Notes under the pieces: generated by a model | Database searches by the model: none | What the model saw: only the letters and a program-made list of their open reading frames with translations | What the model was told of the DNA's origin: nothing | Shown here: one piece after another, positions 1 through 42,501 of the stretch | Layout of the letters: the number at the start of each line of letters is the position of its first letter | Position numbering within the stretch: the stretch's first letter is position 1 | Source of the DNA: an uncultured delta proteobacterium | Lineage (GTDB): Bacteria; Myxococcota; Myxococcia; Myxococcales; Myxococcaceae | Direction: 5' to 3' | DNA length: 42,501 nt | Assembly (NCBI GenBank): GCA_963771175.1 | Contig: CAVYSY010000029.1 | Span: forward strand, 1 to 42,501 | Made by a program: the position numbers and the translations under genes

Positions 1-83
1 TCTCGACACCCCCCACAGGGAGCACACGCCACACATCGACGCCCCGACAGCCCCCGAAGCTCACGCTTCTCGTCCTCCTGACG

Positions 84-1601
84 TTGGCCGCCCTGGCCGG
101 CTGCGAAGCCCACACCAGGCCCGATACCTCCGCGGAGAAGCCCTACTCCGAGGTGCAGCTCGACGTGATGGTGCCGCCCGAGACGCCGGTCGACGCCGCC
201 GTCTTCATCAAGGGCTCGGACCCGTCGCTCACGGGCGCCTCGGGCAAGGGCCTGGAGCTCATCTACCAGGGCGGCAACACCTTCTCGGCCAAGACGCGGC
301 TGCCCAAGGGCCAGGACATCACCTACACCCTCCACGTCGACAAGCCGAGCGAGCAGGTGGCGCTCGACGCGGCCGGCGCGGTGGTGCCCGAGCGGACGCT
401 GAAGGTGGAGACGGACGAGGAGAACCGCGCCTTCACCGTGGAGCGCTGGGGCCCGGAGACGGGCGGCGGCATCGAGCCCCAGCTCGTCTTCGTGGTCGCG
501 GTCCCGAGCAACACGCCGGGAGAGGCCAGCCTCTGGCTGTCCGGCAACCACGAGCTGCTGGGAGGCTGGAACGGGGCGGGGGTGAAGCTCTACAAGGCGG
601 TGAACGACCGCTACGTGGCGAGCCTCTCCTTCGCGCCGGGGACGTCGCTCGAGTTCAAGGCGACGCGCGGCTCATGGGAAACCGTGGAGAAGGGCTCCGC
701 GGGTGAGGAGATCGACAACCACACCTTCAAGACGGGGAGCGGCTACGAGCGCACCTTCGTCACCGTGGCGAAGTGGGCGGACCTCGACGGGGTGCCGGCC
801 ACGCCGGTGCTCACCGGCAACATCGAGTACCTGCGGGAGGTGACGCCCACGGACACCACGCTGAAGAAGCGGGACGTCATCGTCTGGCTGCCGCCGGACT
901 ACAAGACGAACCCCGAGCGCCGCTACCCGGTGCTGTACATGCACGACGGGCAGAACCTGATGGACGCCACCACGGCGTTCGCGGGGGAGTGGGGCGTGGA
1001 CGAGACGGCGCAGCAGCTCGTCGAGTCCGGGCAGGTGGAGCCCGTCATCATCGTGGGCGTCTACAACACCGTGGACCGCGGCCCCGAGTACACGCAGGTG
1101 CCGGATGCCCGGTACCCCGAGGTCGATGGTGCCAACGGTGGCCGGGCGGACCTCTACGGCAAGTTCCTCATCGAGGAGCTGAAGCCGCTCATCGACACCA
1201 GGTACCGCACGAAGCCGGACGCGGCGTCCACGGGCCTGGCGGGCTCGTCGCTGGGCGGGCTGGTGTCCATGTACCTGGGCAGCAAGAACCCGGGGACGTT
1301 CACCCGGCTGGGCGTCATCTCTCCCTCGGTGTTCTGGGGCAACAACGACATCGTCACGAAGGTGCAGGCACTGCCCGGCAAGCTGCCGCTGCGCATCTGG
1401 CTGGACATCGGCACCGAGGAGGGGAGCAGCAGCCAGGAGACGGTGGGCGATACCCGGCTGCTGCGCGACGCGCTGGTGGGCAAGGGCTGGGTGCTCGACG
1501 ACGACCTGAAGTACACCGAGGTGGTGGGCGGCCAGCACAACGAGAAGGCCTGGGCCGCGCGCTTCGGGGACATCCTCAAGTACCTGTACCCCGCGCCGTA
1601 A
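84..1601 (+). CDS. Lipoprotein alpha/beta-hydrolase (putative esterase) with N-terminal CBM20-like carbohydrate-binding domains
   Basis: GSSLGG nucleophile elbow, YPVLYMHDGQN and C-terminal H-N-E-x-A-W motifs of the putative esterase family; two CBM20-like segments (VFVVAVP...LWLSGN...LGGW...EFK). The in-frame upstream sequence reads KLTLLVLLTLAALAGC (lipobox), so the true start is upstream, probably ATG at 35 hidden by an extra C (atcg) after GGGAG. Confidence 0.85.
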   Translation: MAALAGCEAHTRPDTSAEKPYSEVQLDVMVPPETPVDAAVFIKGSDPSLTGASGKGLELIYQGGNTFSAKTRLPKGQDITYTLHVDKPSEQVALDAAGAVVPERTLKVETDEENRAFTVERWGPETGGGIEPQLVFVVAVPSNTPGEASLWLSGNHELLGGWNGAGVKLYKAVNDRYVASLSFAPGTSLEFKATRGSWETVEKGSAGEEIDNHTFKTGSGYERTFVTVAKWADLDGVPATPVLTGNIEYLREVTPTDTTLKKRDVIVWLPPDYKTNPERRYPVLYMHDGQNLMDATTAFAGEWGVDETAQQLVESGQVEPVIIVGVYNTVDRGPEYTQVPDARYPEVDGANGGRADLYGKFLIEELKPLIDTRYRTKPDAASTGLAGSSLGGLVSMYLGSKNPGTFTRLGVISPSVFWGNNDIVTKVQALPGKLPLRIWLDIGTEEGSSSQETVGDTRLLRDALVGKGWVLDDDLKYTEVVGGQHNEKAWAARFGDILKYLYPAP

Positions 1602-1607
1602 TCCCTC

Positions 1608-2430
1608 TCAGTCCCCGCCCTCCGGCCCGGGTCCGGCGGAGGAAGGGCGCTCGGCCCGGGGTGGCTCCATGAGCGAGGCCACCTCGGGCGAGTAGCCTCC
1701 CGGACCCTCGCCGTGGACGATGAGCGGCGGACGCACCGCGAGCCCCCGCTGCCTGTCCCGCACCGCGTGCACCAGGAAGCGAGTGGCCGGAGCATCCACC
1801 CGCGCATGCACCGTGCGCAGGGCCACCGGGTGGAGCCTCGCCGCCACGAGCAGCCCAAGCACCTCCGTCAGCCGCGCCGCCGGGTAGACGAGGCTCACCC
1901 GCCCGCCCGGAGAGAGCGCGTGCCGGGCCGCCGCCACCACCGAGGGCGCGTCACACGCCAACTCCTGCTTGGACAGGGCGCGCTCCTCGTCGGGGCTGAG
2001 CACCCCCGCGCGCACCGGGCGGAAGGGAGGGTTGGACACGACGTGCGCGTAGGCGCCCGAGGCGAAGAGCGTGCGGGCCTCGCGCAGGTCTCCGAGCAGG
2101 GGCCGCACCCGTGCCCTCGCAGGCGTTGAGGGCCACGGCGCGCACCAGGCGGGCGTGGACCTCGGGCTGCAGCTCGAGCGCGTCCACGGGCCCCAGGCCG
2201 AACTGACACGCGAGCAGGAAGGACACCACGCCACTGCCCGCACCGAGCTCCAGCAGGGGGCCACCGGCCTCCTTGCCCTCGGTGGCCGCGAAGGCCGCGA
2301 GCAGCACCGCATCCAGCGTGAAGCGGTAGCCACCGCGGCGCTGGAGCACCCGCACGCCCGCGGTGCCGATGGAGTCGAGCGTCTCGTCCGACGCGGGTGC
2401 GTCGTGGAAGGGGTCGGTCTTGTTGCTCAC
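1608..2430 (-). CDS. tRNA1(Val) (adenine(37)-N6)-methyltransferase family (TrmN6/YfiC-like); one +1 frameshift near 2112 as sequenced
   Basis: ORF 1951..2466 gives GYRFTLDAVLL and LLELGAGSG; ORF 1608..2333 continues with VVSNPPF. Removing one base restores ~273 aa. GTG start at 2430 with GGAG 7 nt upstream. Confidence 0.85.
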
Positions 2431-2460
2431 CACCAGACTCCGAAATCGCCGGGGGATGGT

Positions 2461-2476
2461 CCTCACTCTATCCGGT
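2461..2476 (+). repeat. 16-bp direct repeat CCTCACTCTATCCGGT (copies at 2461-2476, 4077-4092, 5598-5613)
   Basis: Exact 16-mer read three times, bracketing both toxin-immunity cassettes; its reverse strand contains a TAGAGT -10-like hexamer. Confidence 0.9.
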
Positions 2477-2496
2477 GCTCAAGGCTTCGGGGTCAT

Positions 2497-3964
<1,468 letters not shown>

Positions 3965-4112
3965 GCCGTGCGGGCGTGTGGAGGCGTTGGCAAGACGCCA
4001 CGTCCTCCCGAGTCACCCGCTCCAGGGTAACGGTCTTGTTGCTCACCACCAGACTCCGAAATCACCGGGGGATGGTCCTCACTCTATCCGGTGCTCAAGG
4101 CTTCGGGGCCAT

Positions 4113-4831
4113 ATGGCCCGAGCCCTTCCGCATCGAAAGCTGCTGTCGCTGTTCCTCGCCGCGCTGCTGCTGGCCGCGTGCGCCACCTCCTCACCTGCCT
4201 CGCACGCATGGGAGGGAGACAGGGCCTGACGACACCACCTCCTGCGACGACCCCGACGCTGACCAGTGCGTCGTGCTCGCCTGTGACGAGGGCAAGTGCG
4301 CCTTCTTCGACTGTGCGGACGTGGACCCGGAGGCGCTCACGCACGTGCCCCTGGCACACGGCGCGGAGCTCGCGCAATTCCATCGTCCGCCCTCTCGTGG
4401 CCCCGGGATTCAGCGCAACTGGCGACGCGCGGGACTTCGAGAAGGCGCCCGGCCCCGGCTGACCTTCCACTTCCGCTACCGCCAGGGCTTCCTCCCCGCC
4501 TTCCCCCGCCTCGAAGGCAAGCTGATCAAACACCACCTCTTCCCCCAGGCTCAGGAGTTCAGGGAGTGGTTCATCAGGAATGTGGATCAACATCCACGAG
4601 TGGACGATGCTGGTCCCGGAGCAGGTGCACCTGCGCATCCACCGCGGCGCGAATGGCGGACTGTGGAACGAGGCGTGGCGACAGTTCCACGAGGCCAATC
4701 CAGGCCAGGTGCCACGGGAGGTACTGATCCGCAAGGCCTTCGAGCTGGCCCTGCGCTTCGACATCGCCGGTCCCCTCAGGCCGTACTACTCTCCGGTGCC
4801 TCCACCCGGTCCCCAGCTCCTCGCTCCTTGA
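4113..4831 (+). CDS. SitA6/TIGR02269-like polymorphic toxin lipoprotein (copy 2); two +1 frameshifts (~4215, ~4582) as sequenced
   Basis: Stitched from ORFs 3867..4229, 3976..4962 and 4580..4831; LLLAAC lipobox; KHHLFPQ and HLRIHRGANGGLWNEAW motifs. Confidence 0.85.
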
Positions 4832-5581
<750 letters not shown>

Positions 5582-5697
5582 GTGTCGGACAGGCGGCCCT
5601 CACTCTATCCGGTCGTTCACATGCGTAGGACGTGGGTGTCGCTTTTCCAGCCCCGCCGGGTGGCTCCACTGGACGTGATGAGCAGCGTGCCAGCCCC

Positions 5698-6201
5698 ATG
5701 ACCCGCCACCTTTCCCTTCCAGTCCTGCTCCTGGCCCTCACCTCCAGCGGCTGCGGTGCCGACCAGGAGCCCTGCACCAGGGGCTGCCCCAACATCTCCG
5801 GTGTGTATTCCATCGAACACAACACGCCCATGGGGGAGTGCTCCTTCAGCCCCTACCTGCTGGGCCCCACCGTGCAGCTCCTCCAGAGCGACAACGGGAG
5901 GAGGGTCACCCTCCACATCATCGATCCGTCCACGCAGCTCGAGGTGCCGCTGACAGGCGATGTCTACGCCCCCGATCCCAAGGACGATCCCGAGCTGCTC
6001 GGCTCCTTCCTGATGACCGCGCGGACGGTCCGGTCCGCCACCCTGTCCTCGAATCGCACCGTCACACTGGACGTGAATGCCTCGGGCTCGGTATTCCTGC
6101 GGGACAACCGCCGGGTGCTGTCAGCGACGCTGACCACCACGGAAATGGGCTCCAGCCAGAGCTGCGAAGTCACGCTGTCCGTCATGGGTGAAGGGAGTTG
6201 A
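5698..6201 (+). CDS. Hypothetical lipoprotein
   Basis: MTRHLSLPVLLLALTSSGC lipobox, beta-rich body with several Cys; its last codons contain the GGGAG RBS for nrfH. Confidence 0.75.
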   Translation: MTRHLSLPVLLLALTSSGCGADQEPCTRGCPNISGVYSIEHNTPMGECSFSPYLLGPTVQLLQSDNGRRVTLHIIDPSTQLEVPLTGDVYAPDPKDDPELLGSFLMTARTVRSATLSSNRTVTLDVNASGSVFLRDNRRVLSATLTTTEMGSSQSCEVTLSVMGEGS

Positions 6202-6205
6202 GTAC

Positions 6206-6718
6206 GTGGAGACAGAGGGCTCGCGGCCCGAATCCAGCCAGGCGCCCAGGCGGCGCCGAGGACCCACCGCCTTCGCCTGGCTCAGCCTGGGCGTGAGCGT
6301 GGCCATCGGAGTCGCCGTCGGCATCGGCGGCTTCACCTTCGCCTACGCGAAGGGCGCCTCGTACATGACGGACGACCCCGCGGCGTGCGCCAACTGCCAC
6401 GTCATGAACGAGCAGTACGACGGGTGGCTCAAATCCAGCCATCACACCGTGGCCGTCTGCAATGACTGCCATACGCCGCACGGGTTCGTCGGCAAGTACG
6501 CCGCCAAGGCGCTCAATGGCTGGCACCATTCGGTGGCCTTCACCTCCGGCGACTTCCACGAGCCCATCCAGATCGGCCCGCGCAACCGCGCGGTCACCGA
6601 GCAGCGCTGCCGCACGTGTCACCAGCCCATCGTCCAGGCGATCGACTCGCACGCGGCGGACAGCGGCAAGGAACTCTCCTGCATCCGCTGCCACAGCGAC
6701 GTCGGACACGGACCCTAG
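6206..6718 (+). CDS. nrfH: Cytochrome c nitrite reductase small subunit (tetraheme NapC/NirT family)
   Basis: N-terminal TM helix; four heme motifs CANCH, CNDCH, CRTCH, CIRCH; directly upstream of nrfA; GTG at 6206 after GGGAG (ORF caller start 6188). Confidence 0.93.
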   Translation: METEGSRPESSQAPRRRRGPTAFAWLSLGVSVAIGVAVGIGGFTFAYAKGASYMTDDPAACANCHVMNEQYDGWLKSSHHTVAVCNDCHTPHGFVGKYAAKALNGWHHSVAFTSGDFHEPIQIGPRNRAVTEQRCRTCHQPIVQAIDSHAADSGKELSCIRCHSDVGHGP

Positions 6719-6752
6719 TCCTCCCCCATCTCCCCCAATAGACCCGACCTGA

Positions 6753-8204
6753 ATGGACACGAATCAAACCCGCCGACGCGCCTTCCTCCTCCTCGGCGCG
6801 ATGGTCCTCGCCGCTGTCGCCGCGGTGGCCGCCGCCTCGCTGGCCGTGAACGTCATGGAGCGCAAGCAGGAGGCCCGCAATCCCTTCTACCGCGTCGTCG
6901 AGCTCACCGATGACACGGAGGATCCGGCCATCTGGGGGAAGAACTTCCCGCTCCAGTACGACAGCTACAAGCGCACGGTGGACATGGTGCGCACGAAGTA
7001 CGGCGGCAGTGAGGCGGTGCCGCGCGCGCCCACCGAGAAGGATCCGCGCCAGGTGACGGCCCAGTCGCGCCTGGAGGAGGACCCTCGGCTGAAGACGTTC
7101 TGGGCGGGCTATGCCTTCGCGGCGGACTTCCGCGAGGAGCGCGGCCACGCGTACGTGCTGGAGGACCAGTTGTTCACCGAGCGCCAGCACGTCACGAAGC
7201 AGCCGGGCGCGTGCCTCCACTGCCACGCCTCGGTCTACGTGCCCTACAAGAAGCTGGGCGAGGGCGACATCATCAAGGGTTTCGAGAAGGCGAACCCGAT
7301 GCCCTACGCCGAGGCGCGCAAGCTGGTGACGCACCCGGTGTCGTGCATCGACTGCCATGATTCACAGACGATGCAGTTGCGGGTGACGCGGCCGGGCTTC
7401 ATCGAGGGCATCCGCGCGCTGAAGGCCAGCCAGGGCGTGAAGGACTACGACGTGAACAAGCAGGCCACGCGCCAGGAGATGCGCACGTACGTGTGCGGGC
7501 AGTGCCACGTCGAGTACTACTTCAAGGGCCCGGAGAAGCGGCTGACGTACCCCTGGGCCAATGGCATCAAGATCGAGAACATCCTCACGTACTACACGGA
7601 GAATCAGCACAAGGACTGGACGCACGCGGAGACGGGCGCGCCGGTGCTCAAGGCGCAGCACCCCGAGTTCGAGATGTACAACCAGGGCATCCACGCCCGC
7701 TCGGGGGTGGCGTGCGCGGACTGCCACATGCCCTACAAGCGCGAAGGGGCGCTGAAGATCAGCGACCACCACGTGCGCAGCCCGCTGCTGAACGTGAACA
7801 ACGCCTGTCAGACGTGCCACAACTGGTCGGAGCAGGAGCTGACCCAGCGCGTGTACACCATCCAGGACCGCACCTTCGAGCTGCGCAACCGGGCGCTGGA
7901 CGCGATGGTGGCGCTGATTGGAGACATGAAGGCGGCGAGGGCCGCGGGCAAGACGGACGCGGACCTGAAGACGGCGATGGAGCTGCAGCGTCGGGCCCAG
8001 TTCATGGTGGACTTCGTGGAGGCGGAGAACTCGATGGGCTTCCACGCGCCGGAGGAGGCCGCGCGCATCCTCGGCATCGCGATGGACCTGGCGAGGCAGG
8101 GGCAGCTCGCGGTGCGCCAGCCCGACTTCGTCCCCAGCCTCTTCCCGAGCACCACGGCCACGGTGGCACCCACCGAGCGCGAGGTGACGCCAGTCTCCCG
8201 CTGA
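6753..8204 (+). CDS. nrfA: Ammonia-forming pentaheme cytochrome c552 nitrite reductase
   Basis: WAGYAF..DF.EERGH, five heme motifs (CLHCH, CIDCH, CGQCH, CADCH, CQTCH), CHVEYYF, KAQHPEFE, ENSMGFHAP. Confidence 0.95.
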   Translation: MDTNQTRRRAFLLLGAMVLAAVAAVAAASLAVNVMERKQEARNPFYRVVELTDDTEDPAIWGKNFPLQYDSYKRTVDMVRTKYGGSEAVPRAPTEKDPRQVTAQSRLEEDPRLKTFWAGYAFAADFREERGHAYVLEDQLFTERQHVTKQPGACLHCHASVYVPYKKLGEGDIIKGFEKANPMPYAEARKLVTHPVSCIDCHDSQTMQLRVTRPGFIEGIRALKASQGVKDYDVNKQATRQEMRTYVCGQCHVEYYFKGPEKRLTYPWANGIKIENILTYYTENQHKDWTHAETGAPVLKAQHPEFEMYNQGIHARSGVACADCHMPYKREGALKISDHHVRSPLLNVNNACQTCHNWSEQELTQRVYTIQDRTFELRNRALDAMVALIGDMKAARAAGKTDADLKTAMELQRRAQFMVDFVEAENSMGFHAPEEAARILGIAMDLARQGQLAVRQPDFVPSLFPSTTATVAPTEREVTPVSR

Positions 8205-8249
8205 CACGGGGTGGCAGGCTGACCGCGTCCTCGGACGCGGTCGCCTGAC

Positions 8250-9209
8250 TCAGGAGCGGTTGCCCGCGAGCCGCTCGGCGACGTCGATCACCTTCGCCTC
8301 GACGTTCGTGTTGTCCAGCTTGTCGATCTCCGCGATGCCGGTGGGGCTGGTGACGTTGACCTCGGTGAGCCAGTCGCCAATCACGTCGATGCCCACGAGG
8401 TACAGGCCGCGCTCCTGGAGCGAGGGCTTGAGTCGGGCGCAGATCTCCCGCTCACGCGGGGTGAGCGACGTCTTCACGGGAGTGCCACCGGCGGCCATGT
8501 TGCCGCGGTGGTCGTCCTGCGCGGGGACACGGAGCACGGCGCCAGCGGGCTCGCCATCGACGAGGATGATGCGCTTGTCGCCCTGGCGGCTCTCGGGGAG
8601 GTAGGCCTGGGCGACGATCGCCTTGCGACCACCGAGGGTGAGGACCTCCAGGAGCGAGCGCATGTTCCGATCGCCGGGCTGGAGGAAGACGATGCCCTGG
8701 CCACCGAAGCCCTCGACGGGCTTGAGGATGGTGCCCTGGGGGTGGCTGGTGACGAATTGGGCGAGCGAGACGAGATCCCGGGCGATGAGCGTCTCGGGCA
8801 TCAGCTCGGGGAAGCGCAGACCGAAGAGCTTCTCGTTGGCGTCGCGGATGCCAGTGGGGTTGTTGAGGAAGACGGGCCCCTTGTCCCCGCACAGCTCGAC
8901 GAGCTGGGTGGCCAGGATGAAGTCGGCGTCGACGGGCGGATCCTTCCGCAGGAAGAGGACGTCGAGGCTGGAGAGGGGGCGAACCTCCTCGTCGAGGATG
9001 TCGAAGTGGCGGCCGGGCTCGCGGCGCACGGTGACGGTGCGCATGCGGGACTCGGCGCGGGAGCCGCCGAAGCGGAGCCAGGGCTGCTCGAAATAGCGCA
9101 CCTGATGGCCGCGCCGCTGGGCCTCGAGCATGAGGGCGAAGGTGGAGTCATGATCCACCCGGACCGTCTCGAGCGGGTCCATGAGGAAGCCAAAGGTGAG
9201 CGCGGCCAT
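8250..9209 (-). CDS. gshB: Glutathione synthetase
   Basis: FLMDP...DSTFALMLEAQRRG, LRKDPP, NEKL, GDKRIILVDG, RGNMAAGG, GIDVIG..LTEVNVTSPTG; ATG at 9209 with GGAGG RBS. Confidence 0.95.
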   Translation of the reverse strand: MAALTFGFLMDPLETVRVDHDSTFALMLEAQRRGHQVRYFEQPWLRFGGSRAESRMRTVTVRREPGRHFDILDEEVRPLSSLDVLFLRKDPPVDADFILATQLVELCGDKGPVFLNNPTGIRDANEKLFGLRFPELMPETLIARDLVSLAQFVTSHPQGTILKPVEGFGGQGIVFLQPGDRNMRSLLEVLTLGGRKAIVAQAYLPESRQGDKRIILVDGEPAGAVLRVPAQDDHRGNMAAGGTPVKTSLTPREREICARLKPSLQERGLYLVGIDVIGDWLTEVNVTSPTGIAEIDKLDNTNVEAKVIDVAERLAGNRS

Positions 9210-9306
9210 GGTGAGAGAGCCTCCTTGAGGGCGGGGAATGATACCCGGTGAGTAGACGGACGGAGGAGGGCGCGCGACAGAAAAAGCACATGGAGCGGGG
9301 GAAGGG

Positions 9307-10104
9307 TTACGGAGGACGTGGTTGACACGCAGCAGGCCCGGCGTCCGGGCAGGCAACCTCGTTCTCGGTGCGGGGCCGGGTGCAGGCCATCTTCAGCTTC
9401 ACGACGCCCGACTTCGTGTAGCGGAAGGGTCCGAGGGTGCACTGCTCGTCCTCGGGACAGGGGCTCCGTCGACAGTTCTCCCCCAGCACCTTCACGCACA
9501 CCGAGACGCCATCCTCCATGGGAACGCACTGCTGGCCCTCGGGACAGCTCCTGCCCTCACAGCTGGGCATGCAGGAGGGCCCGTTCAGCCCGTCCCGACA
9601 GAAGAAGCCCGCCGCACAACTCTCGGGCTCATCCAGCTCGCAGGGACGACCACACCACCCGTCATTGCAACGAAGCCCCTGCGCGCAGGTGTTCTTCTCT
9701 GGACCCATGGCAAGTACACAGGCCTCGCCCTCCTTCCTACGTCCCGGATCGATACACACGCGCACCAGAGGCCCTTCGTCCAAGGTGCGTAAGGTCTGGC
9801 AGATGCCCCCATCTCTGCACTGCAAGTCCGTCATGCACCAGCTGTCGCTGCAGAGTCCCTCACGCTCGTGAGCTGAAAAGCTCAAGCACCCGAGTGGCGG
9901 CTCACAATCCGCGCCCTTCCAGCACTTCTGCGAATAGGTCTGGAGCCTCCAGGTCTCTTCCAACTCAAGCCGAGGGCTCTCCTTCGCCATCCTCGCGCGT
10001 TCCTCGGACCAGGACTTCCACGCCAGTCCCATGATGAGGACGAGCGGCAAGGGAAGCAGGACGCAGAGAATGCTGGCGAGGAAGGGACTCCGCTTCACTT
10101 GCAC
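9307..10104 (-). CDS. Membrane-anchored cysteine-rich (disulfide-repeat) hypothetical protein
   Basis: N-terminal TM helix followed by many Cys in C-x-x-x-x-x-C / CPxGxxC repeats typical of myxobacterial surface proteins. Confidence 0.7.
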   Translation of the reverse strand: MQVKRSPFLASILCVLLPLPLVLIMGLAWKSWSEERARMAKESPRLELEETWRLQTYSQKCWKGADCEPPLGCLSFSAHEREGLCSDSWCMTDLQCRDGGICQTLRTLDEGPLVRVCIDPGRRKEGEACVLAMGPEKNTCAQGLRCNDGWCGRPCELDEPESCAAGFFCRDGLNGPSCMPSCEGRSCPEGQQCVPMEDGVSVCVKVLGENCRRSPCPEDEQCTLGPFRYTKSGVVKLKMACTRPRTENEVACPDAGPAACQPRPP

Positions 10105-10361
10105 GTCACCTTACAAGGCTGGGTTCTACAGTCCCAATCCTCTACCTTGTCATCGGGGCAGTACCTCTCCTCATCTTCCTCTTCATCCTCGTCATCCCTC
10201 TGTCTCGCGTTCCTGAACTCTTCCTTGCGCTCCCGAAAGTTGTCGTTCAGATCCTTCTCAAAGGCTTGGTCGAGCTTGCCGCCTTTCCGGTAGGTATGTG
10301 GGCACCCCGTCCCCAGAGCCAAGAGCCACACAGCAGCTGCGATCATCGCGCGTTGAGACAT
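10095..10361 (-). CDS. Small hypothetical lipoprotein (88 aa) with acidic tract
   Basis: MSQRAMIAAAVWLLALGTGC lipobox, DDEDEEEDEE tract, four C-terminal Cys; overlaps the next gene by 10 nt. Confidence 0.7.
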   Translation of the reverse strand: MSQRAMIAAAVWLLALGTGCPHTYRKGGKLDQAFEKDLNDNFRERKEEFRNARQRDDEDEEEDEERYCPDDKVEDWDCRTQPCKVTCK

Positions 10362-10503
10362 GAGGCCCCCCTGACTGGATGATGTCTCAAGGGTCGGAGG
10401 ACCCCTGCAGTGAAGCGGTGCGCCATCCACCCCGGATGACCACTGCAGGACACCGCACCCGGGGAGGGGACCTTGATGCAGTGCCTCGACTTCGAGGACG
10501 CTC

Positions 10504-11811
10504 GTGTCCGTGCCCCTCGTCAGAGCGGATAGCCGGAGCGCCGCCTCCTCCCTCCACGAGCTGGAGCGGCATCAGCGTCGCCGCGAGCAGGGCATCCCCA
10601 CGCTCACCGTGCTCGCCGGCCCTCCCGGCACCGCGGCGTCCCTCTGGCGTCGCTGGCTCGACTCGCTCCACCGGCCGGCCTGTACGGTGCTCGCCGCGAG
10701 CGAGCTCGAAGTCGCTCGCGCGTGGACGGAGACGCTCGCACGCCTCAGGAGTCTCGAAGCGGATGCGGCGGACTTCCTCGGTGGGGCCGCGGGCCTCGCT
10801 CCAGGTGAATTGCCCTCCCGGCTCCAAGGAAAGACAGCTCACGAGCGCGAGGTCCTCCTCCAGGAGCTGCTCCCCCTGGCTCCCGACGGAGACTCCTCCG
10901 CCGCGTGCAGGGGTCTGCTCCAACCACAAGTTACCCACAATTCAGGGGGTCCCCTCGACCCGGTGCTCGTGGCACTGGGTGGCGATCCCCTCCGAGCCCT
11001 CGCGGCCCTGCATGCGCTCGTCCCGCCGGGCTCGGCTCCGGCCCTGTTGCTCACCGGCTCCGGCGTGGACGGGGTGACTCGTGCGGCCCGGGTGGCCGCG
11101 AAGCTGTGTGCCTCCATCCCGTCCCTCGTCATCGCCCTGACCACGGACCGACCCGCGCTCGACGCGTACCTGCACGGCAGTGAGTCCCAGGCACTCGCCA
11201 TGGTGCGCGAGGGTCTCATCGAGCTCGCCGCGCCCTCTCCCGAAGCCCTGGGGCGCAGACTGGAAGCACTCGGAGTGAACCGCTCGGAAGCACTCTCCGG
11301 CTCGCTGGCCCGGCTCGCGGCGGACGGAGTTCCGGACGAGGTCCTCACCCTCTTCGGCGAGGCAGCTCGCGAGCAACAACGGGCCTCCCGGGAGGACGGA
11401 CCCCAGGACCGTGCGCGCAGCACCGAGGAGCGATTCCTCTCCGCGTTCCTCGAATCGCTCCCGTCCACCCAGGGGCTCTTCGAGCTCAACGCCTCCCCGG
11501 GCTTCCGCCTGGCGGGCAGGCAGGTTGAGGTGGACCTGCTGGCCCGGCGGCTCTCCATCGCCGTGGAGATCGACGGCTACCGTCACTTCCAGGATGCCAA
11601 GGCGTACCGGCGCGACCGGCGCAAGGACCTGGCGCTGCAACAGCATGGGTATGTGGTGCTGCGCTTCCTCGCCCAGGACGTGGTGGCGCGGCTCGAGGAA
11701 ATCCTCGACACTATCTCGGAAGTCATATCGCAACGACGCGAGGCCCTCTCCCAGGGGTCCTCGCCGGGGGAGGCCGAACATGGAGGGGCAGGAGATTTCT
11801 CGTCTGGGTGA
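10504..11811 (+). CDS. DUF559 / Vsr-like PD-(D/E)XK endonuclease-domain protein with ~300-aa N-terminal extension
   Basis: C-terminal RSTEERFL...VEVDLL...IAVEIDGYRHF...RRDRRKD..LQQHGYVVLRF is the DUF559 signature; N-terminal TLTVLAGPPG resembles a degenerate P-loop. Confidence 0.85.
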   Translation: MSVPLVRADSRSAASSLHELERHQRRREQGIPTLTVLAGPPGTAASLWRRWLDSLHRPACTVLAASELEVARAWTETLARLRSLEADAADFLGGAAGLAPGELPSRLQGKTAHEREVLLQELLPLAPDGDSSAACRGLLQPQVTHNSGGPLDPVLVALGGDPLRALAALHALVPPGSAPALLLTGSGVDGVTRAARVAAKLCASIPSLVIALTTDRPALDAYLHGSESQALAMVREGLIELAAPSPEALGRRLEALGVNRSEALSGSLARLAADGVPDEVLTLFGEAAREQQRASREDGPQDRARSTEERFLSAFLESLPSTQGLFELNASPGFRLAGRQVEVDLLARRLSIAVEIDGYRHFQDAKAYRRDRRKDLALQQHGYVVLRFLAQDVVARLEEILDTISEVISQRREALSQGSSPGEAEHGGAGDFSSG

Positions 11812-12859
11812 GCTGGTGCTGGCGTGGCTGCTGACACGCGGGGAGGGGTGGGGTGCGCGGAGTGAGTTGTCTCGTGCACTCAAGTCGTTCGCCGATCACC
11901 GGTGGAACCCCAGCGAGTGGAATACCCGACTCGACGAGTCGCTCGCGGCGCTCGAGGCGGGTGGGCTCGCCCTGCGCAAGGCGCGCAATGCCCTGGAGCT
12001 CACCGCCCAGGGACGCGCGCATGCCCTGGCGTGGCTCGGGGTGAAGCGCCTGCCCGAGGGCACCACCTGGAAGAAGCTCAAGAACACGCACCTCCTGGCA
12101 CGGGTGCTGGAGCTGCCTCCGTCCAACGGCAACCTGACCCGGCTGGGCACCGCCAATGGGATGCGCGCGGTGCTCGTGCAGAAGCACCTCGGCACCGCGT
12201 CCCCCGGCTCCAGGAGCCTCACCCAGGTGCGCGACGCGCTGTGCTGGAAGCAGCTCGGCGTCGAGTCGGACAAGCCCTTCACCCTGGCCGCCGTGCAGGC
12301 GGTGCTGCTCGCCCGGGCCCTCCAGGCCTCGCGCGAGGCCGAGCCCATGCAGGCCATGCGTCAGCTCGCGGCGAAGAGCGTGGGTGCCCGGCGCGCGGAC
12401 GCGGACAGCCTCCGTCTGGCGGCCCTGCGCTCCTGGCTCGTTCCCTCCTCGGAGCCCCTCACCCCGGCCCCGCGAGCCGAGCCCGTGGCCGAGCAGCCGG
12501 CTGCCTCCCCCCCGGGGAGCAACGAGCTGGCCGGCCCCGTGGATACGTCGTTCTTCGATGCGACTCCCCGCCAGGAGGATCTCCGCACCTTCGCCGAGCG
12601 GGTGAAGGAGGCGGCGAAGGCCTCGACGACGGGGCACTTCGGCGAGGACAAGATCTTCATCTCCCACGTCTGGCGCACCCTGCGGAACCAGGTCCAGGGC
12701 CTGGACGATCGGACCTTCAAGGACAGGCTGGTCGAGGCCAACCGGGAGCGGCTCCTCTCCCTGAGCCGGGCCGATCTGGTGGAGGCCATGGATCCGACGG
12801 ACGTCGCCGACTCGGAGACGCGCTACCTCGGCGCCACCTTCCATTTCATCGCCTTGTAG
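11780..12859 (+). CDS. Hypothetical protein with probable winged-helix DNA-binding domains
   Basis: ATG at 11780 after GGGAGG, overlapping the nuclease gene; N-terminal LELTAQGR wing-like motif; C-terminal FGEDKIFISHVW...FKDRLVEA...LSLSRADL domain; native codon usage. Confidence 0.75.
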   Translation: MEGQEISRLGELVLAWLLTRGEGWGARSELSRALKSFADHRWNPSEWNTRLDESLAALEAGGLALRKARNALELTAQGRAHALAWLGVKRLPEGTTWKKLKNTHLLARVLELPPSNGNLTRLGTANGMRAVLVQKHLGTASPGSRSLTQVRDALCWKQLGVESDKPFTLAAVQAVLLARALQASREAEPMQAMRQLAAKSVGARRADADSLRLAALRSWLVPSSEPLTPAPRAEPVAEQPAASPPGSNELAGPVDTSFFDATPRQEDLRTFAERVKEAAKASTTGHFGEDKIFISHVWRTLRNQVQGLDDRTFKDRLVEANRERLLSLSRADLVEAMDPTDVADSETRYLGATFHFIAL

Positions 12860-12893
12860 TCGCTTCCTTCCGCGCGGGTGCAAGGGGTTCCCG

Positions 12894-15800
12894 ATGAGCC
12901 AGTCCGATTTCCGCCTCGCCGCCTTCCTCTCGGACCGCACCGAGGTCTTCCACTCCATCCAGCACCGCCATGAGATCTGGCGGCCCGATCCGTTCGACGT
13001 GGAGCGGGTCCACCAGGAGGCGCGCACCTCCTTCGAGCGCCTGCTCACCCGTGCCACCACGCCACCGGGCCTGGACTCGGGGCGCATCCTGCTGCTGCTC
13101 GGCGAGTCCGGCTGCGGCAAGACGCACCTCGTCCGCGCCTTTCGTGCCCGCGTCCATGAGCAGTCGCTCGGGTTCGTGGGCTACATGCAGATGACGACGT
13201 CCACGTCCAACTATGGGCGCTACGTCCTCAACAACCTCATCGAGTCGCTCGACCTGCCCTACTGCGAGCCCTCTCAGCCCGGCTCCGGATTGATGAAGCT
13301 CTCCAGCGCGCTCTTCTCGCGCTGTGGCAAGTGGGCCGCCGGCCTGTCGCAACCCGACACGGACCCGGACGACGTCCATCAGATCATCAGCGACGCGGCC
13401 GACGAGCTCAGCACCCTGCCCGCCTTCGCGGACCTCGAGCTGGATCTGCTGCGCGCGCTCCTCTACCTCCAGCGCAACGAGACGCCCATCAAGAAGCGCG
13501 TCATCAAGTACCTGCGCTGCGAGGATCTCTCCGAGTCGGACCGCAAGGTGCTCGGAGGCATGGTGCCTCGCATCCACGACGAGCATCCCAAGCAGATGGT
13601 GGAGGATCTCGGCCGGCTCGATGCGGGCACTGGAGCACTCGCTCGTGCTGTGCGTGGACCAGCTCGAGGACATCTACGAGCCCAACGACGCGGGCAACCC
13701 CTTCCGGCGGGCCATGCAGACGCTCTGCGACCTGGCCGACCGGGTGCCCTCGTCGATCATCGTCATCAGCTGCCTGCGAGACTTCTGGCAGGCGATGCAC
13801 GCGCAGCTCACGCGGCCCATGCTGGACCGGATCACCTTGGATCCCGCGCCCATCACCCTGCAGGGCCTGCGCACCGCCGAGGAGGCCCGCCTCATCGCCG
13901 AGCGGCGCCTGGAGCATCTCTACGAGCAGGAGAACGCGCCCTTCGATCCGGCCGAGCCCACCTATCCCTTCCCCCACGAGGGCTTCGAGGCGCTGGCCGG
14001 CATGCGCGCCCGCGACGTGCTCAACGAGTGCCGCCGCTACCGGGAGCTCGCCATCCGGGAGGGCCAGCTTCCCGAGCACTTCCCGCTCGTGGACGCGCTG
14101 CCGGGGAAGGGCGAGCAGGGTGGCACTCCACAGCCCCCGCCCACCGCCTCGGCGCTGGATCCGCTCTGGAACGATTTCCGGGCCGCCTACGCGGGCGCAC
14201 CTCCGGATGATGACTCCGAGCTGGCGGTGCTCCTCGCCTGGGCCTTGAGGGCCAGCGCGGACGAGGTGGACACCGGACACCGCTTCGAGGCCAAGACTCT
14301 CGGCGAGTCCATCCACGTGGACATCTCCCCCGGAGACACGAAGCTCCACGTCGCCCTGTGCAACAGCAAGCCCAACGGTGGGGCACTCGCGCGACAGATC
14401 GACCAGGCCCGGAAGGACGCCAAGGGCCGCACGCCCGTCGTCGTCCGCTCCACCGCCTTCCCCAGCAACCCGAAGACCCAGGCCGCCGAGGAGCTCGGCA
14501 GGCTCATCAGCAAGGGCGGGCGCCGCGCGGTGCTCGAGGACAGCGATCACCGCACCCTGCTCGCGTTGCGCGAGTTCCGAAAACAGCACGAGGCCCGCGC
14601 GGACCTCGCCGACTGGCTCCGCTCGGCCCGGCCCCTCACGCAGACCAAGTCACTGCGCGACATCCTCGACCTGGACCACCTCCGTCCCGCGGCCCGTCCG
14701 GCTCCCGCTTCCCAGAAGCCCGCCGCCGCTCCAGCCGTCGCCACCCAGCCGCTCCCCGTGATTCGCACCGAGCCAAAGCCCGCCGCTCCTCCGGCTCCCA
14801 CTCCCGCGCCCAGGGAGCCGCCCCGGAAGCTCGAGCCCCTCCGCATCGGTGTGCTGGACAGCCTCTCGAAGGACTCCGTCTCCCTCGAGCCCCGGGAGCT
14901 CATGCAGCACGCCGCGTTCCTCGGTGGCTCCGGGAGCGGCAAGACGACGCTCGCGCTCAACGTGGTGGAGCAGCTCCTGCTCCAGGGCATCCCCACCATC
15001 CTCGTCGATCGCAAGGGAGACCTCGCCGGCTACGCCAACGACGCCGTCTGGACGCGCCCGCTCGATGACCCGCGCCGCTCCGAGCGTCGGGCCCTCCTGC
15101 GCGAGCGGCTCGACGTGGCCCTCTTCACTCCCGGGCACCCCCACGGTCGTCCGCTCGCCATCCCCATCGTCCCCGAGGGGCTCGACTCGCTGCCCGAGTT
15201 CGATCGCAAGCAGGCCACCCAGCACGCGGCCGAGGCGCTCGGCGGCATGCTCGACTACAAGCACAACGGGCGCGACAAGTCCTGCCGCACCATCCTCACC
15301 CAGGCGATTGATCAGCTCGTGCAGCTCTCGCCCGGCGGCGTCTCCCTGGAGAAGCTCGTCTACTTCATCGACGAGAAGGATCCTCGCCTGGTGAACGCCG
15401 TGGGCAGGCTCGACACCAAGCTCTTCGAGAAGCTCGTGCAGGACCTGGAGACGCTCCGACTCAACTCCTCCGTGCTGCTGGCCAGTGGCGGCGAGAAGCT
15501 CGACATGGATCTGCTGCTCGGCCGCGGCGCCCACGCGCAACCGGGCAAGACGCGCCTGAGCGTCATCAGCACCAAGTTCCTCGGGGACAACAACAACGTC
15601 CTCTTCTGGGTGTCCCAGCTCCTCATCGAGGTGTCGCGCTGGCTCAACCGCAATCCCTCCAACGCGCTGCAGGCCGTCCTCATGTTCGACGAGGCCGACC
15701 TGTACCTGCCCGCCACGCGCCAGCCCGCCACCAAGCAGCCCATGGAGAACCTCCTGCGGCGCGCTCGCTCCGCGGGCCTGGGCCTGATGCTCGCCACCCA

Positions 15801-16104
15801 GAGCCCCGGCGACTTCGACTACAAGTGCCGCGACACCATCCGCTCCTGGTTCGTCGGCCGCGTGAAGGAGAAGAACTCGCTGGAGAAGATGAAACCCATG
15901 CTCAGCGAGGCCCGCGTGGACTTCTCCGCGAAGATCCCCACCCAGGTCACCGGCGAGTTCCACGTCCTCCGAGAGGGCAGGGTGGAGCGCGTCAAGGCCG
16001 ACCCCTCCGTGCTCGCCACCGAGCAGCTCTCGGATGATGAGTTGTTGCGCCTCGCCGCGCGTACACTGCCCGCCGCCGAGGAGGCCCGGCGCACCGGTTC
16101 GTGA
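12894..16104 (+). CDS. ~1069-aa fusion of an N-terminal AAA+-type ATPase and a C-terminal HerA/FtsK-like (DUF87/DUF853-type) ATPase; +1 frameshift near 13619 as sequenced
   Basis: Walker A GESGCGKT with Walker B LVLCVDQLE; Pro/Ala linker; second Walker A GGSGSGKT, LMFDEAD, RRARSAG and LATQSP HerA motifs. ORFs 12894..14210 and 13324..16104 join at ggccggct(c)gatgcgg. Confidence 0.85.
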
Positions 16105-16169
16105 TTCCAGTGAGGGGGAGTGAATGGCCGCCTACGTCAAACCCACCCCCCTTCTGGGCGCACTTTTCA

Positions 16170-16217
16170 GAAACCTGTCCGACAGTCGGACAGGTTTTTC
16201 CAGAACGCGCCCGGAGG
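16170..16217 (+). repeat. 48-bp REP/MITE-like element with 27-bp palindrome AAACCTGTCCGAC-A-GTCGGACAGGTTT
   Basis: Perfect 13+1+13 palindrome at 16171-16197; 44/48 identical to the reverse complement of 25099-25146. Confidence 0.9.
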
Positions 16218-16377
16218 CCCCCTACTGGACCGCCTTTCCTCGGATGGCTTGGATGCCGCCTCCACCCCCCGCGCACACCAGGCTGTGCACCAGCCTTGAA
16301 GCTCGCGAGTCATGCCTCCGGTGAAACCAGACCCGCTCCGGTGCGTCAACGAGACGGACACCTCCGGAAGAGGGGAG

Positions 16378-18181
16378 TCACCCCTCGGGGATGTCCGTCA
16401 GCGCCAGCCGGAACTTCGCCGTCTTGCCCGCCTCGATGGGCACCGACAGCTTCCGCCGCTTCCCGTCCTCGCCCTTGATGCGCAACAGGTGTCTGCCCAC
16501 CGGCACCGGCGTGTTGAACAGCGGTGTCTTCCCCAGCGAGCGCCCGTTCAGGAACACCTCGGCCTGCGGCAGGATGAGCAGCGTCAGCGATCCCTGCTTC
16601 ACGCTCCGCACGGGCTCGCCCTCGCCCTCCTTCTTCGCGGCGGCTGGCGCGTCCTCCTTCTCCTGCGTCTCCGCCGAGGGCTGGGCTCCCACGGGCGGCT
16701 GCGCGGCCACCTCTGGAGGAGTGCTCGTCGTCGGCGGCTCGATGGGCCGCATCGCCGTCAGCTCCGCCACGTTCGGGAGCGGCTCGGAGGACTCCTGCGC
16801 TTTGATCGCCGCCACCAGCTTCATCGCCCCGAAGCCCCCGCCTCCCAGCACCAGCAGCCCGAGGATCACCGCCCAGAGCCGACCCTTCCCCTTCTGCTCC
16901 GGCCCCACCTGCTCGTGCTGCGCCGTGACCGCCGTCGTCCGCTGCTCCCGCGTCACCCGCCTCCCGGTCGTGGCCACCGGACTCGTCGCCGCGGCCTCGT
17001 CCGGATCCACCCCACGCGTCGGCCGCGCGGGCTCCTCGCGCTCCCGCCGTGGCGCCGGATCCTGGCCCGTCCGCTGCTTCGCCTCCGCCTTCGCGGGACT
17101 CGGCTCCGACGGACTCCGGGGCCTCGCCGCCCCCCAGCATCCGCGCCATCCCCGAGTCCACCTGCGCGCTCGCCTCGTCCGCGCTCTCCAGCAGCCGGCG
17201 CGTCCCCTCCATCCGATCCTGGAAGTTCTCGCGCATGAAGGCCGCGCGCTGCTCCGCGTCGAAGAGCAGGTTCCCCGCCGCCGCTTCGATGGCCCGCGCC
17301 ATCTCGCGGCCGTTCGGGTAGCGCTCCTCCCGCTCCCTCGCCAGCGCCTTGAGCACCACCGCCGACACCGCCTGCGAGATGGATGGCACCCGCGCCGACG
17401 GCACCGGGATGGGCGCCTCGAGGATCATCTCCATCTCCTGGCGCTCGGTCTGCGCGGCGAAGAGGCGCTCGCCGGTGAGCATCTCGTGGAGCATCACCCC
17501 CACGGAGAAGAGATCGCTGCGGCCATCGAGCGGCTCGCCGCGCACCTGCTCGGGCGACATGTACCCGGTGGTGCCCTTCACCACGCCCACCTGCGTCTGT
17601 CCCCGGCCGTCTCGCGCCTTGGCGATGCCGAAGTCCAGCAGCTTCACCACCCCGTCGTACGTCACCATCACGTTCTTCTGTGCCACGTCCCGGTGGATGA
17701 CGGGGTAGGGCTTGCCCCCGGGTGTGGTGAAGGTGTGCGCGTAGTGCAGCGCCAGGCAGACGTCTCGCGCCACCGACAGGGTGAAGCCCGGCGGCAGCGC
17801 CCTCGCCCTCCGGCGGCACACCCCGGCGATCTGGTTGAGGTTCTGCCCCGCGATGAACTCCATCGCCAGGAAGAGGCCCTCGTCGTCCTGCCCCAGCTCG
17901 AACACCTGGGCGATGTTGGGGTGGTTGAGCGCCGCGGTGATGCGTGCTTCATCCAGGAACATGCGCTCGAACTGCTCGTCGTCCCGCGCGCCCGGGAGGA
18001 TGCGCTTGAGTGCTACATACTTGCGGAATCCGCCCGGCCCGGAGGTGAAGCCCAGGAAGAGCTCCGCCATGCCTCCCACCGACAGCTGCGCGATCACCTG
18101 GAACTTCCCGATGCGCTCGCCCCAGTGCAGATCGAGGTTGGCGGAGCTGGCTGTCGAAGCGCCTCTGGCCGGTGCGGACAT
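16378..18181 (-). CDS. Hanks-type protein kinase with atypical RDVAQKN catalytic loop (DspB-like), TM segment and C-terminal PEGA domain; +1 frameshift near 17108 as sequenced
   Basis: LSVGGMAEL, VALKRI, HRDVAQKN, DFG, GTTGYMSPEQ, DLFSVG; the downstream frame (ORF 16378..17010) gives TM LWAVILGLLVLGGG and PEGA AEVFLNGRSLGKTPL; restored ~600 aa. Confidence 0.9.
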
Positions 18182-18189
18182 GGGGTGGA

Positions 18190-18460
18190 GGATAATCCAC
18201 AACCCCTGTGGACGGCCTGTGGATGGACCCTGGCCTCCCTGTGGATAACTGGCGGGCTGATCCAACCCCTGTGGGTGGCCGGGGAAAAGCGCCAACTTCC
18301 CCACATGTAGCAGAAACGGAGAACCTCAGTCCTTCCGAGAGGTTACGGACTTTTCCACAAGCCCACACCCCCTGCTGTTGCTCCTATTTGATTCAACATC
18401 TCAATTCACTCAGTACAGAAACAGAGGGGCCTGGGGAAAGTGTGGGGTTGTGGATCGCTC
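18190..18460. other. Probable chromosomal replication origin (oriC)
   Basis: Intergenic cluster of DnaA-box-like 9-mers: TAATCCACA 18193, TGTGGACGG 18207, TGTGGATGG 18218, TGTGGATAA 18240 (perfect), TGTGGGTGG 18270, CGGGGAAAA 18280, TTCCCCACA 18297, TTTTCCACA 18351 (consensus), AAGCCCACA 18359, TGGGGAAAG 18432, TGTGGGGTT 18441, TGTGGATCG 18449; DnaA-trio-like run 18372-18389; AT-rich tract 18385-18425; skew flips here. Confidence 0.82.
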
Positions 18461-18469
18461 CCGGGCGGC

Positions 18470-18757
18470 TCAGTGCCAGCCCCGGGTGAGCGAGACGAGC
18501 GTCAGGCGGGCCTTGGGGGCATCGAGCTCGACGCTCACGTCACAGCCGGCCAGCGGGAACTCCAGGGTGAGGGGAGCGTGATGGGGCAACAGGGAGCGCT
18601 CGTGCCAGGCCTGGACGGCCAGCCGGAAGAGCTCGCCCAGCAGGGCGTGGCGGGTATCCAGAGGCAGCAGGTCCATCCGCGGCTGGAGGGCGAGCGGAAC
18701 GAAGACGGTGAAGGACTGGGCCAGTTGCTCGGAGACAGCGGATTCGGTGGAAGCCAT
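18470..18757 (-). CDS. Small hypothetical protein (95 aa)
   Basis: ATG at 18757 with GGAGG directly upstream; globular-looking sequence MASTESAVSEQLAQSFTVFVPL... Confidence 0.7.
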   Translation of the reverse strand: MASTESAVSEQLAQSFTVFVPLALQPRMDLLPLDTRHALLGELFRLAVQAWHERSLLPHHAPLTLEFPLAGCDVSVELDAPKARLTLVSLTRGWH

Positions 18758-18945
18758 GCCTCCGGGTATTGCGAGATTCGTACCGAGAGTGAACCCCAGG
18801 AATTCCGGGGTGTTGGGGGAGTCCCCCTCGGGGTGGACCGTAGAAACTCCAGTGTTCCCGAGGGTGACCCGGTGAACGGGACGGGGTGGACCCCCTCGCA
18901 CCCAGGGGGGGCGAGGGCTATAGCCGAGAGGTCAGGGGTCCACAC

Positions 18946-21129
18946 ATGAGGCACGAAGCGAGCGCAGTCGGCTGGGTGTGGGTGCTGGGGGTGCTGCTGC
19001 TCACGGGGCCGCTGGGGGCCTGCCGTGACGAGAAGCCACCGCTGGTGGGCTCCTCGGGCCAGGTGCGCTTCTCGCAGCAGGCAGTGGCCTTTCCGGCCAC
19101 GTACGTGGGTGTCTCGCGGGAGGGCGAGCTCCGGGTGGGCAACGCGGGCCGGGCCCCGGTGCGGGTGACGTGGGGCCCGGTGCCGGCGCCCTTCGCGGTG
19201 GAGGGGCTGCCGGAGCGGGTGGAGGTCTCCGCGGAGTCCACGGTGAAGGTGCGCTTCGCCCCCACGGCGCTGGGGACGTACGAGGCCACGCTGGTGGGCA
19301 CGGAGGAGGGGGGCCGCACGGTGACGCTGCGGCTGACGGGCGAGGGCGTGCAGTCGCCGCCCTGCCCCATGCCGGTGACGTGCCACCGCTTCACCTTCGA
19401 CGCGGTGAGGGAGGAGTGCGTGGAGGAGGTGCTGGCGGACGGCACGGCGTGCGATCCAGGCAACGCGTGCGTGCTGGACGCGGTGTGCCAGGCGGGCCGG
19501 TGCAAGGGACGCGAGCTCGTGTGCGACGACGGCAACGCGTGCACCACGGACGTGTGCGGCCCGCTGGACGGGTGCCAGTCGGTGCCAGCGCCGCCGTGCC
19601 CAGGGGATGGGGCGTGCCAGGAGGGCTGGTGCGATCCAGGGAAGGGCTGCCAGCTCCGGCCGGCGGCCGACGGCACCTTCTGCGGCGAGGCGCGCGAGTG
19701 CGACCTGGCGGACGTGTGCGTGGAGGGGGCGTGCGTGAAGCGCGACCCGCCGGACGGCTTCGTGTGCGCGCCGGAGTCACCCTGCCAGGGCGAGGGCAGG
19801 TGCCAGGGCTCGACGTGCGCGCGGCCGCGGGCGATGCCGCTGGTGCCGGACTGGACGTACGACGCGCAGGCCGAGAACAAGGAACTGCACGACGTGCTGG
19901 TGGGCCCCGAGGGGGACGTGACGCTGGCGGGCTTCTTCGCGAGGCCGGTGCTGGGGGCGACGGAGGCCTCGCGGGTGGAGTCCCAGCTGTCGGCGCGGCG
20001 CTGCATGCTGTGGAACGAGCGGCTGCTGTGCATGGACTCGCCGCAGCAGGGGAAGGTGTCGCTGATGGAGCGGGCGACGGGGGCGCCGCGGTGGACGTTC
20101 GACCTGGCGAGGGCGAGGCCGGACATCGCGGCGAAGTCCTCGACGCTCTTCATGGCGCGGCTGGCGGTGATGGCGCCGGATCGCCTGGCGGCGCTCTTCG
20201 AGGCCTACCCGGCGGGCCAGAGCTCGGCCTCCCTGTGCCGGCTGTACTACCTGGTGGTGCTGGACGCGGCGGGGGGGATGGTGTCGGCGCAGGGGCTGGA
20301 GGATCCGCTGCTGTCCGAGTGCAACCACCCGCACCCCTTCGGGCTGGCATCGGACACGGTGGGGGACCTGTACGTGACGTTCTCCCCGACGGTGAAGGCG
20401 GAGGCGCCGCTGTCGGCGGGGGCGCCGACGCTGGTGATGGCGTTCTCGTCGGACGGAGTGCCGCGCTGGAGGAGGACGCTGCCCTTCCCGGGAGGAGAGC
20501 TGGGACTGGTGCGAGGGCTGCTGCTTCCGGAGGGAGGCACGGAGCCGCTGCGCACGTCGGATGGTACGCCGGCCTCGGCGCTGGAGTGGAAGCTGGGGCG
20601 GGCGGTGGCGACGCGCGAGGTGCTGGTGCCGAGCCCCCGGGACACGACGGTGAACCCGGACGTGGTGCCGGTGGAGTCCCCCGAGTTGAAGGGGTACACG
20701 GTGCCAGGGCTGAAGCCGGCGTGGACGTACCGGCTGCCCACGGGGACGAGCTTCTCCTCGAAGGAGCTGCGGCTGGGGACGTGGCCGGAGGGTGGGGTGT
20801 CGCGGACGATGGTGCTGGGCTTCGCGGCGGAGGGGCCGAAGCCGCTGCTGGTGGGGGTGCGGGCGAAGGACGGGAGCGAGGCCTTCCGCTGCGAGTTGGG
20901 CTACACGCCTCGGAGCGTGCCGCAGCTCTTCGAGCTGGGTCCGGGGGCGCTGACGCTGATGGACGGGGCGCGGAAGTGCGGCGAGTGCGATCCGCCCTTC
21001 GCGAGGAGCATGGCGAGGTTCCAGCGCTTCACCCTGCCGGGGCTGAAGCCGGCGGAGGAGCCGTGGCCGGGCACGTTCGGCGGACCGGGGCACGACCACC
21101 ACGAGGATCCGGTGCGCGCGGCGCCGTGA
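18946..21129 (+). CDS. Cysteine-rich ('tenascin-like') lipoprotein: Ig-like N-terminus, CDDGNACTTDVC-type repeats, probable beta-propeller C-terminus
   Basis: LLLTGPLGAC lipobox; VGNAG...VKVRFAPTALGTYEATL Ig-like domain; repeated DGTxC / CDDGNxCTxDxC units; WTYD/WTFD/WTYR repeats. Confidence 0.85.
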   Translation: MRHEASAVGWVWVLGVLLLTGPLGACRDEKPPLVGSSGQVRFSQQAVAFPATYVGVSREGELRVGNAGRAPVRVTWGPVPAPFAVEGLPERVEVSAESTVKVRFAPTALGTYEATLVGTEEGGRTVTLRLTGEGVQSPPCPMPVTCHRFTFDAVREECVEEVLADGTACDPGNACVLDAVCQAGRCKGRELVCDDGNACTTDVCGPLDGCQSVPAPPCPGDGACQEGWCDPGKGCQLRPAADGTFCGEARECDLADVCVEGACVKRDPPDGFVCAPESPCQGEGRCQGSTCARPRAMPLVPDWTYDAQAENKELHDVLVGPEGDVTLAGFFARPVLGATEASRVESQLSARRCMLWNERLLCMDSPQQGKVSLMERATGAPRWTFDLARARPDIAAKSSTLFMARLAVMAPDRLAALFEAYPAGQSSASLCRLYYLVVLDAAGGMVSAQGLEDPLLSECNHPHPFGLASDTVGDLYVTFSPTVKAEAPLSAGAPTLVMAFSSDGVPRWRRTLPFPGGELGLVRGLLLPEGGTEPLRTSDGTPASALEWKLGRAVATREVLVPSPRDTTVNPDVVPVESPELKGYTVPGLKPAWTYRLPTGTSFSSKELRLGTWPEGGVSRTMVLGFAAEGPKPLLVGVRAKDGSEAFRCELGYTPRSVPQLFELGPGALTLMDGARKCGECDPPFARSMARFQRFTLPGLKPAEEPWPGTFGGPGHDHHEDPVRAAP

Positions 21130-21229
21130 CTCCCCAGCGTGTCAACCTCGGAGGGGCTATCGCCGAGCACCACCTATCAGGTCATTATGTGGATGCGCCC
21201 GAGCCCCTCGGCGGTTATCATGGCATCGA

Positions 21230-21586
21230 ATGTCCATCTCCTGGCTTCCGGCCCAACACGAAAAAGTGTCCAAGGTGCTCGACAGACATCCTGCGGACAG
21301 CAATCGCTGTGAAACCGCAGCGAGAGAGATCCTCCCCGTTGCTCGTGAGATCGAAGCAGGTGCGCGAGCGCGGAAGCTGGTTCCACTCGAGGGCCGCTTC
21401 CTGGTCCCTCGGCGTGGGATGCGCTGGTGGGAGCATGTAGCCGTCCACGTGCAGCAGCATGTCGTCGATGCACTGACGGGGGCCGAGGGCACTGCTGAGC
21501 GCTCGTATCTCGACCAGCACTATCAATATTCCGATCGCCTGGCCTGGAAGGAGTGGGAGGAGGACGGGCGGGTGGCGAAGCAATGA
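21230..21586 (+). CDS. Hypothetical protein, putative papain-fold (Tox-PL-like) Cys-His-Asp enzyme
   Basis: NRCETAA...WWEHVAVHV..HVVDAL..G pattern; stop overlaps the next start (ATGA). The fold call is inference. Confidence 0.55.
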   Translation: MSISWLPAQHEKVSKVLDRHPADSNRCETAAREILPVAREIEAGARARKLVPLEGRFLVPRRGMRWWEHVAVHVQQHVVDALTGAEGTAERSYLDQHYQYSDRLAWKEWEEDGRVAKQ

Positions 21587-21993
21587 ATCTGCTGCAGCGA
21601 ACATTGCTCGGATTCATCGACGAGCGGATCGCCTCGCTGCTCCGTGTTCCCGCGATGTGGGGCTCGGACGAGAGCGTCGAGTTGCAGATCCTGCAGCTGT
21701 TGGAGCTTCGCCTGCTCACCCTGAGCCCATCCTTGAAGGATGAGGTGGCCAGGGTTCAGCAGGACTATGTCCGGTATGTCCGCGAGAAGTTTCCGGATGA
21801 GCCGCCCGAGCCGCTATCCGCATTGCTGGCGAGACACCAGCGCAGTGCGGACCTGTCGGACATGCTCCGGGAGTTCGTCGAGGCGGAACACAAGAGAGCT
21901 CGGGAGGCTGTCGAACGATTTCCCATGGGCCGGCGGTTGCTCGATGATGTACCCGGTCAGAAGCGACCCCCTCGTCACTACGAGCTGAGCTGA
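21583..21993 (+). CDS. Hypothetical helical protein (136 aa), candidate immunity/antitoxin
   Basis: ATG at 21583 overlaps the upstream TGA; MNLLQRTLLGFIDERIASLLRVPAMWG; its stop overlaps the next start (TGATG). Confidence 0.7.
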   Translation: MNLLQRTLLGFIDERIASLLRVPAMWGSDESVELQILQLLELRLLTLSPSLKDEVARVQQDYVRYVREKFPDEPPEPLSALLARHQRSADLSDMLREFVEAEHKRAREAVERFPMGRRLLDDVPGQKRPPRHYELS

Positions 21994-22395
21994 TGTACGC
22001 GACCGCACATCGGGTTTCCCGAAATGGACAAACGGGCGTCAACGCCTTCCTGTACCTGCATGGTCAGGACTTTCCCTGGCCCGAGGACGCCTCATTACTC
22101 CCGGAGCAGACACCTGGAACGCTCACCGAGCGTCAGTCCATTCTCGATTCCGCCGGGTCAGAATCCAGTCCATTCCTTCCTGGATGTGGTCGCTCCAGAT
22201 GGAACGCCTCGGGATGTGCTGCTCGAGGCCCTGAGGATGTTCCGCCAGGACATCTCCGAGCGAAGCAATCCAGCCGTCCTCACCTTCGGTCGGGTCACCG
22301 TCCGCTTTGGGGTGAGGATAGCCCTCGAGCCGGAGCGTCACTCGGAGTTCGACCTGCTGCTCACAGCTGTTGGGCAGGTCCTTCCTTCTCCTTGA
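21993..22395 (+). CDS. Hypothetical protein (~133 aa); +1 frameshift near 22145 as sequenced
   Basis: MYATAHRVSRNGQTGVNAFLYLHG... joins ORF 22024..22395 (IPPGQNPVHSFLDVVAPDG...) after removing one C. Confidence 0.65.
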
Positions 22396-22503
22396 TTCCT
22401 GGTGGGAGACGAGGCCTGGGTTCCGCCGGAGGCCCGCCTCTAGAGCACACGGGGGAGCGTCCATGCCTGCTCCACGTTCGAGCCCCTAGCTTGAGGGGTG
22501 GCG

Positions 22504-23169
22504 ATGAAAGGCAGGTACACCGTGACGCACTCCGCAAGGCCGGGGCGTGGTGTCCTCGCTCTGCTCGCGGTGGTGCTCGTGCTGGGTATGGGCGCGCTCG
22601 TGGCGGCGGAGGTCACCGTCTCTGAGAGGGAGCTGATCCTGCTCCAGGTGGGCGAGCGCAGCCTCCAGGTCCGGATCGAACCCGAGCGCATCTCCGGTGG
22701 CGGCCTCCAACTGCGACGGACCCGCCAGGGCCTGAGCGGCACGCTGAAGGGTCAGCCGGTGGAGCTGCGCTGGGACGAGGGCGGCCACCTCACCGGCCGG
22801 GCGGTCGGCAATGACGTGAAGTTCGAGGTCACCCCCCTCTCGCCCCAACCCGGGCTGCGCATGGAGGGGTGGTTCGGAGAGGACACGGCCGAGCTCACGC
22901 TGACGCCCACGGCAATCACCGGCTCGGTGGGGGGGTGCGGCTACTCGCTGTCCCTGGCGGGCAACCGGTACTCGGGCTGGCGCACGTGCGACGTCACCCG
23001 CGGCCCGCCGCTCCCCGCGACGCTGCGGATTCCCGAGAACGTGATGCTGCTCGGGCCCGCCGAGGAAGGTGCCCTCCTGGCCCTCCTGCTCTCGGACGAG
23101 GCCCTCTCGCCGGCCTCCCCTGCGGCGGAGACGCCGGGCGTGGGCGGCGCGGGCACCCCATCTCCATAG
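22504..23169 (+). CDS. Exported hypothetical beta-rich protein
   Basis: Basic N-terminus and hydrophobic signal VLALLAVVLVLGMGALVAA; GAGGGG RBS; start could be GTG 22498. Confidence 0.75.
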   Translation: MKGRYTVTHSARPGRGVLALLAVVLVLGMGALVAAEVTVSERELILLQVGERSLQVRIEPERISGGGLQLRRTRQGLSGTLKGQPVELRWDEGGHLTGRAVGNDVKFEVTPLSPQPGLRMEGWFGEDTAELTLTPTAITGSVGGCGYSLSLAGNRYSGWRTCDVTRGPPLPATLRIPENVMLLGPAEEGALLALLLSDEALSPASPAAETPGVGGAGTPSP

Positions 23170-23196
23170 AGGGCAACGCAGAGACAGGAGGCTCCC

Positions 23197-23715
23197 ATGG
23201 CACGCAAGGCGTTGGCATGGCTCGCCGTGTTCGGGCTGGTGGGCCCGGCGGGCGCGCAGGAGGTGTTGGGCGGGGATTCCGGCAACGTCCAGGACGAGGC
23301 GCTCCAGGAGGACCTCCCGGACAACATGGACGCGTTCCGCCGGACGCCGCAGACGGACGACACCCCCGTCACGCCGGAGGCCGAGGAGGAGCCGGGCGTG
23401 GGCGGCTCCGGGATGGCCGGCACTGGCGAGGCGCAGCGGGGCGAGCTGGTGGGCGAGGTGGTGCGGGTACAGGGTGACCAGCTCTGGCTGAGGCACGCCG
23501 GGAGCGTCTTCCCGCTCGAGCTGACCGAGGACACGCGCTTCACCCCGGACTGCTCCCAGGCGCTGCGGCCGGGGCGGGAGGTACGGGCGCGCTTCACCCT
23601 GGAGGAGGGCGGTTACGTGGTGAATGCCCTGGAGCCCACGGAGCAGGCGCCGGCCCGGGAAAAGTCCTCCGGGCAGAAGCAGGGGGCGGAGCAGCCAGAA
23701 GCGCCGAAGCGGTGA
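23197..23715 (+). CDS. Exported acidic hypothetical protein with C-terminal OB-fold-like (DUF5666-like) domain
   Basis: Signal peptide ending AGA-Q; AGGAGG RBS; LVGEVVRVQGDQLWL...LTEDTRF...LRPGREVRARF. Confidence 0.75.
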   Translation: MARKALAWLAVFGLVGPAGAQEVLGGDSGNVQDEALQEDLPDNMDAFRRTPQTDDTPVTPEAEEEPGVGGSGMAGTGEAQRGELVGEVVRVQGDQLWLRHAGSVFPLELTEDTRFTPDCSQALRPGREVRARFTLEEGGYVVNALEPTEQAPAREKSSGQKQGAEQPEAPKR

Positions 23716-23974
23716 AGTGCGACCGGATTCGTGCACCCGGGCACCGGCTGGGGTTGAATGCCCCGCTTCCGTGAGGTGAGGGAAGCAATGGGTAACGGCA
23801 GCCAGGGAGCACGGGTCCGTGGGTCGGAAGGAGCCAGGGGTCGCGGGATGAGCCTCCCTTGGAGCTTATGAGGACACCCCGCGCCCCCCAGCGGTGCTGC
23901 GCCTGTCCTCATAGTACGCCTCACGTCCTGATTTCCAGGCACGACCCATCAAGGAACAACGCTTCGCGTCGACC

Positions 23975-25015
23975 ATGCTGATGCAGACCGAGCCCAGCGC
24001 CGTCTCCTTCTGCCGCGAGCTGTTGCCCGCGGTGTCTCGCACCTTCGCCCTGAACATCCCCGTGTTGCCGAGGCCATTGGATACGGCGGTGATGGTGGCC
24101 TACCTGCTGTGCCGGATCGCCGACACGCTGGAGGACGAGGTGCGGGGCCCGGCCTGCCCGGTGCTGCTGGCGGAGCTGGCGCGGCTGAGCACGCTGCCCG
24201 CGGGGTGGGAGGCCGATGCGAGGCGCTTCACTCAGGAAGCCGGGCGGGTGCTGCGCAAGGAGACGCCGGTGGCGGAGGCCCGGCTGGTGGAGGGCACGCC
24301 GTTGGTGCTGGAGGCGCTGGCGCTGCACGAGGCGCCGGTGCGCGAGAACGTGGCGGCGTGCGTGGCGACGATGGCGAAGGGGATGGGGAAGATGGGGGAC
24401 AAGGGCCGCGCGTCGGGAGGGGGCCTGGGGCTGGAGAGCCTCGAGGAGACGCTGGAGTACTGCTACTACGTGGCGGGGACGGTGGGGGAGATGCTGACGC
24501 GGCTGTTCCAGTGGTACTCGCCGGCGGTGGCGGAGCGGGCGGGGAAGCTGGAGGCGCGGGCGGTGGCCTTCGGCAACGCGCTGCAACTGACGAACATCCT
24601 CAAGGACGTGCGCGAGGACCTGGAGCGCGGGAGCTGCTGGCTGCCGAGGACAGTGTTGGCGGAGTACGGGCTGACCCCGGAGGCACTGCTGGAGCCCGGC
24701 AACCGGAGCGAGGCGATGAAAGCGCACGAGCGACTGGTGGCGGTGGCGCACCGGGAGCTGCGCAAGGCCTTCGAGTACACGCTGGCGCTGCCACGGGAGG
24801 AGCGGGGCATCCGGCTGTTCTGTCTGTGGCCGCTGTTCCTCGCGGTGATGACGCTGCGCAAGGTGTACGGGAACGAGGCGGTGCTGGAGTCCAAGCCGGT
24901 GAAGGTGTCGCGGCGCACGGTGAAGTGGGTGATGGGCTCGACGAAGCTGCTGGTGGCGCAGGACTCGGCCCTGAGGGCCATGTTCGCCGCGCTGACCTCC
25001 CCACTGCCCGCCTGA
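23975..25015 (+). CDS. Phytoene/squalene synthase family protein (squalene-synthase-like)
   Basis: [32 protein letters not shown] and [17 protein letters not shown] motifs. Confidence 0.92.
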
Positions 25016-25098
25016 GCGGAGGACCCGAGGGCCCTTCCGGTCGCGCGCCGCTCGAACTTGTCCACTAAGTGTACAGGTTGCGGAAAAGTGCCGCCGAC

Positions 25099-25146
25099 CC
25101 CCCGGGCTCGTTCTTCAAAAACCTGTCCGACTGTCGGACAGGTTTC
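25099..25146 (-). repeat. Second copy (inverted) of the 48-bp palindromic element
   Basis: Palindrome AAACCTGTCCGAC-T-GTCGGACAGGTTT at 25119-25145 plus the flank matching 16198-16217. Confidence 0.9.
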
Positions 25147-25372
25147 GCCAGACTGAACCCGGCGGCCTCCCTGGTTTCGGAGCGGATGCCCGCCCTCCGC
25201 GGCATTCAGCAACCTCGTGGGCCTGGCGCTCCATGACCTCTCCGAAGCGACCCATCATGGGGAGGCTCCCGCGCCAGCACCGCGGGAGAGTGGACGGCCG
25301 GATTGTGGAGAACTTGGGGACGGAGCAGGGCGGCTCGAAACGTCTTCGTGTAACCGATGGGCCCCGAGCCAC

Positions 25373-25381
25373 TTATCCACA
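25373..25381 (+). promoter_or_regulatory. Perfect DnaA box TTATCCACA 4 nt upstream of the msrB start
   Basis: Exact consensus 9-mer; near-matches at 25058 (TTGTCCACT), 25079 (TGCGGAAAA) and 25304 (TGTGGAGAA) in the same intergenic region. Confidence 0.55.
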
Positions 25382-25385
25382 AGAT

Positions 25386-25895
25386 ATGAGCCGAGGGAGA
25401 CGAGTCCGAAGCGGGGTGCTGCTGCTCCTGTCATTGCTGGCGCTTGGAGGCCTCGCCGCGGGAGGCGCGGAGCCCGAGCACTCGCACCAGGAGGGCACGA
25501 AGGTGTACGCGGTCCAGAAATCCGAGGCCGAGTGGAAGCAACAGCTCACCCCCGAGCAGTACAAGGTGCTGCGCCAGAAGGGCACCGAGCGGGCCTTCAC
25601 CGGCAAGTACTGGAACCTCCACGCCGCGGGCACCTACCACTGCGCGGCGTGTGGCCAGCCGTTGTTCAGCTCGGACGCCAGGTTCGACTCGGGGACGGGC
25701 TGGCCGAGCTTCTGGCAGCCCATCTCCTCCGACGCCGTGGACACCCATGAGGATCGGAGCGGGTTCATGGTGCGCACCGAGGTGGTGTGCGGCCGATGCG
25801 GCTCGCACCTCGGGCACGTCTTCGACGATGGCCCCCAGCCCACCGGGCTGCGCTACTGCATGAACTCGGTGGCGCTCGACTTCCGGCCCAGGTGA
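25386..25895 (+). CDS. msrB: Peptide-methionine (R)-S-oxide reductase with N-terminal signal peptide
   Basis: [45 protein letters not shown]; hydrophobic leader from ATG 25386. Confidence 0.95.
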
Positions 25896-25898
25896 GCC

Positions 25899-26498
25899 TC
25901 ACCCTCCGCGCTTGCGGAAGATGACGGTGAAGTTGTTGCTCGGCATGTCGACGACGCGGTCGGGCTCCAGCCCGTGGGCCCGGGCCTCGGCGGTGACGGC
26001 GCCCAATTCGCGCACGCCCCAGGCCGGGTTGCGCTCGCGCAGCGAGGCGTCGAAGGCGAGGTTGCTCGGCGCGGTGGGCCGGCCCTCGATGAAGTACGCG
26101 CCGTAGAGGATGAGCGGCCCACCGGGAGGCAGTACCCGGCCGGCGCCGCGCATCAATCCCTGACACGCCTCCCAGGGCGAGATGTGCACCATGTTGATGC
26201 AGACGATGGCGTCCGCCTCCTCCACGGGCCAGGTGGGGGCGCTGGCATCCAGCGGCAGGGGCGCGCGCAGGTTGGGCGGGCCCTCTTCCACGCGCCAGGC
26301 ATCGATGCTCTCCCGCGCGGTCGGATCCGCGTCGGTGGGTTGCCACACGAGCCCGGGGAAGGCGCGGGAGAAATAGATGGCGTGCTGGCCGGTGCCGCTG
26401 GCCACTTCGAGCACGGTGCCCTGCCGCGGCAGCACCTCGCGGAGGACGGAGAGGAGGGGCTCGCGGTTGCGCTCGGCGGACGGGGCGTGACGTTTCAT
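25899..26498 (-). CDS. DUF938 family SAM-dependent methyltransferase
   Basis: APSAERNREP, VLEVASGTGQH, WQPTD, INMVHISPW, SNLAFDASL, MPSNN. Confidence 0.92.
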   Translation of the reverse strand: MKRHAPSAERNREPLLSVLREVLPRQGTVLEVASGTGQHAIYFSRAFPGLVWQPTDADPTARESIDAWRVEEGPPNLRAPLPLDASAPTWPVEEADAIVCINMVHISPWEACQGLMRGAGRVLPPGGPLILYGAYFIEGRPTAPSNLAFDASLRERNPAWGVRELGAVTAEARAHGLEPDRVVDMPSNNFTVIFRKRGG

Positions 26499-26712
26499 GG
26501 GTGAGGGATCGGCGTGGAGCCACTCTCTACTTCCTGGCCATCGTCAGCACCACCTTCCCTCGCCCGTGCCCCGAGTCGAACTGGCCGAGTGTTTTCGGCA
26601 CGACGCACCAATCCCTCACACTGCGTCCACGGCAGGATTGACGCTCGCCCCCCGCTTCCACTGCACTGGAGGTGAAGAGCCCGGAGACTCGAGGTTTTGG
26701 AGGGGACACGGA

Positions 26713-28155
26713 ATGGCGTCGAATCTCGCGAGCGGAGTGACGGTGGGACCCATCGTGGGGCACACCACGGACACGACGGTGCGCCTGTGGGGGCGCGGAG
26801 ACCGTCAGCGGACCCCGGGCGGACCGAGGCGCTGCCACGGCGTGGCTCAAATCCTGGCGGTCGACTCGCACACCGTCCTGCAGGCGCGCTACTTCAAGCT
26901 GCTGCCCGAGGACGATTACACGGGCAGCGTGGACTTCACCGGGCTGCAGCCGGGCAGGCAGTACCGCTACCGGATGGGCTTCTTCCACTCGGACTCCGAG
27001 CCCTTCCACCTCCTGCCGCCCCAGGAGTTGGACCTGTCCTCCACCGGCACGGGCTCCTTCCGCACCGCGTCGCGTCCGGGTCCCGGGCCGCTGTCGTTCG
27101 TGTTCGGCTCGTGCCGGCACCCCTCGCCGCTGCACTCCGACGCGGACGAGCCGAGCGATCGCGGAGACCGCATCTTCCGCACCATCCTGTCCCAGGTGGA
27201 CCAGGGCGTGCGCACGGACGCCCTGCTGATGCTCGGAGATCAGCTCTACGCGGACGTGGGGCGGATGGATCGCACCTGGCCCGAGTACTGTGAGAACTAC
27301 CGTCGCATCTTCCGGCAGCCCGGGCTGCGCGGGCTCATGTCGCGCGTGCCGACGTACATGGTGCTGGACGACCATGAGATCTCCGACAACTGGAGCGCGG
27401 ATCGGATGTTCGACCCGAAGCTGTCGCAGGAGGAGCGGGTCGCCAACAAGGCGCGCTACTACGCGGCGATGATGGCCTACCGCTCCTACCAGATGGTGCA
27501 CGGGCCGGCGCTGGTGCGCGAGGGCGAGCCGGGCCGCACCAACCCACTCCAGCGCTACTGGTACACGTTCCAGCTCGGGCCGGCGCGCTTCTTCATCATG
27601 GACACGCGCACCGAGCGCTCCTACCTGACGGCGCCCCCGGAGATCATCAGCGCGCGGCAACTCGATGCCTTCAAGCAGTGGCTGGTGGAGGACCGGGAGG
27701 GGCTCAAGTTCGTGGGCTCACCGGTGCCCTTCTTCCCGGACGTGAGGCTGTCGGGCTTCATGGAGTGGGAGCGCAAGGACAAGTGGGCGGGTTTCCTCCT
27801 GCAGCGCCAGAAGCTGCTGGAGTTCATGCGGGACGAGAAGGTGAAGCGCGTGGTGTTCCTCTCGGGGGACGTGCACGTGTCCTTCTGGAGCGAGCTGCGC
27901 AGCACCTCGCGGCCGGACTTCCACGTGCTGTCGCTCGTGTCCTCGGCCTTCAACGCGCCCCTGTTCGTGCCGCCGCTCGACATCTTCGAGAAGGAGGGCA
28001 TCCTCGATGGGCAGGCGGACTTCGCGGTGAAGCGCAGCGGCGGCTATACGGCGAAGAGCAACTTCACCCGCGTCACCTGGACCGAGCCCGAGCTGCGCGT
28101 GGAGGTCTTCGAGCGCAAGGGAGAGAAGACGGCGGACACCCGCTTCACGCTGTGA
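26713..28155 (+). CDS. Alkaline phosphatase D (PhoD) family metallophosphatase
   Basis: FVFGSC, LMLGDQLYAD, LDDHEISDNW, MDTRTER, FLSGDVH; no signal peptide from ATG 26713. Confidence 0.9.
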   Translation: MASNLASGVTVGPIVGHTTDTTVRLWGRGDRQRTPGGPRRCHGVAQILAVDSHTVLQARYFKLLPEDDYTGSVDFTGLQPGRQYRYRMGFFHSDSEPFHLLPPQELDLSSTGTGSFRTASRPGPGPLSFVFGSCRHPSPLHSDADEPSDRGDRIFRTILSQVDQGVRTDALLMLGDQLYADVGRMDRTWPEYCENYRRIFRQPGLRGLMSRVPTYMVLDDHEISDNWSADRMFDPKLSQEERVANKARYYAAMMAYRSYQMVHGPALVREGEPGRTNPLQRYWYTFQLGPARFFIMDTRTERSYLTAPPEIISARQLDAFKQWLVEDREGLKFVGSPVPFFPDVRLSGFMEWERKDKWAGFLLQRQKLLEFMRDEKVKRVVFLSGDVHVSFWSELRSTSRPDFHVLSLVSSAFNAPLFVPPLDIFEKEGILDGQADFAVKRSGGYTAKSNFTRVTWTEPELRVEVFERKGEKTADTRFTL

Positions 28156-28227
28156 TTGCGGAAAGGATGGAATATTCGTTCCGGTGCCGCCTTGACCCTC
28201 GCGGGGAGCGGAGAGCAGGCTCGCGAC

Positions 28228-29697
28228 GTGCTTGCCTTTCTGCAGGGCCACCTCTCGCTGGTGGTGGGGATCGTCCTCGTGCTGGGGGTGCTCGGCGCGC
28301 GGGCGGCGAGCTCGGATGCGACGTTCCGCAGGGACCTGCGCGGGGCGCTCGTCTTCCTGGTGACGTTCCTCGTGCTGCGCCTGGTGGACAAGGAGTTCGG
28401 TCCACTCCTGCACGAGCGGGTGCTCCAGGGCCTGCGCGTGGCATGGATGCTCACCTTCGCCTTCGGTGGCATCCGCGTCGGCGTGTCCTTCGGCCTGTTC
28501 CTGCTGCGCCTGCGCTCCCGGACGCCGCTGCCGAAGATCCTCCGGGACGTCCTCGACTTCTCGCTCTACAGCATCGCCATCCTGCCCATCCTCAAGACGC
28601 AGCTCGACATCGACCTGACGAGCCTGGTGGCGACCTCGGCCATCCTCTCGGTGGTGCTCGGTATGGCGATGCAGGACACGCTGGGCAACCTCTTCGCCGG
28701 CCTGTCGCTGCAGCTCGAGCGCCCCTACCAGGTGGGGGACTGGGTCACCATCAAGGACGTCACCGGGCGCGTGGTGCAGATCGCCTGGCGCGCCACGCGC
28801 ATCGAGACGTTCCGCAAGGAGGTCGTCACCCTCCCCAACAACATCTGCTCGAAGGAGGCGGTGAAGAACTACTCGCGGGCCGGGCTGCCGGTGGCCGCGG
28901 ACATCTACTTCCACGCCCCGTACGACCGGGCACCCAACGAGGTGAAGGCCGCGGTGCTGGACATGCTGGAGCAGGTGCCGCTGGTGCTGCACGAGCCGCC
29001 GCCGCTGTGCCGCACGTGGGGCTTCGACGAGACGGGCATCCGCTACCAGATTCGCTACTACGTGGCGGACTTCGGGCAGGCGGACTGGGCGATGGAGGAG
29101 ATCTACACCCGGCTCTGGTACCGCCTCCGGCGCGAGGGTGTGGACCTGCCCTACCCGCAGCGCACGGTGCACATGCGCGAAGGCGTGCCGGCGTGCGAGT
29201 TCCCCGACGAGGTGGTGGTCGAGATGTTCCGGCGGGTGGACCTCTTCAAGGTGCTCAAGGAGGACGAGCACGCGCGGTTGCGGCGGGAGATGGTGCCCCG
29301 GCGCTTCGCGAAGGGCGAGCACGTCATCGAGCAGGGCGAGCCGGGCAAGACGTTCTACCTGGTGGGCTCGGGAGAGCTGTCGGTGCGCGCGGGTGGAGTG
29401 GAGGTGTCGCGGCTCACGCGGGGCCACTACTTCGGCGAGATGTCGCTGCTCACCGGCGAGCCGCGCTCGGCGACGGTGGTGGCGCTCACGGACGTGGTGT
29501 TGCTGGAGCTGGACCGTCCGGTGTTCGCCCGCCTCTTCGCGGAGCACCCCGAGCTGGCGCCGAAGCTGTCGGGGATGCTGGCCCACCGGCGCACGCAGTT
29601 GAACGCGGCGATGACGGCCTCGGGAGACACGTTGCCCGTCGCGACGGAAGAGGGCCACATCCTCGCCCGGCTCAAGAGCATCTTCCGGCTGGGCTGA
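28228..29697 (+). CDS. Small-conductance mechanosensitive channel (MscS family) fused to a cyclic-nucleotide-binding domain
   Basis: Several TM helices, AMQDTLGNLFAG...PYQVGDWV...WRATRI MscS core; IEQGEPG...YFGEMSLLTGEPRSATV CNBD. Start uncertain (28156 or GTG 28228). Confidence 0.92.
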   Translation: MLAFLQGHLSLVVGIVLVLGVLGARAASSDATFRRDLRGALVFLVTFLVLRLVDKEFGPLLHERVLQGLRVAWMLTFAFGGIRVGVSFGLFLLRLRSRTPLPKILRDVLDFSLYSIAILPILKTQLDIDLTSLVATSAILSVVLGMAMQDTLGNLFAGLSLQLERPYQVGDWVTIKDVTGRVVQIAWRATRIETFRKEVVTLPNNICSKEAVKNYSRAGLPVAADIYFHAPYDRAPNEVKAAVLDMLEQVPLVLHEPPPLCRTWGFDETGIRYQIRYYVADFGQADWAMEEIYTRLWYRLRREGVDLPYPQRTVHMREGVPACEFPDEVVVEMFRRVDLFKVLKEDEHARLRREMVPRRFAKGEHVIEQGEPGKTFYLVGSGELSVRAGGVEVSRLTRGHYFGEMSLLTGEPRSATVVALTDVVLLELDRPVFARLFAEHPELAPKLSGMLAHRRTQLNAAMTASGDTLPVATEEGHILARLKSIFRLG

Positions 29698-29712
29698 GGC
29701 TCGTGCGCGGGA

Positions 29713-30421
29713 CTACTCGTACTCGATCTGGGAGCCGCCCGTGGCGCTCACCTGGATGCTCTCGGGCTTGCTGAAGGACTTCACCGTGGAGCCTCCGGAC
29801 AGCGAGCCCTGGATGCTCCGCTCGGGCGAGGCCTCGACGCGGGTGCCGCCGCTGGCCGACAGCTTCAGCGACCCGGCCTGGACCTTCCGGGCCTCGATGA
29901 CCGAGCCCCCGCTGCCCTGGATGTTCATCTCCGCCGTGCGGCCCTTCAGCGTCAGCTCGGAGCCGCCGCTGGCCGTCACCTCGAGCTCCTTCGAGTCCAC
30001 GCCCGTGACGTTGAGCTCGCGAGCCGCCGCTGGCCGCCACCTCGAAGGTGTTGGCCGCCGTGGCCTCCGCCTCGATGTGGGAGCCGCCGCTGCCCGCCAC
30101 GCTCTCCACGCGCGGGTTGGTGACGTAGAGGCGCACGTTCTTGAGCCCCTTGGAGAACAGCGCGAACACACCCTCGCTCTTCTCCACCCGCGTCGTCAGC
30201 ACGCCGTCCTTCACCTCGAGCTTCACCCGGGCCAGGTCGTCCTCGCTGCCCTCCAGGCGCACCGACTTGGGGCCCGGCTTCACCTCGGCGTGGATGCCGT
30301 TGCTCACCGCCACGCCTCGGAAGTCGGGGACCTCACGCTGTCCTCCCCTGGCGGTGTCCTGCGCGAGGGCCGGGGCGGAGACCAGGAGGGCGACGGGGAG
30401 CACCAGGGAGCGCAGCAGCAT
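29713..30421 (-). CDS. Exported head GIN-domain (DUF2807) protein; +1 frameshift near 30020 as sequenced
   Basis: Signal peptide ...APALA-Q; repeated SGGS beta-helix units across ORFs 29672..30451 and 29713..30171. Confidence 0.88.
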
Positions 30422-30518
30422 GATTCGGACCTCGGGAGAAGGGAGGCACAAGGCCTCGGTCAGCCCGGGATACGCACCGCCGCCGGAGTGATTGCACCCG
30501 GGCCGGTCGCGGGGCCGC

Positions 30519-33269
30519 CTACTCCCGGGCGAGCTTCTCCCGGGGAACGCGGACGGAGGTGACCTCGCCGGCCTTGATGTCCACCTGGAACTTCAGTGAC
30601 TTGCCCTCGGGACCCACGAGCCGCAGCGTCTGCTTGCCCACGGGCACGGCCACCCGGAAGAGCGGCGTCTCGCCCAGCAGGAGGTTGCCCAGGTACACCT
30701 TGGCGGTGACCTCCGTGGTGAGCGTGAGGGCGCCCTTCCCCTCCGACGGCTCGGACGCTCCCGAGCGCTCGCGCTCCAATGCCTCCCACGCCCGTTCCGC
30801 CTCGTTGGAGTTCGTCACCAGCTCGGGCGAGGTCTCCATGTCCACGGGAGGGCGCTCGCGCTTGCGGCGGGTGCTCGTCGTCACCTTGCCGCCCCGCTTC
30901 ACCGGCTGCGTGGGCTCGACGCCGGCCTCGGGCTCTCTGTCCTCCTGGCCGGCGGGCGTGTCCGTCTCATCCGGAGCCGCGTCCGCGGAGGCCGCCTCGT
31001 TCTTCACCTCGGGCGAGGCCGTGCCCTCGGCGACCGCGGCCGGGGTGGGCGAGGGCTCGCCGGTGGCGACAGCGTCCGCGGAGGCACCCGCGTCCGGACT
31101 GCTCGCGGCAGCGGCCCCCGGCTCCCGAGGGTCGGCAGTGGGGGTCTCGTCGCTGGCGGGTGGAGGCTGGGGCTGCGTGGCGTCGACCGCCTTCACGACG
31201 GGAGTCGAGGCCTCCGGAGGGGGTGGGAACAGCCGCGAGGACACGAGGCCCCCATCCAGCCTCAGGGCCACCGCGGTGGCGCCACCGCCCAGCAGGAGCA
31301 GGAGCAGCAGCACGGCCACCCAGGTGCCTCGTCCCGACCGGGAAGGCGCGGGTGCTCGGGTCTCGGAGCGGGTGGAGTCCTCCACGGCTCGTGGCTCCCC
31401 CCTCTGGGAGAGCGTGGCCGCGGCGATGACGGGGGAGGTGGGGAACTCCGAGGTGTCGTCGTCCTCGAACTCCGTTCCGCGGCGCCGGGCGGACGTGGGC
31501 GGCGCGACGGCGGTGAGGAACTCCGGCCGCGCTTGGATGGGGCGGGTGTAGTCCTCGGACTCGTCCACGTCCGGAGGCTCCACCCGGGAGGGCCGCGCTT
31601 GGATGGGGCGGGTGTAGTCCTCGGACTCGTCCACGTCCGGAGGCGCCACCTCGCGCGGCCGGGCCAGCGGCGAGCGGAGGGCGGGCACGGTGGGGCCATC
31701 CGGAAACTCGTGCTGTTTGGGCACCGGAGCGGGAATCCCGAGCCCGCCGACGGGCTGGGTGACGGCGTCCAGGTGCGGCAACGCGGTCTCGATCGTCGGC
31801 CGGCGACCCGGGCGCACGGGGTTGCTCCGAGGTCCGCCCCCGCTCGCGGCGATGGGCTGCTCCCCGGTGGTGCGCGGTACCCGCATGACGGAGGTCTGGA
31901 TCTCCGCCTGGGGTGGCGGCTGCTCGGGCACGTCGGTGCGGGGCAGGCTGCGCGGGCGCGCGGGGACGGTGCGCTCCCAGGGCGGCGGCAGCGCGGGCCG
32001 GTGGAGATCCTCGGTCTCGGGTGGAGGCGGGGGCGTGACAGGCGCCGGAGGTCGGGTGGCGACCGGGGGGGCGACGAGCTCCGTCCGATCGGAGTTGACC
32101 GAGGGCGTCGAGAATTGGGGCGCGGAGATGCTGGGCAGGCGCCCCGCGGCGGTGGAGGTCCTCGGGGGAGTGGGCGCGGTGACGCCCGGCGAGGCGGCCG
32201 GCACGGGCGGAGGCGTGGTGATGGCCTCCTTGTCCGAGAAGAGCTGCGCGAGCTTCACCTCTCCCGTGCCGTCGCCGGCGGCCCGGCCGCTGGCGAGGAG
32301 CTGGCGCGTCTGCTCCCGCCGCTCGGCGAAGAGGCGCCGCAGCAGCTCGCCACTCTTCTCCGGCAGCCAGATGAGCGGGCCCACGGCGCGCTCCAGCTCG
32401 CGGGCGAACTCCAGCGTGGTGGCGTAACGGTCCTCGCGCCGGCGCGCCAGCGCCTTGAGCACGATGGCGTCCAGCCCGGGGGGAATGGCCTTGTTGACGC
32501 GCGAGGGCTCGGGGATGGGGGCGCGCAGCACGGCCTGCGCCACCGCCATGGGCGCCTTGCCCGGGAAGAGCCGCATGCCGGTGAGGCACTCGTGCAGCAC
32601 CACGCCCAGGCTGAACAAGTCACTGCGCGCGTCCAGCGGCTCGCCGCGAATCTGCTCCGGCGACATGTACCCGCTGGTGCCCTTCACCATGCCCACCTGG
32701 GTGCGGCTGGCGCCCGCCAGGTTCTTGGCGATGCCGAAGTCCAGCAGCTTGGTGACGCCCTCGTACGTCACCATGATGTTCTTCTCGGCCACGTCCCGGT
32801 GGATGACGGGCGAGGGATCTCCAAGCGGATCCGTGTAGGTGTGCGCGTAGTGCAGTGCCAGCGCGGTGTCGCGCACGGCCGCCAGCCCGAAGCCCACGGG
32901 CATGGACTCCTGGGCGGAGCGGCACGCCCGGGCCACCTCGATCAACGTGGCCCCCGGCACGAACTCCATGGCGAGGAAGAGCTCTCCCTGGGCCACGTCC
33001 AGATCGAACACCTGGGCGATGTGCGGGTGGTTGAAGGCCGCCGTCACCTTGGCCTCGTCCAGGAACATCTGGACGAACTCCTCCTGGCCCTGGATGTCCG
33101 GGAGGATCTTCTTGAGCACCACGGGTTTGTGGAAGCCGGCCAGGCCCCTCTTGGAGGCGAGGAAAATCTCCGCCATGCCGCCCGTGGACAGGCGACAGAG
33201 CACCTCGTAGTTGCCCATCTGCCGACCGCGGACGTCATCCGGGCCAGAGGGTGTCGTCGACCCAGCCAT
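30519..33269 (-). CDS. Hanks-type protein kinase (RDVAEKN loop), long Pro-rich linker, TM and PEGA-like C-terminus (916 aa)
   Basis: LSTGGMAEI, VVLKKI, HRDVAEKN, DFG, GTSGYMSPEQ; TM WVAVLLLLLLLGGG; KVYLGNLLLGETPL. Confidence 0.93.
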   Translation of the reverse strand: MAGSTTPSGPDDVRGRQMGNYEVLCRLSTGGMAEIFLASKRGLAGFHKPVVLKKILPDIQGQEEFVQMFLDEAKVTAAFNHPHIAQVFDLDVAQGELFLAMEFVPGATLIEVARACRSAQESMPVGFGLAAVRDTALALHYAHTYTDPLGDPSPVIHRDVAEKNIMVTYEGVTKLLDFGIAKNLAGASRTQVGMVKGTSGYMSPEQIRGEPLDARSDLFSLGVVLHECLTGMRLFPGKAPMAVAQAVLRAPIPEPSRVNKAIPPGLDAIVLKALARRREDRYATTLEFARELERAVGPLIWLPEKSGELLRRLFAERREQTRQLLASGRAAGDGTGEVKLAQLFSDKEAITTPPPVPAASPGVTAPTPPRTSTAAGRLPSISAPQFSTPSVNSDRTELVAPPVATRPPAPVTPPPPPETEDLHRPALPPPWERTVPARPRSLPRTDVPEQPPPQAEIQTSVMRVPRTTGEQPIAASGGGPRSNPVRPGRRPTIETALPHLDAVTQPVGGLGIPAPVPKQHEFPDGPTVPALRSPLARPREVAPPDVDESEDYTRPIQARPSRVEPPDVDESEDYTRPIQARPEFLTAVAPPTSARRRGTEFEDDDTSEFPTSPVIAAATLSQRGEPRAVEDSTRSETRAPAPSRSGRGTWVAVLLLLLLLGGGATAVALRLDGGLVSSRLFPPPPEASTPVVKAVDATQPQPPPASDETPTADPREPGAAAASSPDAGASADAVATGEPSPTPAAVAEGTASPEVKNEAASADAAPDETDTPAGQEDREPEAGVEPTQPVKRGGKVTTSTRRKRERPPVDMETSPELVTNSNEAERAWEALERERSGASEPSEGKGALTLTTEVTAKVYLGNLLLGETPLFRVAVPVGKQTLRLVGPEGKSLKFQVDIKAGEVTSVRVPREKLARE
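31525..31644. repeat. In-frame tandem repeat (66-bp period, 54 bp identical) encoding PPDVDESEDYTRPIQARP twice
   Basis: ggccgcgcttggatggggcgggtgtagtcctcggactcgtccacgtccggaggc at 31525-31578 and 31591-31644. Confidence 0.95.
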
Positions 33270-33729
33270 TCGAGAAATACAAGCTTATAGGAACCCAGAC
33301 CCGAGGGCGAAAGCCGAGCCGTGATTTTCGCGTGGGGGTGCAACGGGAGCGGATTCCAGTCACACGCCCCGTGCCCGTTTTGCCCCCGGTAAACCCCCAC
33401 CAAGACAGCCGGTGTGGGTGCCTGGGCTCACTTTCTTGGGTTTTACAAGAAGAATCCAGAGGGCCTGAAGTTCCCGTTCCCTGCCCACGGGCCCCCGTTC
33501 CAGCAACCCGCATCTTCTGGACGGTAGGTCCGTTCACCAGGCGGCACCGCGCTGGGAGTCGATGGGTCCGCAACGCTTTAGAGAGCCCACTCCCCGGACA
33601 GCGCTGCAAGCCCCGAGGGGGGTGTCCACATTGGCGGAACCGAAATTCCACCGGGTGGCCGGTCGGAGCGGTGGAGAGGAAATTTCCACTGGTCCCATAA
33701 ACCGGTGCTCCACGACAGACGGAGTTCCC

Positions 33730-35794
33730 ATGGCGACGGAGAAGGCGGACCGTATGCGAGCCCGAGAGAGCGTCCTGGGATACCGGATGGGACCCGGGCA
33801 GTCGGCGGTGGCATCGGTGGAGGGCGAGTCGCAGCCGGCGGGGAGGCTGGTGCAACTGTCGCCGGAGCACCTGACGCTGCACCTGTTCATGCCCACGGCG
33901 CTGCGCCCGGGACAGACGGCCAACGTGGTGGTGGGCACGGGGGAGCAGACGACGTCGCTGCGGGCCGAGGTGACGAACGTGCTGCTGCAGGGGCCGGGGG
34001 AGCTGCCGGAGCTGAGCCTGCGCTTCGTGGCGCCGCCGCTGGACAAGGGCCGGTGCATCGTCTCGATGCTGGAGCGGCTGAAGGACGAGGGGCAGCTCGA
34101 GACGCCGCGCGGGAGGCCCATCTGGAAGGAGCGGATTACGCGGGCGGATCGGATCGGCCGCATCTTCGAGGCGCTGACGGCGAGGCGGTGCCGGGGCCGG
34201 GTGCGCGCGAGCACGGGGGATGTGGACCTGGTGGCGGCGCTCTATGACCGGTTCGACGGGAAGGTGGCGTGGGAGGTGCGCGGGGTGCCGCCCCCGGCGC
34301 CCTTCACGGTGGAGCTGTTCGGCTACAGCTCGGTGCTGCACTTCGAGGTGGAGCACGCGACGTACGAGGACGGGCTGTGGGTGGTGCCGCTACCGCGCGA
34401 GGTGGTGCGCTACCGCCACCGCTTCCTGAGGAGGGCTTCGGCGTGGGGTGGGTGCACGGTGCGCTTCTCCCATCCGCTGTGGCCGCAGGTGCGGGTGTGG
34501 CGGGAGCTGGCGGACATCTCCTACGAGGGACTGTCCTTCTGCACGGAGCCGGGGGAGGACCTGCTGTACCCGGGGCTGCGGCTGCCGGAGGTGGAGGTGG
34601 ATCTGCCGGGGAAGGAGCCGGTGAGGCTGAGGGCCGAGGTGCGCAACATCACCGGGCTGGCGGGGGGCCGGCGCTGCGGCATGTCGGTGGTGCCGCTGAG
34701 CGAGGAGGAGGGAGCGCGCTGGCGGCTGACGGTGGAGGAGCAGAGCCACCCGAACACGCGGGTGACGGGGGACTGGAACCAGGGAACGTGGGAGCTCTTC
34801 GAGCGCTCGGGGTACTTCCGGCTGTCGGGGAAGACGCCGGCGGACTTCGCGCGGATGCAGGCCGAGTACCGTGACGCGCACGAGCTGCTGGAGAGGCACG
34901 CGCGGCTGGGCTACCGGGTGGTGCGGCCGATGCCGTCGGGCCAGGCGGTGGAGGCGAGCCTGTCGTGGCTCAAGCCGTACACGGGGAGCTGGCTGGCGCA
35001 CCAGCTCGCGCGCCAGGCGCCGCCCAACGAGAAGCTGCGCAGCACGGCGCGAGAGGCGCTGCGGGACGTCTACCTGCGGGGCTTCGAGCCGGCGCAGATG
35101 GACTCGGAGGTGAAGTGGTTCCTGGCGTACTGCGAGGCGAACGTGCGCTGGGTGCGCTTCACGGCGTTCGACTTCGCCGAGTGGTACCAGCACACGGGGC
35201 AGGCGTGCATGGTGCCCTTCCGCTTCATGGAGGCGGATGCGCGGCGGGAGTGGAAGGTGCCGGAGGGCTTCACGCTGGGGGAGCCGACGGAGGAGGAGAA
35301 GGCGGCGCTCTTCGCGCGGCTGGAGGAGACGCGGCCGCGGGCGTACCGGGAGGCGTTGGATCTGGTGCCGGAGCGGTTCGACCTGGCGGAGCTGAAGCGC
35401 AAGTGGAGCGAGGCGGGGCTGAAGCGGGAGCGGGAGGTGAGGGTGGCGCGCAAGGACGGGCGAGCGCTAGCGGTGGGGGTGCTGGAGACGGCGCACGTGG
35501 GGTTGAACCTGTTCAACGTGCTGGACGGGGTGCGGCATCGTGCCGCTGGTGGACGCGGCGCTGCCGGAGGCGCAGGAGGCGATGCTGGCGCTGCTGGCGG
35601 GAGCGGCGGAGTGGTACCGGGCCCGGGGACTGAACGTGTTCGTGCACTACGTGGAGACGGAGCACGTGGAGTACACGGAGCGCGCGAAGCTGGTGGACCT
35701 GGGAGAGGGCCGCATCTGGATATTGTCGGCGCAGCTCCTGCCGGACTTCATCGAGCACCTGTGCGAGGCGACAACGCCCCGCGGAGAGCCCTGA
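33730..35794 (+). CDS. PilZ-domain protein (~687 aa) with uncharacterised, possibly GNAT-like C-terminal half; +1 frameshift near 35536 as sequenced
   Basis: RFLRR (RxxxR) and DISYEG (DxSxxG) followed by LRAEVRN...RCGM; a degenerate PilZ-like barrel at the N-terminus; ORF 35540..35794 supplies the C-terminus; GGAG RBS before ATG 33730. Confidence 0.8.
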
Positions 35795-35845
35795 GAGGAG
35801 AGGCCGGAGGCGCCCGCGTCGGCGCCTCCGTGACTCCCGGATGAC

Positions 35846-36398
35846 TCAGGCCGCCTTTTCGGTGGTCTGCGCCTTGACCGCCTGGATCTCCAGGGCGATT
35901 CCGATCTTCTCGCCGACGAGGACGCCACCGGCCTCGAGCGCCTGGTTCCACGTCAGGCCGAACTCCCGGCGGTCGATTGAGGTCTTCGCCTCGAAGGCGG
36001 CCTTGGTGTTGCCCCAGGGGTCCTTCCCGATTCCGAGCTGCTCGGCCTCGAGCACGATCTCGCGGGTGACGTCACGGATGGTCAGGTTCCCGGTCACCCG
36101 GAGGCCGTTGCCCGAGGTCTTTCTCCACCTTCGTGCTCTGGAAGGAGATGGCGGGGAACTTCGCCGCGTCGAAGAAGTCCGGCGAGCGCAGGTGGTCGTC
36201 GCGCTGCTGGACACCCGTGTCGATGCTCGCCGTCTCGATGCTGGCGGAGACCGACGAGGCGGTGGGCTCCTGCTCGTCCAGCGACACCGCCCCGGTGAAC
36301 TTCCGGAAGCTGCCGCGCACCTTCGAGATGACCATGTGGCGGACGGTGAAGTGCACGCCGGAGTGGGTCAGGTCGATGTTCCAGGTTGCGTTTGCCAT
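35846..36398 (-). CDS. YceI family polyisoprenoid-binding protein; +1 frameshift near 36120 as sequenced
   Basis: WNIDLTHSGVHFTVRHMVISKVRGSF, RDDHLRSPDFFD, GNLTIRDVT, DPWG, IDRREFGLTWN. Confidence 0.92.
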
Positions 36399-36488
36399 GT
36401 GTGTTTTCCTTGTCGTTCGTGTGTGACTGATGGGCTCAATGTAGCGGCCGAGGGTGGCCCTGATTAGATGGGGCGGACTGGAAGGACT

Positions 36489-36504
36489 GTTCCACCCATG
36501 GAAC
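36489..36504. promoter_or_regulatory. Probable LysR recognition site (GTTCCA-CCCA-TGGAAC inverted repeat)
   Basis: Dyad between the divergent yceI and lysR genes; its 13-bp core recurs inverted at 37425-37437 upstream of pirin. Confidence 0.65.
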
Positions 36505-36525
36505 GACTCCCGGGCCGGGAACCTC

Positions 36526-37404
36526 ATGGACCTCAACGAACTCCTCGTCTTCGCCAAGGTGGTCCAGGCCGGCAGCTTCACCGCGGCGGCTCGCGGGCTC
36601 CGAATGCCCAAGTCCACCGTCAGCCGGAAGGTCTCCGAGCTCGAGGAGCGTATCGGCGCGCAGCTCCTGCAGCGCACGACGCGCAAGCTGCGCCTCACGG
36701 AAGTGGGGCGGGCCTACTACGAGCACTGTGCTCGCATCGTGGCCGAGGCGGAGGAGGCCGAGCTGGCTGTCACGCGCATGCAGGCCGCGCCTCATGGGCT
36801 GCTCCGCGTGACGACACCGCTCACCTTCAGCTTCCTCGGGCCGCTCGTCGCGGAGTTCCTGAAGCGCTACCCCGAGGTGCAACTCGAGCTGTTGTGCACG
36901 GATCGGACGGTCGACCTGGTGGAGGAGGGATTCGACCTCGCCGTGCGAGCTGGACGACTGGCCGACTCGTCGCTCATCGCCCGCAAGCTCGGGAGCATCG
37001 AGCGCTTCGTCGTGGCGGCCCCGAGCTACCTCCAGGCGCGAGGGGTGCCCAGGTCACCCAGGGACCTCGAGAAGCACGACTGCCTCCTCTTCGGCGCGGG
37101 GAACGTCTGGACCCTGCACTCCGGGAGCAGGTCGGTCGAGGTCTCCATCCGACCGCGTCTCGTCGTGAACGAGCCCGACATGTTGCGCGCGGTGACGCTG
37201 GCGGGCTCCGGGGTCGCGCTCCTCCCCAACATCCACTCCGCCGCGGATCTCGCGGCCGGCCGCCTGCTTCGCCTCCTGCCGGACTGGAGCTCGGCTGGCG
37301 CTCCGGTGCACGCGGTCTACCCGGGCACCCGGCACCACTCCCCCAAGGTGATGGCCTTCGTGGACTTCCTGCGTGAGCACTGGCCAGCCCCTTCCGTGGA
37401 GTGA
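36526..37404 (+). CDS. LysR family transcriptional regulator (CrgA/DmlR-like)
   Basis: [25 protein letters not shown]...[12 protein letters not shown]...[25 protein letters not shown]. Confidence 0.95.
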
Positions 37405-37424
37405 GGGCGTTCGTCTCCTCCATC

Positions 37425-37437
37425 CCATGGGTGGAAC
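37425..37437. promoter_or_regulatory. Second copy of the putative LysR box (CCATGGGTGGAAC) upstream of the pirin gene
   Basis: Exact reverse complement of 36489-36501; 81 nt upstream of the pirin ATG. Confidence 0.6.
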
Positions 37438-37517
37438 GATGTGTCCCGTCGTTGGCTATGGCGCGCACCGGGTCACCTCCACATGATGGGTGTCACCTGA
37501 GGAGCAAGGAGCAACCC

Positions 37518-38444
37518 ATGAGCTGGGCCGAGACGAGCGAGACGAAGCAGCACCCCGCGCTGGAAACCCTCATCGTGAGCCGCACCCGGGATCTCGGCGA
37601 TGGGTTCGAGGTGCGGCGGGTGCTGCCCTCGGCCCGGCGTCGCATGGTCGGGCCCTTCATCTTCCTCGACCAGATGGGGCCCGCGGTGTTCCGCTCGGGC
37701 GAGGGGCTCGACGTGCGGCCTCATCCGCACATTGGTCTGGCCACCGTCACCTATCTCCTCGACGGGGAGATCCTCCACCGGGACAGCCTCGGCACGGTGG
37801 AGCCCATCCGGCCCGGAGAGGTGAACTGGATGACCGCGGGGCGGGGCATCGTCCACTCCGAGCGCACGGGTCCCGAGGCGCGAGCAGCGGGTGGGCGGCT
37901 CTTCGGTATCCAGGCCTGGGTGGCGCTCCCGAAGCAGTACGAGGAGACGGCTCCCGCTTTCGTCCACCATGCCGCCGACGCGCTGCCCTTCCTCGAAGGC
38001 GAGGGCGTGCGGATGCACCTCATCGCGGGAGCGCTCTACGGGAAGCGTTCACCCGTGCGAACGTTCTCGGAGATGTTCTACGCGGACGCGGCGCTGGAGG
38101 AGGGCGCGGGCCTCGTGCTTCCGGCTGACCACGAGGAGCGCGCGCTCTACCTCGCCGAAGGCACCGTGGAACTGGACGGCATCGAGTTCGGCCCGGGCGA
38201 GCTGCTCGTCTTCCGTCCGGGAAGTGAGATTGCCCTCCAGGCCACTGCTCCGGCGCGGATGATGCTCCTGGGCGGCGAGCCAATGGACGGGCCGCGCTAC
38301 ATCTTCTGGAACTTCGTCTCGAGCTCGAAGGAGCGGCTGGAGCAGGCCAAGGCGGACTGGAAGGCCGGCCGCTTCGCCCCGGTCCCGCGGGAGACGGAGT
38401 TCATCCCGCTGCCCGAGGAGCCCGCCCCCGTGCGCTCTCCGTAG
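37518..38444 (+). CDS. Pirin family protein
   Basis: [61 protein letters not shown]. Confidence 0.95.
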
Positions 38445-38471
38445 GCCGGCGCTTGGAGAGTGAACCGCCCC

Positions 38472-38873
38472 CTACCAGGCCCCCACGGCTACCTGCTGAG
38501 GGGTCTCCAGCTCCATGTGTCCAGTGGAGTCATCGAGCGCCTGGGCCACCGCCTCCTCGAAATCCTCCAGCGGGCAGATCTTGGAGAGGACGGTGTGGAC
38601 ACCGGGGAGCCGGGGAGCCCGCCGGGTGCTGTGCAGGATGATGGGGATGTGGTGGAGCTGGGGGTCTCGGAGGAGACGCTTACAGAGCTCGACTCCATCC
38701 AGGCGAGGCATCATCCAGTCCGTCACGATCAGGTCCGGCTGCTGCTGGTGGGCCAGCTCCAGCGCCTCGAGGCCATCGTGCGCCTGGAATACTTCATAAC
38801 CCATGACCTCCAGCACATCGGTGTAGAGCTCGCGCAGCTCGGACTCGTCATCGACCAGAAGTATCTTGCTCAC
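38472..38873 (-). CDS. Single-domain response regulator (REC)
   Basis: KILLVDDE, PDLIVTDWMMPRLDG, IPIILHS, terminal K; GTG start at 38873 after GAGGA. Confidence 0.9.
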   Translation of the reverse strand: MSKILLVDDESELRELYTDVLEVMGYEVFQAHDGLEALELAHQQQPDLIVTDWMMPRLDGVELCKRLLRDPQLHHIPIILHSTRRAPRLPGVHTVLSKICPLEDFEEAVAQALDDSTGHMELETPQQVAVGAW

Positions 38874-39157
38874 GGTGGCATCCTCACTTTCCGGAGCGCC
38901 TGACCTGACTGATGGTTTCGCGCCCCTCATAAGTAGGGAGTCCCCTTCACCCCGGGTGTGATGGGTCGTATCTCGCGTTTCCAGGTGCTCGGGCCGGGTC
39001 ACCTCAAGGCGCCAGCAAAGAGGGTCCAGGAGGGTAGGGGCTCGAAGGCTCGCTCCGTCGAGCCATGCCTCCCGCCACCTGAAGTAGCCTCGCGGGTACA
39101 CCCCTCGAGCAGGGCCCGGCCGCGCCCCGTCCGGACTCCGGCGCCTGGAGCCACGCC

Positions 39158-39667
39158 GTGTCCTTGTCCACCCTCTGCCAGCGCTGCGGCCTGTGCTGTG
39201 ACGGCAGCCTCTTCAGCCATGTGCCGCTCCAGCTCGAGGAGGTCGCTCCCGCTCGGCGCAACGAGCTGGACGTGGTGGAGCTCGTGGGCGGCTCGCCCGC
39301 GCTCCGCCTGGGCTGCTCGGCCTTGAAGGACCGCCGGTGCACGCTCTACGCCGAGCGTCCCCTGGGCTGCCACGCCTACAGTTGCCGTCTGTTCAATGAG
39401 GTGGCGGGAGGCAGGCTCTCCCTCGATGAGGGGCTCGCGGTGGTGGACCGGGCGCATGCCCTGCTGTCTGCCTTGGAGGCGAACCTCCCGGCCGACACGG
39501 ATGCACATCCGTCCCCAGTGCTGGAGCGCGCGCGCTTCGCGGACCTGTCCGAGAGCGGCGGGCCCTCCCCGGAGACCCGCGCGCTGAGGGAGCGCACCGA
39601 GGCCTTCCTGGACGAGCACTTCCACGGCGGGGCGAGGCGCTTCCCCGGGGTCTCCGGAGAACCTTGA
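39158..39667 (+). CDS. YkgJ family (CxxCxxCC) cysteine-cluster protein
   Basis: CQRCGLCCDG...CSAL...CTLYAERPLGCHAYSC. Confidence 0.88.
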   Translation: MSLSTLCQRCGLCCDGSLFSHVPLQLEEVAPARRNELDVVELVGGSPALRLGCSALKDRRCTLYAERPLGCHAYSCRLFNEVAGGRLSLDEGLAVVDRAHALLSALEANLPADTDAHPSPVLERARFADLSESGGPSPETRALRERTEAFLDEHFHGGARRFPGVSGEP

Positions 39668-39679
39668 CCGGGCTTGTCG

Positions 39680-40528
39680 TCAGGGTTCATCTGAACCCAG
39701 GCTGAACTCATCCAGCGCGAGCCGGGTCATGCCGAGATAGCTGGCAACGTCGATGGAACCCAAGTCACGGAAGTTCGTAGCGTCGATGCGGACCTTCCCA
39801 TTCCCGGTCAGCACCTGTTCCATCCAGCCAAGCACTTCCAACTCATCCGCGGGTTTCAGTGGCGCATCCTTCGGGAGGATGAAGAGCAGCGACACCCTGA
39901 AGGGCGCCATGGCATCCGGCGTGTGGAAGCGGATTTCGCTGACCTGGTCGAGAAGAGGCGACACCGGGTCGTTATCGGGGAGTTGCCGTATCGCCACCAC
40001 CAGGGGCTTCTGGATGGCATCGACGATCGGATCGGGAACGGCGGGCCGGTCATAGCGGCGAGCCAGCCAGCTCTTGAAACGGCCGAGCGTGGAGGCGTCC
40101 AGACGAGGCAGCCCCGCGCTGGGTACCAGTTCCAGCAGCGAATCTTTCTCGACATGGACCCGGACCAGCGCGTCCGCGATGAGGCCCTCCTGTTTCCCAT
40201 CCGGAAGCTGATGGCTCCGAAGGAGGAACTTCCGGACGGAGTTCAGCCGGGCCTCGCGAATGGCACCCTTGTCCTTCGTCCACGAGGCACGCAGCAACTC
40301 GACCCGAGACTCCGCTTTCGCGGCGATGTCGCAGTCCTGAGAGGCCACCACCCACCATTCGTCCGGGTGCCCGTCCTGGGAAGCGACGCTCCAGGCCTTC
40401 TGGGCTTCAGCTCCACCCGCGTCGCGGCGGAGCCACGCGTACCGGGTGCCTTGCGCCATCAGGAATGTGCCCTGTCGCCAGCCCTGATCGAGCAGGCGCC
40501 GTCCCAGCGGAGGTGCCTCCGTGGTCAT
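39680..40528 (-). CDS. Hypothetical protein (WRQG / SQDCD / RRYxRPAxPD family), candidate toxin/effector
   Basis: Intact 282-aa ORF with ATGA overlap to the upstream gene; motifs GWRQGT, VVASQDCDI, WLARRYDRPAVPD. Confidence 0.75.
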   Translation of the reverse strand: MTTEAPPLGRRLLDQGWRQGTFLMAQGTRYAWLRRDAGGAEAQKAWSVASQDGHPDEWWVVASQDCDIAAKAESRVELLRASWTKDKGAIREARLNSVRKFLLRSHQLPDGKQEGLIADALVRVHVEKDSLLELVPSAGLPRLDASTLGRFKSWLARRYDRPAVPDPIVDAIQKPLVVAIRQLPDNDPVSPLLDQVSEIRFHTPDAMAPFRVSLLFILPKDAPLKPADELEVLGWMEQVLTGNGKVRIDATNFRDLGSIDVASYLGMTRLALDEFSLGSDEP

Positions 40529-41454
40529 GGCTCACCCGATGGTCTCTCGCCCTCCTGCCCACCGGCCTCTTCCAGATCTTCACGTGCTGGAGGAGGGCTG
40601 AGCCGTTCCGCCTCCAGGCGAAGCGCATCGGGACTCAGCTGCCGCACCGTCCCCGAGAGCGGTTGCGGTGTAGGGAGGAAGGAGGACGGCGTCCGCGCGC
40701 GAACGAGCAGCCCCTGGAGCGCGCGCCAGCGGCGCTGCTTCATCAGATGAAGAGGCGTCTCCGCGCCCGGTGCCACGGGGGTCAGCAGCCACTGCTTCAG
40801 GGTCTGGGTGTCCTTGAGCTGCCTGGCCGCGGTCTCGACGAACTTCAAGGCCTCCAACAGGTGTGACTCCCGCTCGCCGCGAGGCGAGGTGCCGTTGAGC
40901 CAGCCGTAGAAGGCGCCGCGTGTAATGTCGAACACGTCCGCGAGCTGCTGGACGTTCAAGTCGGTCAGCGCACGCAGACGTTCCGCGGGATGATCTGGCC
41001 GAGTCGCGGCCTCTCGAGCAGTTGGGGGTTCACCTGTGCCGGTGGCATTCTGGAGTGTCTGGCCCCACCTGGCGATCAGGGCAGTTGCTACCCCGAAGAT
41101 TGCCAGCTTCGCGAACAGAAAGTCCGACGGACTCTCCGATGAACTGCAAGGGGCAGCAGGCGGGTACAGGGCTCTTAGGGCTTGCTGCGAGCCATACGCC
41201 CCGTGATGGGCCAGCCTCGCCCAGGTACCGTAGTAGCAAAGCGTGACGGCCGACCCGACCTCGCACTCGGGGTGGTTGCCCGTAATGGAGTCTGGCGAGA
41301 AGGCCAGGAGGGTCGGGACCTGCGTGTTACCCGTCCCCGTCAGCCCTTCAAGCAGTGGATGGAGGGGGAAGGCAGGAAGGGGACGGCGCCTCGACGCGGG
41401 TCGGGGCGACACCTCGGTTGGCTCGGCCCATGGCCCTTCGCGCAGCTCAGACAT
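40525..41454 (-). CDS. HTH protein with Xre-like helix-turn-helix and MbcA/ParS-like C-terminal motif, long N-terminal extension
   Basis: LRALTDLNVQQLADVFDITRGAFYGWLNG (HTH) then QWLLTPVAPGAETPLHLM (W..P.....TP..L); start overlaps the TIGR04255 stop. Confidence 0.7.
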   Translation of the reverse strand: MSELREGPWAEPTEVSPRPASRRRPLPAFPLHPLLEGLTGTGNTQVPTLLAFSPDSITGNHPECEVGSAVTLCYYGTWARLAHHGAYGSQQALRALYPPAAPCSSSESPSDFLFAKLAIFGVATALIARWGQTLQNATGTGEPPTAREAATRPDHPAERLRALTDLNVQQLADVFDITRGAFYGWLNGTSPRGERESHLLEALKFVETAARQLKDTQTLKQWLLTPVAPGAETPLHLMKQRRWRALQGLLVRARTPSSFLPTPQPLSGTVRQLSPDALRLEAERLSPPPAREDLEEAGGQEGERPSGEP

Positions 41455-42232
41455 CGTGAGGCTCCAACGCGTCCTCGAGGCGCTTGCTCAATGTCCAACG
41501 GAAGAAATGATAGCAGAACCTGTTGTAGGCCTTGAGCTGAGCCGCACTGCCCGCGAGGTCCAGGGGACTCGGGCGAGCATCCGAATAGTCGAGGTCGAGG
41601 AGGTAGAACGGCTCCTGCGCCGTCGAGCCGACGGTGGTGGGTAGCAGCGGATTGCCTCCCAGCAATCCGTGGCGGACGACGAACCTGCCATCCGGTCGAT
41701 TGACCTGGACTTCCTGGACCATGTGGCTCACGGGCTCGTCGAACAGGGATGCAGCGAAGCCGAGAAACTCGGGTTTGAACTGCTCACGCCAGTGCGCCAT
41801 CGAGCCTGTTTGGGGCGAGCGGAACTCGTTGATGTACCGCAATCCCAAGCGGTGCCGCTCGCGCAGGCCCAGATGCTCCTGGGCAGCGGTCATGACGCGT
41901 TCGAAGCGTGCGAGCAGGTCATCGATACTGGAGTACCTGCGGGTCTCCAGCGTCAGCGAGTCTTCTCCCAGAACAATCGACCAGTCGCCAGTACGCTCGG
42001 AGAACCGGTAGAGCGTCTCGTTCGTCTTGGGGGTCACCGCCGTGGCTGTCAGCCGGAAACTGGGCTGCTCCTCACGGTCCACGTCCGGGTAGACGTCAGC
42101 AAGGGACTCCTGGAAGTTGGCAATGGACTGCGCGTCCCTGAACCGGAGGAGGAGGGAAGAGCGGACCTGGGCAATCACCAGCTTGAGTGGTGACTTGGCG
42201 AACCGGACCCGCGGGTACTCAGGTAGCGGCAT
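41447..42232 (-). CDS. TIGR04255 family protein
   Basis: F.KSPLKLVIAQVR, LADVYP, YRFS...W.IVL..DSLTLET..Y, RLGLRYIN, YLLDLD, FFRW.L motifs. Confidence 0.85.
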   Translation of the reverse strand: MPLPEYPRVRFAKSPLKLVIAQVRSSLLLRFRDAQSIANFQESLADVYPDVDREEQPSFRLTATAVTPKTNETLYRFSERTGDWSIVLGEDSLTLETRRYSSIDDLLARFERVMTAAQEHLGLRERHRLGLRYINEFRSPQTGSMAHWREQFKPEFLGFAASLFDEPVSHMVQEVQVNRPDGRFVVRHGLLGGNPLLPTTVGSTAQEPFYLLDLDYSDARPSPLDLAGSAAQLKAYNRFCYHFFRWTLSKRLEDALEPHDV

Positions 42233-42250
42233 GAAGGGGCCCCTTAACGA

Positions 42251-42305
42251 AGCTGTACACCGAGCTGTACATATGCACGACCTTCCGTACGCTTAAGTGT
42301 ACAGC
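42251..42305. promoter_or_regulatory. Candidate operator/promoter of the TIGR04255 operon: AGCTGTACA x2 plus inverted GTGTACAGC
   Basis: AGCTGTACA at 42251-42259 and 42263-42271; GTGTACAGC at 42297-42305 overlaps a minus-strand TACACT -10-like hexamer (42296-42301). Confidence 0.55.
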
Positions 42306-42501
42306 AGTGTTCCCACCGGCTGGAGGGGAAGGGGTCGAGCAAGGGTATTCCTGATCGGTCCATCCTCCCTTCCAGGGGACGAAAACGTTGGGATACCGGG
42401 TACTTGGAAGGACCGAAGAGGCCTTCCAGCCTGGGAGGCTTCCGGTCAGGGGACCAGGTGAGCCAGCAGGCGACGAGCAACTCGGGGGACATCCGAGTCC
42501 C

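Follow-up and report, generated by a model that had tools for sequence, protein, structure and literature searches.

Among described systems, those nearest to the locus analysed here are the Orc/CDC6-coupled HerA/FtsK 'capture systems', which were put forward by computational prediction only (Rakesh, Aravind & Krishnan, NAR 2024; PMC10853773). As set out in the accessible parts of that paper, their domain set consists of an Orc/CDC6 AAA+ ATPase, an inactive restriction endonuclease (REase) domain, an active REase, a HerA/FtsK ATPase and a winged helix-turn-helix (wHTH) domain, carried on one or several polypeptides, with the inactive REase lying as an insert that separates the AAA+ core from a C-terminal wHTH, and the active nuclease drawn from 'two families', one of them common to AbiJ systems. 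The same parts propose the set as an anti-invader system and note that neighbourhoods of this kind combine traits of mobile elements with traits of defence systems. A capture-type domain set is mentioned again in the accessible part of PMC12839542.

The locus described here is a trio of genes (g1, g2 and g3) within the window, i.e., the whole 42,501-nt stretch of DNA that was analysed, which comes from the genome of an Archangium. To the extent that the capture systems are documented in the accessible parts of PMC10853773, the trio shares with them an AAA+ module, a HerA/FtsK ATPase (in g3), a REase-fold nuclease and a winged-helix DNA binder (the wHTH component, g2), along with the proposed logic of localising on DNA, pumping it and cutting it. 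It departs from them in its nuclease, a Vsr/DUF559 enzyme fused to a catalytically dead AAA+ domain, and in its setting: the capture systems are placed in 'mobile gene neighbourhoods', whereas the trio is fixed in the core genome of myxobacterial genera. On balance, we favour the view of the trio as a conflict (defence) module, complete in itself and directed at DNA, and as a variant of these predicted capture systems. A preliminary description of the window had not recognised it as a named system. This holds in so far as no PADLOC or NCBIfam model covers the trio above a cut-off, but the computational class, as far as the accessible parts of PMC10853773 present it, already has this domain set, and the trio is therefore not wholly undescribed.

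Gene layout and domain architecture

The three co-directional genes occupy positions 10504-16104 of the forward strand (Table 1), with a 32-nt overlap between g1 and g2 and a 34-nt gap between g2 and g3; ORF calls reproduced the order and spacing given in the preliminary description. An Rfam scan of the window gave no match. RNA runs X17-X20 contain 5-7% of the sampled words.

Table 1. Coordinates of the genes, domains and frame-shifting base within the window.
Feature	Position	Strand	Description or basis
g1	10504..11811	+	435 aa; ORF; Orc/Cdc6-like AAA+ domain (dead by its motifs) and DUF559/Vsr-type endonuclease
g1 N-terminal AAA+ domain, residues ~10-300	10531..11403	+	VIA-align, Foldseek, motifs
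g1 C-terminal DUF559/Vsr-like endonuclease domain	11401..11748	+	Fold matches, invariant columns
g2	11780..12859	+	359 aa; ATG at 11780
g2 N-terminal winged helix-turn-helix, residues 1-90	11780..12049	+	VIA-align
g2 C-terminal alpha/beta domain, residues 268-359	12581..12856	+	Predicted model, invariant residues
g3	12894..16104	+	Equivalent to 1069 aa; AAA+, middle domain, Pro-rich linker, HerA/FtsK-like ATPase
g3 N-terminal AAA+ ATPase	12894..13884	+	Pfam AAA_22, AAA_16; motifs
Extra C shifting the g3 frame	13619..13619	+	Alignment with relatives
g3 middle region	13885..14694	+	AAA+ lid, conserved domain, helical part; alignment A5
g3 HerA/FtsK-like ATPase	14860..16101	+	Pfam HerA_C, DUF87; PDB profile matches

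The first gene had been described as a Vsr-like nuclease with a degenerate P-loop-like N-terminus, and both parts of this description were borne out. Pfam DUF559 matches residues 343-408 of g1 with 34.6 bits against a cut-off of 20.6 (E 1.9e-8). Compared as whole domains with VIA-align, using a predicted model (pLDDT 86.6, pTM 0.83), the two parts of g1 have the folds of a Cdc6-like AAA+ domain and a Vsr-like nuclease. The nuclease domain matches 3hrl (Z 12.7, rmsd 2.2 over 94 residues), I-Bth0305I (Z 11.8) and Vsr (1cw0; Z 9.9), and its residues D344, E355, D357 and H361 are invariant in 18 sequences. The top match of the AAA+ domain is Cdc6 (1fnn; Z 10.5, rmsd 4.7 over 205 residues), with further matches to ORC, TnsC, RdrA and BrxC; Foldseek also found RdrA (E 4.1e-4). 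The P-loop-like stretch of this domain, GPPGTAAS (10618-10641), is a degenerate Walker A without the lysine, and the Walker B position, PALLLTG (11038-11058), lacks an acidic residue. Judged by these motifs, the AAA+-like domain of g1 is catalytically dead. An hhalign comparison of g1 with g3 fell short of significance (E 0.061), but it does bring the P-loop and Walker B strands of the two proteins into register.

No family for g2 exists in Pfam, PADLOC or NCBIfam. As the preliminary description had thought probable, the first 90 residues adopt a winged-helix fold in the predicted model, matching RosR, TubR, MarR and PadR with Z of 10-12 and rmsd of ~2 Å over ~75 residues (VIA-align), while a Foldseek search of g2 against PDB and viral models gave nothing beyond generic winged-helix matches (E>=0.017). 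This winged helix is the fastest-changing part of the protein (mean pairwise identity 34%) and the C-terminal domain the most conserved (56%), with F293, H296, R330, A331, D332, F354, H355 and F356 invariant. In the protein atlas, the g2 C-terminal domain (0.92/0.89) and the g3 middle region (0.87) fall into unnamed clusters alone. Homologues of g2 make up 2821 representative clusters (50% identity) at E<=0.001. The family is large and highly conserved, and g2 has no curated entry.

The double ATPase of ~1070 residues noted in the preliminary description corresponds to g3, in which all four Walker motifs were located: GESGCGKT (13101-13124) and VDQLED (13654-13671) in the first set, GGSGSGKT (14923-14946) and MFDEAD (15682-15699) in the second. 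Comparison across Myxococcota and Planctomycetota shows both sets to be invariant, along with many other residues. The N-terminal part matches Pfam AAA_22 (2.4e-7) and AAA_16 (2.7e-7), and more weakly ORC-CDC6-like (Pfam, E 0.079), BrxD (NCBIfam, E 0.02) and the Cdc6 structure in the PDB (E 0.1); phmmer with residues 1-420 against the PDB returned nothing below E 0.09. The C-terminal part is above the Pfam cut-offs for HerA_C (31.6 bits; cut-off 22) and DUF87 (27.1 bits; cut-off 23.2), and its PDB profile matches include HerA (8wiv; 4.6e-7) and YjgR (1.9e-6). Between these motors, the middle domain has an alpha-beta-beta-beta-alpha-beta-like pattern with CN[KS] at the ExK position (alignment A5), which tentatively suggests an inactive restriction-endonuclease-like fold; no consistent Pfam family was found for the region in 22 members. 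In relatives, g3 is a single open frame of 1087-1159 aa.

Comparison with other HerA-containing and nuclease systems

NurA-HerA is a DNA end-resection complex in which a HerA-type ATPase is encoded beside a nuclease. The trio likewise sets a HerA-type ATPase next to a nuclease gene, but g1 is of the Vsr/DUF559 type, g3 has an AAA+ and a middle domain before its HerA core, and g2 is without a counterpart. Membership was rejected on the absence of the NurA partner, g1 being a DUF559 protein; at E<=0.1, Pfam matched neither g1 nor g2 to a NurA family. The anti-phage systems SIR2-HerA and DUF4297-HerA also join a HerA-family ATPase to an effector, whereas the trio pairs a double-motor ATPase with a Vsr-type nuclease as its effector. 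They too were rejected, with neither effector domain in the trio and HerA_antiphage at 14.2 bits against a cut-off of 800. Partial PADLOC HerA matches of g3 reach 2.6e-10, over the C-terminal 65-120 residues.

In DndFGH, as far as the accessible parts of PMC10853773 describe it, DndH has a HerA/FtsK domain and DndG is a multi-wHTH protein, and, like the trio, the system keeps winged-helix recognition of DNA in a subunit of its own, alongside a HerA/FtsK ATPase and a REase-fold nuclease. None of the DndF, DndG or DndH families, nor any other domain belonging to that system, was found in the trio with Pfam, PADLOC or NCBIfam, no phosphorothioate modification genes lie near it, and PADLOC DpdF and DpdH gave weak matches at the P-loop or DUF559 level only.

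One ortholog is named 'DUF2791 family P-loop domain-containing protein' by NCBI and BREX system ATP-binding protein in UniRef. In connection with BrxD of BREX type 2 and the 'BREX-related capture' system, the accessible part of PMC12839542 stresses a pairing of ORC/Cdc6-like ATPases, wHTH proteins, nucleases and HerA/FtsK like that of the trio. BREX type 2 itself was rejected: the BrxD model gives 14 bits where 350 are required (E 0.02) and companion genes are missing nearby, with no PglZ, PglX, BrxC, GNAT or TGT gene among the 22 window ORFs scanned. MADS was rejected as well. The mad8 match of the g3 C-terminal part (5e-19) is unspecific, since mad8 also matches ordinary ABC-transporter ATPases (2.2e-18 and 2.7e-14), and the trio contains no other mad gene. 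The g1 C-terminal domain has the fold of Vsr/DUF559 endonucleases and of the I-Bth0305I catalytic domain, but these enzymes stand alone, whereas in g1 the nuclease is fused to a dead AAA+ domain of 300 residues and is fixed in an operon with two partners. Literature searches for HerA with DUF559 in defence, for Myxococcus xanthus with HerA/DUF87 and for MADS returned nothing relevant; in PMC7159879 (eLife 2020, on conflict systems), HerA occurs in the reference list only, and YcaO and TfuA are absent.

Conservation, spread and chromosomal setting

The operon proposed in the preliminary description proved to be co-conserved. All 17 Archangium genomes have the trio intact and in synteny, with order and orientation kept in 18 loci, and among related loci from Myxococcota and Planctomycetota g2 lies immediately upstream of g3 in all 69 and g1 upstream of g2 in 53 of 64. 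Order and orientation being kept in 18 loci of the genus and in two phyla, the linkage is far beyond chance. The other 11 of the 64 loci, from Polyangia, have YcaO-TfuA or EAD1-trypsin in place of g1, and also carry STAND/WD40 and kinase-AAA_16 genes. g2 and g3 are an obligate pair, preceded variously by g1, YcaO-TfuA or EAD1-trypsin. Conflict systems typically combine an invariable core with effector genes that are exchanged.

Occurrence is patchy among Myxococcota, with g2 present in 75 of 301 genomes and in 13 of 136 genera, and complete within certain genera (18/18, 29/29, 6/6 and 4/4 genomes, besides Archangium). All of the large social myxobacteria examined keep the trio, Myxococcus xanthus among them with an intact copy (locus L085), and it was not found in the small-genome genera of Myxococcaceae or in most other Myxococcota families searched. 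A tree was built from 61 full-length single-frame rows of 79 loci, omitting 18 that were partial, multi-frame or stop-containing; in it, the Planctomycetota copies form a separate clade, and second copies in Cystobacter and Vitiosangium nest within the Myxococcaceae-type clade. One second copy has an integrase and the PADLOC candidate system PDC-M30A/B as its neighbours, and two copies (L092 and L067) have an integrase or transposase nearby. The plasmid collection gave a single distant HerA, on a Tsukamurella plasmid, and phage records gave no match. Within the genus, identity of the trio is 57-89%, against 89-93% for the neighbouring gshB. The DNA-binding and dead-ATPase parts change fastest (mean identity 33-34%, versus 53-60% for the enzymatic cores).

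The neighbours of the Archangium copy are housekeeping genes (nrfHA, gshB and a Ser/Thr kinase), with gshB adjoining the trio in 14 of the 18 loci of the genus; the copy lies outside any defence island. Similar housekeeping surroundings were seen in 4/4 Planctomycetota loci and in both Myxococcaceae loci examined. The putative oriC ~2 kb from the trio in the preliminary description is not supported, although a cluster of DnaA-box-like motifs 2.1 kb downstream explains the idea. In this genome dnaA is on a different contig, and in four complete relatives it is 60-80 kb from the trio; in one complete relative, cumulative GC skew reaches its minimum ~60-100 kb away. In Archangium the trio falls within the origin-proximal 1% of the chromosome, whereas in Myxococcus- and Corallococcus-type genomes it lies ~2 Mb into their records.

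Proposed function and alternatives

A DNA-translocating nuclease machine, as first suggested in the preliminary description, remains the most reasonable reading. The winged helix of g2 and the AAA+ module of g3 could locate some DNA feature of a foreign element as it enters or replicates, and this recognition would lead to ATP-dependent assembly, after which the HerA/FtsK ring of g3 would reel in the target DNA. The dead AAA+ domain of g1 could dock on the AAA+ layer of g3 or on g2, from where the nuclease might nick or cut the captured DNA. Alternatively, g1 might cut the DNA of the host itself as a suicide response.

The patchy spread, second copies, swapped partner genes and fast-evolving DNA-binding and dead-ATPase parts speak for a defence role. 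Fixation in whole genera at one chromosomal site is unusual for a defence system, and the housekeeping neighbours and the lack of detected plasmid or phage copies, bar one distant HerA, also tell against it. Fixation in whole genera makes a housekeeping role in chromosome maintenance or DNA repair the main rival: a machine of large-genome myxobacteria that would process their own DNA and, by analogy with NurA-HerA and FtsK, might act at stalled forks, at breaks or in chromosome handling during sporulation. We consider this rather unlikely. Presence in every genome of several genera has to be set against absence from the small-genome genera of the family and most other Myxococcota families searched, and against cross-phylum occurrence in Planctomycetota and the second copies. 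The trio shows strong purifying selection to the present, with 8/9, 12/14 and 11/13 of the differences from near-identical strains synonymous, yet it evolves faster than gshB, with which it keeps stable synteny among housekeeping neighbours. Its origin-proximal place in Archangium would suit maintenance, but there is no such proximity in Myxococcus- and Corallococcus-type genomes; g1, moreover, is not a NurA, and in Polyangia it is exchanged for YcaO-TfuA or EAD1-trypsin.

Far less probable still, in our judgement, is that the trio is the domesticated remnant of the DNA-handling module of a mobile element, now with no defence role or a different one, in which an initiator-like AAA+, an FtsK/HerA pump and winged-helix site recognition might once have served transfer or replication. 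FtsK-like pumps act in conjugation, and g3 has weak matches to conjugative coupling proteins (TrwB_AAD_bind 1.2e-4, IcmO/DotL 1.1e-4, TraD and CedD). The integrase or transposase near L092 and L067 fits such an origin, but most loci examined are without an integrase, relaxase, replication gene or repeat boundary, and the mixed mobile-element and defence features noted for such neighbourhoods in the accessible parts of PMC10853773 contrast with a chromosomal site unchanged across a genus. No plasmid or phage copy was found in the collections searched, and the nuclease is conserved with its catalytic residues intact, which also argues against a remnant.

A more specific version of the favoured defence reading, which we put forward as distinctly speculative and improbable as it stands, is that the trio forms a constitutive core-genome barrier to extrachromosomal DNA in fruiting myxobacteria, a two-motor 'capture' nuclease. 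To our knowledge, autonomously replicating plasmids are very rare in these organisms and foreign DNA is hard to establish; a barrier kept by every Myxococcus, Corallococcus, Cystobacter and Archangium would help to explain both. The g2-g3 core would then be a rewirable sensor-motor unit, coupled in Polyangia to the YcaO-TfuA thioamidation pair or to EAD1-trypsin. If the defence reading is right, the predicted Orc/CDC6-HerA/FtsK capture class would have in the trio its first concrete and tractable example, and this in a genetically workable host, given the intact copy in Myxococcus xanthus. The trio may also be relevant to genetic engineering in myxobacteria, themselves important natural-product producers. 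The locus also raises the questions of how a HerA/FtsK pump and two AAA+ elements, an active ring and a dead domain, jointly aim a Vsr-type nuclease, why a defence-like module became fixed in whole genera, and what the g2-g3 core does when coupled to YcaO-TfuA.

The extra C in g3

The indel at 13619 noted in the preliminary description is present in the window, which reads CTCGATG where six relatives have CTGATG, and it places the AAA+ Walker A and Walker B of g3 on opposite sides of a frameshift. Four public runs were compared, none of them identical to the window. The extra C is missing from the contigs of three (98-99% identity), and the fourth, X2, lacks contig coverage of 13578-13625. Seen in this assembly only, the frameshift is either a very recent mutation or an error; if the extra C is real, the g3 copy of this strain is dead.

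It is an even call whether the extra C is an assembly or consensus error in an intact gene or a genuine, very recent inactivating mutation. Its absence from the six relatives, from all eight used in the wider comparison and from the three public runs points to an error, as do the near-exclusively synonymous differences from near-identical strains on both sides of the break, and the state of the assembly (58 contigs, 81.7% complete). The extra C, however, lies outside any homopolymer run, and it is the sole frameshifting gap common to the comparisons with 8/8 relatives within 8249-16104. A single such gap in ~8 kb of comparable sequence means that the assembly is not generally indel-riddled. 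Broken copies of g3 also occur in other assemblies, with more than one frame in 4 of 79 loci and stops in 4 more, which likewise tells against an error.

Locus and gene layout

The window is contig C29 of a 9.8 Mb assembly of 58 contigs (completeness score 81.7%, ∼69% G+C), and the names on near-identical proteins give its genus as Archangium. The three co-directional genes under study (g1, g2 and g3, together the trio) have open reading frame coordinates that agree with the 32 nt overlap of g1 and g2 and the 34 nt gap between g2 and g3 reported in the preliminary description. They are flanked by nrfH/nrfA, gshB and a gene for a Cys-rich protein on one side and by a Ser/Thr kinase gene on the other. 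The window also carries truncated Gmx_para_CXXCG (profile positions 122–234 of 236) and DUF2380 lipoprotein genes (positions 120–187 of 187), with a full-length Gmx_para_CXXCG gene directly after both; the truncated genes could represent paralogues in decay or additional frame breaks of this assembly.

Coordinates of features in the window, elsewhere in its own genome (G000) and in related loci (L numbers) from other genomes, including a Vitiosangium relative (G003)
Feature	Sequence	Coordinates	Strand	Size or remark
g1	window	10504-11811	+	435 aa
g2	window	11780-12859	+	359 aa
g3	window	12894-16104	+	read in two frames
Trio	window	10504-16104	+	
Truncated Gmx_para_CXXCG gene	window	3614-3961		
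Truncated DUF2380 lipoprotein gene	window	4580-4828		
Full-length Gmx_para_CXXCG gene	window	4856-5578		
DnaA-box-like cluster	window	18193-18359		three motifs
DnaA-box-like pair	window	25304-25381		
g3 C-terminus-like stretch	G000:C3	12438-12551		39 aa
g3 C-terminus-like stretch	G003:C17	123379-123465		29 aa
AraC-family regulator gene	L022 (G003:C17)	7300-8735		
Polyangia operon with g2-g3	L059	464-15922		tightly packed
Polyangia operon with g2-g3	L060	631-16002		tightly packed
Uma2-family gene	L065	3636-4205		
Genes upstream of second trio	L092	2700-4696		
Genes downstream of second trio	L092	15076-16906		
ABC-transporter ATPase	L050	2161-3705		
ABC-transporter ATPase	L085	1166-2113		

Conservation of the trio

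The three genes are conserved together, as would be expected of the nuclease-ATPase system proposed in the preliminary description. The g1-g2-g3 order recurs in 18 loci of the genus, and g3 is a single open frame of 1087–1159 aa in all 17 other genomes of the genus. In 14 of these 18 loci, gshB adjoins the trio, and one genome holds a second trio (L023), 38–48% identical and in the same gene order.

A pattern scan of all prokaryote species genomes returned at least 249 stretches encoding a g3 relative, from which 79 loci were kept; ten of these, with ends cut short, were left out of the upstream-gene counts. Directly 5′ of g3, g2 was present in 69/69 loci with at least 1100 nt of upstream sequence, while g1 lay 5′ of g2 in 53 of the 64 with at least 2500 nt. 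The invariant core is thus the g2-g3 pair, and g1 is its commonest partner. In one Vitiosangium genome (L022), an AraC-family regulator gene (DUF6597 and HTH_18) lies between g1 and g2, and a duplicated piece (43 aa) from the 3′ end of g1 lies beside g2.

The first frame of g3 ends at position 13619 after residues 1–242, and the other 827 residues follow in the next frame from an ATG at 13621. The indel suspected at this point was verified as one extra C (CTCGATG in the window against CTGATG in six relatives), the only gap of non-triplet length common to the comparisons with all eight relatives across 8249–16104. It is absent from contigs of three public sequencing runs (X1, X3 and X4) that are 98–99% identical to the window; a fourth run (X2) had no coverage of 13619, and no run was identical to the window. 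In the restored frame, 8/9, 12/14 and 11/13 of the differences from the three contigs are synonymous, on both sides of the break, which argues that purifying selection acted on g3 up to the very recent past. This leaves two explanations of the extra C, a consensus error and a very young mutation, and its position outside any homopolymer, in a region not otherwise indel-ridden, does not decide between them. If real, it falls between the Walker A and Walker B motifs of the AAA+ domain and should inactivate the product. In four of the 79 related loci g3 lies in more than one frame, and in four more it contains stops.

Domain architecture

The C-terminus of g1 is a DUF559 domain (34.6 bits against a Pfam cut-off of 20.6). 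In a structure model made from an 18-sequence alignment (pLDDT 86.6, pTM 0.83), residues ∼300–415 resemble the DUF559 protein 3hrl (Z 12.7, rmsd 2.2 Å, 94 residues), the I-Bth0305I catalytic domain (Z 11.8) and Vsr (Z 9.9). Within this nuclease, D344, E355, D357, H361 and a RRDRRKD stretch do not vary among 18 sequences spanning two phyla. Residues ∼10–300 of the model resemble initiator-type and transposition-helper-type AAA+ ATPases; the best-scored AAA+ match was Cdc6 (1fnn, Z 10.5, 205 residues), ORC, TnsC, RdrA and BrxC matched likewise, and a Foldseek search with the model returned RdrA (E 4.1e-4). The P-loop described earlier as degenerate reads GPPGTAAS, with no lysine, and the Walker B strand, PALLLTG, has no acidic residue; judged by these motifs, the N-terminal domain is a dead ATPase.

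No family in Pfam, PADLOC or NCBIfam was found for g2. The winged helix previously proposed is predicted at N-terminal residues 1–90 (model pLDDT 86.0), which resemble RosR, TubR, MarR and PadR (Z 10–12, rmsd ∼2 Å, ∼75 residues), and is followed in the model by a helical middle, a disordered Pro-rich linker (231–262) and an alpha/beta C-terminal domain (268–359). This last domain is the best-kept part of the protein, with a mean pairwise identity of 56% versus 34% for the winged helix. Relatives of g2 form 2821 representative clusters (E ≤ 0.001) in a library of 1.84 billion proteins, making this a large family.

At its N-terminus g3 resembles AAA_22 and AAA_16 (e-7, Pfam) and at its C-terminus HerA_C and DUF87, both over the Pfam cut-off. 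A 12-sequence g3 profile matched HerA (4.6e-7), YjgR (1.9e-6) and the coupling protein IcmO/DotL (1.1e-4) in the PDB, with the matches falling around the second Walker A. The two Walker A/B pairs, rightly described as intact, do not vary among 12 Myxococcota and Planctomycetota proteins with a full-length identity of ∼50%. The conserved region between the two ATPases has no Pfam family and, going by its sequence pattern, may adopt a restriction-endonuclease-like fold without catalytic residues. Short stretches resembling the extreme C-terminus of g3 (72–74% identical) occur on another contig of the same genome and just downstream of g3 in the Vitiosangium relative.

Loci without g1 and distribution

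Eleven loci lack g1, nine of them in Polyangia (Sorangium, Polyangium, Minicystis and a Polyangiaceae MAG), where the Pfam scan covered L059, L060 and L067. In L059 and L060 the operon runs Ser/Thr kinase-AAA_16(-TPR), a 210–216-aa protein with no Pfam family, YcaO, TfuA, g2, g3, NACHT/WD40 and EAD1-trypsin, and the stop and start codons of YcaO, TfuA and g2 overlap in L060. The literature consulted on conflict-type operons yielded no description of a thioamidation enzyme pair inside one. DUF7002, DUF6119 and a PLD-like gene follow the operon; four further loci (L063, L064, L066 and L103) match it in the sizes and order of their genes, and in L067 EAD1-trypsin directly precedes g2. Other loci without g1 are a second copy in Cystobacter (L068) and those of two Planctomycetota MAGs (L065 and L074). 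Just upstream of g2-g3 in L065, an Isosphaeraceae MAG, lies a divergent Uma2-family putative restriction endonuclease gene, which may be a coincidence.

Even sampling of the Myxococcota showed g2 in 75 of 301 genomes, representing 13 of 136 genera. Several genera with large genomes have it in all members sampled (18/18, 29/29, 6/6 and 4/4); the small-genome genera belonging to the same family yielded none, as did most other Myxococcota families searched. Myxococcus xanthus has an intact trio (L085). A tree of 61 full-length g3 proteins has four clades: Polyangia (support 100), Planctomycetota with one Bacteroidota MAG (83), an Archangium/Cystobacter core (100), and Myxococcus/Corallococcus/Pyxidicoccus (100), the last joined by the copy from Hyalangium versicolor and by the second copies that Cystobacter and Vitiosangium carry.

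Relation to known systems

As anticipated in the preliminary description, no PADLOC model fits the trio, and no NCBIfam model came near its cut-off. The strongest PADLOC match joined the C-terminal part of g3 to mad8 (5e-19). The mad8 model (PDLC04140) matches ordinary ABC-transporter ATPases (in L050 and L085) at 2.2e-18 and 2.7e-14, so a lone match is no sign of a MADS component, and this assignment was rejected as unspecific. A survey of multicellular bacteria and their conflict systems (eLife, 2020) makes no mention of the trio.

The nearest published description found is that of the HerA/FtsK capture systems (Rakesh, Aravind & Krishnan, 2024; PMC10853773), a theme restated by the same group in 2026 (PMC12839542). 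As far as the article text describes them, these share with the trio a HerA/FtsK ATPase, a wHTH protein and a REase-fold nuclease, putatively active in g1. Two other components of the class, an AAA+ ATPase of the Orc/Cdc6 clade and an inactive REase, are putative in g3. That text contains no dead-AAA+-Vsr fusion, obligate g2 family, whole-genus fixation or YcaO-TfuA variant, although its supplement may list the family.

The trio is a real, strongly conserved and experimentally untouched three-gene system; a mechanism for it beyond domain content would be our surmise. On balance we lean towards a system directed at foreign DNA, a variant of the predicted Orc/CDC6-HerA/FtsK capture class. In this model g2 would bind g3 through its C-terminal domain, and g1 would do so through its dead AAA+ domain. 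The main rival, a housekeeping DNA-maintenance machine, draws on the genus-wide fixation of the trio and on its housekeeping neighbours, and we consider it rather unlikely. A domesticated mobile-element module is very improbable. The second Vitiosangium trio (L092) has DUF5131 (PADLOC candidate PDC-M30B/M41B, e-102) and a PDC-M30A-like gene upstream and five small ORFs, an HTH_3 gene and a tyrosine recombinase downstream, surroundings that are likely a mobile or defence island. The window copy and all other copies examined (Planctomycetota, Myxococcaceae) lie among ordinary metabolic genes, and searches of plasmid and phage collections turned up no copy.

Position relative to the replication origin

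The earlier suggestion of an oriC ∼2 kb from the trio is not supported. A cluster 2.1 kb downstream has three DnaA-box-like motifs within 170 bp (at most one mismatch to the consensus, one of them perfect), a second pair lies further along, the whole window has 7 such sites versus 1.35 expected, and the sign of the local GC skew switches near 18 kb. Against an origin here, 60–80 kb separate dnaA from the trio in four complete relatives, dnaA is on a separate contig in the window's own genome, and the cumulative skew minimum of one complete relative falls at ∼−25 kb to +10 kb of dnaA, ∼60–100 kb from the trio. The records of complete Myxococcus/Corallococcus-type genomes have the trio ∼2 Mb from their start. 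The trio is thus only loosely close to the origin, in a lineage-specific and probably incidental way. With the chromosomal skew minimum elsewhere in the complete relative, the cluster may, instead of oriC, be a site that titrates DnaA or is regulated by it.

Follow-up and report, generated by a model that had tools for sequence, protein, structure and literature searches.

Is the spacer rich in DnaA boxes that separates a protein kinase gene from a small ORF the origin of chromosomal replication (oriC) of its bacterium? The DNA analyzed here (the window) is the entire contig C29 (42,501 b) of a myxobacterial assembly (G000) of 58 contigs and 9.83 Mb, with 69% G+C and 82% completeness; genomes of relatives from the same genus range from 9 to 14 Mb. 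The original prediction placed the chromosomal origin in this spacer and regarded it as unlinked to dnaA. Both neighbours that it named, a kinase gene and a small gene, were recovered (Table 1); the spacer between them is 287 bp, and 5 bp separate the kinase ATG from the first DnaA box. It was also right that the window carries no dnaA, dnaN, gyrB or gidA: none of the 32 window ORFs scanned against Pfam matched the DnaA, DnaN, GyrB or GidA families, and dnaA and gidA of this genome both lie on a separate contig, C44. The coding signal of the kinase gene changes frame near position 17010, and the C-terminal part is probably frameshifted in this assembly. In addition, the kinase gene (window 16346–18304) and gidA (C44:147.9–149.8 kb) are each broken across several reading frames, which are probably assembly indel errors and not real pseudogenes.

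Table 1. Features of the DnaA-box element, its neighbours and the second box group (positions refer to the window unless a contig is named).
Feature	Position	Strand	Evidence or remark
Conserved single-copy DnaA-box element (whole module)	18187–18457		Match to sequence model R1, 217.7 bits; top box cluster of the genome
DnaA box TAATCCACA, 1 mismatch	18193–18201	+	Box scan
Two boxes 11 bp apart, CCGTCCACA at 18207 and CCATCCACA at 18218	18207–18226	-	Within invariant block CCCTGTGGACGGCCTGTGGATGG
Perfect DnaA box TTATCCACA (plus strand reads TGTGGATAA)	18240–18248	-	One of 4 perfect boxes in 9.83 Mb
Degenerate box CCACCCACA, 3 mismatches, core kept	18270–18278	-	CCTGTGG core conserved
Box TTCCCCACA, 2 mismatches	18297–18305	+	Within invariant block AACTTCCCCACATGTAGCA
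Box TTTTCCACA, 1 mismatch	18351–18359	+	Directly followed by a second CCACA core, AAGCCCACA, 18359–18367
G+C-rich spacer, 12 bp, from box to trinucleotide repeats	18360–18371	+	Fits the rule of at most 16 bp (PMC8287927)
Six NTN triplets CTG CTG TTG CTC CTA TTT, 3'-NAN-5' DnaA-trio-like on the other strand	18372–18389	+	Rule of PMC8287927
AT-rich tract, 67.5% A+T; candidate unwinding element or promoter region	18382–18421		40-mer composition
Conserved block CAGTACAGAAACAGAGGGGCCTGGGGA	18411–18440		Alignment conservation
Box CGATCCACA, 2 mismatches	18449–18457	-	CTGTGGA kept in most relatives
Ser/Thr protein kinase gene	16346–18182	-	PF00069, E 1.5e-35; reads away from the element
Small conserved ORF, 95 aa	18470–18757	-	Without family; ends 12 bp right of the element
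Second, smaller box group, gidA-gidB spacer	C44:147,807–147,899 (locus L055:8807–8899)	boxes on one strand	TTATCCACA, TTCTCCACA, TTGTCCACA

Comparison of the nine-mers in 18173–18457 with TTATCCACA gave 14 with at most 3 mismatches, 7 with at most 2 and 3 with at most 1, in agreement with the approximately 12 box-like nine-mers predicted, among them the perfect box at 18240 and TTTTCCACA at 18351. The spacer contains 10 CCACA/TGTGG cores in 290 bp, whereas the genome average of 1.32 per kb would give 0.38. Over the window as a whole, box matches with at most one mismatch number 7 against 1.35 expected, a count reached in none of 100 shuffles. Over all 58 contigs, the element is the best 300-bp box cluster (score 11; the next two score 8), well above chance, as is expected of oriC. 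Perfect boxes number just 4 genome-wide, and C29 has two of these. The spacing of the boxes at 18207 and 18218 (11 bp) and at 18218 and 18240 (22 bp) places them on one face of the helix. The block CCCTGTGGACGGCCTGTGGATGG is unchanged in 13 of 13 genus sequences, and the 20-mer GACTTTTCCACAAGCCCACA from the region of the 18351 box is present, with at most 2 mismatches, in 24 of 151 genomes of the family. The second perfect TTATCCACA of the window (25373, plus strand) is located 7 kb right of the element and 69 bp from TTCTCCACA (25304, minus strand); this pair (25304–25381) lies upstream of an MsrB (SelR) domain and has a cluster score of 6, the fifth in the genome.

As for the layout downstream of the 18351 box, it was compared with the basal unwinding system, which requires, after a DnaA box, three or more NAN trios on the partner strand, set off from the box by no more than 16 bp of spacer (Pelliciari 2021, PMC8287927). 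The box TTTTCCACA, its 12-bp spacer and the six triplets satisfy this rule. The AT-rich tract that the original prediction put at about 18385–18425 was found at 18382–18421, so that a candidate A+T-rich unwinding element, as judged by base composition, adjoins the boxes; 40-mers that reach 65% A+T make up about 0.2% of the genome. Only the first 2–4 trio triplets are kept in relatives, and two Myxococcus-like genomes have CTA CTA CTT CTA at the trio site, i.e., 3'-GAT GAT GAA GAT-5'. The element therefore shares with the basal-unwinding oriC, as described in PMC8287927, a strong box directly followed by another CCACA core, then 12 bp of G+C-rich spacer, three or more NAN trios and an A+T-rich tract, as well as many further boxes, a single copy and a position near dnaA. 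It differs in that its trios are weak (GAC GAC AAC GAG GAT AAA, 3'-5'), in that it lies 73–88 kb from dnaA and, in the genus, off the switch of strand composition, and in that it is known from sequence alone.

Other roles of the spacer were considered as well. An RNA gene was rejected, since the Rfam search over 17500–19500 returned one sub-threshold match outside the element (E 0.85). A promoter or terminator was rejected too, as no consensus match, including a sigma-70-type promoter, was found in 17900–19100. The conserved block at 18411–18440 gave no Rfam match and no consensus promoter or terminator.

The conservation of the element is considerable. The spacer was recovered in 17 of 17 other genus genomes searched, and the box positions are unchanged across 13 genus genomes; whole blocks are invariant and more conserved than the flanking coding DNA, including the kinase coding sequence. 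A model of the element built from sequence only (R1) was run on 151 family genomes with completeness of at least 95% (one of them, G081, marked as unpublished) and matched 132 of them, representing 32 of 39 genera. The genome studied here has a single match, and so, with 3 exceptions, do the 132 matching genomes. Among 17 aligned elements from 6 genera, box positions are kept in every one, and each has an A+T-rich 40-mer (60–70% A+T) in the same place despite varying sequence. Thus, there is one copy per chromosome in a conserved place, another property expected of oriC. Of 11 contexts from other genera, 10 have the same kinase next to the element and 7 have the small ORF there (tblastn). As for linkage, the element lies 73–88 kb from dnaA, always on the same side, in all five complete genus genomes; the apparent lack of linkage to dnaA is thus an effect of the fragmented assembly, and this part of the original prediction did not hold. 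In single-contig genomes of other genera, the element is located about 21–28 kb from contig position 1, with two cases at 95–96 kb.

Earlier predictions for relatives were also compared. Table S1 of PMC8287927 lists a 29-mer for the DoriC record ORI94030396, the predicted oriC of Myxococcus fulvus HW-1. Of 12 sequences searched, 2 contain the partner strand of this 29-mer, with no mismatch, within the homologous element, indicating that ORI94030396 marks the same element in another genus; for relatives, the origin reading is thus found in a database already, as a prediction. The record itself is computational and was taken here through the 29-mer in that table; the corresponding stretch of the window differs from the 29-mer by an indel and does not follow the trio rule. 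The expectation that standard annotation would miss the locus is thus half true, as Ori-Finder/DoriC appears to pick the element as oriC in Myxococcus. For M. xanthus DZ2, an Ori-Finder origin of 307 bp is given (PMC12390754), and the M. xanthus origin has been set at position 1 by GC skew, 30–35 kb from parAB (PMC3778016; PMC3899335). A literature search found no experimental mapping of an origin within the family.

Taken as the chromosomal oriC, the element would be filled by DnaA, which would oligomerise from the TTTTCCACA/CCACA pair over the trios and open 18382–18421, and both forks would start there. The rank of the box cluster in the genome, the order of box, 12-bp spacer, six NTN triplets and A+T-rich tract, the persistence of this tract in 17 of 17 elements despite sequence change, the nearly always single match in 132 of 151 family genomes, the distance of 21–96 kb from position 1 in single-contig genomes of other genera and the M. 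fulvus 29-mer inside homologues all speak for this reading. Strand composition right at the element agrees with it in part: third-position skew is +0.10 to +0.23 in the first 10 kb to the right in 8 of 8 genomes and about zero in the 10–20 kb to the left.

The skew flip reported for the contig is real but local. The cumulative G-C minimum of C29 lies at 18,411, and the contrast between the flanks of 18 kb at 18,500 ranks 2nd of 15,925 positions tested genome-wide; it is carried by five or six genes with extreme third-position skews of 0.2–0.5. The large plus-strand ORF at 13297–16104, which has weak matches with HerA/TrwB-type P-loop proteins, is C-rich at third positions (-0.21) and is among the genes that create the local V-shaped skew.

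On the scale of the chromosome, the pattern is different. Strand composition was examined in 8 regions, only 2 of which come from Myxococcus-like genera. The cumulative skew of C44 falls steadily for 148 kb and then rises, with a minimum at 149,638, which is 1.8 kb from the DnaA boxes of the gidA-gidB spacer and at least 72 kb from the element. In three relatives, the minimum lies 3.5 kb (G004), 3.4 kb (G008) and 3.9 kb (G016) from gidA-gidB and 106, 180 and 105 kb, respectively, from the element; in the fifth genus genome (G015), the 168-kb interval between the two sites is flat and the minimum falls inside it. Thus, the GC-skew minimum is at gidA-gidB in 4 of 5 genus genomes and at the element in none. 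Among 5000 artificial origins assembled from real contigs of the same genome, the error of the skew minimum had a median of 7 kb and a 95th percentile of 41 kb and never reached 72 kb. The sign change of strand asymmetry expected at an origin is therefore absent from the element in the genus; it is present there in both Myxococcus-like genomes examined (G137 and G125), where the minimum is less than 1 kb from the element and the 41–49 kb interval is about neutral. In G122, which represents a second genus with large genomes, the interval is flat throughout, with a minimum 14 kb away from the element, while the shared genes are still positive. The proximity of the minimum in G137, G125 and G122 favours the element as oriC.

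The interval between the two box clusters (41–184 kb) was further characterized by the skew at third codon positions, with the gene strands kept apart. Its values are +0.105 in G004, +0.083 in G016, +0.062 in G008, +0.036 in G015 and +0.124 in the part on C44; for reference, left arms show -0.10 to -0.12 and right arms +0.07 to +0.115. Interval genes common to other genera reach +0.18 to +0.33 in both orientations. The interval is thus right-arm-like in 5 of 5 genus genomes and left-arm-like in 0 of 8 genomes. If both forks started at the element, the DNA on its gidA side should belong to the left arm; in the genus, this DNA is G-rich at third positions like a right arm for 56–184 kb, in both orientations and most strongly in old shared genes. 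The noise of window skew in this genome has an SD of 0.017 at 45 kb, 0.010 at 110 kb and 0.007 at 180 kb. The G004 interval (+0.040, with a left arm of -0.077) departs by more than 10 SD from the value predicted with the origin at the element (SD 0.010 at 110 kb); given this noise, the interval fits neither simple model in about half of the genomes. An inversion was rejected as the cause of the skew pattern, since the interval is collinear across 5 genomes of 4 genera, except for one 2-kb block.

Other indicators of fork direction were less consistent. Polarised substitutions were compared in two species pairs: the asymmetry of C>T versus G>A flips at the element in the pair G008/G015 and is neutral in the pair G004/G016. 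The equilibrium skew from the full rate matrix is positive in G004/G016, negative in G008/G015, and noisy; it was not relied on, because the implied G+C of 0.34–0.64 is far from the real 0.69. Gene orientation was dropped as a guide to fork direction, being too weak (54.6% of 4156 genes are co-oriented with the G-rich strand). Orientation of tRNA and rRNA genes gave nothing to compare between the clusters, as 0 tRNA genes were found in the five intervals and 0 Rfam matches in 140 kb of G004.

The site of the skew switch itself has the gene order gidA-gidB-parA-parB-bactofilin on C44 (Pfam). The gidA-gidB boxes form the second-best cluster in each region examined; on C44, a perfect box TTATCCACA overlaps the GTG start of gidB, and two more boxes have 1 mismatch. 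Both box clusters are conserved across genera, and they lie one on each side of dnaA; the switch at gidA is 36–108 kb from dnaA in the 4 complete genus genomes where both could be placed and 49 kb on C44. Hence, the family has two conserved DnaA-box sites that flank dnaA, and anatomy and strand composition favour different ones. No unwinding site is visible at the skew switch, because the gidA-gidB spacer is short (about 110 bp, with 3–5 boxes, one over the gidB start codon) and contains neither an A+T-rich 40-mer nor a box-spacer-trio layout; the spacer looks like a regulated promoter region. In E. coli, oriC adjoins gidA (mnmG) and lies 42 kb from dnaA, so a switch at gidA away from dnaA, as seen in this genus, is not unusual in itself. 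Unlike the E. coli arrangement, the gidA side of the genus offers a 110-bp spacer with 3–5 boxes and no visible unwinding element.

Another origin near the skew switch was rejected, since C44 120–190 kb contains no combination of boxes and an A+T-rich tract, and no clustered DnaA boxes were found beside dnaA in C44 190–203.7 kb. An A+T-richer palindrome upstream of gidA was rejected as an origin as well, being a dispersed repeat with 72 copies. This palindrome, AAACCTGTCCGAC(A/T)GTCGGACAGGTTT with flanking A and T runs, is present in the window at 16174 and 25122, and the copy upstream of gidA, one of the 72 in the genome, sits at the skew minimum; the repeat resembles a bidirectional terminator or a REP-type element.

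The reading that we favour, tentatively and at somewhat below an even chance, is that the element is a secondary, origin-proximal DnaA locus with origin anatomy and that the replication arms start near gidA-gidB. The element would then be a conserved module for DnaA assembly with a full origin anatomy, most likely not the place where the arms begin; the evolutionary-average start would be about 100 kb away, at or a few kb from the gidA-gidB-parAB cluster. As the element, 72–180 kb from such a start, would be copied early, it would bind many DnaA molecules shortly after initiation and may act as an origin-proximal DnaA sink or regulator, like E. coli datA and the B. subtilis DnaA-box clusters (DBCs). 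In addition, the array probably sets transcription of the kinase, as only 5 bp lie between the first box and the start of this gene. The sequences show directly the box array, its conservation, single copy and position, and the pattern of strand composition; that DnaA binds to the array, is titrated by it and controls the promoter is inferred. The use of the element as the chromosomal oriC, proposed originally, appears possible but rather doubtful: anatomy, single copy, conservation in the family and the M. fulvus 29-mer stand in its favour, while asymmetry in the genus switches at gidA-gidB and the DNA left of the element is right-arm-like. It would imply that the skew pattern of the genus misleads.

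DnaA-box clusters outside the origin are exemplified by E. coli datA and the Streptomyces D78 cluster; neither these nor the B. subtilis DBCs are known to have the unwinding layout of box, trios and AT-rich tract. Loci of the datA type are dispensable, and their deletion leads to early or excess initiation. The DBCs are origin-proximal and restrain initiation (Okumura et al. 2012, PMC3245932). With this type of locus, the element shares dense boxes outside the arm start, a position near the origin, an intergenic location and possible regulation of a neighbour. Its distance from the arm start is 72–180 kb as measured from the skew minimum, which applies only if the skew marks the origin. The element, in contrast, does carry such a layout, with trio-like repeats and an A+T-rich tract that has been conserved; its boxes are packed more densely than those at the apparent origin, and its conservation extends over the whole family. 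The IHF-site pattern WATCAANNNNTTR, a feature of datA, was not seen by eye in the element or in the 17 aligned elements. Several observations argue against the secondary-locus reading: the A+T-rich tract and trio layout are kept across genera, and a pure DnaA sink needs neither; the skew minimum is near the element in G137, G125 and G122, and the interval is about neutral in Myxococcus-like genomes; the substitution asymmetry (C>T versus G>A) changes sign at the element in the G008/G015 pair; the DoriC pick in Myxococcus is the element; and gidA-gidB shows no unwinding site.

The intermediate values of the interval would be explained if both clusters fired. In such a case, there would be two DnaA-dependent start sites flanking dnaA (gidA-gidB/parS and the element), with relative use differing between genera: the main start would be near gidA-gidB, the element would fire second, later or less frequently, and the interval would be copied in either direction in different cell cycles. 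This would account for the strongly skewed arms, which always begin outside the cluster pair, for the 41–184 kb interval, which is close to neutral in four genomes (G125, G137, G122 and G015) and more or less fully right-arm-like, in part weakly so, in G008, G016 and G004, and for the drop of third-position skew to about zero over the last 10–40 kb before the element and its jump to +0.10 to +0.23 after it in 8 of 8 genomes. The skew minimum is at most 4 kb from one or the other cluster in 6 of 8 regions, and the conservation of each cluster across genera fits as well. We nevertheless regard this reading as unlikely. The gidA-gidB site shows no unwinding element, and accessory DNA accounts for part of the G122 flatness. 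The genes in which the dip before the element sits are orthologous, and in the genome studied here a few of them have extreme gene-specific skew; the dip may therefore reflect these genes themselves. Moreover, to our knowledge, no natural bacterial chromosome with two DnaA-dependent oriC-type origins is known.

Bipartite origins offer a comparison. That of B. subtilis flanks dnaA. The same was described for Helicobacter pylori (PMC3479198). Here, too, there are two groups of DnaA boxes, one on each side of dnaA; however, in known bipartite origins a single gene (about 1.5 kb) separates the groups, whereas the two groups of this family are 41–184 kb apart. A natural single-chromosome Vibrio cholerae with two functional origins on fused chromosomes (Bruhn et al. 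2018, PMC6284228) is the nearest case found and a precedent for two active origins on one replicon; its origins are of different types and were brought together by chromosome fusion, whereas here both would be DnaA-box sites on one old chromosome.

A purely transcriptional role, in which DnaA would repress or time the divergent kinase gene, the A+T-rich tract would be its promoter and replication control would play no part, seems very improbable. The kinase promoter must lie inside the element, because the ATG is 5 bp from the first box, and the constancy of the kinase neighbour (10 of 11 contexts) agrees with this role. In G+C-rich genomes, promoter regions exceed genes in A+T, which could account for the tract. 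Known DnaA-regulated promoters, however, carry far fewer boxes than the 7–10 found here in helical register; furthermore, no sigma-70-type consensus promoter was found in 17900–19100, and the box blocks are better conserved than the adjacent kinase coding sequence. The remaining probability belongs to something else, beyond the readings considered.

The choice between these readings matters because Myxococcus xanthus serves as a model for development and for how chromosomes are organised, and its published origin, in the sources cited above, was placed by GC skew or Ori-Finder. If replication does not start at the element, databases list a wrong origin for these bacteria, and the element would be a DnaA-binding regulator built like an origin. 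If replication does start there, GC skew is off by about 100 kb across a whole genus. Firing of both sites would give the first case of two DnaA origins on a natural bacterial chromosome.

Two repeats were also noted in the window. The segments 2415–3965 and 4031–5582 are a tandem duplicate (90.9% identity) with Gmx_para_CXXCG (PF09535) genes. In addition, the segment 35840–39668 has a 3.9-kb copy in the same assembly (C28:113,618–117,478; 91.75% identity). Relatives place this segment between two DNA blocks that are joined directly in C28; either the segment sits elsewhere in this genome, or two haplotypes are present, or the assembly contains a misjoin.

Follow-up and report, generated by a model that had tools for sequence, protein, structure and literature searches.

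Four kinds of known system come closest to the locus described here. In the Xre-RES pairs (ParST and MbcTA; NF049845, PF20432/PF09722), which are type II toxin-antitoxin (TA) systems, the antitoxin consists of an Xre-type helix-turn-helix (HTH) and, after it, a helical domain of the ParS/MbcA kind, and the antitoxin gene is located directly upstream of the toxin gene and overlaps it. In the MazEF, Kis-Kid and CcdAB systems (PF02452), toxins of ~110 residues are paired with MazE/AbrB- or CcdA-like antitoxins. Tripartite TA systems such as TAC and HipBST have three co-transcribed components, one of which is proposed to modulate the antitoxin, and a link to phage defence has been proposed for them. 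In P2-like prophages the region between gpA and gpQ is a hotspot, whose cargo includes old, tin and a validated 'hp + hp + hp' system (Rousset et al. 2022).

The locus studied here lies in a contig of an uncultured delta proteobacterium (the window, i.e. the whole stretch of DNA analysed, is 42,501 nt long), and consists of three genes, g1, g2 and g3. Its features are the following:

42252-42305, minus strand: operator-like cluster directly upstream of the g1 start codon, with three TGTACA cores
41447-42232, minus strand: g1, 261 aa, open reading frame uninterrupted; TIGR04255 family protein, putative accessory or sensor component
40525-41454, minus strand: g2, 309 aa, open reading frame uninterrupted; HTH protein
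40705-41007, minus strand: Xre-type HTH and, after it, a ParS/MbcA-like C-terminal segment (g2 residues ~150-250, from the family profile)
39680-40528, minus strand: g3, 282 aa, open reading frame uninterrupted
40043-40486, minus strand: predicted MazF/Kid/CcdB-fold domain (g3 residues 15-162) with the motifs GWRQG, SQDCD, E77, R99 and WLxxRYxRPA
39704-40042, minus strand: predicted small alpha/beta (ferredoxin-like) C-terminal domain (g3 residues 163-275)

The three genes are intact and overlap on the minus strand by 8 nt (g1/g2, 41447-41454) and 4 nt (g2/g3, 40525-40528), in agreement with the initial annotation; the median g2-g3 spacing in 57 loci is -7 nt. The atypical composition claimed there was also found. 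The GC contents of g1, g2 and g3 are 0.625, 0.668 and 0.645, and their GC3 values (0.798, 0.745 and 0.777, respectively) are lower than those of the neighbouring pirin, LysR, YceI and CxxCxxCC genes (0.865-0.886), although the response-regulator gene adjoining the trio is likewise low (0.771). Scanning of positions 39400-42501 for sigma-70 promoters and terminators yielded 0 sites.

The TGTACA cores of the operator-like cluster are at positions 42254, 42266 and 42298. A tandem TGTACAGC pair with a spacing of 12 nt is made up of two of these cores, and the cluster also contains the 9-nt inverted pair GCTGTACAC/GTGTACAGC. Three of the seven TGTACA sites of the 42.5-kb window fall in this short interval (1.1 expected per window). 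With a strict regular expression, equivalent tandem pairs spaced by 11-12 nt were detected ahead of g1 in 48 of 77 loci, compared with 19 of 2310 background segments; among the loci with such a pair is a copy in an Escherichia coli prophage, where the site is TGTCAACC-N4-TGTAAACT. The locus thus has the layout of a type II TA system: overlapping adjacent genes, an antitoxin with a predicted DNA-binding HTH and a candidate upstream operator. Because they are conserved, these repeats would be a convenient substrate for assaying g2 as the putative regulator.

The g2 protein has a variable region at its N-terminus (residues 1 to ~145), then the HTH with the ParS/MbcA-like helical part (~150-250), and finally a C-terminal tail. 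Taken alone, it matched NF049845 (Xre_ParS_antitoxin) weakly (E 0.026, residues 158-240), its 14.6 bits being well under the curated family cut-off of 90, and it had no match in Pfam at E<=1. Among 43 g2 homologues, PF20432 matched six, and PF09722 and PF23125 one each, all under the gathering scores. When the profile of 41 middle-gene products was compared with the PDB, matches were obtained to 8qnl_A, an Xre/MbcA/ParS-like antitoxin (E 1.6e-5, chain residues 14-126 of 129), and to MbcA 6fkg_C (E 4.1e-4, chain residues 17-109 of 115). Similarity to these solved antitoxins spans the HTH as well as the C-terminal toxin-binding domain, thus the proposed HTH with an MbcA/ParS/Xre-like segment holds at the level of the family profile. 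As with the Xre-RES antitoxins, the g2 gene immediately precedes that of the putative toxin, and the two overlap. In contrast to these antitoxins, it carries the long variable N-terminal region and the tail, no RES domain was detected in its neighbours with Pfam or NCBIfam, its downstream partner is predicted to have the MazF/CcdB fold, and the system has a third, obligatory gene.

In the structural model, the N-terminal domain of g3 is of the MazF/Kid/CcdB fold with the SH3-like barrel present, in line with the suggestion that g3 is not a RES toxin and possibly a MazF/PemK-like barrel. The previously noted WRQG, SQDCD and RRYxRPA motifs are real and conserved across 44 aligned homologues, in which G16, Q19, G20, C66, D67, E77, W154, L155, R158 and R161 are invariant, and W17, R18, Q64, R99, Y159, P162 and A163 are kept in at least 90%. 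Searches for a RES toxin or any named family in Pfam, NCBIfam, PADLOC and PHROGs gave no match to g3. A sequence-level relation to the MazEF, Kis-Kid and CcdAB toxins was not found: at E<=1 none of the 44 family members matched PemK or CcdB, comparison with 15 PemK sequences in hhalign returned a probability of only 0.4, and comparison of the g3 profile with PDB sequences produced one row at chance level (E 0.084). The conserved set of g3 (Cys66, Asp67, Glu77 and several Arg) differs in kind from that of these toxins, g3 is longer than they are because of the extra C-terminal alpha/beta domain, and its presumed antitoxin is Xre/ParS-like. The g3 family comprises 3165 clusters at 50% identity; a look at cluster names gave only 'hypothetical protein', and only unnamed clusters represent the family in the ESM Atlas.

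Assignment of g1 to TIGR04255 was borne out by a score far over the cut-off (E 3.2e-42, 145.1 bits, cut-off 30; NCBIfam) and by a match along nearly the full model (positions 1-251 of 252); in the ESM Atlas only TIGR04255 clusters were hit. The g1 protein is predicted to have a TBP-like, duplicated alpha/beta fold. The chains returned by the fold searches were TBP-, AdoMetDC- and kinase-like, and no SecB-like chain was among those listed, an absence that does not exclude SecB; g1 had no match among PDB sequences. The analogy to toxin-antitoxin-chaperone systems that had been drawn for the trio lies in the number of parts: g1 is modelled as TBP-like, SecB was not among the listed matches, and the gene order is different. 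Fusion of g1 with g2 in two cases, and divergent transcription of g1-g2 and g3 at three loci, suggest that the partner of g1 is g2 rather than g3. Longer fused forms of g1 were not found in the protein database, which is weak evidence. The order in the trio is accessory-antitoxin-toxin, and no component is homologous to those of TAC or HipBST. A literature search for 'TIGR04255' found no papers.

Neighbourhood analysis revealed the conserved three-gene set with TIGR04255 that had been predicted from the single locus. All 60 genomic and all 20 predicted viral loci with a g3 relative also carried g1 and g2, hence we consider the trio to be a unit; the genomic co-occurrence is far beyond chance. 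The three genes co-diverge. The trio is horizontally mobile: it is patchily distributed over at least eight phyla, and its site differs between two genomes of one genus. It is repeatedly found beside restriction-modification (R-M), Abi, HORMA and integrase genes, and in P2-like prophages, those of E. coli included, it occupies the old/tin defence hotspot, between gpA and the portal gene. An E. coli P2-prophage copy spans NZ_CP106929.1 4721974-4724289. Surroundings of this kind point to a defence role or to mobile elements.

The trio appears to be uncatalogued. In PADLOC-DB 2.0.0 the window trio had no match at E<=1. When nine complete trios and one incomplete set of varied taxonomic origin (P2-prophage copies included) were searched, g1 and g3 had no PADLOC match, and for g2 only RmrA and mad1 came up, as weak HTH matches. 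The E. coli trio proteins are present as hypothetical proteins in Table S5A of Rousset et al. (2022), and the trio is absent from Tables S2A and S2B, where the tested systems fill 21 named rows. Identity with the 'hp + hp + hp' system of the same hotspot was ruled out by the protein sizes (337/362/230 aa as opposed to 268/213/279 aa in the E. coli trio). Literature searches for Xre, ParS, MazF and tripartite combinations and for MazF-like three-gene defence systems found nothing relevant and no paper on the trio, and the portion of the NetFlax paper that was available has no mention of DUF2384, MbcA or tripartite systems.

Taking into account that the trio is a widespread unnamed cassette, which in P2-like prophages sits in a defence hotspot, we regard it as a good candidate for a new TA system directed against phages, and one that can be tested. 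The reading that we prefer, and to which we assign about an even chance, is a tripartite, horizontally mobile type II TA-like module, most likely of the abortive-infection or phage-exclusion type. Gene anatomy, folds, the family-level homology of g2, co-occurrence, co-divergence, the cis element, mobility and the prophage hotspot form the observed part of this model; from these we infer toxicity, neutralisation, DNA binding, a trigger and phage protection. The three genes would form one operon. The effector would be g3, a MazF/CcdB-fold domain fused to the small alpha/beta domain, with a conserved polar set of its own (R18, Q19, Q64, C66, D67, E77, R99, R158, R161), and it would cause growth arrest, probably through RNA cleavage; poisoning of a topoisomerase is the less probable mechanism. 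As antitoxin and autorepressor, g2 would use its HTH to bind the tandem repeats in front of g1, and its ParS/MbcA-like C-terminal part and tail to keep g3 inactive. The TBP-like g1 may act together with g2, either sensing infection or controlling g2. A more specific version is put forward tentatively, and is rather doubtful as a whole: the TBP-fold g1 of an uncatalogued anti-phage trio would sense phage nucleic acid or protein and, via the Xre/ParS antitoxin-repressor, free a MazF/CcdB-fold effector with a new Cys-Asp-Glu/Arg active site, TIGR04255 being a reusable sensor that also pairs with other effectors.

It is unlikely that the trio has nothing to do with phage defence and is a plain addiction or stabilisation TA system, or a cassette for prophage maintenance and regulation. 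Such a role would agree with the numerous chromosomal copies among housekeeping genes, with the failure of any PADLOC model to match the trio and with the non-defence cargo of the P2 hotspot (partition systems and cytolethal distending toxin; Rousset et al. 2022), but the recurrence of the trio near R-M, Abi, HORMA and integrase genes and at the old/tin locus speaks against it, as does the high success rate of uncharacterised hotspot loci in defence tests; moreover, a third conserved component would be superfluous for simple addiction. In an alternative that we regard as quite improbable, g1 and g2 are the functional core, TIGR04255 being an effector, toxin or enzyme under Xre/ParS-like control, and g3 an accessory, an adaptor or a second effector. 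That the locus is no conflict system at all, just the regulator g2 with two co-regulated housekeeping or stress proteins on generic MazF-like and TBP-like scaffolds, is very improbable: all function is inferred, the g1 fold matches are weak and g3 resembles no toxin family in sequence, but patchiness across phyla, different sites within one genus, low GC3 and prophage hotspots typify mobile conflict systems, not housekeeping operons.

If the anti-phage TA model is true, two sizeable families with no assigned function, TIGR04255 and that of g3, would gain a role, Xre/ParS-type antitoxins would be seen to pair with non-RES toxins too, and the MazF/CcdB fold would acquire a new architecture. At the old/tin hotspot of an E. 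coli P2-like prophage there is a relative with 85% identity to a prophage copy, therefore the hypothesis is directly testable with standard coliphage panels. When plasmids were searched by tblastn, the g3 proteins of the window and of locus L017 had no match and that of L060 had two weak matches. Among phage records, none matched the g3 of the window, and the g3 of L127 matched two Acinetobacter phage records.

The three overlapping minus-strand reading frames proposed in the initial annotation were all found to be open, with overlaps of 8 nt (g1/g2) and 4 nt (g2/g3):

41447-42232, minus strand: g1, the TIGR04255 gene, 261 aa
40525-41454, minus strand: g2, the HTH/ParS-like middle gene, 309 aa
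39680-40528, minus strand: g3, the gene with the SQDCD motif, 282 aa

The window is a complete contig of 42,501 bp from a genome of 9.8 Mb, and it ends only 269 bp upstream of g1; the trio is flanked by housekeeping genes. The three genes have a GC content of 0.63-0.67 and a GC3 of 0.75-0.80. GC3 is 0.87-0.89 in four nearby genes (pirin, LysR, YceI, CxxCxxCC) and is also low (0.77) in the response regulator gene adjoining the trio. Because other stretches of the window fall to a GC content of 0.63-0.66 (33000-33750, 36000-36750 and 38500-39250), the trio is not alone in the contig in having a low GC.

One genome per species was pattern-scanned for g3 relatives, which yielded 60 loci from Myxococcota, Pseudomonadota, Chloroflexota, Actinomycetota, Eremiobacterota, Gemmatimonadota, Acidobacteriota and Cyanobacteria (phyla were taken from record titles, orders being assigned to phyla by us). 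With the window proteins as tblastn queries, an upstream g1 was detected in 47 and g2 in 13 of the 60 loci, and the NCBIfam model added TIGR04255 in 7 further loci. With profile HMMs all three genes were present in 60/60; the g1 and g2 profiles had been made from 38 and 40 of the same loci, respectively, and are not independent there, and the omitted loci matched too. The order g1-g2-g3 is colinear in 57 loci, with a median g2-g3 spacing of -7 nt. Across 58 loci, the pairwise distances for the g1, g2 and g3 proteins correlated with r values of 0.92-0.95, which were reached by none of 999 permutations and are partly due to the shared ancestry of the hosts. All 20 IMG/VR loci with a g3 relative also carry the full trio.

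TIGR04255 is present in 55 of the 401 sampled genomes of the phylum. Among 29 such loci from other genomes, 12 contain the trio (11/28 if L077, from the unpublished genome G196, is excluded), one, at a contig end, has g1-g2, and the remaining 16 are without g2 or g3, as judged from flanks of 1.5 kb, about two of which stop too soon for a decision. In the loci scanned, g3 implies the trio, but TIGR04255 does not imply g2 or g3. Downstream of the copies without g2 and g3 are other small genes that have no Pfam match, and some of these copies lie near an HNH nuclease, HsdM, IS1595 transposase or DUF7689 gene:

L083: TIGR04255, 152-aa ORF and HNH nuclease, opposite an HTH-HsdM gene
L091: TIGR04255, 268-aa ORF and DUF7689
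L081: TIGR04255 and 222-aa ORF, 4-nt overlap
L070: TIGR04255 with adjoining IS1595 transposase

These four loci suggest that TIGR04255 is a module reused with several different sets of partners. The genome of the window itself has a second, solitary TIGR04255 gene without g2 or g3 (contig C44:197886-198596, L064 4878-5612; E 1.1e-20). It is followed by a 100-aa ORF (4-nt overlap) and a 759-aa ORF, both without a Pfam match; 1.7 kb upstream of it is an RNase P protein gene.

In a single-sequence search g2 gave a weak ParS/Xre match (E 0.026). Its alignment with 40 middle genes from related loci shows a common layout: the N-terminus is variable, an HTH and a helical segment follow, and a short tail forms the C-terminus. 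The family profile matched the solved Xre/MbcA/ParS-like antitoxin 8qnl_A over almost the entire chain (E 1.6e-5), MbcA 6fkg_C (E 4.1e-4) and also HTH domains of the HipB and HigA types. HTH-type Pfam matches at E<=0.01, mostly under the gathering score, were obtained for 37 of 43 middle-gene products. A hydrophobic 19-mer ahead of the HTH (residues 110-128, window 41071-41127, Kyte-Doolittle mean 1.72) may lie in a membrane or at an interface; comparable segments (>=1.6) occur in 8/41 homologues, mostly outside the actinobacterial clade.

Three of the seven TGTACA sites of the window (1.1 expected) lie inside 50 bp just upstream of g1, two of them being tandem TGTACAGC copies with a spacing of 12 nt. 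Tandem pairs spaced by 11-12 nt were found at the equivalent position of other loci, their sequence depending on the clade: TGTCAA/TGTAAA in proteobacterial, chloroflexal and prophage copies, TGGAAC(GT) in actinobacterial copies. Strict patterns detected the pair in 48/77 g1 upstream regions vs 19/2310 random segments of the same loci, and degenerate versions were seen by eye in most of the other 29 regions. We read these repeats as a putative operator for the g2 HTH.

No match to g3 was found in the family libraries searched (Pfam, NCBIfam, PADLOC, PHROGs). A word-indexed search returned 64 related proteins and a profile search 3165 cluster representatives at E<=1e-3, 1840 of them at <=1e-10, the lengths being 172-330 aa among the best 150 of the 3165; judged by these searches, the family is real and large. 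Invariant across 44 aligned members are G16, Q19, G20, C66, D67, E77, W154, L155, R158 and R161. The predicted structure is confident (pLDDT 90.6), and residues 163-275 fold into a small alpha/beta domain whose matches are weak and mixed. The MazF-like barrel initially suggested for g3 was borne out as a fold by the predicted model; at the sequence level g3 does not belong to the PemK family (hhalign probability 0.4 in a comparison with 15 PemK sequences of related genomes), and the conserved Cys-Asp-Glu set does not resemble the sites known from MazF or CcdB.

The g1 protein clearly belongs to TIGR04255, scoring 145 bits with the NCBIfam HMM, for which the cut-off is 30, and gave no match in Pfam, PADLOC or PHROGs. 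Its predicted structure, built from 39 sequences and confident (pLDDT 91.1), consists of two similar alpha/beta repeats and probably belongs to the TBP-like fold class, the match scores being below the level that means more than a common arrangement and thus indicating the class only. Conserved polar residues on equivalent strands (Q22 in repeat 1; R128, R132 and Y133 in repeat 2), together with D215, may form a binding face.

TIGR04255 is present in only 1 of 12 further genomes of the genus. The same-genus trio is inserted between blocks that are contiguous in the window (16.4-21.1 kb and 22.4-27.7 kb), therefore its chromosomal site differs from that of the window. In its 6.3-kb segment the position immediately upstream of g1 is taken by a 1263-aa ORF without a Pfam match (L002 597-4388, minus strand; L124 ~6.3-10.1 kb), encoded on the strand opposite to g1. 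A scan of the flanks of 26 loci (95 ORFs) revealed a defence or mobile-element neighbour within ~5 kb in 12 loci and housekeeping neighbours in the other 14:

L040: trio inserted into a type I restriction-modification operon, with HsdR on one side and HsdS/HsdM on the other
L012: bacterial HORMA and AAA, Schlafen-like gene
L016: HsdR
L060: Abi_2
L036: Fic
L061: MmeI-type enzyme and UvrD/HIRAN
L003, L017: integrases
L024: IS21
L018: M78 peptidase
L028: DUF4365 and FtsK
L053: ResIII helicase

L045 and L055 are related loci, from Rubrivivax like L040, and the coordinates of the trio within the locus are identical; among these three, flanks were scanned for L040. In the scanned P2-like loci the trio is bordered by the gpA replication gene at one end and/or by portal and terminase genes at the other, and one copy adjoins an AbiD/PD-T4-5-like gene. 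An 85%-identical copy was found in a P2-like prophage of one of 5426 complete E. coli genomes, in the order replication endonuclease, hypothetical, DinI-like, TIGR04255 protein, HTH protein, hypothetical protein, portal, terminase. Rousset et al. (2022, PMC9122126) identify this gpA-gpQ interval as the hotspot in which old, tin and many systems of defence are located.

The trio is built as expected for a type II TA-like module that has a third component, because the Xre/ParS-like repressor-antitoxin gene directly precedes and overlaps the MazF/CcdB-fold gene, a putative operator lies upstream, the distribution is patchy and mobile, and the contexts are a prophage hotspot and defence islands. 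In a rival explanation the core pair is g1-g2. Its main support comes jointly from two loci, L011 (4032-5462, Chloroflexales MAG) and L012 (4458-5987, Eremiobacterota MAG), in which g1 and g2 form one ORF with no stop between them, and from three (L015, L020, L052) in which g1-g2 is on the opposite strand, divergent from g3. The single ORFs are either true fusions or assembly errors. The divergent loci are from actinobacterial MAGs and have a gap of ~570 bp. In two loci g3 is split across two frames (L011 5498-6208, L052 2335-3080), so that either the putative toxin is inactivated there or the sequence contains an error. We see about an even chance that the trio is a tripartite abortive-infection or exclusion system, in which g3 would be the effector, g2 would serve as antitoxin and repressor, and g1 would act together with g2 as sensor or modulator; within such a system, the putative g3 activity is more likely that of an RNase than gyrase poisoning.

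Source databases call the trio proteins just 'hypothetical protein'. PADLOC 2.0.0 had no model hitting g1 or g3 in the trio of the window or in nine further trios, 'TIGR04255' is absent from a corpus of 8.4 million texts, and neither word searches of the literature on trio-like systems nor the passages searched in the NetFlax paper gave anything relevant. The cassette is absent from the tested systems in Tables S2A/S2B of Rousset et al. (PMC9122126); identity with the validated 'hp + hp + hp' system of that paper was rejected because the protein sizes differ. The trio accessions were not found in one supplement of a 2026 study (PMC13586616). Current DefenseFinder/TADB models or bioRxiv supplements might already list the trio, which we rate as a candidate toxin-antitoxin or defence module made from an unrecorded combination of parts. 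According to the 2026 study (PMC13586616), 19% of P2 elements have no identifiable hotspot defence genes, and 6 of 8 randomly picked P4 loci of unknown function protected against phage. The three E. coli accessions of the trio appear in Table S5A of PMC9122126 as hypothetical proteins, with 6, 18 and 13 occurrences.
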